Shown here one piece after another: positions 1-64,000 of a DNA stretch of 64,000 bases. Position 1 is the stretch's first letter, and the number at the start of each line of letters is the position of its first letter. Source of the stretch: Harriotta raleighana (taxonomy: Eukaryota); assembly GCA_050575255.1 (NCBI GenBank), contig JBNZDD010013499.1:310001-374000 (forward strand), written 5' to 3'. Under the pieces are notes generated by a model. The model ran no database searches. It was given only the letters and a program-made list of their open reading frames with translations, and was not told where the DNA came from. The translations under genes and the position numbers were made by a program.

Positions 1-134
1 GATGGCGTTACGAAGCTTGGAGTGGTAGAGGACATGGGAAGCATAGTTCTAGATTATCTGCAACTAAGCAATAATATGTGAGATTTATTAGATATTATCA
101 ATCTCATATGAGTGTCTCCTCTTCTGCCATACAG

Positions 135-267
135 GTCCTACTTGCTCTTGGGGATTACATGAACGTACAGTGTCACGCTTGCATTGGAGGAACCAATGTT
201 GGTGAAGACATTAGAAAGTTGGACTATGGGCAACATGTAGTCGCTGGTACTCCAGGACGTGTGTTTG
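135..267 (+). CDS. EIF4A3: eIF4A-III coding exon (equivalent to human exon 5); gene 5' part lies before the window
   Basis: acag|GTC...TTTG|gtaagg; 133 nt; encodes [44 protein letters not shown] (DEAD-box motif Ib TPGR). Confidence 0.97.
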
Positions 268-1035
268 GTAAGGAAACTGTTTCACTATTAGAATTTTTAA
301 TGGTCCTTTTGATGGTTAACTGAATAAAGAAACCTGAATTCAGCCACTCTTTCCTAATGTTTCAATAGATGCCAATTGATCCAATATTTGAGAATTATTG
401 CTTTCTCCTTTAGATTATTTAAAGAAAATAACAAAGTATAATATCCAATATCCAAGGCAATGCCTTTCCCCACCTCCGCAACATTTCCTGACTCTGCCAT
501 TCCCCTTCCCGCCTCCCCCCCTCCGTCCTTAGCTCGGGTGTGAATCAATAACTGTCCAGCGCTTTGGGACGTCCTCCTGACATGAAAGACACTATATAAA
601 TGTAATGTTGTTGTTATGCAAGATTGCATGTGCAATAATCATTCTGGTCCTAAAATCAAAAACAAAAGATATTGCTGAACTAGTGCTGAGAAACTGATGT
701 TCTTTGCAATTTTATGGTAATCTGGCCCCAATCTATTTTAATTTTTCTATTTCAGGATATGCAAGAAAATGCTGATCAATTCAATCCCTTCTCTCTCTCC
801 TTCCTGCCCCACATCCCCCCCTTTCAGTTCATTTGTGTGAGTCAAACCATGCTTGCACAAATAGTAGTTTGTGTACTATTTTTAGTAGATACATAAAGCT
901 TTTACTTTCCACCAAAATATTAAAGAATAATATTTCTATTGAATCTGTTTGAGACAGAAAAAGAAACTGAATGCTGTGAAACTGAAATAAATCTGAACAG
1001 TAAGCCAACGAGTAACTGGTTTCTGTTTTAAACAG

Positions 1036-1116
1036 ATATGATTCGACGCAGAAGCTTGAGGACACGAGCCATCAAAATGTTGGTTCTTGATGAAGCTGAC
1101 GAAATGCTGAATAAAG
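1036..1116 (+). CDS. EIF4A3: eIF4A-III exon 6 (DEAD motif)
   Basis: aacag|AT ATG...AAA G|gtat; 81 nt; [27 protein letters not shown]; not in the ORF track. Confidence 0.97.
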
Positions 1117-1477
1117 GTATAAATTATTTTGCATATATGAAATGCATTTTTCTTTGCCTTAAAAGGGTAGTAATGTTGGATTAAAGTGGCCCAAGGGATA
1201 TATGGATCAATCCTAAACAAGAACCTACAGAATAGTGCCATTTTTTCCCCTCTTACAAATGTTTTTGTTCAGAAATGGTGCTTGTTTAATCTTTCATTAG
1301 AAAAACTCCCATTTGAAACACTGCCCACTGAGACTTGTTGAGAAATGAAACTTATTTCTATTATTTTTTCACATTAAAAAAAGTTTCCATGGGCCAATAA
1401 TTCATGAATTGATTTAATGCCATTAAATTTAATTCCATTACCGATGGTCACTGATACTCTTTGTTTCTCGGCTGCAG

Positions 1478-1619
1478 GTTTTAAGGAACAGATCTATGAT
1501 GTGTACAGGTATCTGCCTCCTGCCACTCAGGTCATTCTGATCAGTGCTACGCTGCCTCATGAGATCTTGGAAATGACCAACAAGTTCATGACTGATCCAA
1601 TCCGAATCTTGGTCAAACG
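1478..1619 (+). CDS. EIF4A3: eIF4A-III exon 7 (SAT motif III)
   Basis: gcag|GT...CG|gtaagc; 142 nt; [48 protein letters not shown]. Confidence 0.97.
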
Positions 1620-2512
1620 GTAAGCATTTCTCTGGGAAACATTGATATCTAGAATTACAGCCAATATTACACAATTGGTGTAGCATGCCATCTCTACAAT
1701 TGTGACTTGATAATCCAGTGGATTTAATATGTTTTTCTCTAGCTGGTGAATAATCTAAATCTGCTTTGAAATTAATTTGTGGATTTGCTTTGTTTTGTGA
1801 TTTTTTATGTTTCCCAGATGATAGTTCCCCTTTGCAATGAAATATGTATTTATTTTTTCTACACTCTTGTAAATGAAGTTTTAGGAAAATTCATTTGTGT
1901 AAATGTTTCCTTATACTTTCTCCTTTTCCTTTATCAGTATAAACCTGTTCACCTTTTCACTACTTCAATGGCTCATTGATTTTTGGTGGGAGATTAATAC
2001 GTTTAGCTGTTTCTATTTTTCTTTCAATTTCCTTCAAATACTGTTTCACCCATTGCACATCTTTCTCAAACATGTAGTTGAAAGTTTTTTTTATACCCTG
2101 TACAACAACTTGCATTTATATAGCACCCTCCACACTGGGTGGCATCTCCGAGCGCTTAACTAACTGCAGTTATGCAGTCTCCATTCTGCAGTCCAGATCC
2201 CAATTTTCAAATGATTAGTTCTGATGTGACTCGCTCAGCACAGACAATGAATTGAAACTGTGTATTTTCCTGTTCTATAGCAAGCTGTTAGAATACTGGC
2301 TGAGTGCAAAAATCACGTCATAGTTTTCTAATCTGGAGGATGAAAACTTACTGTTGCGGGATGAATAGTGTTAGTGGCCACACATTTTATGGCTTGGCAT
2401 TGTTACCAACAGCAGATCTAGAAATCTTCATTACAGTTAAATGTGAATGTTGATGTGTAATATGATTAAAGTAATTTTGTTAATCTTTTGTTTTGTATTC
2501 TTGTATTTTCAG

Positions 2513-2651
2513 TGATGAGTTGACCTTGGAAGGAATCAAACAGTTCTTTGTGGCAGTTGAACGGGAGGAATGGAAGTTTGACACATTGTGTGATCTTTAT
2601 GATACACTGACCATTACTCAAGCTGTCATTTTCTGCAACACAAAGAGGAAG
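2513..2651 (+). CDS. EIF4A3: eIF4A-III exon 8
   Basis: ttttcag|T GAT...AAG|gtatga; 139 nt; [46 protein letters not shown]. Confidence 0.97.
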
Positions 2652-3245
2652 GTATGAAAATATTTCTTCCATTCATTTGTCTAAAATTACTGAAGAATTG
2701 TATTGGATTGTATTGAGATCCTACTGAAAATGAGGTAATTATGTTTTAGAAGGCTAACATTTAACGAGTGTGGACTGGTGGTTAGTTTGACCAATCCAGT
2801 TTGCAGTGCTTGAAAGTTGCAACCAAGAGTCGACCTGAAAATCATAAATGTAACATTTACTTGACACCAAATGGATTTGTCAGCAATTCCTCACACTGCT
2901 TGGTTTCTGATCTCTGAGGGAATTGTTGGCCAGAACACAGAGGTTGCAAGAGAGCAAATCTTTCCTCTCCCCCACACAAGATCAAATAGAGGCTAGCATC
3001 TCTTTGGTGATCTCTTCCCTAATCAGGAACTTGAGGGCAGAGTAATACTGATTCCATATGCTGTTGTCCCATATGTTATGTAAATGACAGAATAGTTCCT
3101 CTTGGTCCAGAAGAATGTTAAGTGTCAACCATAAATCTATTAGTTCATCTAGGATCAGACAGTATTCAGATTTAGTACTAAGATTAGTTTAATTTTATTA
3201 TTTAATTTAAAAAATATTGAATAACTTCTTATGTTTTGTCTTCAG

Positions 3246-3361
3246 GTGGATTGGCTTACAGAAAAAATGCGAGAGGCTAACTTCACAGTGTCCTCTATGC
3301 ATGGTGACATGCCACAAAAGGAAAGAGAATCCATCATGAAGGAATTTCGTTCTGGCGCAAG
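3246..3361 (+). CDS. EIF4A3: eIF4A-III exon 9
   Basis: ttcag|GTG...AG|gtac; 116 nt; [38 protein letters not shown]. Confidence 0.97.
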
Positions 3362-3709
3362 GTACATTTTTGAATGAAAATCAGAATATCTGTGTGTGTG
3401 TATATGAATATGTTTTCATGTCTGCTAAATGACTATTAATGCAAGTCATCAGTGGTAATTGGAGCCAAGCCAAACTAATCCCCTTCATTTCTGATATCAA
3501 TTTATTAATTTTTGACTGTTAATAATGATGTGGGACAGGGATCTGCCTATAGAAGCCAATTGTCTAATGGCTGCCAGAAACAGACCACGGATCAAACCTT
3601 CATTTCTTGTTTCACTGAATGATCCCCGTTACAAAACATGCTTTTTTAAAATACTTGTTACATTGATTTTTCTCATCAAAATATTAAACATATCTTTGTT
3701 TCTTTACAG

Positions 3710-3817
3710 CCGAGTGCTTATTTCTACAGATGTTTGGGCCAGAGGACTGGATGTCCCTCAAGTGTCACTGATCATAAACTATGATTTACCAAACAACAGA
3801 GAATTGTATATCCACAG
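3710..3817 (+). CDS. EIF4A3: eIF4A-III exon 10 (motif V ARGLD)
   Basis: tttacag|C CGA...AG|gtaatt; 108 nt; [37 protein letters not shown]. Confidence 0.97.
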
Positions 3818-4551
3818 GTAATTACTATATATAACATGCTTTCTAAAGGTCAACCACCTTCCGATCCAAACCCCCCCCTCACAAAGAATTTTTGACCATG
3901 ACTGTTTTGGGGACACTTCTGTGGGCAATTGTTTCACCCACAAAATATGTAGTTGATTCACTTTACAGTGTACTCTGTGAAGTGCTTTGAGATGTCTCAA
4001 CAAAGTGATAAAGTGCTATATGAAATACAAGGAATATTATTATTTTTGACTGGCATTTTGACTTTGTGGTAGCAAGATGCACAATGAACATTTCATTCTG
4101 AACTGCACAATTCCCCAAATGTGGACTGAATTTTTATTAGTCTGGTTAGCAACTGGTTCAATTAGTCCTATTTTCAATGTATCATTTGCATTAGGTTATT
4201 GAATCTGTCACAGTGGTGAACAAGCTAGGTTTCACTGATCAAATAAATCTTTAAATTGAAAGATTGGCAAAACATTTTTTTTACTGCTATCCTAACTAAC
4301 TATGTAGGACTATTGATATATACTCTTCCTTTCATCCTCGTACTACACATTTTGTTTTAGAAAATGCAGGACTAAAATCCAATTTTTTTTAAAGAAGCAA
4401 GATCAAACATCAAAATGATTTTGAAAAGTGGCTTCAGATACACAAATTGTAATTCATTATCAGGAAGTTTGGTTGCTGTTTTCACACTTGCTGGCAACGT
4501 TTTGCTGAGTCCTGCTTTCTTGTTGAATATTTACTCTATATTGGTTGGCAG

Positions 4552-4679
4552 GATTGGTCGATCAGGACGTTACGGACGCAAAGGTGTGGCCATCAACTTT
4601 GTTAAGAATGATGACATTCGTATTCTGCGAGACATTGAACAATACTATTCAACACAAATTGATGAAATGCCAATGAATG
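4552..4679 (+). CDS. EIF4A3: eIF4A-III exon 11 (motif VI HRIGRSGR)
   Basis: ggcag|G ATT...AAT G|gtaagt; 128 nt; [42 protein letters not shown]. Confidence 0.97.
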
Positions 4680-5443
4680 GTAAGTTCGAACTATAGCAGA
4701 GCTTTTGATTTGACTGGGTACTTCTCATGAAGGTGCTGAAATGAGTAAATCATTTAGGATATCTTTGCACTTATATGTGCCTGGGTACACACCAACCATC
4801 AATATTACACTCCTGAGATGCTCCAGAAAGATGCATGACTAATGTAGAGCTATTGGAACAGAAGTTAGAGAGTATGGGAAGAACCTCAATGATGTCTCCT
4901 TTCCCTTGACCACGAGATATCTTTCATCACATTTTGATGATCAGGTTCCAACTCTATCCTTGGGATAGTGTGCAGCAGTTCATGCAAATCTGAGATGGTT
5001 ATCGTCAGTTACCCTTTTCCAAGTATTGTTCTTTGTGGTCAGTAATTGGGCTCATCGGTCACCATTGAACATTAGCCTTCCCGTTGGGGACTCCTTCAGA
5101 TCATTCCAGTCGCTTCCTTGCCAAGCCCAGAGTTGCTGTATAGTGTGCATTTCATTCAGATCAGAGGTTTTATTTGGCTCAAATCGACTAATATTACAAT
5201 ATATTGTATCTGTGTAAAGATTTTTTTTTACCAACCTATATCTACGAAAAGCCATTTCATAAATATTCAGCTCCCCAAAAATAATGCATTTTACTTCAAT
5301 TAATATTGAAATTAAATCTCATTCTGGGTGAAGACAAATTGAAAGCGTCTGATGCAGATGGAAGCTGGTTTTCAGATTAGTAGGAAATTTTATAACTTAA
5401 TTTATGCAACTTTGTTGAATGAACATTGTTTTTTTTCTTCCAG

Positions 5444-5460
5444 TTGCTGACCTTATTTAA
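5444..5460 (+). CDS. EIF4A3: eIF4A-III last coding exon (VADLI-stop)
   Basis: tttttttcttccag|TT GCT GAC CTT ATT TAA; phase matches the preceding exon; canonical eIF4A C-terminus VADLI. Confidence 0.96.
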
Positions 5461-6389
5461 AGACACCGAATGGTTCCTGGAAGACTTGGGTTGAGGTTAT
5501 TTTTGAAAACCTAATGAGTTTGGGTGTTCCAAAAGAACTCTTGCATACGGACTCTACACAACGATTCTGTAGATGCATTTCCTATCCTGTTTTTAATGAT
5601 TCTGGGCATGCTACAGTATAGTTTTATAAACCTAGTGTTGTTATTTTGTACACATGGATCTAATGGGCAGAATTTTCTGAATAAGAATATTGAAGTGTAA
5701 TGTAGGACTCAAAACATTTGCGTATACTATTTGATTTGATTAAAGCCTGGTGATCTACCTACATTTGATCATTTTTTTAAAAACAGCTGTTGGACTTGCC
5801 TTACTCATTGGTTTCACTTTCAAATTATGTAAACATTTAAAGAATTTGCACCAAATGCTTAATAGTCGATTTGCACTATTTCCATGCTTTAGGTTCTTAA
5901 GTTTTTTTTAAAGAAATGTTTATTAGTGGTCTGTATAGGCATACGGTTTGAGACCTGCTGGGAGAAACTTTTTCCTGAAGTGATTAGTTAGTTCAATAAT
6001 TCCTCCAAAAGAAATACAATAATAAAATTTGGTCATTTCAATCTAAGACTGTTTGTGGGAGACTGCAGTGTGCAATTGACTGCCATGTTTTGCCCACAAA
6101 TATATATTCTGTGAAGTGCTTTGAGACATTGATAAGATGTGAAAAGCGCTATATCAAATGCAAGGATTATATTATTAATACTTTGTACAGCCTGTAGCTA
6201 AGACAGCTGTCAAATGCCCCAACCCATTTTAAAGTTTATGGTTTGAGAACTAAATTAGATACAATCATTTCTTTAAAAATAGTGCAAATGTACTAAAATC
6301 AATGTAGATGGAACTTCATTGCTGGTGAATCAACTAGTTAATTGGACTGTTGTTTAAATTTACCAGAGTGGTACTTTGTAAAATAGATA

Positions 6390-6727
6390 CAGTAAAAGTC
6401 TGATAATCAGGCACGGTCGGGACCTAGGCAGTGCTGGATTGGGGGATATGCTGGATTATTGGACGTTACTCTTGGGGAGGGGAGGATTTGAGTGTGCTGT
6501 GCTGTTATCTATGTTACATACCTGTATAGCGAAACCCAGAGCTCTCCCCATCCCGGCAGAGCAGGTGGTCTGTCTACAGAGGCATCGCACCCGCCGCAAG
6601 TTAATTTTTGAAAAAATAAAATTAATGCCGCTTATTAAAGCGCTGATTACAAAAAAAACGACCATCGCAGATGCCGGACTATAAAGCTTTCCGGATTATC
6701 AATTGTCGGATTAAAGGACTTTTACTG
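6390..6727. mobile_element. non-autonomous Tc1/mariner-superfamily (pogo/Tigger-like) MITE
   Basis: TA|CAGTAAAAGTC...GACTTTTACTG|TA: perfect 11-bp TIR (imperfect to about 24 bp) with TA target duplication; 338 bp; no transposase. Confidence 0.85.
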
Positions 6728-6764
6728 TACCCTGCAATGTCAATTTGTACTTGCCTTAAGCAGC

Positions 6765-6770
6765 AATAAA
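6765..6770 (+). terminator. candidate EIF4A3 polyadenylation signal
   Basis: AATAAA outside repeats, TGTA motifs just upstream and T-rich sequence downstream; alternatives are ATTAAA 5739 and AATAAA 6021 and 6615. Confidence 0.4.
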
Positions 6771-8717
6771 ATTTTCCATTTTTAACCCTCCGGGCCTTTC
6801 AAAGTTCACAGTAATTGTATAGCCACATTTGCAGGTAAATATGAAGCTATTTTGCCTATGAAGGTCCAGTGGTGGCAACCAATTGAGCTCGAAGCGTGTT
6901 ACGAATGCAGTACATCCTTACTATTCTACTGGACAATATAGAATATAATTCTGCTCCAGAGCATCAAAAGAGGAGTTTGAGGAGCTGAGGTAAAAGGATC
7001 AGTGTTTCATCAACCCCGCCATGACATGAAAAGTGAAGTGATGAGTGAATTCAGATTAATTGACAGGAAGCCTGGTATGAAATTTTCACTCACTTAAAAG
7101 GCCTTCAAAAGAATTGTAATTTCACCCAAAAATCTGTAGGGCTATAGTTGAGACACTGCTGTAATTGGGTAAATTAGGACAACAGCAGGTCACATGTCCA
7201 AAGATGAAAAATCACATTACTCGGCCTGAAGGGAGACAAATCCACCAAACAAAAATAATAAAGGAAACATCCCACCCAACTGTTGCACACAGGACATATT
7301 TCAAACCCACCTACTGCATCACTTGTGAGCAGCTCTATTGCATTTTATCCACCAGCAATGAGCATTGCACTGAAGCATGTTTTTCAAACATTTAAATGTA
7401 CATGGAATGATCAGAATGTTACAATCCCACCTTTTCTGTAAAGTGTAGTAACTGCTACCACGTACGGGCTCTAGAATATTGTGCGGTCCATTAAATCATA
7501 CTATTCATGACCACTAGGAGGTAAACTTTGGGCNGTAACTGCTACCACGTACGGGCTCTAGAATATTGTGCGGTCCATTAAATCCTATTCATGACCACTA
7601 GGAGGTAAACTTTGGGCTATCAATATGGCATAAAATCCAAAACTATTACCAGTTTGTACGTGTTCATAATCCCCCTGAGACCAGTGCTAACAATCTGGTT
7701 ATCCACAATTAGCAGAAACCAAGGGGGGAAGCTTGCACTATTCCCACCTAATTTAGATGTATACCAAGCAACCTGTGTAAAGGGTGCTAAATAAATACAA
7801 GTTGTGTGCAGGTGATTTAACATTATCACCATAATCTTTCATTTCAACAGATTCATTATAGATAGCAGAGATTGTCCTGGTCAATATTTCCCCCCACACC
7901 TCCCCCTGGGTTGTTTACTTCAAAGCTGTTTAATGCAAATTAGCCACCTATTTTCACCCACACAAGGTAGTCACTCCACTTGAGAGTAAATTCCCATGAA
8001 GCACTTTTGAGCTATCCTTCTGCTGGGAGAAGCACTACATCAAATGTAAGGATAATCATTATTTCTACAGGAATGCAACATTTTCATATTCAGATATAAT
8101 AGTAATGTGTCTAAAGTGGATGACTAACACTGACTCAAGTAAACCAAGAGTAGGTTTCATTTGTAACTAGGACAACTAGTTGGTGAGATTTCATAACCAG
8201 CCTACATGATTTTACAGATTTTGTTAAAAAAAATCTGAAGCCAAGAATTTCATAGAGTACTTTGATTTAATTATGTATTGAAAAATAAATTACAGGAAAT
8301 AACTTTAAAATGCAACAGAAGACAACTCAATTCCACAACTAACATTCCCATTGCTTTGCCATAAGGGGTGGGATTGCAGTGCTGACGGCAGGTAATATCA
8401 CAAATATATCAAAACTTCAAATTTGATGCATTCTTATGTTTACACCAACCACAAATAACATTCCTTTACAGAAACTGCACGTAGCCTACCACGGTACCAG
8501 ATTTTGCCATTAACTACAAAAAACTTGATACAAAATTTGGTATTTATATATTTATATTTAATATACATGCCCCACCTCATTTAACGATTGATAGAAAATT
8601 AAATAAAAAAGATAAATGCACTGTACAGACAATGCTAACAGGTAGCTGGAGGCAACTTTTGGATGGATNAAATTGACCGCGTACACGTATCTGTGGGCGA
8701 AACGCGGCAGCCGATTT

Positions 8718-8748
<31 letters not shown>

Positions 8749-9027
8749 TGAATTAGTATGGCACAATGGATGATTGAAGTGCCATTACATAAACCATAAA
8801 CTCTCGGCTGTTTTAACTTCGTCTCGGGCCATTTTCAGAAACAATGGCAAGGCGAGCCTGTTACCTCCATCTACAGCATTTTTTTGTCCTCGTAAATTAA
8901 TCCTGCGACCTGTGCAGATAGGATTCATGCAGTGTGTAATACTGGTATACAGGCAAAGCATATAACGAAAAACAAAAACAGCTGGCTCATTTTCAGGCGT
9001 TACTACGGTCCTTGATGAACCCAATGA

Positions 9028-9033
9028 TTTATT
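9028..9033 (-). terminator. candidate proximal ATL2 polyadenylation signal
   Basis: minus strand reads TGTACAAATAAA about 345 nt after the 9378 stop; a distal ATTAAA lies at 8266-8271. Confidence 0.45.
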
Positions 9034-9377
9034 TGTACAGTATACTACAGTGCAACCAGCCTTTCACAAACATGAATCCACTGACACAAAGTAGACCTGA
9101 AAAAGGAAATTCGATTAGGGTTCATGTTTCAAAAGTAACAAGTTACAAAGCAAAATGGCACATCCCTGAACTACCTTGTTTACAGTAACATACCCACAGA
9201 AAAACCACTCGAGGACAGAACTATTTCCTCTTCATTCTTCAGACTTTGTGGCAGCGTCCAGTGAAGGTGGGCCTTTCGTTCAATATCTACGAAGACCAAT
9301 TTTAACTGATTCACCAAGTCCATAACCTACAGCAAGCACTTGACACGAATAGAGCCAGGCAAGAGCAAGTTGGATTC

Positions 9378-9497
9378 TCAGTTTATCTTTGATTTGGTTT
9401 GTTGGGAGCCCTGTTCAGTCAGACCTGCTTTGATGGAGTTTGCTACAGTCCGCCTTATGTTGTCCTCCATCAAATTGTCACTCAGTGGCTTCAACAC
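9378..9497 (-). CDS. ATL2: atlastin-2 alternative terminal exon, ATL2-1-type C-terminus
   Basis: ttttgtag|GTG TTG AAG...AAC TGA; [39 protein letters not shown], closely resembling the human ATL2-1 tail [29 protein letters not shown]. Confidence 0.93.
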
Positions 9498-10033
9498 CTA
9501 CAAAATGGAAATGTTAAAAAGGAAAAAAAGGAGACTTAAATGGAGTAAACCAAAAAACATGCTGTTTAAAAATACATGTCCATTAAAATTTCCTCTAATA
9601 GCTGGGGAATAATAGCCATCATATTAGACACAAAGGAATGATCAGATGTGGAATAAAGTAATTTGTGAAACCCTGTGCTTTAAAGGGAAGAACAAATGTT
9701 AACTCAATGATAAAACATGGCAGCTGTGCTATTTGCTTCTACAGAAAAATCAAGATAATATGGAATAGGAGAAGTGAATGTGGCTTAGAAAAGAAATGAA
9801 AAACCTGATTAATGAATGTAATCGAGATGCATCTATCCATAATTCACCTTCAAGTGGGTCTGCTTTGCTCTAACAGTCACTTAAAAGAAATGAGCAGTTC
9901 TGCACCCTACATGTCAGCCGTGTACATTTTACAGACTATTACACAGGGAGACAGACCCTGACAGTTTGTTACTGTGCACATGTAAATGTCCACACTTCCC
10001 CCAAAAAACCAGTAGACGATTGAAGCGCAAAAA

Positions 10034-10135
10034 CTAGTTTTTCTTCTTGTTGTTGTTTGATGAAAGTCTCAGTGATGTTGCAATAGAACGATGTATCACC
10101 CGATTTCGAGCAGAAATGAACAGCTTGGATAATAC
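10034..10135 (-). CDS. ATL2: atlastin-2 alternative terminal exon, ATL2-2-type C-terminus
   Basis: cactaattaac...ttgttttag|GTA TTA TCC...AAC TAG; VLSKLFISARNRVIHRSIATSLRLSSNNNKKKN*, resembling human VFSKLF...RLSSNNNKKKN. Confidence 0.92.
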   Translation of the reverse strand, partial: VLSKLFISARNRVIHRSIATSLRLSSNNNKKKN

Positions 10136-10294
10136 CTAAAACAAGGAGTTGTTAATTAGTGATTTCCAGAACACTGATTAAATCCAGCATGTACTAGAAA
10201 TGAAGGATAACAGTCTCTAAATTAATGCTAAAAAAAAAAATCTGGAATTCTGCGGTAATACAAGCACAAAATAAGGTCTCCTTTTACTCCTCAC

Positions 10295-10309
10295 CTTCTT
10301 TGGACTCCT
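10295..10309 (-). CDS. ATL2: atlastin-2 15-nt microexon (RSPKK)
   Basis: tttttttcctttaatgcaatacag|AGG AGT CCA AAG AAG|gtgagg; frame-preserving; matches the RSPRK insert of human ATL2 isoforms. Confidence 0.85.
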
Positions 10310-12408
10310 CTGTATTGCATTAAAGGAAAAAAAGAAGCAAAGTGGTCAGAGCGATTAATAGAAGGAAAAAGAATATTAAAAAGATTACATACCAAAGCTC
10401 AGTTAAAAAAGGTATAAAATGTAGTTTGTAGGTACCAGTCAAGTAAAGCAGCATTATAACGCTCATCTCCAACAAGAACACCAACATTAACAAAAGGTCA
10501 CTCGTGAGTCAAATTTTGTTGCAGGAAATTGATTTAAGGCCACAAGGCAAGCTGATTCCCCATTTAGGTATCACTCACTGTATAGTTTGTCCGAGCTGTC
10601 CTGATGTTTATAATTTACATTCATATGCCCTTTTTGTACCAGGGTCGCAAAGCAAGGTTAGGAGTCTTGTAAGGAAGAGGAAAAATGCTGCAGAGTTCCA
10701 GATGACCTGCATCTTGTGTAAGGAGAAGTGGGGGAGCCCAGCAAGTAGTGTACTAATAATCAAGCTTGGATACTTGTACAGGGGATGTTTATAAACTCTT
10801 AGCCCGCACTAGAGTATTGTGTCCAGTTTTGGTTATCCCACTTCAGGAAGGATACCAGAGACGAATGAGCAAAGAATGAAGAAAATGGTCCCACATTCAA
10901 CCGAACAGAAGGTCAAGCGGAGAACCAACAGAGGTCTCTCCTCAAAGGGGTAAGAAGGGGGGAGATTGGGTGGATTGATATTGGAGAATATCCGGCAGAA
11001 TTCAAGGTGATTGAGGCAGATTCCACATTAGGGAATTAGAGTAGATAATCTGTAGGGATAAGAGGAAAAGGGACTGAACACATTGCACTTTTGGAGAGCC
11101 AGTCAGACTAGTCCTTAAGAGACTCACTACCTCCCTCAGTAAGTCATTTTTCATGTCCTTGCTGTTCCCTCAACCACTCGGACGTTTATTCATTAGTCAT
11201 TGCCTTTCAAACAAAGTTTGCCAACCCGACAGGTACCCCATTTCAGGCTTCCCTCCGCCCTCAAGGAATACAATTGGAATCTTATTTACCTTGCCTTATT
11301 ATTGCAATTGATCAAAATTCTGAACAAATTAATATAATAGATAACAGTTGAGTCTGGGTGAACTTCCAGAGACAAATGACATTCAACACGTTAGGACCAC
11401 ACAGTCCCCTTCAGTGCATTAACCTAAAAATATTTCAAAAAACTTCCATATACATTTCTGTTTGATTCTGTGGATTTCTCCACTGGGGTAAAAGTGGTTT
11501 GATGAAATGTAAAACTGTACCTTGTGGCTGCGATAAAGCAAAAAGTCAAGAAGCACAAGTGTAAACCACCCAGAAGGAATCTTTGTTGCCTTTCCTCCCC
11601 AAACTATACACCTTCAGTCCAAAAGAGACCTGCTCCTAAATGTCAATCAATGGCATTTTCAAATCAACTGCTAGAAGATAACTCCTTCACTGTGGTGGAA
11701 ATAGCCAACCTCCACTAAGTAGTTGACACTGTAGAACATCCCAGGCGGAGACCTTACCACACTAAGGCATGCATGTTGGAGATGTAACGTAAACTTCACC
11801 CCCATTTTTCTCTTCACACCCCTGGCTTGGCTCCAAAGAGGGAGGAAAAATCTCCATTGTGTTAATTGCGACTTTGAGTTTCCAAATTTCAAAGAAAACG
11901 CTCTGTTTCCCAGATTGTAAAATTCATGCTGACAATTTGGAAAATGCATTCAAGTAATAGAAAATGAAAATCACACTGGTGGATCGAGAATCAGCAACGA
12001 AGGACCAATGAGCAAAATGCTTTTCCGCAGACAGATGTACGTACACCAACAGAATTAGCACCATTTCATGCGCAGAAGAGAAAACTTGTAGAAATTGAAG
12101 CCACCTTCAAATACAGGAGCGGAATGAAGAATTGAATTAAGAACCTGCATCATGCACGGGCAGAGAACACTTTGGAGCACATAACACCAGACAGGAAGAA
12201 ATGCAAACTCCTCAGCCATTGCCAAACGTAGAGCATGAAGTATTCATATACAGTCCTAGAATTCAATAAATGCTTAATATTTACTGCGCATGAACTAACA
12301 TATCAAAACTAGATTCATAACATTAGTTATCTCTCTTAACATTAGTGAAGTTTAGTCTAATTTTAACATTAAGTGTGCAGGCATGTTAATTTTTTAAAAA
12401 GTACTAAC

Positions 12409-12840
12409 CTGTTCCCATATAGTTTCAGCCACATGATCAATGATTGTTCCAAATTCTCTGAATTCACCGGAATATTTAGTGTAAGCCCAGGTGCAGAGGG
12501 ATATTAGAGCTATGCCCATTACGAGGTTGCATAAGAAAGCTATAGTGTCCAAACCAATGAATCCAGTCACTCCTGAGATTATGTACATGGTAAACATCAC
12601 AGCAAAAAGTGTGGCAGGTGTACGTGCAGCATAAAAAATATTTTTGCTGTCATTGTGCTTGATAAAGTTTGCATAGTTCTCTTCTATTTCTCTCTCAAGT
12701 TGTTCCTGGTAGCGTAGGCAGAACTCCTCCCCACCCATTTTCTTCACTGATCGGAACTGTGCCACTGAAGACTGTTTCAGAGTCAGATGTTGTTGCTCCA
12801 GATCAGCTGGTGCTATGTAAGGCTTGTCTCCCCCACAGAA
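12409..12840 (-). CDS. ATL2: atlastin-2 exon 12 (three-helix-bundle end, two TM segments, start of amphipathic tail)
   Basis: tttttacag|TTC TGT GGG...CAG|gttagt; 432 nt; [15 protein letters not shown]...[18 protein letters not shown]...[12 protein letters not shown]. Confidence 0.97.
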
Positions 12841-13702
12841 CTGTAAAAAAAATAAACCTTTAGATTTTCATTTTTTTTAAAAACGTTTTGCACAACCAGC
12901 TTCGCATCAACTCTAAAGTGGGCCAATAGCAGCTGCATATCTCACAGTGTGGAGGGACCAAGGAGCTGATGTGGCTGCTTAAATCACGTGGGTGGATACG
13001 TGCAGCCACAAATCCTTAAGTGAAGCTTGAATTCATAGCTTTCTGATTCTGCCTTCTGACTCAAGAGGCAAAGTTGACAGCCTCTTTATCTCCAATGCAG
13101 TTTACATCTGATCTGTTTACTTGGGGTACTTTCAAATCTATCATATCCAAAACAAGTTCCTAGAAGTGGGGAACTATCCATTAGAATTGTTCCATTAACA
13201 TAAAATTCCCCTCTCTACAAAAATACCTTATGTTCCAATTCAAACTGAAAATCAATTCTTCAAAAATTCAATTACCATGTTAATAATAATAATCCTTGTA
13301 TTTGATAAAAGTGCTTTTCACATCTTCTAATGACTCAAAGTGCTTCACAGAATATATTGTGGTGAATCGACTGTATTTATAGGCGAAACGCAGTAGTCAA
13401 TTGCACACTGCAGTGTCCCACAGTCATAGATTGAATTACTTTTTTTGTTGATACGTTACTTTAAGCAGATGTTTAGAACATGGAGTCATGGCTAGCTCAG
13501 AGGGAAGAACGTTTGACCACCACTATCTATTTCCAGAGTCACTTTGGACTGGAGTTCACTCAGGTTGGGATACATTGCAGGAATCAATATTTGTAAATCA
13601 TGTGCAAGTCCTGTTAGCAAAACATTTTGACAACTCTAAAGCAAGCTAATTGACTGACGATTGGAGAATAAAGAATGTGGAAAAAATGCTGATACAATAT
13701 TG

Positions 13703-14080
13703 TCAGCTTGGCTTAGTTGGTAGTCATCTTGCCTCCGAGTCAGATGATTGTGGGTGAAAGGTCCACCTCAGGTTTTGGAACTAGGCTGACAAATCCAATG
13801 CAGTTTTGGAAGTGTGCTGCATTATTGGATGAGATGTTAAATCCAAGTCCCCTCCGCTCATTCAGATGAATGTTAAAAATCCCATGGCAGGGATTACTCT
13901 CGATGTTTCTCACCCTCCACAAAAAAAAATGGCAATTTACTGCCAGTTTATCAGACACTATTGCCATATTTGCATATATATATATATATATATTCACCAT
14001 ACTTTACAGTATATCCTGTGAAGCTCTTTAAGACTTCCTCCCGATACAAAAGGTGCTGTATCAAACGCAAGGATTATTAG
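13703..14080 (+). mobile_element. DeuSINE-like (SacSINE1/AmnSINE1 Deu core) element
   Basis: tRNA-like head followed by TTGGATGAGATGTTAAA...AAAAATCCCATGGCA, resembling the Deu-domain core as I recall it. Confidence 0.6.
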
Positions 14081-14148
14081 AATGTGTACATCAAGAAGAG
14101 TGCAATTTATAAGTTAGCATTACTTAATAGTTAGCTCTAGTTACATAC

Positions 14149-14220
14149 CTGCTCCATGGATTTGTTGTAGACATCTTTTGCTCCTGCAACAGCAGCAAGA
14201 TTGTTGGCTTCAGCTGTTGC
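14149..14220 (-). CDS. ATL2: atlastin-2 exon 11
   Basis: tttttag|GCA...CAG|gtatgt; 72 nt; ATAEANNLAAVAGAKDVYNKSMEQ. Confidence 0.96.
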
Positions 14221-14749
14221 CTAAAAAACAAGGATGACGTGTTCAAGCAACTTTCTTATCAATGTTCCCAAATCTAGAGTACTGTGAATAACCCATATTA
14301 TAAACATTTTCAGAAACCATTGGGGAGTCTCAGGGATTTGAAAAAGGGCTGTATGAAATCCACATCATTTGCTGAAGCATTCTCATATGAATACTTGCCT
14401 GGGGAATTGAGGATAAGCGAGATGGTAAAATAACGATATTGACTACATTTGTACACAACATTGCTTGCTACATCAGCAAACTACCAAGTTAATGCTTTCT
14501 GAAAGACAAGGGTAAATACTAATCATCGCTAATTAATGTCAAATTGCAGAAGAAAATTTTGATAATTAATTGCAGACCTCACTATCAGTCCTGAGAATCT
14601 AGACTCAGACATCAGGGACCTCTTTTAAGAAATACATAGAAATAGAATTTCAATTCCTTTGTGCCAAGAAGGCAATTTTCTCTACTAACATTCCTTGCAT
14701 TCACCTAAATATACTTTTCCGCTTCTCTTGCTTCCACTCCCACTGATTT

Positions 14750-15175
14750 TCTATGTTTGCCTGTCAGAAATAATGGCCCGGCTCAGCCAAAATTTCCTCC
14801 AACTTAATACACTCAAGACAAAAGCCATCCTGATTGTTGCTACCAATGTCTCCCATCTTCCAGCTCTGATCTCCTGTAACCTCCCTGGCTCCTCACAAAC
14901 TTCTTAACTGGTACACAAACTTTGGCCGAGTTCAGTCCCCAGCTTTCCCTTCTCCTTCATTCACCTATGTCACATCACCCCAACCCTTTTCCCATTTCAC
15001 AAACCATTGCTACTGAAACACTCACTCATACCGTTATCACATCCTGCTTAGATTTTTCCCACTCACTTTTCACTGGTCTCCTTAGCTTCCCCATTCACAA
15101 AGTGCAATTCATCCAAACCTCTGCTGCCTGCATCCTCAACCATGCAGAACTCTGCTCGCCCATCAACGCAGTCCT
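14750..15175 (+). mobile_element. L2-clade LINE ORF2 C-terminal fragment
   Basis: decayed peptides NFLQLNTLKTKAIL and ETLTHTVITSCLDFSHSLFTGL..IHKVQFIQTSAACIL, typical of the L2 RT C-terminus. Confidence 0.75.
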
Positions 15176-15204
15176 AATTGTTCAAAAATTTATTGAATCA
15201 GTAC

Positions 15205-15261
15205 CTGTAACATGGATTTCGGATGAGGTAATTCCTCTCCTTGATAAATTTTGATGTAAGC
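15205..15261 (-). CDS. ATL2: atlastin-2 exon 10
   Basis: ccttcag|GCT...CAG|gtac; 57 nt; [19 protein letters not shown]. Confidence 0.96.
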
Positions 15262-15639
15262 CTGAAGGAAATAAACAAAAGTTATTGTAGAACATTGTTA
15301 GGAGTTAATATCAAACTTCTAATGCCCCTCCAAAGATGCACCATGAAAATTAATCATGCAACTCGAATATTTTAAAGTCAAAAGTGGTTTTGTAATATGA
15401 ATTAAACCCAGAAGTATACTATCATTTCACGTCCTGGATTCACAGACTCATTGTAAGATAGTTGAATGCACATCAAGTTGTGGTGGTGAGGTTGGGTGGG
15501 TGGGTTGGGAGAGGAAATTGTGTAATGAGTTTAGAGCACCAGATATCATTCTCGGGATATAAATTGATCGAGTTACACCACACCATGATTACTGCTTACA
15601 GTTAAATGTTGCACAGTTCTGGTTACCGTGACATAAAGG

Positions 15640-16080
15640 AACTGTTCAGAATCTAGAGGTGATGCAGAGGAAAGCAACACAGGATCTCCAGTATTAGAGG
15701 AATGAGCTATGAGCAATGCCTAGACAAGTTAGTGCTCTTAAGTCTTAAGAAGACTCAGAGAGGACCTCAGAAGTGTACAACATTTTAAATGGGGTTGAAA
15801 AAATAAACCTAAATCAATATTATCAGATGCATCATGACAGTAAAACAAGAGGACATAGGTATAGAGTTGTTCTATATTCAGGATAGATACAAGGAAGTTT
15901 TTTGTCACTCAGAGGGTAATCAACAACTACCGCAGGTTGCCAGTAAATGTGGTAGAAGCCAGGACACTAAATATGTTTAAGCAACTTGATGCAGTGGCAG
16001 GGAAGAACAGTGGGGTCAGTGTTCTGGAGGGATGAGATCAGATGAGCTAAAGGGCCTTCATCTAAAACAATCTTGTGATC
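15640..16080 (+). mobile_element. CR1-clade LINE 3' fragment
   Basis: decayed CR1 motifs: CAGAGGAAAGCAAC, AGCTATGAG, AAAACAAGAGGACAT (KTRGH), TCACTCAGAGGGT. Confidence 0.75.
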
Positions 16081-16460
16081 CAAATTACAAGATTACACAA
16101 GATCTAAACTACTCATTCAATTTCCTGCAATGATTTGTTTATTATGCCTATTTCTAAATCCACTAACTAGATCATTTTGCTTGAAAGGAATAAGATGAAC
16201 TGATACAACAAGAAAACTACATTTATATAGCGCCTTTTATGTCGAGAGAAAGTCCCATGGTGGTAGAGAGACAGTATTCTGGAACCGACCTAGGAATGGG
16301 GAGAGTGGAGGATGGGGATGGGGGAAAGGGGGTTGTTGGAAAGCAGGCGACGGCCTTCAGGTAAATCTTGAAGGAGGCAAAGGATGAGGTAAGGCGGAGA
16401 AACTGCGGAATGGTTCTAGAGGGTGGGGACAGAATGGCTGGACCCCTGCCCAACATATAT

Positions 16461-17184
16461 TGTAAGATTATGGTTAAAATCATTGTTTGATACCCAGCTC
16501 ACTCAGCCTGCTTAGATTGTATGTGGTGGACTAGGAGCAATATCTTGATGTTAAGGAATGTGTTTTAAAACTTGGGAGATTAGGTCTGTGTGTTTGAGTT
16601 CTGTGACACGTTTGATATGGATGGATGTTGTTCCTTCCCTTATTTGGAAGATTGGGGGTCTAACAGTAATATGTGATATCCCTTGGATAGGACATTCTCC
16701 TGATTAATTGAACTATTGGTGCCTTGCAGTCTGTTTGGACAAGATCTTGAAAGGATTTTATGACGCGAATGTGTCAAGGAAGGACAATTAACTTTGAGAA
16801 GTGAACTTTCACACTTTGGATCAGAGGAACTCTCACATTCTGAGATTAAACCTTGATAACCTATGGGTAGGGTACCCTGTGGAAGGGAATGTGATTGGAT
16901 GAACTAGTCTGGGGATATGATTGGCTAATCGAATTTGGGATCTGATTGAACAAACAACCATTGAATTCCATTTTTAGTTGTAAGGGTCACATGGTCTAAA
17001 TTGGGGTATAAATAAAAGAGATAACTTTGAAATAGATGGGAGTTGTGTAGAGTCAGGACACTTTATGGTGGAATCGTTCTTGATTCCACGGTATATAAGG
17101 TCTCAGTTTTAAGAAAAAGTTAAGCCGTTTGCATTACTTATTATTGCACCACTGTATTGGATGTCCCCATCTGAAAGTCTTACT
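16461..17184 (+). mobile_element. candidate solo LTR
   Basis: TGTAAGA...TCTTAC(T) near-inverted ends, ATATAT on both flanks, repeated GATTGG boxes followed by TATAAATA near 17005. Confidence 0.55.
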
Positions 17185-17728
17185 ATATATTATATACACA
17201 CACACACACACACACAGTAAAACCCTGTTTATCCGTGACTCGATGAACCAGAAACCCCGTTAAACTGGAACCTCAAAAAAAAAAAGTCCTAATTCAATAA
17301 ACCGGAAGTTATCTGGCAGAACAGTGATGATGCATTTAATGAATCGATTGTCACACGTATTTCGGCTGGCTGCTTGTCGAGTCTAAACTCACTCCTGCTC
17401 CTTTTCAAAGTCGTGTTATATTTTTTACCTCTGTCAGGTGAGGGCTGACATTGCGAAGTTAAAGATAAATAAAGTACTAATACAATATTCTGTTATTATT
17501 TAGTCTATTATTAATATGGTATGTGTTATTTTTTTTAAACTCAAATTCTTTTTAAAAATTCTTTTATTAANAATACAATATTCTGTTATTATTTAGTCTA
17601 TTATTAATATTGTATGCGTTATTTTTTTTTTTAAAAAATTCAAATTCTTTTTAAAAATTCTTTTATTAAAAAGTTTAGTCAGCACTGGCCAGGTCCCGTG
17701 GATGTCGGATATATATACATACACTGTG

Positions 17729-17783
<55 letters not shown>

Positions 17784-17833
17784 CTCATCAAACTGAATAG
17801 TATATACAATTTACTGAGTATTCTTTTCCCTAC

Positions 17834-17961
17834 CTTGAAATATTCAACAAGATCTCTGCAAGTCACTTTAGATCCTCCTATTTCCTTCTCTACCAAGTAT
17901 TCAGGAGACAGCAGAGATGGCACAACGTTTCTGAGCTCCTTTTTGAAGTCACCATCAATAT
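17834..17961 (-). CDS. ATL2: atlastin-2 exon 9
   Basis: gacag|AT ATT...AAG|gtaggg; 128 nt; [43 protein letters not shown]. Confidence 0.96.
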
Positions 17962-18784
17962 CTGTCGGGTTAGGAGACATAATTTTAACAATTTACAAAG
18001 GATTGCAAGAAATACCATTGCTTATGTCGTGATAGGAGAATAGTTTTTAAGGCAAGATTTAAATTGAGACTTAATCTATAGCTTCATCAAATATTATTTT
18101 TTAGTGCCTAATCTAAAGGATTATGTAACCTTTAGAATAAGCATGCCAAAAGTGTGTGAGAAGCTTGATAAAGAAGCTTGTTCTTTGGGAAGCTAATAGT
18201 TTCACTCATATTTGGTCAATATTGTAAAATTGGATAAAATTACAGGTGTAGCTGTATTCTGTAACTTGTGTGTTCATACTCGCACATTCCAAAGACGTCC
18301 TCCGCTCCACAAAATGGGGGCGGAGGAGAGGAAAAGGGTGGAAAGAAAGAAGAAATTTCTTTATAGTCGAGTCCAATTCTGTTCACATTCACGTCTACTT
18401 CCAGCAAGGTTCATTGATTTTGGATCAGGAATCCTGGTCAACATTTGTCCAGCTCTCTGATAAACTAAAATCAATTACTATGGCCCAGTTAAGATGCGTT
18501 ACGGAACTTCTTGGTTTGTATACATCAATGAAGCAAATTTATCCAATGGGTTGCTGCAGCATTGATATCTTACACAAACTTGGGAGCTAAGTAATTTGTA
18601 CATTTCAGGTGAGTGCAAAGGCGGGTGATTTTTATAGAAGGTAAAGATTGGAAGTCTGGATCACTAGGCCCAGGAGAGCTGCAGCACTAACCTTTACTAA
18701 TAGGAATGGAAATTATATGGGCAATTCTAATAGTAAAAATTCCTCTTTGCATTTGATGTAATGGTTTATCACGTCAAAAGGATG

Positions 18785-19135
18785 CCTCAAAACGCTTTCC
18801 AGGATGTACAGAAAAAAGGAGTGACTATTTTGTGGGCAAACGGGGCAAACGAATTACACATGGCAATGCCCCACAAAAAGCCATGAAACAAATGATCAAT
18901 TATTTTTGAGAGTATTGCTGGCCAGGGCCCCAGGAGAAATCCCTTCTCTTTTTTGAACAGTGCCACGGGATCTTTAACGTCCACCTGAAAAGGTAGACGA
19001 GACCTGTTAACATCTCATCTGAAGGACAAATAAACCCAGCAGTGCACTGAAGTGTCAACTTAAAGACTAACTGTGAGGCTTGAACCCGCAACCTTCTGAA
19101 TCAGAGGCAAGAGTCCTAATTTGACACACTGACTA
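18785..19135 (-). mobile_element. DeuSINE-like element
   Basis: plus strand TGCCACGGGATCTTTAACGTCC...TTAACATCTCATC is the reverse Deu core; similar fragments at about 24620-24840, 25160-25310, 58560-58700 and 60860-61000. Confidence 0.6.
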
Positions 19136-19369
19136 ACGTAAACAAAGAAAGATATTGTAAGGTTCATAATCACTTTCATGCCATCACAAAACAAGGTCAA
19201 CCAGATCCCAAATCTGGTCTCAGCGCATTTAAAGCATAGTGGACCCACATACAATTGTCACCAGTCATCAAGCCGCTACAAGGAGTTATATCAGATGCAA
19301 GGATTGTTATCTTACACCGCATTGCAGAGGATCACTTTACAAATATTACTAATGAAAATTTGAAAGTAC

Positions 19370-19508
19370 CTTTCAATCTTCCATCAAAACTAGGATTGAT
19401 GGCAACTTTCAAACCTGGATGTGGCATCAGGAAGCAGGTGATTTTATTGAAACAGGAGTGTACATGTTTCCTAACATTCTGCAACTCTTCATGTTGGTTT
19501 TGTTTTAT
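19370..19508 (-). CDS. ATL2: atlastin-2 exon 8
   Basis: cccttag|ATA...AAA G|gtac; 139 nt; [46 protein letters not shown]. Confidence 0.96.
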
Positions 19509-20101
19509 CTAAGGGGAGGGAAGAAATCTATTTAAGAGGAAACACTCGATTAAAACCATTTTAAACTTCCTACTTGTACAAAGGATGACCTGCGGCATAA
19601 TGCATTCCCAGAATAATTCAGTTCACTGCAACAGTACTTACAGTAGTACTCAAACCTCAAGTTTATTAACTGAGCCAGAGATCAAGTGGAAAGTTTACCA
19701 AAAGGAAAAGCCTTTTTACCTTAGAAGAAATAAAATATAGTAATTTGAAGGGTACAATTTCAATTCAGCTAACTCATGTAATACACAGCAGTTGGGTCAA
19801 CTGAAATAGGAAAGGGTAGTTCACCTACCCCTCCATCTCAATCAGAACAGAGCTTCAGATCAGTTATAGATCTTATAAAAGAATGATCAGCAACACATTT
19901 TATATTAAATGCCATTGCATTCCTACTGTAAAATCTATCCGAAAAACTTGAAGCTTTTGGTAATCCCTAACCAGGGCACACTACCAAAGTTCAAATCCAA
20001 TTAACATTGAGTTAAACAAAGCAGCATACAAATGTTTAATAAGCATAAATCATTTTTAAAAAGATTATGCAAAGTGTAGAAGTCATTTCTGATCATCATA
20101 C

Positions 20102-20194
20102 CTCCAATCTTTTCTCCAAGAAGTTATTTCCTCCTTGCAACCCATACGGATGTTCATATGGATAACTCCAATCTCTTATTAAAAACATCAGGGT
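20102..20194 (-). CDS. ATL2: atlastin-2 exon 7 (G4 RD motif)
   Basis: tgtag|ACC...GAG|gtatga; 93 nt; [31 protein letters not shown]. Confidence 0.96.
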
Positions 20195-21047
20195 CTACAT
20201 GAAAAGAATGTGTAAAGGTAATTAAATCATTATCCTTCAAATTTGTTGGAACAAATAGGAATCACATACATGACATTTAAATACCATCGTGAAAAACTCC
20301 ACAAGTTTAATCTAATAAATTCATAGTCAAGAACAAAATGATGATGGAAGTCACATGGTGGTTTCGATACTATGCAATCCTGCATCTTCCACTCACACAA
20401 CTATTTAGTTATATTAAGCCTTTCACATCAGGAGGATGTCTCAAACCGCTTTAGGGGGCTTTGACGGGCACTTGAGCTGCTGCAGAGTGGAGTGACCAAA
20501 TACAAGGTTTTCGGTGGGTTTTTATGCAGGCTTTAAAAGGTGAAGAGGGGAGGGACAAGGCAGAGACTCTTTTGAGATAGAATTCCAGAAAGCTGGGGCA
20601 AGATGCCAAAAGCTTGCCTAACAATGATGAGGTAGTTTAGACAGGAGACAAAATAATCCAGGCATAGAGCCTTGCACATCAGGGCGTCACAAAGAGCTTT
20701 ACAGGATGTATTGTAAAGTGGTTCGTAGCAGGAGTCTCGGTATCTGAACATGATCTTGAATTAAATCTGTTGATGGATGGGGAGCCAGTGAAGGGAAGAT
20801 GGGGGACATTGTCTCCTGGAGCCTCTCCTATCATGACAGGTGCTATACAAATGTTATTTGTTGTTGGTGCATCAGAGGATATGAGTTGAAGAATTCTGGA
20901 CGGTCTGTAGTTTCTGTACAAAGGAGTTGAGGAGTCCAGAGAGTTGGGTGTTAGGATAATGATACTTGGATATGAAGGCATGAATAAGGGAGACCCCAGT
21001 CTTAACAACTGGTCACACTATCATCAGAATTCAGAATAGGATTGTAC

Positions 21048-21104
21048 CTGGAAGGGTTTTTCATAAACTTCCTCCATTGCCAGGCGTCCATACTCTGTGA
21101 ACAG
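21048..21104 (-). CDS. ATL2: atlastin-2 exon 6
   Basis: ttgcag|CTG...CAG|gtac; 57 nt; [19 protein letters not shown]. Confidence 0.96.
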
Positions 21105-21542
21105 CTGCAAGGGCATAAAAAGGTTACAACAAACCTAATTTGCATCCTAAAGAATTTTACAGGATCTATTATAATGTGGAGTGAACAGTTGAAATTTAGA
21201 TTGTCCACCAAAACAAACTCTGTAACCACTTCCCTACACTACCAATTCCGAAAATCTGGCTGAACTGAACAATCAAACTATTAAATCCACTGTCACTGCC
21301 TCCTGTTTCCCTTGAACTGTCATTGTCATTCCCAAACTTCATTCATTGTGATCTTCCCTATTTCAACTTTGTACCCCTGGGGAAATTCTCCACATGCACA
21401 GAGCAACAAGTGCTGTCTTGATCGCACTGATGCTCCCTCAAGAAATATTGATATTAACAGTCAAATAAACATACCAACATCGCTAATTATAGATTGAAAT
21501 AAAATACCAGTGATAATAGTGGATACTTAAGACTCAATATAC

Positions 21543-21593
21543 CTGCAAATGTTGCAAATCATCTTCCTGAATGTTCTGAGACAAATTGTATAC
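21543..21593 (-). CDS. ATL2: atlastin-2 exon 5
   Basis: ttgtag|GTA...CAG|gtat; 51 nt; VYNLSQNIQEDDLQHLQ. Confidence 0.96.
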
Positions 21594-21833
21594 CTACAAC
21601 ATAAATAAACATAATTGATTTATCTCCTTTTATCCAGCAGTTTATAAAATATACATACTTGGAACTACTCAAATGTTCTTTACATAACTCAAGCAAGTTA
21701 GATAGTGGATCACTGAATGACATAATTAACTTTACTATTAAAGGACAAAGTAAAGATCTCCATATATTAATATATGTCAAACATATTGGTGATAGAAGAG
21801 CTTTTACGTCAAGTTTGCGATTGTTTTGTCTAC

Positions 21834-21938
21834 CTGAACAGAACTGGTCATCGTGCTGAGAGCAAACACTGTAGCGCAATCCCTTATGGTTGATTGACTA
21901 TCAAATGCCCCCTGAGTGTCCATCAAAAGCACCGCAAC
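21834..21938 (-). CDS. ATL2: atlastin-2 exon 4 (G3 DTQG)
   Basis: tttcag|GTT...CAG|gtag; 105 nt; [35 protein letters not shown]. Confidence 0.97.
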
Positions 21939-23095
21939 CTGAAAGAAAATTCATAGAATCATAGAATTTTACAGCACAAAAGGAGTCCAGTCGGCCCATC
22001 GAGTTTGTGCCGGCTCTTTGAAAAGAGCTATTCACAGTCAATCCCACTCCCTAGCTCTCTCCCCAAAACAAAATGATCTCATCCCCAAAATCAGTTACAA
22101 AACTCCTGAATTGTAAAACCCATGGGGAAGGAATAGCAAAATTACATACCTTAACATGAGCGACGCAATTAGCGGAGTGGAACTTCATAGCATTTTACGG
22201 CAACTTTATGTAAAGAGAACCTTCTACAATTACAACTACATTCGTAATTCAGATTGTAAGTCCTAAAAATATGAATGCCTGCACCTCATTCCCAAATGAA
22301 ATAACAACTTGCATTTATACAGCGTCCCTCACACAGGGTAGCATCCCAGAGCATTCTAAACTACAAGTACTAGTTCTCCACTGCTAGTTGTTTGGTGTAG
22401 AGGTTTCCTAATTTCTGGTAAATGGTTGCACAGGTCTCAATGTCAAAATCATACTGCTGACCTAAATAGGCATGCCATTAATGCTCAATTCATTTAGGGA
22501 TATTACCATCCTACCACTCAAGATTCTGGGGCCTCCAGGAGGCAGTATAAAAAATCACCTAGGATGTAATGCAACTGCTTCTAGAAACTTTGTTATTGAC
22601 TGATAAAAACTGCCATTGGTAGAACTAACTCTAAAACATAAAACAATCATAAAAAAGGCTACAGCATTTTAAATTCTGGACCCAATTCCCTCTTTCCAAT
22701 TCCTACTAGAATTTGTTGAAAGATTATTTCAGACATTTGTTTAAACACAAAGCAAATTTTTATTCTGGCAAACCAACCAGGTCTGTTGAGAACTAGGATG
22801 GAGGAACTAACAAACCTCACCTAAAAAAACAATTGCAGAATCAAAGTGAAGATGAGCTAACCATGCTAGCCCAAACACTTCCTTCCTCCCTTCCTAACCA
22901 CAATTCAAAACAAACCTATGATTTAAAACTAATTTTGGCTAACAAACCAGATTTACAAATTGAAACAGATGTACACAAGTTTAGATAATAAGCTGTGGTT
23001 GTAGCCACAAAGATAACCCAGTTATTGTATTAGCTAGCCTTTTTGAGATAAGACTGTAGAAGAAACATTTTAGAAGTATTCATTGTTGAATATAC

Positions 23096-23230
23096 CTGAC
23101 TTCCATCTGGTTTCTTAATTACAAAGACCTCGCTCCAGATTTGTATACCAGTAGTTTCTCGTTCACATCCACCTCGCCATGTGAATCCAGTTAATGGATC
23201 ATCATCTCCCCCCAGCCAAGTACCAGAATT
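23096..23230 (-). CDS. ATL2: atlastin-2 exon 3 (G2)
   Basis: ctgcag|AAT...CAG|gtatat; 135 nt; [45 protein letters not shown]. Confidence 0.97.
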
Positions 23231-23994
23231 CTGCAGAAGAGAAGTTAACACTTTACAAATAATAGCAAAGCATATTCATGTTAGCAGAATCAACAAAAAT
23301 ATTTATGTAATAGTTTTACCCTAACACAGGGTGGTCCAACCTTTTGGCTGCTGTGGACTGAATCCGCATCAGCAATATTTATGCATTTCCCTTCCAGAAG
23401 CAAAATCATATAACAATATAAATTGTGTATATATTACTTCATCTCACTATTTTAGATACAATGCAAACTTTAAATAGACAATGTAAACATTTATATAGAT
23501 GGTAAAACCCACACTTAAAGTACATTTATGCAAGAATAAACATTAAATTAAGAGTAAACAATGTTAAGAGAATTAAAATGCACATAATTTAACAGCTTTA
23601 ACAAAGAGCAAAGTAATAATAAAAATATGCATCAAGTTAAATTTTATGCATTAAAATCAAACAAGATAAACTCATCATATAGAGGCCCCTACAGAAAATG
23701 CTCATCAATATAGATCTATAATTTCACAAGGGACAAAATAAAGATACACATATGTAATACTGTAATAACAATATCCAGCAAACAGGTTTACAGTGTATGA
23801 AAATCAAATTCTTCTATTTAATATACATGAATATAAGGTATATTAATACACAAATCCGTGCATTTGATATAGCGCTTTTTGCGACTTTGAGACATATCAA
23901 AGCGCTTCACAGAATATACTGTAAAGTGAATTGATTGTACATTTTGTGGGAAAAATACAGCAGCCACTTGCACAGCACTTATACTTTCTATTTG

Positions 23995-24348
23995 GGTCCT
24001 ATATCTCAGTGGTTAGAGATCTCTCACAAGCGAGAGATTTGGGTTCGATCCCCGGCAGGGTGAAATGTTGGATAAGTTTCCTTACTCCACACGCTCTGTT
24101 TACCTAGCAGTAAGATGGAATCTGGTTAATTGGCAGATCGTTTTTCCAGGGAAAATGATCCTTCAAAAAATAATAATCATTTGGTCATTCAATCCACAAC
24201 TGTTTATGGGATACTGCTTTGCACAATTGGCTGTTGCATTTTGTCACAAAATATGTGGTCATTTCACTGTACAGTATATCCTGCGAAGGGCTTCGAGACA
24301 TCTCAAAGACGTGATAAGGCTCTGTATCAAATGTAAGGATTATTATTG
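23995..24348 (+). mobile_element. tRNA-derived SINE, back-to-back with a minus-strand 3' fragment at about 23850-23980
   Basis: CTCAGTGGTTAGAG...GGTTCGATCCC head; AAGGATTATTATT tail. Confidence 0.85.
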
Positions 24349-27300
24349 CCACCTCAACACTTAGGCTTGGTTTATTTAACATTGAACCACAACAATTGAA
24401 ATCCAACTGCAGTTGAAATTTCAGTCTTTTGTGTATATGAATGAGAAACAGTGAAGCTGAGAATTACTGAGAAACACACATAACTCCTACAATCCGGGTT
24501 TAGCATCACAAAATGAAAGCTGAGTCAGCTTTCTGTACATGAATACACACCCCCACCCCTCCGCCAACACTGTGCATTGCCCACAAGAATCCCTCTTCTT
24601 CTCCTACATCCAATGTCGTGCAGGTAGCTCAGTTGTTGCCTCAGAGCCAGAAGGGTATGGGTGAAGCCCCATGTCAGATTTAAGATAACACTCCAATATA
24701 GTACTGGGTGTGCTTGTTGAAGTGTCACCCTTTGGATGAGACATTAAATCTCAATCCCATTTGCTTGTTCATCTGAATATTTAAGTATCCCACGATTCAA
24801 TACAGCAAGTTTCTCCTGGTGTCCTGATGAATAATTCCTTCAGTAAAATTGTGCATTTAGTTCATGGCTTCAAGCTTTAGCTCTTGTATAATAAATCTGG
24901 AAGTTGACCAACGGCTGAACATTCTTGTACTAAACATAACACCCACTTTAATCCCAAAGCAAAAATTACTGCCATGCATTTTATCAAGGATTCCTTTGAT
25001 AAAGGATTTTTAAAAAAAACTTGGGTTCCAAATAAATGTATTTCCGAAGTGAAAGATTTCAAATGTACAGCTGAGATTTTACGTACTTTCCATTAGTGAT
25101 GCATTACACAATGCTCAAATTACAACATTTTCAAAATCCAATGTAGAATAGTGTAACTCTAGGCTGACAGGTCGGTGCAACGCTGTGGGTGTTGGAGGTG
25201 CTGTACTTCAGATGTTAAACCAATATACCGTATACCTGTTCATGTAGATGTTGAAAGATCTCATGCCTCAATTTGAAGAGAGTCTCCCCTCAGTGTTCCG
25301 ACCAACAACCCCCAAATAAAATTTGTCATTGTACTGCACAAAAGGCAAAGCAACTTCACAAACAATCTGCTTCTTATGATGTACAGTTGCTGCAAATAAT
25401 CAGCAAATGAACCATTTACTCACACCTGTTACTCAAATCAAATTTAGTGAAGTCATAAATAGGGCTTAAAGTCAATAGTGCTCAAGTGTAGAATTCCTGC
25501 AAATCTCAACAGCTGCCTCACGGGCTTTTAAAGCAACAAGTTCCAGCAAACAGTTGTTCCGTCTGTGTTACTATCTGATGCAAGCTGCTACATAGTTTTG
25601 CAGGATAACTACTGAACAAAAGAATTCCTGTTTTATTGAAGTTCAAAAGAATGAGGTAGGAAATTGTGCAGTAGTAAATAGATGCAGTACATCTGAAGTG
25701 TAACCCAAAAGCCACACGGATGTAGGCAAGTATTTTCCATTTCATCACTCGGCATTTCTTGCATTCTGATAAATTAATTACAGGATTCAAAGTTTTGTAG
25801 ATATACTTGCTCAAACCATTCAAAGTTGGACAAATTTATTCCCAAAGCAATAGTGCCTCGAAAACACAATTTTAAAAATTCTGCATAATTTTAACGGAGG
25901 TGGGAGAAAGTTTCTGATGAAGAAAGTAATGGCCAGGGACTAACAAAACGCTATTTAGACATGAAAAACAAATGGCTATTGAAACAGAATCAACAAAGTA
26001 ATTTAAATAGGAAATATACAATCGGACAATACTTAGCAATAAACAGATATGGAAAATAACAAGTTAGAAGAATTAAATATTAAAATTCCAATGAGGAGCC
26101 AGCATGGCAAAGGAACAACTGTGAAGGTAAGCAAAAAAATACATTTGAGAAGCAAAGCAGAGTATGTTCAATGAAAAAGTGTCTAGAGAACAGTGACTAC
26201 ATTTCTGAAAGAGGCATTGCTGCTCCCTATTATTCACATTATTCAAAGGGGAAGAAGCTTTTAAAAACAAAATGTATTGAGGAAATCTATCTAAACAGCC
26301 AGGCAACCTTGTGTAGGTATTTAAGAACAGGACTAATCAAGTAGATGAGCTACAGAGTGGCAGGTGGATTCCATTATCCACAGTCGAAAAGGATCTGATG
26401 TTTGGTCAAAACTCTCCAATCAATGTTAAACATTGGCACAAATCAACATTAGCTTGACGACAATTTGGAGGAATTCTAAACCATGCACATTTGTAAGATT
26501 TTATCCAATTTTAGGCAGCCAACCTGAAAATAAAGACTCATCAACTAACAGTTAATTCCTTCAAAGTGCACAGGTTTATCTATTTTGGAACATTATGGGA
26601 GGAATCAAATATTTTACAAGTTTATGGGCTGCATAAACGTTTTTACAGATTCCTTGGCATCCAAGAATTTGACCAAGAAAATTACTAAACTTTCCTGAAT
26701 TTTGTTTATGAGGTGGGAGGGGGGCCTGGAGTCCACATTAGCTTTTTGAACAATCTATCTAATTTCCATCCTCAATTTCACTCAGTGTAAAATGTGTGCA
26801 AACCAGATTAATGCTAGCAGGACCAGTACAACTAACTGTAAGTAAGTAAGTAAGTAAGCACTACTTACAATATGATTTTTTCAGGTGTCGGAGAGGTGGA
26901 AAGATTCAATTTTGCCACCTGGACATGGCCAAAGTTAAAGCTAAGCCGTTAGGACTCAATTTCGTCAGATTAACTTACTTAGATAAATGTAATGCTTGGG
27001 AATCTACGATGAAGATTTACTTGAATTTAACAGTACAGACATACCTTACTTAAAGTTGCCGAAACATAGAACATATATTCATTTAACATTTAAGCGCTTT
27101 GAGACATCGATAAGATGTGAAAAGTGCTATATAAGTGCAAGGATTATTATTATTATATTGCGACGTTCGCTATTATGTCGTTCACACGGGTGGAAACAAA
27201 CTACTTTGGGTAGCGTAGGTGTACATAGACGCTGATCGTCCAGTATTTGTGCGCAGGCTCGCTTAACATCGTTTCACTTAGTCACACGTTTCGCAAACAC

Positions 27301-30293
27301 AACTGCGACGTTAAGCGAGGATTAAGTGTATATTACTTGTTGAACTGAACATGTAAAATATTATCCATTAACCACTGCAGCATTTACATCTGGTGTACAC
27401 AATTGATTGATTTCTTACACAACTATTAAACAACAACACAAAAAATTTCATTTTTAGAGCGCCTTTCAAATTGTGAGGATGTGCCAACGAACAAGCTGAG
27501 GTCTCTCAAAGCCTGAAGGTCCACCTGTTAAGTTGTCTATATACATACACACATTTTTTGAGCTGTAGTGATAACCTAGTCTTCACAAAGAGATAGAACA
27601 GATGTACAATGCAGTCAACCCTTCCTGCATGTGACTTTCTCAAGTGCGGATTTGCCTACACGCGAAGAAATAAATGCAGCACTTTTTTGTGTAACGCGAG
27701 TACAATTTGCGTATACGCCCTGGCTGGCCCCGTGTGCATGCGCATTTGGGAGGACGCCCGCCCCACGGTAAAAAAAAACTTTTTCTGCAGGAGCATAATC
27801 AACAGCTGAAAATGCTCAACAGAAAGGGTGGTTTGTGTGAAGAATTAGGACTGGAACTATTTAAGAAAACTTCATGCTGCAACACAAAGAAATCAGGGTT
27901 GGCTTTCTGGAAAGACAAATCTAAATCAATTCCCATGATCACAGACACAGTTTCTGCCATTTTGCTACACAATGCCAACACATGGCAATGCAGTTTGTCA
28001 TCAAAACTAGTAACCAAGAATAATGATATTCAATCTTCTATTAGAGTAAACCCTCCAGAATTCATACCTAGCCAGACTAGGGCTGAAACAGATAAAACTC
28101 ACTCTCCTAGTCATACCTGCCGCAGTGCTTTGCTGGCCTTTAATAGCCAGGGAGATTGATCCATTTTGACTATCTTCTGCTTGTGATAAACAATTACAAT
28201 GCTGGTACTAGCATTTTTCAGCATTCAAGCTGGGGTTTTAATGCATTATAATAATAATCCTCCCTTGCACTTGATATAGTGCTTTTCTCGTCTTCCAGAC
28301 GTCTCAAAGCGTTTCATAGAATATCCTGTAAAGTGAATTGACTGTATATTTGTGGGCTAAACGCGGTAGCCAATTGCTTTCTGTGCATGCCAGTACTCCT
28401 TGCCCACCTTGTTAGCTGTCAACAATAATAATCAACATTGGGTTGCAGAAAAATGCCAATTAAGCCATTATTTTGTGTCAGTGGAACAAATTCCAAGATT
28501 GTTGAAAAATTGCCAACAATTCCATCAACAAAAAGCACAACAAAACATAAAGGCGACATTTCTGGATTACTCAAATGCAATGAGCCAGAGAAAAAAAACT
28601 TGATATCAGCTTTTGTTTTTGGTGGGGCAGCGAAAAGAAATGCGATGTAGCCCAAGGATATGTACTCGCTGTGGGTGTCGCTGCATTTTTTAAATGCTGC
28701 TGCTTTTTGCGTCCCTGTGAATTACAGCACCTCTTTAGGAAACCCTGCAAGATTTATGAACTAAAACAAGCGATTCAAACCAGTCATGTCCTCCGATGGA
28801 GGCCATTCAATTACACACTAAATAGTCTTAAATTAACACAATTTTCACATTTCTTTACATTGGCTGTAATGCTGAGTTTGAGCTGGCAGTAATGGGAAGT
28901 AGTTGAAACTCAGTAAATGTAGTGTTAAGTACAAGGCTGTACGCTTTTCAAGTGATTCTATAATTCTATCAGAAAAGAACAATTCTGCATGGTACAGCAA
29001 TTAAATATCCTAAATATGGTACACCCAAACCATTGCTACAAAACCAACCATAAATATGAAAATAAAGCTATATTTGGTGTTTTAATCGTCCCACTGTTTG
29101 TGGGACAGAGCTGGGTGCAAGTGGCTATCGCATTTCACCCACGAATATGTAATCAATTCACTTTACAGTATATCCTATGAAGCGCTTTGAGACGTCTAGA
29201 AGACGTGAAAAGTTCTATATCAAATGCAAGGATTATTATTTATCTTATTTTCTCCCAATAAACTCTGGAAAACAACCCAAAGCACAAAAGTGCTACATAA
29301 AAGGATGCAGATGCACAGGTTATTGTGTCGCAATTCCATCTCTGAGGAAGTGGAATTAATGGAAGAAAACCATTTAAAATACTGTATAAATATTTCAGGC
29401 TATCCATAGCATTTCCTCTCAATGTTTCAATACCTCATATTTAGTAAAATATGATTATAAAGTAAATTTCATGCAAAATTCAAGAGAATATGTTTTTAAA
29501 AAACGACAAGGAAAACTACCAGGATTATGGGGGCAGGAACTTGCATGAAAAATGTCAAATGTAAGTTTAGTTTAAAAATACTCAATTAGTGAAGATATCC
29601 CAAATGAAACTCCTCTAATCAAGCAAATTGCATTCCTCAGCATTGAATCCACAAACTATCTGAAAGAGAAGCACTTTACAACAGGCTGCTGTGGTACAAT
29701 TTCAATTCAGACACAAATGTGTTGAAATGCAAACACACAACACTAGCAATATTAATCTTTGGAGAATGGTGTAATACTGTAAAGCACTTTCACAATCTAC
29801 TGTAAAGTTTATTGACTATTTAGTAGACAAATAGTAGTAAATTTGCACAAATAAACTGCCATTGAAATGCATGACCAATTTTATCTGAGGGATTGTTCAC
29901 CAGGATACTGGGAGAAACTCGCTTCACTTTTCGAATAATACCATGGGAGCTGAAACACTAACGCTGCAGTGTTCTCCCACCAACGACTGGAGTGTCAGCT
30001 GAGACCAAGTGTGTGCTTAGAAGATGTGATTTTAAAAATGCCCTCCATGTACAATTCAGGATCAAGATTAATCAAGAGACTGAAAAGTTGCTATCAGCTG
30101 ATTATTTTAGTTATTTTCTCTGTTAAAAAATGTTCCAGATACAGCTATGGAATTTATATCCATTTCTTATACCTATAATTTATAATCTTTATCACCAAAT
30201 TTGTAATTTAAACCACCTTAAAGTTAAGATTAATCTAAGTGATATTCTGTCCAATCATGAGAAGCATTATAAAGCAATAACATTGTTGCTTAC

Positions 30294-30541
30294 CTGACTG
30301 TACATGTATCTCAGCATGAAGTCCAAGAGAAATGATTTGCCTTTACGAAACGCTCCAGCCACAGAAACAACTACAACATTCAAGTCCCGAATGTGTTCTT
30401 GTAATAGAATTCGCTCAAGGGCCTCTTCATCCAGGTTAAAATGATGGTTATCTTCATGAGCCAACACTACTTGCACTGGCCTAGCTTCTTTCATAGGTAC
30501 GTCATCTGAATTCATTTGAATATCCTGGACACCAAAGTGAC
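30294..30541 (-). CDS. ATL2: atlastin-2 exon 2 (P-loop GAFRKGKS)
   Basis: aaacag|GT CAC...CAG|gtaagc; 248 nt, phase-1 start; ...[62 protein letters not shown]. Confidence 0.97.
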
Positions 30542-30877
30542 CTGTTTTCAAATTTAAAAAAAGGTTTTTGTTTTAAAAAAGACTAATTTCTACACCATAT
30601 CAGCGCATATTGTAATCTTACCAGTGAACACCAATCCAAGAATCGTCTTGGAAGACCCCAAAAAGTTTCTACTGAAACTGCTTTGCTAGTGGATTAAAAT
30701 TAAAGGCTGTTCAATTTGTGAGTATGTAATGACAAATGTAGAAACACTTTATTGTGATACCATAAACATTGTGTGACAACCTTCTAAATTTTTGATATGT
30801 TCCAGTTGCTCTTTAAGTTCTGATTCCAAACAAAACTCTAGGAGTAAAACATAAATGTGGTTCCCAATGCATATTGT

Positions 30878-31185
30878 GGAGCTCCTATAGCTCAGTAGTT
30901 AAGAGTACCCGTCTTACAAGTGTGAGACCTGTGTTCGAATCCAGACAAATCAGGGAGAAACCTTGGGCAAGTTTCCTTACTCCACACGACTAATAATAAT
31001 CCCTCCAAAAAAACACAATAATTGGTCATTTCAATCCATGACTGTTTGTGGGACATTGCGGTGCTTAATTGGCTGCCACATTTCGCCCACAAATATAGTC
31101 AATTCACTTTACAGTATATTCTGTGAAGTGCTTTGAAACGTTGATAAAATGTGAAAAAGCCCTATGTCAAAGTGCAAGGATTATA
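30878..31185 (+). mobile_element. full-length tRNA-derived SINE
   Basis: same head, body and tail as 51225-51552. Confidence 0.88.
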
Positions 31186-32006
31186 AATCCATAGAACAAT
31201 GAATAATGGTTCTAAATGACTTTGCAACCAAAATATTGGGTCACAAAAGACTCCTACCTTGGTAGCTCAGAGCTGCTAAAAGTGCTGACTCAATGGGGGT
31301 ACACAACCACTAGTCACTACAATAGATATCTGTCATACAGTTACACAATGTACCCCTTTTCTTTAAAGATCCTGACATTTAAAAAATGCATTCTGCACCA
31401 GACGTAGCTGTTCCCAAAATACAGAGCAATTTCCAAGACAAGAAGGGAATTGAGGATGTAAGATATTTTATTTGCAATAAAGCAAATTTTGGCAGGATTC
31501 TCAATCTCAAAAGCCTTACTTAAAAAAAATTGTTTGCCATTAATAAAATTACCCAGCCAATGCAAACCTTGACACTTGAACATTTGCTTTATTATAATAA
31601 TAGCATTTGATATAGCGCTTTTCACGTCTTCCAGATGTCTCAAAACACTATACAGAATGTACTGTAAAGTGAATTGACTATATTTGTGAGTGAAAAATGG
31701 CAGCCAAATACAGTGTCCCACACAGTCATGGATTAAAATGAACAATTTATTATTCATTTAAGATTATATGGAATTGAAGCAAGTCATCACCTTCCCACTA
31801 ATATAATTTAAACATTTGCATAATAGTTCAGTTAAATGTAAAATACTATTCCACCCTAAACAGCTTCCTTCCCAATAACAGACCCACAGCCATTTTGATA
31901 TTTCTGAATTATTGTATAAAGGGAACTCGAAACACCCAGACAGTTAAAGGATGTAGGAAGAGCTGGAGAGGAATTAATTACAAATTCAGGAATATATATA
32001 TATAGT

Positions 32007-32400
32007 ACATAAGAACATAAGAATTAGGAGCAGGAGTAGGCCATTCAGGCCCTCAAGCCTTCCCGCCATTTGACAAGATCATGGCTGATCTATTCTAACT
32101 CCACCTACCTGCCTTATCCCCATATCCCTTAATTCCTTTATCCGCAAGAAATCTATCAATCTTAGTCTTGAATATGATCAACGACTGAGCATCTACAGCC
32201 CTTTGGGGGTAAAGAATTCCATAAATTCACTACCCTCTGAGTGAAGAAGTTTTTTTCTCAGCTCAGTGCGAAAGGGCTGACCCCCTAATTTTAAGAATGT
32301 GACCCCTGGTTATAGTTTCTCCAACCAGGGGAAATAGTCTCCCACTATCCATTCTATCTTGCCCCTTAATAATCTTACAAGTTTTTATAAGATCACCTCT
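32007..32400 (-). mobile_element. CR1-clade LINE 3' end
   Basis: CATAAGAACATAAGAA microsatellite tail plus 3' UTR; near-identical copy at 49194-49500; related fragments at about 10790-11100, 21953-22060, 53640-54050 and 56040-56280. Confidence 0.8.
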
Positions 32401-33160
32401 AACACCTCTAATAGTAATGGCAAATAGTCTTGTGTGAAAATGTGTTTTAACATATATAGTGAAACATTACAATAAGGAACATGTCCATGCATGAAGAAAA
32501 TAGTAGGTGGATAACATTTTGTTACACAATAGCATTTTTCATGGATACACAAGTATGTAGAAAGAAATCAAAAACTATAATCATTCATGCAAATATCAAT
32601 GTTTAGATGTTCACATGCTTGAGCTGATTATCAGTAATTTGTGATTTGCTAGTCAAATAATGGTTATGCTGTAGAATGGTGCGCAAAAATAAAGTTTGCA
32701 GCCTCAACTCCAATTAACCTTCGAGCAGAAATTATCCAAAATATACTAATGATGGTTCACATTCAACTTTGATACTTGTGCGTCCAAGGTATCAGATCAA
32801 AGGTGGAATTTGTTTCGGGCAGACTCCCAATGTCATGAGAAGCACCTGATTTAGACTTTGACTCTGTCTGTTGCTTTCCAAAAATAGAAAGAGGGCTAGA
32901 AACATTATTTCTTGGTTGATCATGTCACAACTAATCTTCTTTTCAGAGAGTCATGCTCAGTTTGTATTTCAGATTTCCAAGATTACATGTTGTTTGCCCC
33001 TTTGGCCAATTTAAGACAGATCACCAGGAATCGATAGAAAGGGATACAGAAAATCTCAGGTGATCCCCACAATATACAAGGTTGAGAACATCCAGAAAAC
33101 TAGGTTGTACGCAAGTAAAATGATCAAGTGAATCTGTACTTAGCATAGGTTGGATTACAC

Positions 33161-33360
33161 CAGTGGTTTCCAAAGTGTGGGGCGTGCTCCCCTTGGTGGG
33201 GGTGGGTGGAAAAGGAGCGCAACGCTGTTAGGAACTGGGAGTGAGCCAGGCTAACAGCGAGAGAGTGAGGCAGGCAAGTGAGTGAGCTGGGCCGGAAGTC
33301 AGGGATCAAGTGAGTGAACGGGCAGGCAGTCAGTGAGCAAAGATTGCACAGCACCCTTTA
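33161..33360. mobile_element. hAT-like MITE terminus fragment
   Basis: starts CAGTGGTTTCCAAAGTGTGG (hAT/Charlie-type TIR); matching right end not found; a similar terminus CAGGGTGGTCCAACCTTTT is at 23327. Confidence 0.4.
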
Positions 33361-33624
33361 GATGCACACATTCTACTTGCATTACTTTGGAACCTAGTTC
33401 CAACACTATCCCACAACACAAAAAGCTTATTTGTTTTTAAAAAATGCTTCTGTCACAGGATTTTAGATCACTTAAGATTAGTTAATGCACCGGGGTTCTG
33501 CATGCTTTGAGTATTGAAACAAAATTAATTTTAAGCAGCAATGGTTAGTACAAACTGAAATTTAAACAAAATCATTTGAGGCCAGGTTGTTCGGTATTCC
33601 CCTCAAAGTTTCTACATTCATTAC

Positions 33625-33738
33625 CATCCATGCTGCAATTTATATCTGGGGGTTTATCTCTCGGTCTTTCTAATTTCTCCGAGAATGCTCCCTGCGTCTC
33701 TTCCAATCCAGAGAGATCATGTCGAAAGTTTGGGTCAC
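33625..33738 (-). CDS. ATL2: predicted in-frame cassette exon in ATL2 intron 1
   Basis: actaac branch point, ttttgtttctgactacag acceptor, GATG|gtaatg donor; 114 nt, phase 1-1, open in the ATL2 frame. Confidence 0.7.
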
Positions 33739-35860
33739 CTGTAGTCAGAAACAAAATGTTAGTTATTGCTACAATCAAAACTTTTTTTGGGATGTTATTT
33801 TAGTGTTGCTTTCACCTTTCAAACTAAGGCACTATAAATCTAGGATGGGTAAAGAGAATGAATCATTTCTAAGCATTTATAATAGCATTTCAATAACTGG
33901 GAGATGGTTAATCCTCTCAGTCCTTGTTCTTTTTAAAAACTAATATTCTAATTTGTATTATCAGAAACCATAACATTTTCTACAAAAGCCTTAACAATTA
34001 CTCCACCAGACTTCCAGAAACAAAAAATTATATCCTGCTAACTTTAATTTCAGATTACCAGTTCCTTTTATTTTGCCACACATACTGTAAGCAAAGTAGC
34101 TTTCACAAGCAAATTCTTCAAAATATCAAGTTGTTCGATAACCTCCTGTTTGCAGTGAGTGACAATGAGCAATAAGACTGAAGAGTTGGGTCTTGGCAGA
34201 CACAGGAAAACCTGGCAATTTTGCAGTACTGTACTAGTTAGAGATGAGCTAATGTTTTGCAATAAATACAGTCAGTAGCAGAGCAACATGTATTGAACGT
34301 GAAACAGGCCCACTCACTTCATGCAACATCATATCTTCTAATCCCAAATTAATATAATTCAAACAGATCAATCTGAAAACAATAAATAAAATTAATTACA
34401 TTTTATAAAAATTGATCCTTTTGTTGAGAATGAGAACGTAATAGTTTACATTCTAACCAGTTCTAACTAAACTGTTACTTCTTATTATGATCAGTTTATT
34501 CAACGTTTCCGAAACTAGTCAAAATTGGAATTTCAAGCAGAATATCACGGCTTCTCAATTCTCTCTAATCCTTAAATTGCAAATGGTAAACTGATAAATC
34601 TATTGAAAATGAAAACTGAGTGAAACACCTTCTGCGGTGTTCAAACTAGAAAGGCTCACAGCAAGTATTGGTTTGAAAGTGGCAGCTGAATTCTGGAGAC
34701 CAACAGCAGCTCATCTATTAGAAGTCACCACATTGGCAGCTGATCTTCACCCATTCTTTCTTCGGGCAGCAAAGTCAGACAACTGGAATTAAAACTAGAG
34801 CAATTGGATACTAGAAAACAACATTTAAAAAATTGCTAACATTGTTTAGAGATCAAACTACGTTTGCTGCAGCACAAACTTCTCAATGCAAAACTAGGTA
34901 AGCTGAATCATATCATATCAAATTAATTCCTTCAAAAATTCTAGCAATACATTATTATAGTTCAAGCTTTCACTAGCTTCTTTTCTAAAGCTGCCAATTT
35001 ACTTAAGCAGAATGCCAATAGGGCTAATTCATGTATTTAGGTTAGCACTATGAGGCACCTATTTTGACTGATGCATTTCAATCAATTAGATGAAAGCAAA
35101 GTATAGAACTGTTTTACCTACCAGTCCAACACAAAATATGGCAATAACTGGCAACTTAATATAAGTTGTAGCAAATTCAGAAATTAATATAGCATTTTAA
35201 ATGGTTGGAAAGGCTGACGAGACATAAAAAACCCCATTAAATTAATAATCAGGAATTGCAGCCTAAAACGGAATCTTTCGGAAAACAGAAGTGAAATTGG
35301 AAAATAAAAATCAGCAGAACTAAAAATCAAACACAAAGGTTAAAAAAAAGCTTAGTATCACTTAAGACAAACCGTATTCTGTGTGCATAAACCAACAGGA
35401 TGCAACGCTTAAAAGCACAAAAGGTAATTATGAAATTTGATGTTTACGGATCTCAGCAGCTCCACCCTTCAAAAGAATAACATTCCAGAGGCCTAAATCA
35501 TACTTTTCTCCCAATCTGGTATTTTCTCTCCCTTGATACAGAAGCAAATGCTTCCAAATCCATGCTGATAACAAACAACCTCCCTCTTATTGTCCAATTG
35601 TTTCCCGCAGGCTAGTCTTTCCTTACATCGATATTATCTTGCCAGACGAGAAATTCCCCTCCAGTGCGCAAACCAGGAAAACCTCCTAAACATCAGAAAG
35701 TATAAACCCCAATAGCATCAGCTAGTCCCAAAGAAGAAAAAGCAAAATCAGCCAATTCTGAACACACATTATTCTAACCAAAATGAAGTTAAAGAGGATA
35801 AAGTACAATAAAGTTTGCTCAAGTAACATAATGTGCCTAAAAGGCTCAGACTGGGCTCAC

Positions 35861-35941
35861 CCGGTGGGAGAGGTGATCCGGCTGAATCACTTGCTCGTGA
35901 GGTTGCAAAACAAGGATATTTCAGTACTTTGGGAATTCTTT
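35861..35941 (-). CDS. ATL2: predicted in-frame cassette exon (or alternative first coding exon) in ATL2 intron 1
   Basis: tttatatggtttcag|AA AGA...CCG G|gtgagc; 81 nt, phase 1-1, open in the ATL2 frame. Confidence 0.6.
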
Positions 35942-38239
35942 CTGAAACCATATAAATATAAATTCCATATTGGGTCACGAATATCACTAAAAATTGGTTT
36001 CAGAAATCAACACTATGATCACCTAAGCGTTGTTCATTTCTGTTCTAACTGCTGCAACTGATATATTTTAAAAAGCACAAGAGTATAAAAATTCCATTAC
36101 TCTTACATAAATAACAAGTTAACTTGTGAAAATCCAATTTCCATTCAGTTACTCAGAGGAACTAAAAATCATTAACCCACATTTCAAGGTCTTTCTAGAG
36201 ATTTCCTATTCATTACATACTTTCCTAAACCTGGGAGTTGCAGACAATTAATTTGAAGTAATTTTATTTAGAAACTCAGATAAAACAGGGTCACGGTCAT
36301 CCAGATATTAACCCCAGCAGTGTCCCAGAAACAATCGTGGATTGACAATGACCAATATTATTATTGTGTTTTTTGGGGGGACGGATTATTATTAGGTACG
36401 TGGAGTAAGGAAACTTGCCCAAATTTCCTGATCTGCCTGGATTCGAACACAGGTCTCATGCTTGTAAGGCAAGTGCTCTAACCACTGAGCTACAGGAACT
36501 CCATAGGCAAAAGGCAGCTGCTGAAACCTCAGCTATTGCTAATCCATTGATCAACTATCACACAATAAAACTAGGGTTCAATTCAATGTTATGACAACAG
36601 GCAAGGAGCAAATAATCTAATCTATCAGTCAACCACCGGCAAGAGATACAACTCATTAATCTTTAACCCCCTTCCATTTTTGAGTAGTTTGAGACTACTG
36701 AATATATTCATTACAAGTATCAGTAAACAAATAATCTGTTCATTATTTTCTGATTAGGACTTGTAACGTCTAATCCATTACAAACCGAAACAAATCAAAT
36801 TATGACTTTTAGAAGTTTTGCTACAACTGTTCCAAGATCACAATGTCAGGTTGCAAAGTATTTCATACTGTATTTGGGATTTGATTACCTAAGTGACAGT
36901 GAGTGAAAAGGCCTGTATATACATAATTGTTATATTACATAACATTGTTTTCCAAACCCAATCTTACATGATCTGGGGAAACTAATAACTGAAATATTGT
37001 TTCCAATTTGCTGTTCCTCCTATATATTGTTTTTTTCCACCTGCTGCTCAACACTAAACATCAAGCTTATGAGATGCTTTAAAATTTCCAGTTCTGTTTG
37101 CATATTTTTAAAAAATACTGGACCACTTGTATAAATAGGGGAAACTGCAAAGGCTTTAAAAATTAACAGCTCTAAGTTTCTGGTATGCAGGAGTACAATC
37201 TCATGACTGGGACTGAAGCATGACCTCTAAAGTTTTTTTAATATTAAATATTACATTTTAATACCTCAAAGTATTTTACTTATGATTATTATGGAGTAAC
37301 AAAGATTGCGCATGACACCAGCAGGCAATAATCAGAAAGGCTTTATAAACACCCTTTTCCCCCTCATGCACTCTTTTCTCCTGTAAGTCGTAGTACATAT
37401 TAGGATTCACATGATTTCTAAAATCATACCAATTTTACCACTTGCTTGCCTTTTTCCCCAAGTGCATAGTGCTTGTCAGGCTGTGTACAATGTGCACTTT
37501 CACAAACGTACAATCAATGAAACAGTGGCTAATAGATTACAATTCCACTTTATTCAATGGCAACACTGAACAAGACGCGCAGTTCAGGAAGTTGCACGTT
37601 TGATCCCTGGCTTATGTTGAGCAAATTTGTGCCAAGGCAACAATGAGGGCACTACGATGGCTTCAAATGCCTCTGGGTAGGAAAAAATAAAACTAATCAA
37701 CTAATATTTCCCACACTTGTGCACTTTTGATTTTCATGTTTTGTCCATAAACAGGCAGCATAGAATAGGATTGGGTTTGGCTGTAATGTCCTCCAGACAT
37801 TCAAAATCAAAAAAACTCTTCAAGAGTGCCCACTTGTGGCTTGCAAGCAATGTGTTCAATGGTTGTTTAACTCCACCTCTATTAAAGATTTACCATAATC
37901 CCAATTCATGGCAGAATTTGCAGACCACCAAGAATATTGTATCAGTAATCAAATAGAATATCACCTCAGTACATGTTCCAACTAAACAGGAGACAAAACA
38001 AAACCACACCGAACTTCCAAAGCAATATCATGCATTTCTTCAAAGTGCAACAAATACACTGAATTTCAGAATAAAAGGAGTAATGAAATACAAAATATGG
38101 TTAATTTGGTGAAACTTTAGCAAGACACAATACTATACTCTTTAGAAACTGTACCACAGGTGCAATAAGTGTGGCACTGAAGCAGATGATTTCCGTTGCC
38201 AGCTCTAAAGTCAGAACCACCCCCCAAAAACATCTTGCA

Positions 38240-39200
38240 CGTGGGAGTGCCCTCCACGCAGTGTCTCAAGATTGCTTCACAGTGACAGAGCCTGAATCCG
38301 AGCTGAGGGGGAAACAAGATGGCTGGACAGGAAGGTTTCCAGGCTGGACTTCAAAAAGGGAAGGGAGGGGGCAAGTCTGAGGGATTCAGGGAGAGTATTC
38401 CACAATTTTGGTACATAGTGGTTGAAAGCTCGATCGCCAATGGTGGGGTGGAAGGTGTGAGGGACAAACAGGAGGCCAGTGCCAGTTAAGCAGAGGCACT
38501 AAGGGAGGTGCCAGAAAGTGAAGAGATTTGAATACGATTGTGAGGATCTTGAAGTCGATCCATTTGGTGATGGAGAGCGAGTGGAGCCTGTCCAGAATTG
38601 ATGAGATGTGGGTATAGAGTTTGATTAGGGTAAGTATGTGGGTGGCAGAGTTCTGAGTGAGCTGGATCTTTTAATAGTGAAGCTGGGGAGACTGACGAGG
38701 AGTGAGTTTGAGTAATCCAGATGGGAGGTGTCAAAACAAATGTACAACGGTTTCGGCTATAATTAGGGTAAGGTACAGTCAGAGGCAGCCAATGTAGCAG
38801 AGGTGGAAGAGGGCAGTCTTGATCCCTGAGTGTGAATGTGAGGGAGGTTAAGGAATTCAGATCCGCAGGAGTGAAGACGTTGATGGGAGCCAAGGAACAG
38901 CTTCCGTCTTTTCCTCACTCAGCTGCTGGAGCTTTGCATTCATCCAGGCCCTGATGTCTGGCAGACAAGTTGAACATCAGCGAACCTGGAGTTGGTACTA
39001 TAGATGACAAAGTAAATTTTGGTGTCATCCGCATACATGTACATGTAGAAGTTTACTTCATGTCTGCAGATGACATTGCCAAGAGGGAGCATATAGATAA
39101 GGAAAAGTGGGCCAAGGATGTAACCCGAGGGTACCCCGCAGATAATCAGACGGGGACAGGAGAAATCATTAGCCATGGTGAAATGGAGATGGTTGGTTAA
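38240..39200 (-). mobile_element. L2-clade LINE RT fragment
   Basis: minus-strand peptide CGVPSGYILGPLFLIYMLPLGNVICRHEVNFYMYMYADDTKIY (GVPQG and YADD reverse-transcriptase motifs), frameshifted. Confidence 0.85.
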
Positions 39201-40384
39201 GTAAGATAAAGACAAAAAGTAACCCTAATGACAGAAACTTTGTTGTTCAAGACAAATTATCTGACATTAAAACAAACACATTTTGCTTTACGTAACTGTA
39301 TTCAAAGCTAACTTTACATTTTGAAATGACCTGTGTAATAGACATTTATTCCACATATGGTGATACAAATGGAAATTTTATCCCAACAATGACATCATTG
39401 CATACTGGCAGAGTCCTATTTCAGCCATCCTACTGACCTTATCTTGGCTTCATACAAAATGAATGCAGCTTAACTTATCCAGTATACAGACCAAACTAAT
39501 TCCATCAAGAAGGCAGGGTATGAGACAGGGTGGATGTACACTGTATACAATAAATGCCAATCAGTCTTTCCTCACATGCATATACGCAGCTCAATCACAA
39601 CATTTCATACCATAAATTTAAGTCCAATGACAAACACAAAATTTTAGCCTGTACCATTTCCACAACTCAATGATCCAACGTCATACACAATAGGGATAAA
39701 GCACACACCAATCAGGCTCACAGAGATTTTAATGTTAATCAAATAATAAAATTGCTTGGAACATGGTACCAATTGAATACAGAAAAAAAATGCAGTTTCT
39801 CACTTCAACATTTCGGGCATGAAATTCAGACTTAAATTAGCGAATGGTCTCTTTAATAGTTAGATGGGCAAATCAGGTTACAAAAAACAAAGGAAAGAAA
39901 AAAGCACTGGGAATGGGTTGAAAAAATGGGAGGAACAGAAACTTAATTGAATACTAAAAGTTGAACCACTGCAAGAAAAACTAAACTTTGGGTAAATCCC
40001 CACAATCCAATTTGGGAAGAAAGAAGGGCAACAATAGTAAATTAAAACTGTATGTCTGATAATTTTATTCGAGTCCTTTTGCTTATTCTGAGCTGTAGGA
40101 ATAAACCTATCCATTCACTTAGGAAAGATGAGAGGACAGCTGAATCCCAGCTCTGGCAACATCTCACAGCAAGGAAGAGAATCACATTCCAAGTTGGTCG
40201 TGGTCACCGTTGTCATCAATAGTGTGGATCTATACCTGTGGTGCCTTCATACTACTGAGCTACTAAACAGGTGAAATATTTTTCCAAGCAGGTGGGACAT
40301 AGGAGAGAGAAAAAAAAACCTATTTCACAAAACAGTAGAGGTCTGTGAGCAGGTCATCTGCTTTTATCCTGGAGATTGAAGGAT

Positions 40385-40708
40385 AATAATAATCATTATA
40401 ATAAATAATTCTTGAATTTGATAGTGTTTTTCAAGTCTTCTAGCCATCTCAAAACGTTTCACAGAATATACTGTAAAGTGAATTGACTGTATTTGTGGGC
40501 GAAACGCGGCAGTCAATTGCGCACAGCAGTGTCCCACAAACAGTTGTGGATTGTAATGAGCAATTTATTACAGTTTTTTTTTGGAAGGATTATTATTAGG
40601 CGTGTGGAGTAAGGAAACTTGCCCACGGTTTCGTCCCGACCTGCCTAGATTCGAAACACAGGTCTCAAGATTGTAAGGCGAGTGCTCCAACCACAACTAT
40701 AGGACCCT
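40385..40708 (-). mobile_element. full-length tRNA-derived SINE
   Basis: reverse complement of the family sequence; further fragments at about 40910-41035 and 42065-42220. Confidence 0.85.
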
Positions 40709-42835
40709 ACATATTCCTGATAGCAAGCTTATTTCAACATTAGATCTCATACACATGAGTTATGTGGCTATTTCAGCCTTACTGAACCTTGCAAAACAAA
40801 TTTTGAAAAGCAAAATATGATCATTGGATTTACCTACCAATCTGGGATTTAATTTCTCCCCCCCTCCACCCCACTCTCTCAATTTTTCAAAGCAAACTAG
40901 CTGCCGCAATAATAAATAAATAATAATCTTTGCATTTGATATAGCGCTTTTCACGTCGTCTAGACATCTCAAAGCGCTTAACAGAATAAACTGCAAAGTG
41001 AACAGACTGTCTATTTGTGGGTGAAATACCAGCACAAAAAACACAGCAAATCTAATTTACAATAGATCCTGCAAAGCACTTTGAGACATCTCAATGACCT
41101 GATAAGGAGTTCAATCAAGTACAAGTATTTTTATTATTACTTACCTTTTCTCTGTAAAAAAAAACTATTTGAAAAGCATTGAGGTGGCAGTTTCCTCTGA
41201 TCACCCAACGGACCTAGGGCTCCATGTGAAGGCTACTATTTAAATGCAAGCTGTTGTGTATTGAATTGTCAGTCTGCATTGAGTTCAAAGGCCCAAAATA
41301 GGACTTGAACGCAAAACTTTCCAACTCAGAGACGAGTCAGACCAAATAAGCTGGCCTGACACACAAATAATCTCGAGTGGGAAAGAAAAGATAAATTATA
41401 TTGGTACCAAAGTGTCATGCAATGAAAGATTGAGTCTGGTCAATACTCTATGGCTATGTAATTAGTCCAATACTGATAAAGTGCAGGACCACAGTCCTTC
41501 AAGGCACTGTAGATGAGGAACCAGCAGCCTAGTTTATTAGCAGGACTTGAACCAGTCAGTCACTGGCAGCAAAGATTCTTTTGATCCCATAAATTCAGCA
41601 AGCCAAAATTCTAATGGCTCAGGTGAACTCAGCTGGCCACATAGCAAGAAGCTTGTGAGTGTTTGTAATGGTGAGCTGCAGGTTTAGCTCATTAAAGCTC
41701 CATCAATGCACCAATGTTAGGTAACAGCTTGGTTCAGATGATAGCATTCTCCCTTCACGATCTCTCAGAAAGTTGTGCAGAACTCAGTCCAGCCTTACAC
41801 TCCAATCAATACCTGTGCATACACAGAAGTCCCACCTGCCTGTTCAGGTGGACATTATTAAAGATTTCATTACTCCAGTCACAAAAGAGAATTTCTCCCA
41901 GTATCATGGCCAATAATTCCCAGATTATTAATCATTCACTTTATAGATTTTTGTGGGACATTTCTATGCATATGCCTTCAAAATACAGTCAATTAAGTTT
42001 ACAAGGAACCTCCCACACTTCTCAAGCACTCCAAGAAAACAATGCTGCACTGTGAGCAGTGTATAACAATAATAATCCTTGCATTTGATTGTAGCCACAT
42101 CTCAAAGCATTTCAGGTTATACTTTAAAGTGAATTGAATGTATATTTTTTTGCGTGAAACTCAGCAGCCTAGTCCACACAGCAGCGTCCCACAAACAGTC
42201 GTAGATTGAGTGACCAAATTATTTTGGTCACAGTGCAGTGTAAAGTTCACAGGCACAGAAGTCTGCAGTGACAACTTATCACTCCAAATTGCTGAGAATT
42301 ATGAACATTCACTAAACTCTGGGAAGAGCACAGCTTGAAACAAAGGTGCTTTGGAGACGCACCAGAAAAATTGTTCTTTCGCCCGAACTATCGACATAAG
42401 GTAAATGAATAGGTCCATCTGTCGAAAAAATTCACACTCCACACCAAATGGAAATTTCCACATAAATACAGAAATCTCAGTAATTGGTTTGGACACTTAA
42501 GCACAGGCTGATACACACTTCTGACAAGTATCATGATACCTAGTTACCAAAAAGAATCACATTTTTGATAGCAAAAAAGCAAGATTTTCTAACAGTATGA
42601 ACTGATCTAAAATGCACCTCGGTATCAGGTTTTGCCTTAATAAATAAGAACTAGATAAGATAACTGCTATAATGATTTACTTCATAATAAATACCAGGTT
42701 AAAAAATAATTCTCATACAGCCTGCAGTAAACTGACAGTAACATATTAGACCCATGTACGTTCCTGTACTTTGAATACCGTTGAACCAAATAAATGGGAA
42801 CACACAAAACATCAAGGGCAACCAGAACTTTATCT

Positions 42836-43143
42836 AATAACTAATAATAATCATTGCATTTGATATAAGGCTTTTCATAACCTCCAAATGCCTCAAATAG
42901 CTTCACGGAATATACTGTAAAGTGAATTGACCTGATACTTATGGGCGAAACATGACGGCCAACTGTGCACAGCAATGTCCCACAAACAGTCCAGGATCGA
43001 AGTAACCAATTTATTATTGCTTTTTTCTCCAAAAGGACTATTATCAGGCATGTCGAATAAGGAAACTTGCCCAAGGTTTCACCCTGCCTGCAATCAAATA
43101 CGGCCTCTTGCTTGCAAGGTGCTCTAACTACTGAGCTACAGGT
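42836..43143 (-). mobile_element. full-length tRNA-derived SINE
   Basis: reverse complement of the family sequence with (TAA)n tail. Confidence 0.85.
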
Positions 43144-43959
43144 CTATCTATATCAGAAGCACAAATATATTAGTTAAAGCTACAAACTGAATTTTTAGTT
43201 GTCAATTATTAGAATTTTGCACAAAATTGTTTACAAAATTATTCAGCTGTACAAATACACTATTCGCATGCAGGCAAGAATTCTGAACCCACTAAGAACA
43301 GCTTTATTCTTAGTTCCTCCTAACAAGATATTAAATCAGAAAACCAGCGTTTGAGATCACTTGCACATAACTTCAGTGATATGAGCAAAAGCAGCCAAAA
43401 GATGCAAAACGATAACACGGAAAGATAACGCAGAAGATATAATCACTTTAAAAGGCATCTTGCTCAACTAAAAATACAAAAATCACTGTTCAAGTAACTC
43501 GATCATTTATACTAACTTATTTCAAATGTTGATGAGCAAATGTAACGTTCTTAAACCCGAGATGGATGCAACAAATGTAAACTTGCAGGAAATAAGCTAG
43601 ACATTTTCAGAAGCAGCTCATAATAAATAGCTACGCCGGGAAATTCAAAGGTACATTCCGATCACATTATTTTGCCTTCTGTCCCACTAAAATAAAAAGT
43701 CCCATTATATTATTTGTCAAGTGTTCCCCTTTCCTCAAACATGTTCCGCTTGCCCCCCACCCCCACCTCCAACCCCATACACCACACAATCTGCGTCTGC
43801 CTCAGTCACGCTCTCGCAGTTACATAAGCTCATCAAAAAGCAGCAAAGCTTCAGCCAAACACAAGGATTTTTTTTTAAATGATCATAAAAACACCTTTTA
43901 AAGGCTCTCTCTGAAAATACTGTAAAGAGAATCAGCTGCCAGTGAACGGCGAACTGTGG

Positions 43960-44260
43960 CACATACATACACACACACACACAACACACACCCAGACACA
44001 CACACACACCACACAAACATAGTCAGACATTTTAATGTAAAACAAGAACCAGTTTGTGGTTTTTAAAAAGTGTGAAAGTAAGATAAAACGCAGACAGACA
44101 AGACACACACACATACAGACAGACACACACTGAATAGAGAGAAATGCTATACAGGACATTCTCCACGCACACACTGTATATAATAACGCGTGTGTGTGTG
44201 TGAGAGCAACGCAAATGTATCAACAACGTACACAAACACACACACATACATACACATGAT
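43960..44260. repeat. imperfect (CA)n/(TG)n microsatellite cluster
   Basis: directly visible; other (TA)n/(CA)n tracts at 17184-17216 and 17709-17783. Confidence 0.9.
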
Positions 44261-44549
44261 ATGAACGCCCCTGGAGTGTATGGAAGTGCTTGGTGAGACC
44301 TCACAAGGACGACGTGTTCACGTAGCAACCGCAGAAGGACTATTCTTGTTAATACCGAGTATTAAAAAAAAAATTTTTTTTTTTGGGGGGAATGGGGATG
44401 TAGGTGTTGTTTTTTTTTAAAAAAGAGCGTTTCGAGCTGGTCTGTCACACGCGGCTTTCCGTAGCCGTCACTCCGCCCCGTTACGATTCAAATCCTCGGG
44501 AGTCGTAACGGAAAACTGATACCGGGGGAGAGGGGGGGGGGGGGGCAAN

Positions 44550-44613
<64 letters not shown>

Positions 44614-44949
44614 AGCTCTCTCTCTCTCTCTCTCTCTCCCCCCTCACTCTCTCCCGAATCAGAGCCTGATAACAGGCCGTTTTAGCTCTCTCCCCACCTC
44701 CCCCCCCACCCCCTCCCGCTTCACTCCTTCACTCAGCAGCGCTGTGGTTGTCGACAAGACATGTCGACTGTCAGCCGTTTTTCCTCACATTCAAATACAC
44801 ACCCCCCCCCCCGCTCCCGCCTAAAGCACTCGACAGTTACAGGGTCTCCCAATACCCTCCTCCNTGTAGCCCTAAAGTGTCCATCCATCATAGTTGAGAG
44901 GAGTGTTTAGAACGATCAGAGCTGTCTCCCCCCCCCCCTCCCCTCCCCC

Positions 44950-45470
44950 TCNCACGAACTGCGCGGCGTCATTCAAACCGCTGGCTGCGCAGCCGGAGCC
45001 CGCCCGCCCGCCCGCTCGCCCGCTCGACCGTCCGTCCCCTCACCACCACCAAAAAAAAAAACTTTGTCCAGCCTGCGGGAGACAAGAGGGAGAGAGGAGG
45101 GAGAGAGGAGCCAGCTGGGGGGCCGGGCCTGTGTGCTGTTACCTGAGCTGGGCTGGATACGCCGCCGGGACCGGGGCCGTACCGCTCGCGCCTCACTCTC
45201 GGCCGCCATCTTGCACTGCACATCCATCGGGCGGGGGGAGGGGAGGGGAGGGGAGGGGGGAGGGGGGGGGGGGGTGGACGGGGGCGGGGCGCTCACTGAC
45301 GTCACGGCGTGACGGAGGCGGCCGCGGCTTTCTGGCGGCGTCGCTCCGCCGGGTCCTAGCGCCCGCCATTGTTCCCTCATTTCCCCTCCCCCTCCTGATC
45401 ATGATCAATCTCAGCACACAGCTCCTCTTGCCCCTCCAGCCTCACAGTCGTTCCTGAGCGGCTACGAGTG
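44950..45470 (-). promoter_or_regulatory. ATL2 CpG-island promoter with GC box, CRE and YY1 motif
   Basis: high CpG density; GGGGCGGGGC 45281-45290; palindromic TGACGTCA 45297-45304; CCGCCATCTT (YY1 consensus) overlapping the ATG; no obvious TATA box. Confidence 0.8.
45143..45209 (-). CDS. ATL2: atlastin-2 first coding exon
   Basis: AAGATGGCG strong Kozak context in a CpG island; MAAESEARAVRPRSRRRIQPSS G|gtaaca; phase 1 matches exon 2; RRR motif as in the human ATL2 N-terminus. Confidence 0.88.
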
Positions 45471-45550
45471 TTGAATTGTTCAAAAAAATATATGTATATA
45501 TATTTATATACATATATACAAAATACAGTACTTACAGATGCTGGGAATCT

Positions 45551-45726
45551 TGAGACAAACACAGAAGTGGCTGGGGTGGAACTCAGCAGGTCAGGCAGCA
45601 TCCATGGAGAAAGGAAAGTGGTTCCGACGAAGGGTCGTGGGACCCGAAACCTTGACTCGCCTTCCTTTCTCCATGGATGCTGCCCGACCTGCTGAGTTTG
45701 CCCAGCAACTTCTTGGTGTTTGTCGC
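45551..45726. repeat. long inverted repeat, Penelope-like terminal-repeat relic
   Basis: 37-bp arms 45580-45616 and 45662-45698 with one mismatch, extending imperfectly outward; loop contains CCGACGA-A-GGGTC-gtgg-GACCC-GAAAC. Confidence 0.8.
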
Positions 45727-48659
45727 ATAAAAATAATCCCTGCGTTTGATATAGGGTCCTTGTCGCATTCATCGCCAATTGCACGGAGCATTGTCCCCCC
45801 ACAAACAGCCATGGAGGCATGTGGAGTAAAGAAAACTTTCCCAATGTTTCGCCCTCCTGGGAATCAAACCCTGGTCTCTTCACTTGCGAGGCAAGTGGTC
45901 TAACCACTGAGCTATATGACTCTACAATCGCTGAACTACAGCTACCACTCTGTCCAATATAATACTAATCTTTACATTGATGTAGCACCTGTCACATCAG
46001 GATTTCTGAAAGTACTTCGCAAGATACAGAAAAAGTGTGTTTCAGGATTATTATCATCTCTCACTGAGTGTGCTGCTAGCAATGTACTAATTATCTATTG
46101 TCCCTCAGGTCTGAGCTACGAAATGTATAGGGCTGCCACTTGTGATGGTGTCGATTTCTGCAGTTTGGAATATTTTGCGTGCGAAGTTTGAGTAAAGGGA
46201 CTGAAGGGTGAGTGGGAGAAAGAGGGAGAGGCAGCGCAAAGTGAAGATTTTCCTCGTGGCCTTAGGCACTAAACTAAATTGTAACTAAATTAAACAAGTA
46301 AATTGAATATTTCATGTATCGAAATTCATCCCACACAAAAAAAACAGAACCAGGGTGAGAGGGGAGAACACATTAGGACCACTGTTTAATAGGAGTAAGA
46401 AAGAAGCACAGTTCTGTACACATTTAATCAAACTTTCATATAGTTATGTTCCACATACGAATGCTACATCCTCCAGCCCTCTTGGATGTTGATAATGCCT
46501 CAGTTTACGTTTCCACAGCAATGAGAAGCAAGAACAGTGAGCACAGCCAGAAAATGGACTGAAGGGGATAATACGATTTGTAAAATCTTCTGATAAAACA
46601 AATTCATTTTAGAGTTGTTAAAAATTCCAATTAATTACTTAACGGTTGCGAAAGGAATGCAGTGATTTATGAACTGTTCACTAATTATGTCGATTTCTCA
46701 ATTTACCCACCAATTTATCTTATTAAATAGCTGTAAATGTCTAGGGGACAATTACTCCATAGTTACAAAAATGTGTGTATCGCTTTCCAAGCTGTGTACT
46801 GTACAGAATATCTCAAATATGATCGCATAGTAATAGCATTGGATCGTCATCTTGGCCATTTTGTGGAGAAAACTGAAACACTTGCAAAATCAATGTTGAA
46901 GGTTTTTTTTTAAAATAACAGAACAGTCATGTTATTCATCTTGCTACTTTTCTGTTGCAATGGACATTTCTGGAACAAGAGATCCATTCAAGTTGCTCAT
47001 CCTCAATGCTCTTTATCTGAGAAAAAGTAGAGCGCGAAGGAAAGAGGAATTAGTGAGCTTTAGTCTTCGGCTGCTCTTGTATATTCTGTATTTGGAATCA
47101 TTTGGCTGAGGGCACCAGTCAAAGTTTGCAATGCTGATCACAATCCAATGACCCTTGCGTCACTAGTTTGTATATTGTGACAGTATTTGAGGTCCAGGAC
47201 GTCATTATTACTCCCCCCCTTAGAAACGTTTTGTCTCTGTGCTGTTTTGATTTGTTTGATCCTTATTTAATTTCCTGAGGCCCGCAAAGAGTCTACGTTA
47301 CAACAATACAAATGTGACGCCCTTAGAGAATAGGGCAACGTCCTATTCGAATTGGCAGAGCTCCCCACCGCCTTACTTTGCAATATGGAGCAGTCAATAG
47401 TCCTCCGTTTGCATGTGGCGAACAGGCTTTCCAAATAGAAACATTTCAATTCCGTCGAGGCAACAATTCTATGATTTCCTTTATCATTTCCTGAAGGAGA
47501 AGAAGTAAGTTTTGCTGATCCGATTTCTTACTGAGGTAACAAGATATTGGGAGATTGGAGTGAAATGTGGCTCCGTTTTCCACCAATTCAGGACTTATTC
47601 AACAATCAATCAACTATTCAGAACCCTCTTTGAAAAAGGTTACACAAGTTTCTCCATGTGTTGTAACCAACAGTCCTCTGGATTAGTTCAGTGGGATTAT
47701 TATTAGATCATTATTTCTTCCTATTTATCAGGGTATCATTGGGCACAAATCGCCCCTGTCCTCTCCCACACCGGGCTCCTCTCTGGCTCCACGGGCTCCC
47801 CATCCCTCAGAGGATCGAATTCAACTTTCAAGGCCACCCACGGCCTTGCCCCCTCCTACCTCTCTGACCTGTTGACCCCCTATCAAACTGTCCCCTCCCT
47901 CCAATATTCAGCAGGCTCCAGCCTGCTCCATGTCTCCGGTCTGACCCGCCCTATCATCAACGGCCGGGCTTTCAACATCTCTGCCCCAACACTTTGGAAC
48001 TCCATCCCACAATCGCTTTTCTTTGCTTCCTCCCTTGCCTCCTTCAATACCAGTCTCAATTCCCTCCTCTTCGACCATGCCTTCAGTCGCCATCCTTTCT
48101 CTCTGTCTTCATTCATCCCAACCTCTGCCCCCTACCCCCCCACCCCCACTGACTGTTCAACGCCTTGGGCTGTCTTCCCGATGTGAAAGACACCCTACAA
48201 ATATAATTTTATTGTTGTTGTTGTTGCCATGTTTCACCCACAAAATACACACAGTCACACCGCTTTACGGCGTATTCTGTGAAGCACTTTGAGTCGCCTT
48301 CTAGACGCCTCAAAGCACTTCACAGAATATATTGTGAAGTGAATTGACTGTATATATGTGGGTGAAATGCAGCAGCCAATTGTGCAAAGCAATTATGACA
48401 GGTTAAGTTAAGACGGGTTTTGGTGTTGGGGAGCGAGGGCCAAGGCAGAGAGACTCCAGGATCGAGTTCCAGAAAAATGGCTGGATGTATGCCCACTGAT
48501 GGTTGGAAGGCTCTGGCAGAGACCTGTTGCTTAGCGGTTAGAGCACTTGCCTCACAAATGAGAAGACCTGGGTTTGATTCCCAGGCAGTGTGGAACTTTA
48601 GTCAAGTTTTCTTACTCCATACAAGTGGGAAACCAGTTGTTAGGAGTAATTAATCCCCT

Positions 48660-49790
48660 GATGTTCGAACAGCCTGTCTGTAAGTCATCAAGAACTGGAT
48701 GAGCGCAAACTTCCTGCAGCTAAACATTGACGAGACAGAAGCCATACTCTTTCGCTATCGTCGAGGTCTTCAGTCTCACGGCTCTCACCTCCTCCACCTA
48801 CCCAACCTGCCTCTGAAACTCTCCAAAACCATACCCAACCTAGGTGTCTGGTTTGACCCCCCAATTATCCTTCCTCCCCCACATCAGGTCCCTCACCATC
48901 ACCGCCTTCTTTCATCTTTGACACATCGCCCTCTCCACCAATATCTCACCCCACAACCTGCCAAAACCCTGGTACCTGCCTTTGTCACCTCTCATCTAGA
49001 CTACTCCAATGCCCTCCTCACTGGTCTCCCTTCCGCCTCCATTCACTAAAATCCAGCTCATACAGAACTCCACTGCCTGCATTCTCACCCAAACCAAACA
49101 TTGCTCCCCAATTACCCCAGTCCTCGCCAGACTTCGCTGGCTCCCTGACATGGAGTGGAATGACTTCAAGATCCTCGCTCTTTTTTTTCTTTTTAGAATT
49201 AGGAGCAGGATTAGGCCATTCAGGCCCTCAAGCCTTCCCCACCATTCAATAAGATCATGGCTGATCTATTCTAACTCCACCTACCTGCCTTATCCACATA
49301 TCCCTTAATCCACAAGAAATCTATCAATCTCAGTCTTGAATATGTTCAAGGACTGAGCATCTACAGCCCTTTGGGGGTAGAGAATTCCATAAATTCACTA
49401 CCCTCTGAGTGAAGAAGTTTTTTCTCAACTCAGTGCGAAAGGGCTGACCCCCTAATTTTAAGACTGTGACCCTGGTTATAGTTTGTCCAATCGGGGGAAA
49501 AAGTCTATTTTTGTCGCTTCTATTTAAATCCCTCCAATCCTCTTCCCCAACCTCTATCTCTCTAACCTCTCTCCTCCCACAATACCCGCTGCCTCTGCTC
49601 TACTGGGTCTGGCCTTCTCCTTGTCCCCCGAAATCCTCCGCTCCAACATCGGTAGCCGTGTTTTCAGCCACTACGCCCCGAAACTCTGGAACTCCCTCCC
49701 TCAATCTGTTCGCCATCTCCCCCCCATCCCTTTCTCATCTTCAGGTCGAGTCTCAAGACCTTTCTGTTCTACTGTACCTTTGGTCACCTT
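48660..49790 (+). mobile_element. L2 LINE 3' fragment interrupted by an inverted CR1 3' end (49194-49500)
   Basis: MSANFLQLNIDETEAIL, KTLVPAFVTSHLDYSNALLTGLP, IQNSTACILT..PITPVLARLRWLP; resumes after the insert with RVFSHYAPKLWNSLP. Confidence 0.85.
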
Positions 49791-51224
49791 CCCCCTTCCC
49801 CTGCCTTGAAGATGGGTCCAGATCAAATGCAGGAATTATTATTAATAAAGAGTAATTCGAAAGTGATCACAGGATATTATGTGTTATAAAAGTTGGGTAC
49901 ATTGTATGGGGTCAAATAAAAAATAAAAAATCCTTTCTTTTGACACAGCACCTGTAATGCTGAAAAATCTCAAAGAACTTCACAAAGTTTGTGTAAAGTT
50001 AAGTGTATTTGTAGGTGAATACAGCAGCTGATTTGTACACAGCCTAAGTGAATAACCATTTTGTTTTCTGGTGGATGGTTCTCATAGCACATTTACAAAA
50101 AAATAACATTGTATTGTTCCATGGTGTAAGATGCAATACTCACCCTATGATCTGCACGTGATCAGTTAATTTCTGCAGTAATGTTATAATGCTAATAATC
50201 CCTGCATGTTGGGAAGTGTAAACACTCCCCCACTCAGAGAAGGAGTCACTGCAGTGCATACAGATCTTGTGTATCAAATAGCATTTAGTTCAGGACATTG
50301 GGTAAAGCCTCGGAGCAGGTCAATTCTATTAAAGAATTGAGTTGCCACATGCATTTCTCAACGATTGTGTGAGAATTTTCAAGAAGCTTTAATGTAAGTG
50401 TTTGTGTACCTCAAGGTTTGCACTTCGAGATTCAAATCATCTGAACCCTGGAGTATACAGCATCATCACACCCAAATAGTCACAGTCTTATCAACATAGC
50501 AATGAAATTGGAACAGCTGTCAGTGGGATGTGGTTGGCAGATAATGCTTCATTTTTATTTTAAAAATTCCCTTTTCTCCACGTTTTAACCTAATTAAATT
50601 ATTGTTATTATAATTGAATCATGATTTTTTTCATTTTCCTTTTTTATTCCCCCATTTTTCATAACTTCTAAGCCTGAGCGAAGTTTCAGTTTCAAGTCAA
50701 GATGATCTGAAATGAATACAATGTTATTGGTGTTGAAACTACTGTAATATACAGTATTGTACTGACTAAAAAAACAGCATTGTATCCTGGGTTTCTTGCA
50801 AGGACATGCAAAGGCTTGTCATGTAATGGGAGATGTATTGTTGCTATTACCTCCCATGGATGACTGTTCAGTAACAGCTAAGAGAACCAGACAAACCAGA
50901 TGAGAATCATCGAATCATTGCCTTCAACGCCCCTCTCGAGTCTCTACCCCCTCCTTGCTCCCACCCTCCCCCCCCCTCGCCCTGAACATTTTCCCTTGCT
51001 CGGGTCCTGAACCAATCTGTCCAGCGCCTTGGGACGTCCTCCTGACGTGAAACGCGCTCTATAAGTGTAATTTTGTTGTTGTTGTTGTTTGTTGTTTGCT
51101 GCATTTGACAAAGTAGATGGGAGGAGGAAATATTGCAGTGATATCCACCCAGCACAAGGTGATTAATGCGTAACTTCTCTTAGTCCCTGTGCTTAATATA
51201 CAGTCATCTCTTTGTTCCCCCTTC

Positions 51225-51552
51225 AGCTCCTGTAGCTCAGTGGTTAGAGCACTCACCTTACAAGCGTAAGGCCTGTGTTCGAATCCATGCAGATCGGGGG
51301 CGAAACCCTGGGTAAGTTTCCTTACTCCACCCAGCTAACAATAATAATAATCCATGCCAAAAAACTCACAATAATAAAATTGCTCATTTCAATCCATGAG
51401 TGTTTGTGGGGGGGGGGACGCTGCTGTGCGCAATCGGCTGCCGCGTTTCGCCCACAAATATACAGTCAATTCTCTTTACGGTATGTTCTGCAAAGCGCTT
51501 TGAGAGGTCGATGAGATGTGAAAAGCGCGATATCAAATGCAAGGATTATTAT
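51225..51552 (+). mobile_element. full-length tRNA-derived SINE (dominant young family)
   Basis: A box TAGCTCAGTGG, B box GTTCGAATCC, body, 3' stem-loop and TCAAATGCAAGGATTATT tail; many related copies in the window. Confidence 0.9.
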
Positions 51553-52902
51553 GATTCTTATCTGAAGATGTGGACTCCTGGACGAGGGGGATTTCCTCAG
51601 GTGCCAGCTGCCTTTCAGCACATTATTCAGGTGGAAGCCTAGACAACAGGTGTTGCCAGCCTGTTCAACAGAAGTGTGTGTGTGTGGGGGGGGGGGAAAT
51701 GTTGGTGGCATCACAGCTGACTGTCTTCACTGGACATTCATACAATCTTACATTCTCACAGGAAGCTCTGGAAGGGAAAATCTTCTTATTTCCTTCTTTC
51801 TAATCTATTCTTAATCTCAACACTTTGGGACGTCCTCCTGACATGAAAGGCGCTATACAAAGTGTAATTTTGTTCTTGTTTCACTGTTACTAAGTCCAGG
51901 TGTAGCTGCCCCAGCTCAGATCAGTTTGCTTACATAGAGCGGGATTCAAACCCATAGCCTTCTAGTCAGATCGAATAATGATGCAAGGTATTCCCTTGCA
52001 TTTGAAAATTAGCGCCTTTGATGTTGGAAGGATGTCTCAAAAGCACTTCATAATAATAATATAATAATCCTTGCATTTGATATAATGCTTTGTCACATCT
52101 TCTAGGCAACCTCAAAGGTCTTCACAGATGTACAGTAAAGTTCTTTGACTGTGTTTTAATCAATGGGGCTAAAGGCGAAACGTGGCAGCCAATTGTGCAC
52201 AGCAGCATCCCACAAACAGTCGTGACGACAAAAGTGTGCGTGGAGTAAGGAAACATGTCCAACGTTTCGCCCTGCCCGTGAATCAAATGTGGGTCCACTC
52301 ACTTGCAAAGCAGGTGCTCTTAACTACTATGCTTCAGGAGACTACTCATAGGATTTGCTGCAAAGTGTTGTGACTATATTTTCTTGGCAAATTAATCCAT
52401 CTCTCTTAGTTTTATTGTACTTTTTTGTTAAAAAAAAGGTACAATCCATTATTTTGAACATGAAAGGAGAGTAAAATATGGAGATTAAAAGGAAATACTG
52501 TACATGAATCCTTGAAATCTAAAATGAAACTGCAAAAGGCTGAACTGCACACAGGTCCACTTATTAGGTCAGGAAGACATCTGAGTAGGAACCCATCATT
52601 CTCTTTCACATCTGTACTGATCCATCTGTTGCATAGTTGCAGTAATAGTCATTAGGTCCATCAAATCTCCAGCGCAAATTTATTAGGTCATGATAACTTT
52701 TTATAACTTTTAATTGTATTTCTTCACTTTTTAATCGATGTCCCTTTACGCCCTTACTTTCCAAGTGCCCTTATTATCTTTCTATCATCTGCTGGAAATG
52801 CCTGAGTGATTCTGTAATACATTCTTGCTGATATTCAATGCACCACATGAAAGAGGTCCATGCAACAAAGGTATATTTATGTTTTTCTTAAAAGTTTTTA
52901 AA

Positions 52903-53180
52903 AATAATAAGAAGAATCCTTGCGTTTGATATAACTCTTTTCACGTCTTCGAGACGTCTGTGGGAGAACCGCGGCAGCCAATTGCGCACAACAGTGTCCC
53001 ACAAACAGTCGTGGATTGTAACGACTAATTTATTATAGGTTTCTTTTGGAGGGATTATTATTAGGCGTGTGTGTGCAGTAAGGAAACTTGCCCAAGGTTT
53101 CGCCCTGACCTGCCTGGATTCGAAACACAAGTCTCACGCTTGGAAGGCGAGTGCTCTAACCACTGAGCTACAGGAGCTCC
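52903..53180 (-). mobile_element. tRNA-derived SINE with internal deletion
   Basis: intact head (reverse GGAGCTCCTGTAGCTCAGTGGTTAGAGCACTCGCC); another copy at about 52050-52340. Confidence 0.88.
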
Positions 53181-56100
53181 ACTCCAATTTTAAAGAGTAA
53201 AATTGCTGTTTTGTAGGATCTCTTTCCGTAATGTTTCAAACGGATGTGTCTTGCACGATTTATAGATCCGTATTAGAATAATGGTAACATTAAAATATCA
53301 TTTTCCAATGTTCAAATGTTTACTGTAACTTCACACTATTGCGCAATAGTGTACACTGTTTGGAAATTTGTTCCCAATTTATTTACATTGTCACCGTGAA
53401 ATACTGACTGACCTTGATGGAAGCCTTTCCTAAGCCAGCTCACGTACAGCGTGAAAGACAAACGCTGTATGTGAGCGCTATTGACTGTTGTTCCTATCTA
53501 CCCCGTGTGCAGGAAGCTTTAGAATTGCTAGTTGTTGTTGTTGTTATACCTCCTCATTTTGGATTTGGTAACAGTGGAAAACAGCCCATTAATCACCAGA
53601 CACTGACCAGAGTGAAAGGTGCCCTATAAAAGCAAGTTGCTGTTGTTAATGTTTACCTTATCAAATCCTGTTGTCAATTTAAACATCTCTATCAGGTCCC
53701 CTTTCAATCATCTCATCTCCAGAGTTAAAAACTCCAACCTGTCCAATCTATTTTATATGAAAAGAGCTGTGTTTACTCATCCCTGGTAACATCCTAATAT
53801 ATCTACACAGAAGCCTTTCCAATGATACAAGGACCCACTCACAATACTCCAAATGTGGGCCAACCAAGGTTTTATATCAGCATTTTGATGACTATCTGAG
53901 AGTCAGCGGAATTCGCAATCTCTCCATGTGGAATTGGTAGTTCGTTTACCAGCTTGTATCCGTCCTACCATCTGTTCATAGAAATCATAGAATCTCATGG
54001 CACAAAAGGAGGCCATTCGGCCCATCAAGTCTTTGCCAGCTCATTAAAAAGAGCAATTTAATGGATGGAACGGGAGAAGCTCACTAAATGGAAAGCAATA
54101 ATTTGTCAAATACACATTTCAATCAACCTTGAATGACACAGTTGTTAGAGGCCAGCGGTTTGTGTTCGCACTGAGTCATAACAGATCATCTAGCAAGTTC
54201 AGTTCTCAGTCTGTGCTGACCTAACTCGTGTCGTGTTAGCTTGGCACAATTGGCTAGGCTTCCCACACATCTCTGCTGGAATGTATATGTGTGGGCTCTG
54301 GGTAGAGAGAGAGCCGAGATATGCTTCTCAATCAAATAACCGTTCAAGCACGCACCGTTTGTGTTTGCTTGTTGTTCTGCTCATTGTTGCTAGGGTCCCG
54401 GGTCTCTATGCAATGTGTGAAGCTTTCATCACCCAGATGATCTCGGGGCAACTCTGCCGCTGCAATGAAATCATTCCCATATGCCTCCCATGGATGAATG
54501 TGTACAACTTCATCAACAGGGAAACCCATGACTTCCTGAAGGCTGGTGCACATCCAGAAATATCAGACACCAAAGTGGAAGCAAGTCCTACCATACTATA
54601 AATATACATGATTGGCGTTGTTTCACAGCCTCGGGGAGATAATGGCAATTGTTGAGAGCCATTACAGCATCGTATACATCAGCAAACTTGCTGAATGAAT
54701 ACTCACCATACACAATGCGTATTTCTACTTTCTGTAGAGTGTCAAGTCCAAAGAAGAGTATTATCTCTCCTCTTCCAGATTTTCCCTCCTTGGGTGTTAT
54801 TACCTGTTGTTTCTTTGCAACTTTCACCGACCCCTGGGGTGCAATATTGTTCCAAACCAATAACAACGCAAAATAAATAAATGTACATTTATACGGTGGA
54901 ATACTGCTGGGCACAATTGGCTGTCGCATTTCGGCCACAAAATATCGTTAATTCGCTTTACAGTCTATTCTGCGAAACTCTTTGAGACGTCTTAATGACG
55001 TGATAAGGCGCTATATCAAATGCAAGGATTATTATTATATTACATCACTTTGTGCAGATGGAAGATCCCGGGATTTCTTGTGGAATAACACAAGGTGGTG
55101 TATTTTACTCAGCTCAACCTCAACCCATTGCCTTTAATTGACATATTAATCATTTGTAACATAATATGATATGGGTTTGTTTAACGTGGGAAATGCAATC
55201 TCGNAGGCGCTATATCAAATGCAAGGATTATTATTATATTACATCACTTTGTGCAGATGGAAGATCCCGGGATTTCTTGTGGAATAACACAAGGTGGTGT
55301 ATTTTACTCAGCTCAACCTCAACCCATTGCCTTTAATTGACATATTAATCATTTGTAACATAATATGATATGGGTTTGTTTAACGTGGGAAATGCAGGAC
55401 CACGAGGTAGCAGAGAGAGTCAGCTTCCACCTCACAAGGCTAAAGTAAATTCAAATCAGACAAGAGAAGGAAAAGGATGGCTTACGTGTGTAATTCGCCC
55501 CTTACATTTATTCTAATTCCACAGCACCCAGAGGCAGTAAATATTTGCAAGGAAACAAATGAACCACAAGATACACCAACAAAAGGGAAGACCAAATAAG
55601 ACCTGGTAAAATCTCCTACTAAAAAAAAATTAAGAACCCAGCACATAGCATCTGAATATCTCACAATTCAAATCTACTTTTACATTTTCTATATTGATAT
55701 GCTCATTGACCTAATTTCTAATTACAGACAGACTTCAATTAGTAACAGCCATCTGGGACTAAACCCAGATCCAGTATTTGGTGTGACGCACCCTCACTGT
55801 GAAGGCTGATCCTCCTGTGGTACAATATTGGAGCACACACAACATGCACCAAATGTAAACGTCATTGGAACCATATGTACTCCACTCTTCACAGTGAATT
55901 GAACACCTTCCTGTTAGGCTTGTTTTTTGTCCCTACTTTATTCTGTGACTGGCTGGTACAATGCATCGAGTGCTACAATCAATGTATGACTGTCACAAAT
56001 GTACGTTTGATATAATTGCATGATTGGTCCATTAGACGTCTGGTATAGTGCAGGCAGTCATGGACACGTAAAAGTGTAGTGAGATTGTGGAACGCGGCCT

Positions 56101-59090
56101 GAAACGGGCGTTGCTTCAGATAGTATAGAGGCATTGAAAAGGAAGGCTAGACTTTCACAAGAGGGAGAGGGGAATAGAAGGGTTTGGAAAGGGTGGAGAT
56201 TGGTAGGGACTGGCAAGCGGGCCTTAATTCCGGACTCGATGAGTGACCAAAGAGTTGTAAGTCTTTGTATCTTGATGGAAACAAGAGTAGTCGGGCAAAA
56301 AAAATGGACATAGCGAAAGTACAGTTCACTGGCCCTCCTCGAAATGAGGAAGAGGTTTGAGTTACTATGTTAGGGAGAGACCCTCAGGCTGCCAGAAAAT
56401 ACAAGAATGTGATGAGACAGCTACAAGTTCAGGAGCTGACAACTTCTCACACACATGAGACGCAAACAAGAAAGTAGCTCATTAAAAAGGATTATCCAAA
56501 AGACCAGCACATTTCCTTGTGCTGACTCTGCTGCTTGATTGGTTTCATTCTCCGATCAGCCAACAACTGCAGTTAACCTACATAACAGTCGCTCAAATGC
56601 TGAATATCGCTAAAACTAACTCCCCTCTTTTGTCCTTCCAGAAAACAGCACCTGGTAAAATCAATACATATTTGTTTTAAGATACTGTATTTTAATTATT
56701 ATCACAGTGTTTCAAGTACAGGAATAGGCTCGAACTCATTCAATACGCTTTGAACCTAATAAATCCACATCTGTGTATTCGATCCCACACTCAATTTCGC
56801 CTTTTCAAACAGGTAAGAGGAGTAGCTTTTAATGTGAAAATGTTGACCGTTGACTTTTTCTTTTACGTAGTCGTACGCAATGGTGAGAAAGTATTAGTTT
56901 CTCAATTTATTTGGGGGAAAATTTACATGCTGGTGTTTCCATGTGTGTGCAATAACGAGCATTACGTCCCATAGTGTAAAGGGTTGACGTGCTCACCTCA
57001 CAGGTGATCAGATCTGGGTTTGATTCCCTGGCAGGATGAAACCCAAGACAAGTTTCCTTACTCCTCATGCCTCTGTCTATTTATCAGGTGGTAGGAACCT
57101 GGTTGTTAGTCAAATGATGNACCTACATAACAGTCGCTCAAATGATGTTTTCCTGGGTAACAATCCCTTTCAAAATACAGTAATGAGAAGAAGAATTTGG
57201 TGACTCAAACCACAACTGTTTGTTGATCTACTGCTGTGTGTAATTGGCTACCGTTAATTCACCCACAAAATGCACGGTCAATTTACATTACACTATAATC
57301 TCTGAGGCGCTTTGAGACGCCTCAATGATAGATAGACACTTCCAGCCTTTCATTCCTCCTGTAACTTCAAGAGTGAGTAATGCAATATTCACAGAGGTAA
57401 AAAAAAAGTGAAAAGTACATTAGGTCAAACAATATCTGCAAGAGAAAGACAGGTTGATGTTTCAGTAGTGACTCTTCACCAGTACTTAAAGAAGAAAGCT
57501 TACCTATTTCAGCTTGCCCATTGAAATGCTGCAGATACGTTTACATGGTCAGGTCCTCCTGATTCAGGACTTTTAACATTTCACTCAGTGCAATAATAAT
57601 TTTTAAAGCTTTAGCTGAGCACGCTGGGGCTTCAGGATTAGCCACGATGAAGAGACATAACATGGACTAAATGGCTGTTTGCTTGCTTTCAATTTCTGTG
57701 TGTCTATAATAATCCGTGTATTTAATATAGCGCCTTGATATAGCGCTAAAAAAAACATCTTGTGTTTAGATAGCTAAAATAACAATGTGCGTTTATGAAA
57801 CGCCGTTCCAGTACACTGCACAGTGGAGAGGTTTCATGCTGTGTTCGGATGTCTCAAATCACTTCACAGAGTGTACCGTAAAATGTACATATATTTGTAG
57901 AGTTGGGGCTGGGTGGGGGGATGGGGGGTGGTGTGGGGATGGGGGTGGAAACTCGACAGTGAAATATGTGTACTGCAACAAGAAGGAGAAAAAAAAGAGA
58001 CCCAATACTTTTTGAAAGGAGCAGAGGAGAGAATGGAGAGAGACGATAAAGTTAAAATAATCGTCCAGAGGTTTCGCTTACACCTAACGCTTACATCTGC
58101 TGAGGCCATCTTTCTTTGGTGACGTATGTGCAGGCTCGAGCTGACCTTTCCTCACACACAGCTGCATGATGTGGAATGTGGAAGAAGTGCGCATTCAGCG
58201 TAACAGCGAGCAACAGCTGATTAGCTGTAACAAATGCCAGAGAGATACCAGACACACAAGCTTTCCCCTTATAAAATCAGAACTCTCTTTCAAATAACAA
58301 CACAAAATCCCACCGTAAATGACAAAGCCAGACATTGTATTTAATGTTTTACACTTTCCCCCCCATACTCCGATTTGCTGTCCTGAAAGTATTGTCGAAT
58401 ACTGAAGTATAATAATAATAATACTTGCATTATAATTATAGACGTCTCAAAGCACTTCACAGGACTTAGAATAAAGTTTTTTTTGACGGTGTGTGTGTGT
58501 GTTGTGGGCGAAATACAGCAGCCAGTTGCACACAGCAATGTCCCACAAACAGCCATTGGAGTAAGTCATCAATTTTATTTGGAGGACTGTTAGCAAGGAC
58601 ACTGGGGGATTCACCCTTATCTGCTCGAATAGTGCTAAGGTCCATCTTAACAGGAAGATGGGACCTCAGTTTAACATCTCATCCAAATGTCTATCACTGT
58701 GGAGACCTGTAGCTCAGTGGTTAGAGCACTCGCCTTGCAAGCGAAAGACTAGGGTTCAGTTCCAAGCAGGGTGAACCCTTGGGCAAGTTCCCTTGCTCCA
58801 CACGCCTGCAGGTGTACATCGCCAAATTCTCACGTTCATGCTTCAGCCCATCTTCATACGTGGGAGATGGAAGAAAAACAAAGCTTCAAGGTGTAGGGAT
58901 ATGGACCACCTGGAAGGAAAGAAAGGTTCCTTTCAAAGCACAAACCTTCAAATAACTTCCAGGAATTAATCTGATCTGAGCTCAGTCCGCACAGCGCCAG
59001 AGCCGATGCATTAAGGTAACAAATCAGCCATGAGATGAATGAGCAATTATTGTGGAGAAACTCGCTTTTCTTTTCAAACAGGGTTTGTGT

Positions 59091-59418
59091 GGAGCTCCTG
59101 TGGGTTAGAGCACTCGCCTTACAAGGGTGAGACCTGTGTTCGAATCCAGGCAGGTCAGGGCGAAACTTTGGGCAAGTTTCCTTACTGCACAAGCCTAATA
59201 ATAATCCCTCCCCTTCCCCATCAAAAAAACTAAATTGGTCATTTCTATCCACGACTGTTTGTGGGACACTGCTGTGTACAATTGGCTGCTGCGTTTCGCC
59301 CACAAATATACAGTCAATTCACTTTTACAGTATATTCAGAGCAGCCCTTTGAGACGTCTAGAAGACGTAAAAAGTGCTGTGTCGATTGCAAGGATTCTTA
59401 TTATTAATATTATTATTA
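59091..59418 (+). mobile_element. full-length tRNA-derived SINE
   Basis: family head, body and tail; further fragments at about 3860-4044, 5995-6180, 13281-13440, 28250-28378, 29095-29240, 31590-31755, 36310-36502, 45730-45915, 54870-55040, 57000-57330, 58410-58560, 58700-58806 and 61030-61286. Confidence 0.88.
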
Positions 59419-59496
59419 GTCACATGTGTCCAGCGAGAGTCAGCATCTTATCCTACTTTGGGGACTTCATGGCCAAGCCTAATCATATCTTTGTTC

Positions 59497-59968
59497 AACA
59501 ACAACAACAAAATTACATTTGTACAGCGCCTTTCATGTCAGGAGGACGTCCCAAGGCACTGGACAGTCATTGATTCAGACCCGAGCTGAGGACGGTGGGG
59601 GGGGGGGAGGGTGGGAGGAGTTTCCAATGGGTCCATCGAAGAAGAGAGTCTTGAGGCGAGACTTGAAGGAGGTCAGGGAGGGGGCGAGACGGAGGAACTT
59701 TGGGATGGAGTTCCAGAGGTTGAGGGCAGAGTGACTGAAGGCTCGCCTGTCAATGGTCGGGCGAGAGGGTCGGGGGACGTGGAGCAGGCGAGAGCCTGCT
59801 GAACGGAGTGGGCAGGCAGGTTGGTAAGGGGATAGGAGGTCACAGATGTAGGGTGGGGGGCGAGGTCGTGAAGGGCTTTAAATGTGAGGACCAGGATCTT
59901 GAATTGGATCCTCTGGATGATGGGGAGCCAATGGAGTCAGGCAAGGATGGGGGAGATGGGGTCACGGA
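59497..59968 (-). mobile_element. L2 LINE 3' end with (GTT)n tail
   Basis: 3' stem-loop GCCTTGGGACGTCCTCCTGACATGAAAGGCGCT and CAA repeats; related 3' ends at about 460-617, 16205-16450, 20420-20800, 47750-48225, 50930-51095 and 63120-63450. Confidence 0.8.
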
Positions 59969-61688
59969 GTTCAATGGTGATACATACATTTTACAGTAGG
60001 AGTGACCATACGGTGATCTGGTATAGGAAACCTTGCTTGATTCTCTTTCTAGTCCAAGGGTCCTGAATCCCCTACTGAGCAATGAGCCATATGCCTTCCA
60101 GATCAATATGTTTCAGTGTCATTCCTCAAAGCCTCTAAGGGAGGTGATCCATAAAGGATAGGGACAGATGAATCTCTAAACCCGGTTAATCTGCAGTCTT
60201 AGTGATGTGAAAGACGCGATATAAATGTAATTTTGATTGATTGATTGATTGATTAATTGATTGATGTGTGCTACCCCCATGCAACGAGAAGCTCCATTGT
60301 GACCCTAAAATAACTTGAGGCATCTGTGAATAACATGAGTTATGATCAATTTTAAATGATCGAAAAGTAAAACATCATAATTCAGAAACAAGAGAGTGTG
60401 CGTTCTTTTTATGACCTGTGCTCTTAAACTCCTACTCAAACAACAACAACAAAATTACATTTGTATCACAAGATAACTAACAGCATTTGACTAAAGGATA
60501 AAAATTAATATTATAACAAAATTGACAACATAAAGAGAACTTTCGCCATGTTAGATTTATCATAGGGAGATAACTGAACCTTTGCTCCTTATGGAAAGCT
60601 CCCACTTAGCTAGTAAGTGTAATAAAACACTGCTTCTATTCCAGTAAGAACTGTAGTCATATGATGGATGCGATCCTCGCTTTAGAGGAGGAAAAGATAA
60701 AATAGTTAGCGCCATGTCTCTGAAACATTATGCAATCAGAGGAAGGGAAGACTGAAAGAGAGGGGGAATAAGATCCTGGTGAAAGAATAAGTCGTTTTAG
60801 GAGATAGGAAGTAGAGTTTGAGAGCAACGAAAGAGAAGTACAGAAGGGTGAACTCAGCAGGCAATTTGCTCACAGCAATGCCCCAGCCATGAAGTGGATG
60901 GCCAATATTATTTTGAGGATTGTTGGCAGGATACCAGGAGAAGCTTCTGGCTTTCCAGTGGATCTTCAGTAGAGAAGACCTCAGTTGAACATCTCATCCA
61001 AAAGGGCAGCTCATTGCATTCATTGGAGCATCAGGGCAGGTCAGGGTGAAAGCTTGGGCACGTTTCCTTACTCCACACGCCTAATCCTTATCCCTCCAAA
61101 AAAAGCTACAATAACAAAAATTGATCTTTTCAATCCACGACAGTTTGTGGGGGACGCTGCTGCGTGTAATTGGCTGCCCACAAGTATACAGTCAATTCAC
61201 TTTACAGTGTACTATGTGAAGCGCTTTGAGACGTCTAGAAGACATGAAAAGCACTGAATCAAATGCAAGGATTGTTATTATTATTAGCAGCAAAGACTGT
61301 GAGTTCAATATCCTGAAGTGGGGCTTGTGAACACACAACCTTCTGACTCAGGTCTCAGAGCTACCAATTTATCTCCCACCCAGCCATTCGCTCCATTCAG
61401 CAAGCACTCACCTGCTTCAGATCTCCCACCTCACGATCGACAGGCGGACTTTACAGCCTTTCTGCCACNTTATTATTATTAGCAGCAAAGACTGTGAGTT
61501 CAATATCCTGAAGTGGGGCTTGTGAACACACAACCTTCTGACTCAGGTCTCAGAGCTACCAATTTATCTCCCACCCAGCCATTCGCTCCATTCAGCAAGC
61601 ACTCACCTGCTTCAGATCTCCCACCTCACGATCGACAGGCGGACTTTACAGCCTTTCTGCCCCCCCCCACCACCCTGCTCTCTGGAGC

Positions 61689-61924
61689 TGCCCTTCTGAC
61701 TTGCTCTCACTCTCCCCTTATTCAAAGTCCATCTCAAAATCCTTATCCTCGGACTGTACTTTTGGTCATCTCCCCCACATCCCTCGACTCCCACCCTCAG
61801 TTCTAGTGCCCTTCTGACTTGCTCTCACTCTCCCCTTATTCAAAGTCCATCTCAAAATCCTTATCCTCGGACTGTACTTTTGGTCATCTCCCCCACATCC
61901 CTCGACTCCCACCCTCAGTTCTAG
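61689..61924. repeat. 118-bp direct tandem duplication
   Basis: 61689-61806 repeated at 61807-61924; TGC microhomology at the junction; no N between the copies. Confidence 0.85.
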
Positions 61925-64000
61925 TGCTCTGCCAGTGCTATTACGAGCTTCAGAAAATCCTCCCAACATGAAAGTTGCTATTTAACAGTTGTATTGTGTT
62001 TCCTAATTTAGGAGAATATTGTTGCCTCCCACACACCCCCTCCCTATACACCTACAACATGACTTATACTCTTTGACATCTCATTGGGTAATTGCACTAA
62101 CCTCATGCAAGACCGGAGACTCCATTAATCTGTTCAGAGTCCCTGCAGATAGGAATGTCAGGTTTTATTTGCGTCAATCTTTATTCAGTGACACCCACCC
62201 ACCTGTAAAGCTGTGAAGCGTAAATTGTGTGAGAGCTGATGAGAATTGGCTGTGATGCCATCCTCATCGCTGAGCAATCAATCACTAGACTCGCTTATAA
62301 AGAGCAGCCATTTGGGCAAGGTACCAGAGAGTTGTTTCTTGTCTGGCCTTGGCAAGAATTAGGTGAGGGACTTGGGCAGAGGGGAGGAGGAGGGGGGGAG
62401 GGAACAGAGAGAAGTCATCACTTGTCAGTTTCTAAAGGGTTACTAATTGGTGCTGTTATTAGCATGTGGCAGGGACAGACACAGAAACATCTGCTTCCAG
62501 GCACTTAAGGAATAGAGGTCACGATAAAAACTGACTGCCAGAGCACTTGAGGGAACACAGATAAAAATAATTTTCCCAAGATTAGGGTTTTGATGCTATT
62601 AAAAGATTTCAAACTGCAATGAGACTAGTTTGGAAATATATACTGTATATATAGACATATACTGTATATTTATATTGAATAAAATGTTGTTTATTAACCA
62701 GTCTTCACCCTTTTACTTCCACCACACTCTCTCTTTTTTCACGTCTATCAGTCTCCGACGCAAAAAGCAGTGCCTTCTCACTAATGGGGTAGCAAGCTGT
62801 AGGGATGATTTAGCATTTAGTGTTGTGTCTGAGAGCATAATTATGCTGTCAGAAACATATGGGGAATTTGGGCTTAAATGTTCATTGCTTTGCCACCTCG
62901 TCTTGTAACCTCGTCACTCCATACCATTGGCACAGTTCAAAAAGCAGCAATAACGTCAATTTGCATCAATCATTTGATTAACAAAAACCCCTTTCAGCTT
63001 TTTATTTACTCCAGATATGTTCGGGCAAGAACATTTGACTTTTGGGTATGAACCCAGCACAGGCTACTTACTGAGAATGAGTATTGAGTAATTTGAATCC
63101 AGTTCCAGGTTCCTAAATCCAAATCCAATCTGCTCCGTGTCTCCCCACCTGATCCCCCCTACCATCGGCAGACGTCGCTTTCAGCCTCTCTGCCCCCACA
63201 CTCTGGAACTCCAGCACACAGTCCCTTTGCCTCACTCCTTCCCTCTCCTCCTTCAAGGCCAGCCTCAAGACCTTCCTCTTCGACCGCATCTTCTGTTGCC
63301 CTCCCAACTCCCTCCCTCCCCTCCTAACTCTCTTCCGCCACTCCCCACTGCCCCTCTCCCTTGCTTGGATCCTCTCCTGAAGGTTCAGCGCCTTGGGACG
63401 TCCTCTCAATGTGAAAGGCGCTCTATAAGTCTAATTTTTTTTTGTTATTGCTAGTTGATCCACCGAATATCATAAAACTGTCTAAAGCAGTTGGGCAATT
63501 TTACTCGGCGAGGCTGTGTAAAGATCGATAGTGTGAATTATGTATTGAAGTAGGCTGTGCACTGGTTTTAGTCTCTGTCCATATCATCAGCAGCTCCGCG
63601 GAGCAGTGAAAGGCTCAGAGACTGAATAAAAATCCATGGGCCCATCTAGTTCTTTTCCAGTTAACTATTTGATGTGGGTGCGTGGAAAGAAAGATGTAGT
63701 GTTTTGGACTGTTGTGTGTAAAGCCCTTAGTCTACCTGGTGCTAAATTAATATCTCTGAACCTTTCGCACCTCTCCATCCCAAATTCGAAGGGTCAGAAA
63801 TTTTACAAAACAAACAATTTATATCAACAGATGGGAACTGTTAGCTGGGGATTGTTTTGAAGAGAAACAAACATTAGGTAGGAGTGTGAGAGATGGGGAT
63901 AGGGATTGTGTAGGAGCGAGAGAGACTGGGATAGGCTGACACCTGTAACACGTTAAAATGTCACCTGGAGTATATTTAGACGCAGTTAGAATATCATCCC

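Follow-up and report, generated by a model that had tools for sequence, protein, structure and literature searches.

The described system closest to this locus is the alternatively spliced 3′ end of vertebrate ATL2. Bryce et al. 2023 (PMC10140384) describe an exon 2A that encodes RSPRK in human isoform ATL2-3, and their Table S3 records a 5-aa exon 2A in 15 of 18 vertebrates, including Callorhinchus milii and Amblyraja radiata. The exon precedes either of two last exons: the tail encoded by exon 2C is strongly autoinhibitory, and the tail encoded by exon 2B is weakly so and is found in brain but not in liver (PMC8624677). In the lipid-mixing assays of Bryce et al., exon 2A further weakens autoinhibition, with ATL2-3 less autoinhibited than ATL2-2; a review (PMC12312388) terms this effect modest, and it and PMC8624677 ascribe the larger effect on fusion to the swap from 2C to 2B.

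A 15-nt ATL2 exon is also listed in the supplements of splicing studies. The human event HsaEX0006689 has a PSI of 0.25 with GFP and of 94.1 with SRRM4, and of 1.06 with an inactive SRRM4 mutant and 68.3 with the wild type in MCF7; it reaches 70.9 in neurons and 16.4 in progenitors, with a mean of 0.24 over nine non-neural tissues (PMC7935315; we took file 7 of these supplements to be S4 Data by its column heads). A 111-nt human ATL2 exon located 95 nt downstream of this event, which fits exon 2B, rises from 1.9 to 84.1 with SRRM4 in the same supplements. In the portion of the supplements of PMC9303857 used here, the zebrafish event DreEX0000709 (ATL2, 15 nt) falls from 65.4 in wild-type eyes to 16.4 in those of srrm3 mutants at 5 days, and the chicken event GgaEX0012443 (ATL2, 15 nt) has values of 71 for retina, 6.4 for the remaining neural samples, and 0.5 for non-neural samples. 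A search of all but one supplementary file each of PMC4387716 and PMC12626420 gave no Atl2 row. Literature searches for ATL2 or atlastin together with microexon gave no main-text match, and ATL2 together with SRRM4 gave only papers unrelated by title; the link between SRRM proteins and ATL2 stands in supplementary tables only, and we found no paper that joins the splicing tables with the fusion biochemistry.

The ATL2 gene of Harriotta raleighana and its microexon

Positions given below without a contig name refer to the window, the whole 64,000-nucleotide stretch of H. raleighana DNA that was analyzed. A tblastn model places an atlastin gene on the minus strand, extending between about 33.7 and 9.4 kb. 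Its transmembrane (TM) exon is 96% identical to that of C. milii atlastin-2 and 88–90% identical to those of sharks and rays; we therefore assign the host gene to ATL2 and regard the animal as chimaera-like. This upstream constitutive exon (12409..12840, minus strand), placed by the tblastn model and by joints in eight runs, encodes the end of the three-helix bundle, TM1, TM2, and an amphipathic helix that ends in WEQ. The coding part of exon 2B (10034..10135, minus strand) encodes a basic tail of 33 aa that, by homology to human ATL2-2 and ATL2-3, is predicted to be of the weakly autoinhibitory type. The coding part of exon 2C (9378..9497, minus strand) encodes a tail of 39 aa with the MEDN and LTEQ motifs that PMC10140384 names for the autoinhibitory ATL2-1 type.

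The microexon is positioned after the W(E/D)(Q/N) codons of the TM exon and before both last exons of this ATL2 gene (10295..10309, minus strand), 2099 nt from the TM exon and 159 nt from exon 2B; the call rests on the sequence, the junctions in run X8, and the C. milii RefSeq peptide. The introns on either side are phase 0, so the 15 nt are read in frame as WEQ-RSPKK-VL, and with this length and phase 0/0 the exon belongs to the frame-preserving class of 3–27 nt that is given for neural microexons in PMC7935315. The 15-nt exon occurs once in the minus strand of the window, and a 161-nt stretch around it has a single match in the genome. In C. milii, RefSeq contains all four combinations of microexon and last exon, with RSPKK in isoforms X1, X3, and X5; as in Harriotta, the five residues of isoform X3 (XP_007892554.1), like those of ATL2-3 (PMC10140384), directly follow WEQ and precede two last exons. 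The peptide is identical in C. milii, two rays, and one sawshark, differs by one change from human RSPRK, and follows the pattern R-S/T-P-R/K-K; RSPKK, RSPRK, or RTPRK inserts are present in 21 of the 120 homologues listed, from chimaera to mammals. The Harriotta microexon is the orthologue of exon 2A, and it adds one species to an exon that was already annotated, catalogued, and biochemically tested. A preliminary description of this DNA had considered the exon easily missed by annotation; the RefSeq entries for C. milii (isoforms X1, X3, and X5), the rays, and the sawshark contradict that expectation. The main text of PMC10140384, in the parts considered here, uses neither "SRRM4" nor "microexon" and tests 2A only in combination with 2B. 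Annotated proteins of C. milii (isoforms X1 and X5), goat, horses, pig, and bonytongue (P0122, P0123, and eight other records) combine the microexon with the autoinhibitory exon 2C; this combination constitutes a fourth isoform, outside the three described as tested in PMC10140384.

Transcript evidence comes from contigs of eight (X1 to X8) of one organism's nine listed runs, which lack tissue labels and whose RNA nature is a guess backed by GT–AG joints. In exons, the contigs diverge by a few percent from the window (14 of 437 letters in the TM exon), so the runs come from a close relative of H. raleighana. In run X8, loose ends at 10137 and 12409 spell TM exon, microexon, and exon 2B with the same 15 letters; no skipping joint is among those listed for this run, and its TM-exon contig ends at 12409. 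Among the joints listed for the other seven runs there is only skipping, with the TM exon connected by GT–AG joints to 2C in six of the eight runs (X1, X3, X4, X5, X6, and X7) and to 2B in three (X2, X5, and X7). With inclusion in one run and skipping joints in seven, the microexon does enter transcripts, to an extent that differs between samples; it is a real, alternatively spliced ATL2 exon. The seven runs without inclusion are not evidence of absence, since contigs lose rare variants and the listings of loose ends were truncated (by 9 and 16 entries). A contig break at 10137 in X2 was considered as a hidden inclusion and rejected, the TM-exon contig of that run ending at 12407 and not at 12409.

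Several other features of the window were recorded. In the region 9494–9999 (minus strand), contigs of the relative either splice the 3′ untranslated part of 2B onto the 2C acceptor or read through; the splices originate at 9845 (X8, GT–AG) and at about 9999 (X2 and X7, with ends that are non-canonical in the letters of the window), so exon 2C can act as the 3′ UTR of 2B transcripts. Exons of a DEAD-box helicase, which we take to be eIF4A3, lie at 75–4693 on the plus strand, tail to tail with ATL2. At about 7445–7620, two head-to-tail copies of a stretch of ~85 bases flank a single N, which is likely an assembly join. The region 44001–46000, upstream of the ATL2 exons found, has a GC content of 0.55 compared with about 0.38 around it and possibly contains the ATL2 promoter and first exon.

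Splice signals and predicted regulation of the microexon

The extended 3′ splice site of the microexon (10310..10349, minus strand) was delimited by its sequence, its composition, and a chance control. It begins with a branch-like CTGAC (10349–10345; positions −40 to −36), whose A at −37 is the putative branch point, and continues with a pyrimidine tract (about 10344–10322), a TGC (UGC in RNA; 10319–10317) at −10, and the acceptor CAG, the AG of which (10311–10310) directly precedes the exon. The 5′ splice site, AAG/GTGAGG (10289..10294 for the intronic part, minus strand), opens the 159-nt intron to exon 2B and is near-consensus as judged by eye against the donor consensus; the junction with 2B is present in run X8. 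All minus-strand letters quoted in the preliminary description are found at 10349–10289. For SRRM3/4 targets, 10.1101/2024.09.17.613571 and PMC12871342, in the parts considered here, describe a layout in which the tract lies at some distance from the AG, and the first of these reports that UGC aids the SRRM4 response but is not strictly needed. The microexon acceptor has this layout, with a set-back tract, a branch-like signal, and a UGC before the AG; its pyrimidine share is 0.91 at −35 to −13 and 0.33 at −12 to −4, the reverse of most other ATL2 acceptors.

The UGC alone is weak evidence, since 772 of the 3743 YAG sites in the window (21%) carry a TGC at −20 to −6; among the 13 other ATL2 acceptors examined, one has a TGC (at −11). 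We defined a rule for the full architecture: a YAG, a TGC at −20 to −6, at least 15 pyrimidines in the 18 nt upstream, an exon of 3–27 nt with a length divisible by three, and a GTRAG donor. The microexon site is the sole match on both strands of the window; however, because the rule was designed around the microexon, this match is by construction and only the shuffle rate, a mean of 0.02 matches in 100 local shuffles, is informative.

We infer that the human, chicken, and zebrafish 15-nt events are orthologous to the Harriotta microexon on the basis of gene and length and, for the human event (95 nt before a 2B-like exon), of position, a comparison that does not extend to their letters. SRRM dependence is shown for the human and zebrafish events; for Harriotta, whose genome contains two SRRM_C loci above the cut-off, it is predicted by analogy. 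The proposal that this is an ATL2 microexon of the SRRM3/4 type is supported by a human counterpart that responds to SRRM4 and a zebrafish counterpart that depends on srrm3. The stricter wording "neuron-specific" is not, since the chicken event, unlike a generally neural one, is retina-enriched.

Position of the insert and accounts of its role

The insert had been described as entering the amphipathic helix. It follows W(E/D)(Q/N), where the helix ends according to Bryce et al. (PMC10140384), and is better placed at the C-terminal boundary of the helix; Crosby et al. (PMC8624677) predict one kinked, continuous helix that runs into the tail across the insertion point. The insert brings a proline and three positive charges to this joint of helix and tail, raising the net charge after WEQ from +8 to +11 with the 2B tail and from +2 to +5 with the 2C tail. 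Because autoinhibition by the human 2C tail is relieved when acidic residues in it are changed to basic ones (PMC8624677), we suggest that the added charge and a break in the helix are the likeliest causes of the effect measured in vitro. Folds predicted for C. milii with and without the insert were too poor for a test of mechanism (mean pLDDT of 41 for both, 44–57 in the tail); the tail helix predicted at 550–589 without the insert is broken at 566–568 with it, as the proline suggests, at a confidence too low to count. A helical wheel was uninformative: the insert rotates the next 11 residues by 140 degrees, but even without it their hydrophobic face is ~100 degrees off that of the amphipathic helix.

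We hold with high confidence, short of certainty, that SRRM3/SRRM4 are the likely activators of this orthologue of exon 2A in neurons and photoreceptors, and that the exon likely contributes to converting an ER fusogen autoinhibited by its tail into a fast one. The proposed mechanism starts from the exon, its frame, its splice signals, and its inclusion in one of the eight runs of the relative. As in other species, SRRM3/4 would act through the extended, UGC-bearing acceptor, for which the two SRRM_C loci offer candidate genes. Inclusion would then accompany the choice of 2B over the autoinhibitory 2C; the two exons are induced together in human cells, which suggests that they are coupled. Against this coupling, X2, X5, and X7 have direct joints between the TM exon and 2B, so 2B can be used without the microexon. 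The five residues would further weaken the remaining autoinhibition, as they do in vitro for the human protein, probably by way of the proline and the positive charges at the joint of amphipathic helix and tail. Finally, the Ser-Pro may be phosphorylated.

We consider it a real possibility, though a somewhat doubtful one, that the exon serves mainly in splicing, its recognition drawing the nearby 2B acceptor into use, and that the peptide is secondary. The 2B acceptor has no UGC at −25 to −5, yet inclusion of the corresponding human exon (111 nt) increases under SRRM4 together with that of the microexon in all rows examined; the intron between the two exons is short (159 nt in Harriotta, 95 nt in human); and the swap from 2C to 2B has the larger effect on fusion (PMC8624677, PMC12312388). 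X8, the sole run with inclusion, covers 2B deeply, although contig depth is a poor measure. However, 2B is used without the microexon in three of the eight runs, isoforms that combine the microexon with 2C are annotated in C. milii and mammals, and conservation of the peptide, which has a measured effect of its own (PMC10140384), extends from chimaera to mammals. A role in 2B recruitment overlaps with the reading that we prefer, a neurally regulated exon 2A that eases autoinhibition, and does not exclude it.

The preliminary description had added that the exon would supply a phosphorylation site that tunes neuronal fusion. The sequence S/T-P-x-K/R is a CDK consensus. SPKK fits it, and we judge it unlikely that a CDK5-type proline-directed site is the main job of the exon. 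Among 231 proteins we found 34 five-residue ATL2-type inserts (RSPRK in 15, RTPRK in 10, RSPKK in 6, RTSRK in 2, and RAPRK in 1), which comprise isoforms and relatives and so are not independent records; the remaining proteins have no insert, an ATL1 insert, no usable TM exon (27 proteins), or odd ends. S/T-P-x-K is kept in 31 of the 34, and teleosts exchange Ser for Thr (RTPRK, 10 records) with the proline kept, as a selected phosphosite would show; the site is also cytosolic and adjoins a helix that is required for fusion (PMC8624677). Against this, the motif is lost in three records (RTSRK in two, RAPRK in one) and three basic residues are kept in all 34; the first Arg and the last Lys may be partly fixed by splice signals. 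The literature listed for atlastin, ATL2, and CDK5 consists, by title, almost entirely of autophagy reviews, with the site absent from titles and abstract openings, and the parts of PMC10140384 considered here do not tie the in vitro effect of the insert to phosphorylation.

Inclusion in chimaeras might instead occur in non-neural tissue or under another regulator, with the UGC incidental. The frequency of UGC by chance, the missing tissue label of X8, and the expression of ATL2-2 in breast tissue as well (PMC10454310) are consistent with this reading, which we regard as very improbable given the dependence on SRRM3/4 in human cells and zebrafish, the near-zero non-neural inclusion in human and chicken, and the retention of the full acceptor architecture in a genome with two SRRM_C loci. 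That the 15 nt are a chance intronic look-alike that is never spliced has only the shortness of the exon in its favor and can be dismissed for practical purposes, being refuted for the relative by the spliced junctions in X8 and opposed by the identical peptide in annotated chondrichthyan isoforms.

Atlastin paralogs and proposed neural control of ER fusion

The Harriotta ATL1 gene contains a 15-nt microexon encoding GSTNE (G000:C13549:959016-959002, locus L004, minus strand), with a set-back tract and a TGC at −13. Like the ATL2 exon, this ATL1 exon 1A is phase 0, follows W(E/D)Q, has a UGC-type acceptor, and is SRRM4-responsive in human, where the event HsaEX0006681 rises from 18 to 99.75 with SRRM4 (PMC7935315). 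Unlike exon 2A, it encodes a net acidic peptide and strengthens autoinhibition (PMC10140384). The two Harriotta microexons match at 9 of 15 bases (shuffle p 0.02), or at 7 of 13 without the final AG (p 0.06), and have an AGT serine codon in common at position 2, a resemblance that hints at a shared origin. A search within ~15 kb downstream of the last exon of Harriotta ATL1 detected no relic of exon 2C (best E 0.55).

A third atlastin was observed in the genome (G000:C13400:324863-336760; loci L008, L007, and L005), with ten exon blocks at the same intron positions in low-complexity DNA. In a tree of 28 rows that includes no bony-vertebrate ATL3, it falls in a group with three proteins of rays that bear the names atlastin-3-like or atlastin-2-like (98/92, on a long branch), outside the ATL1 and ATL2 groups. 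In PDB, human ATL3 is the best match for two of the three exons tested. The Narcine protein has scores of 654 with ATL3 and 609 with ATL1, compared with 698 and 722, respectively, for C. milii ATL2; the TM exon of the third atlastin as a query gave no match at E 1e-15. ATL3 is stated to have been lost in cartilaginous fish (PMC10140384), and we found no other paper on this point by title. To judge from its sequence, the third, ATL3-like gene looks like a counter-example to that loss. Within it, at G000:C13400:326086-331381 (L007), three exons are present in two copies with identical flanks, at a distance of 3804 bases; the second copy begins beside N letters, and the doubling is probably an assembly duplication.

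A more far-reaching scenario would combine these observations in a two-step, SRRM3/4-driven switch of neural ER fusion that predates the split of chimaeras from bony vertebrates. Under it, the microexon would commit ATL2 to the disinhibited 2B and install a CDK5-type Ser-Pro site at the helix joint, through which a kinase could restrain the otherwise unchecked fusogen in neurons and photoreceptors, and the ATL1 and ATL2 microexons would share one ancestor and now be opposed in action; we think it quite unlikely that this scenario is correct as a whole. Taken together, the SRRM3/4 target tables and the atlastin fusion assays suggest that the rate of ER fusion is set by neural splicing factors, acting through ATL1 as well as ATL2, with relevance to the shaping of the ER in neurons. 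If phosphorylation of the Ser-Pro does alter fusion, it would represent a new layer of control.
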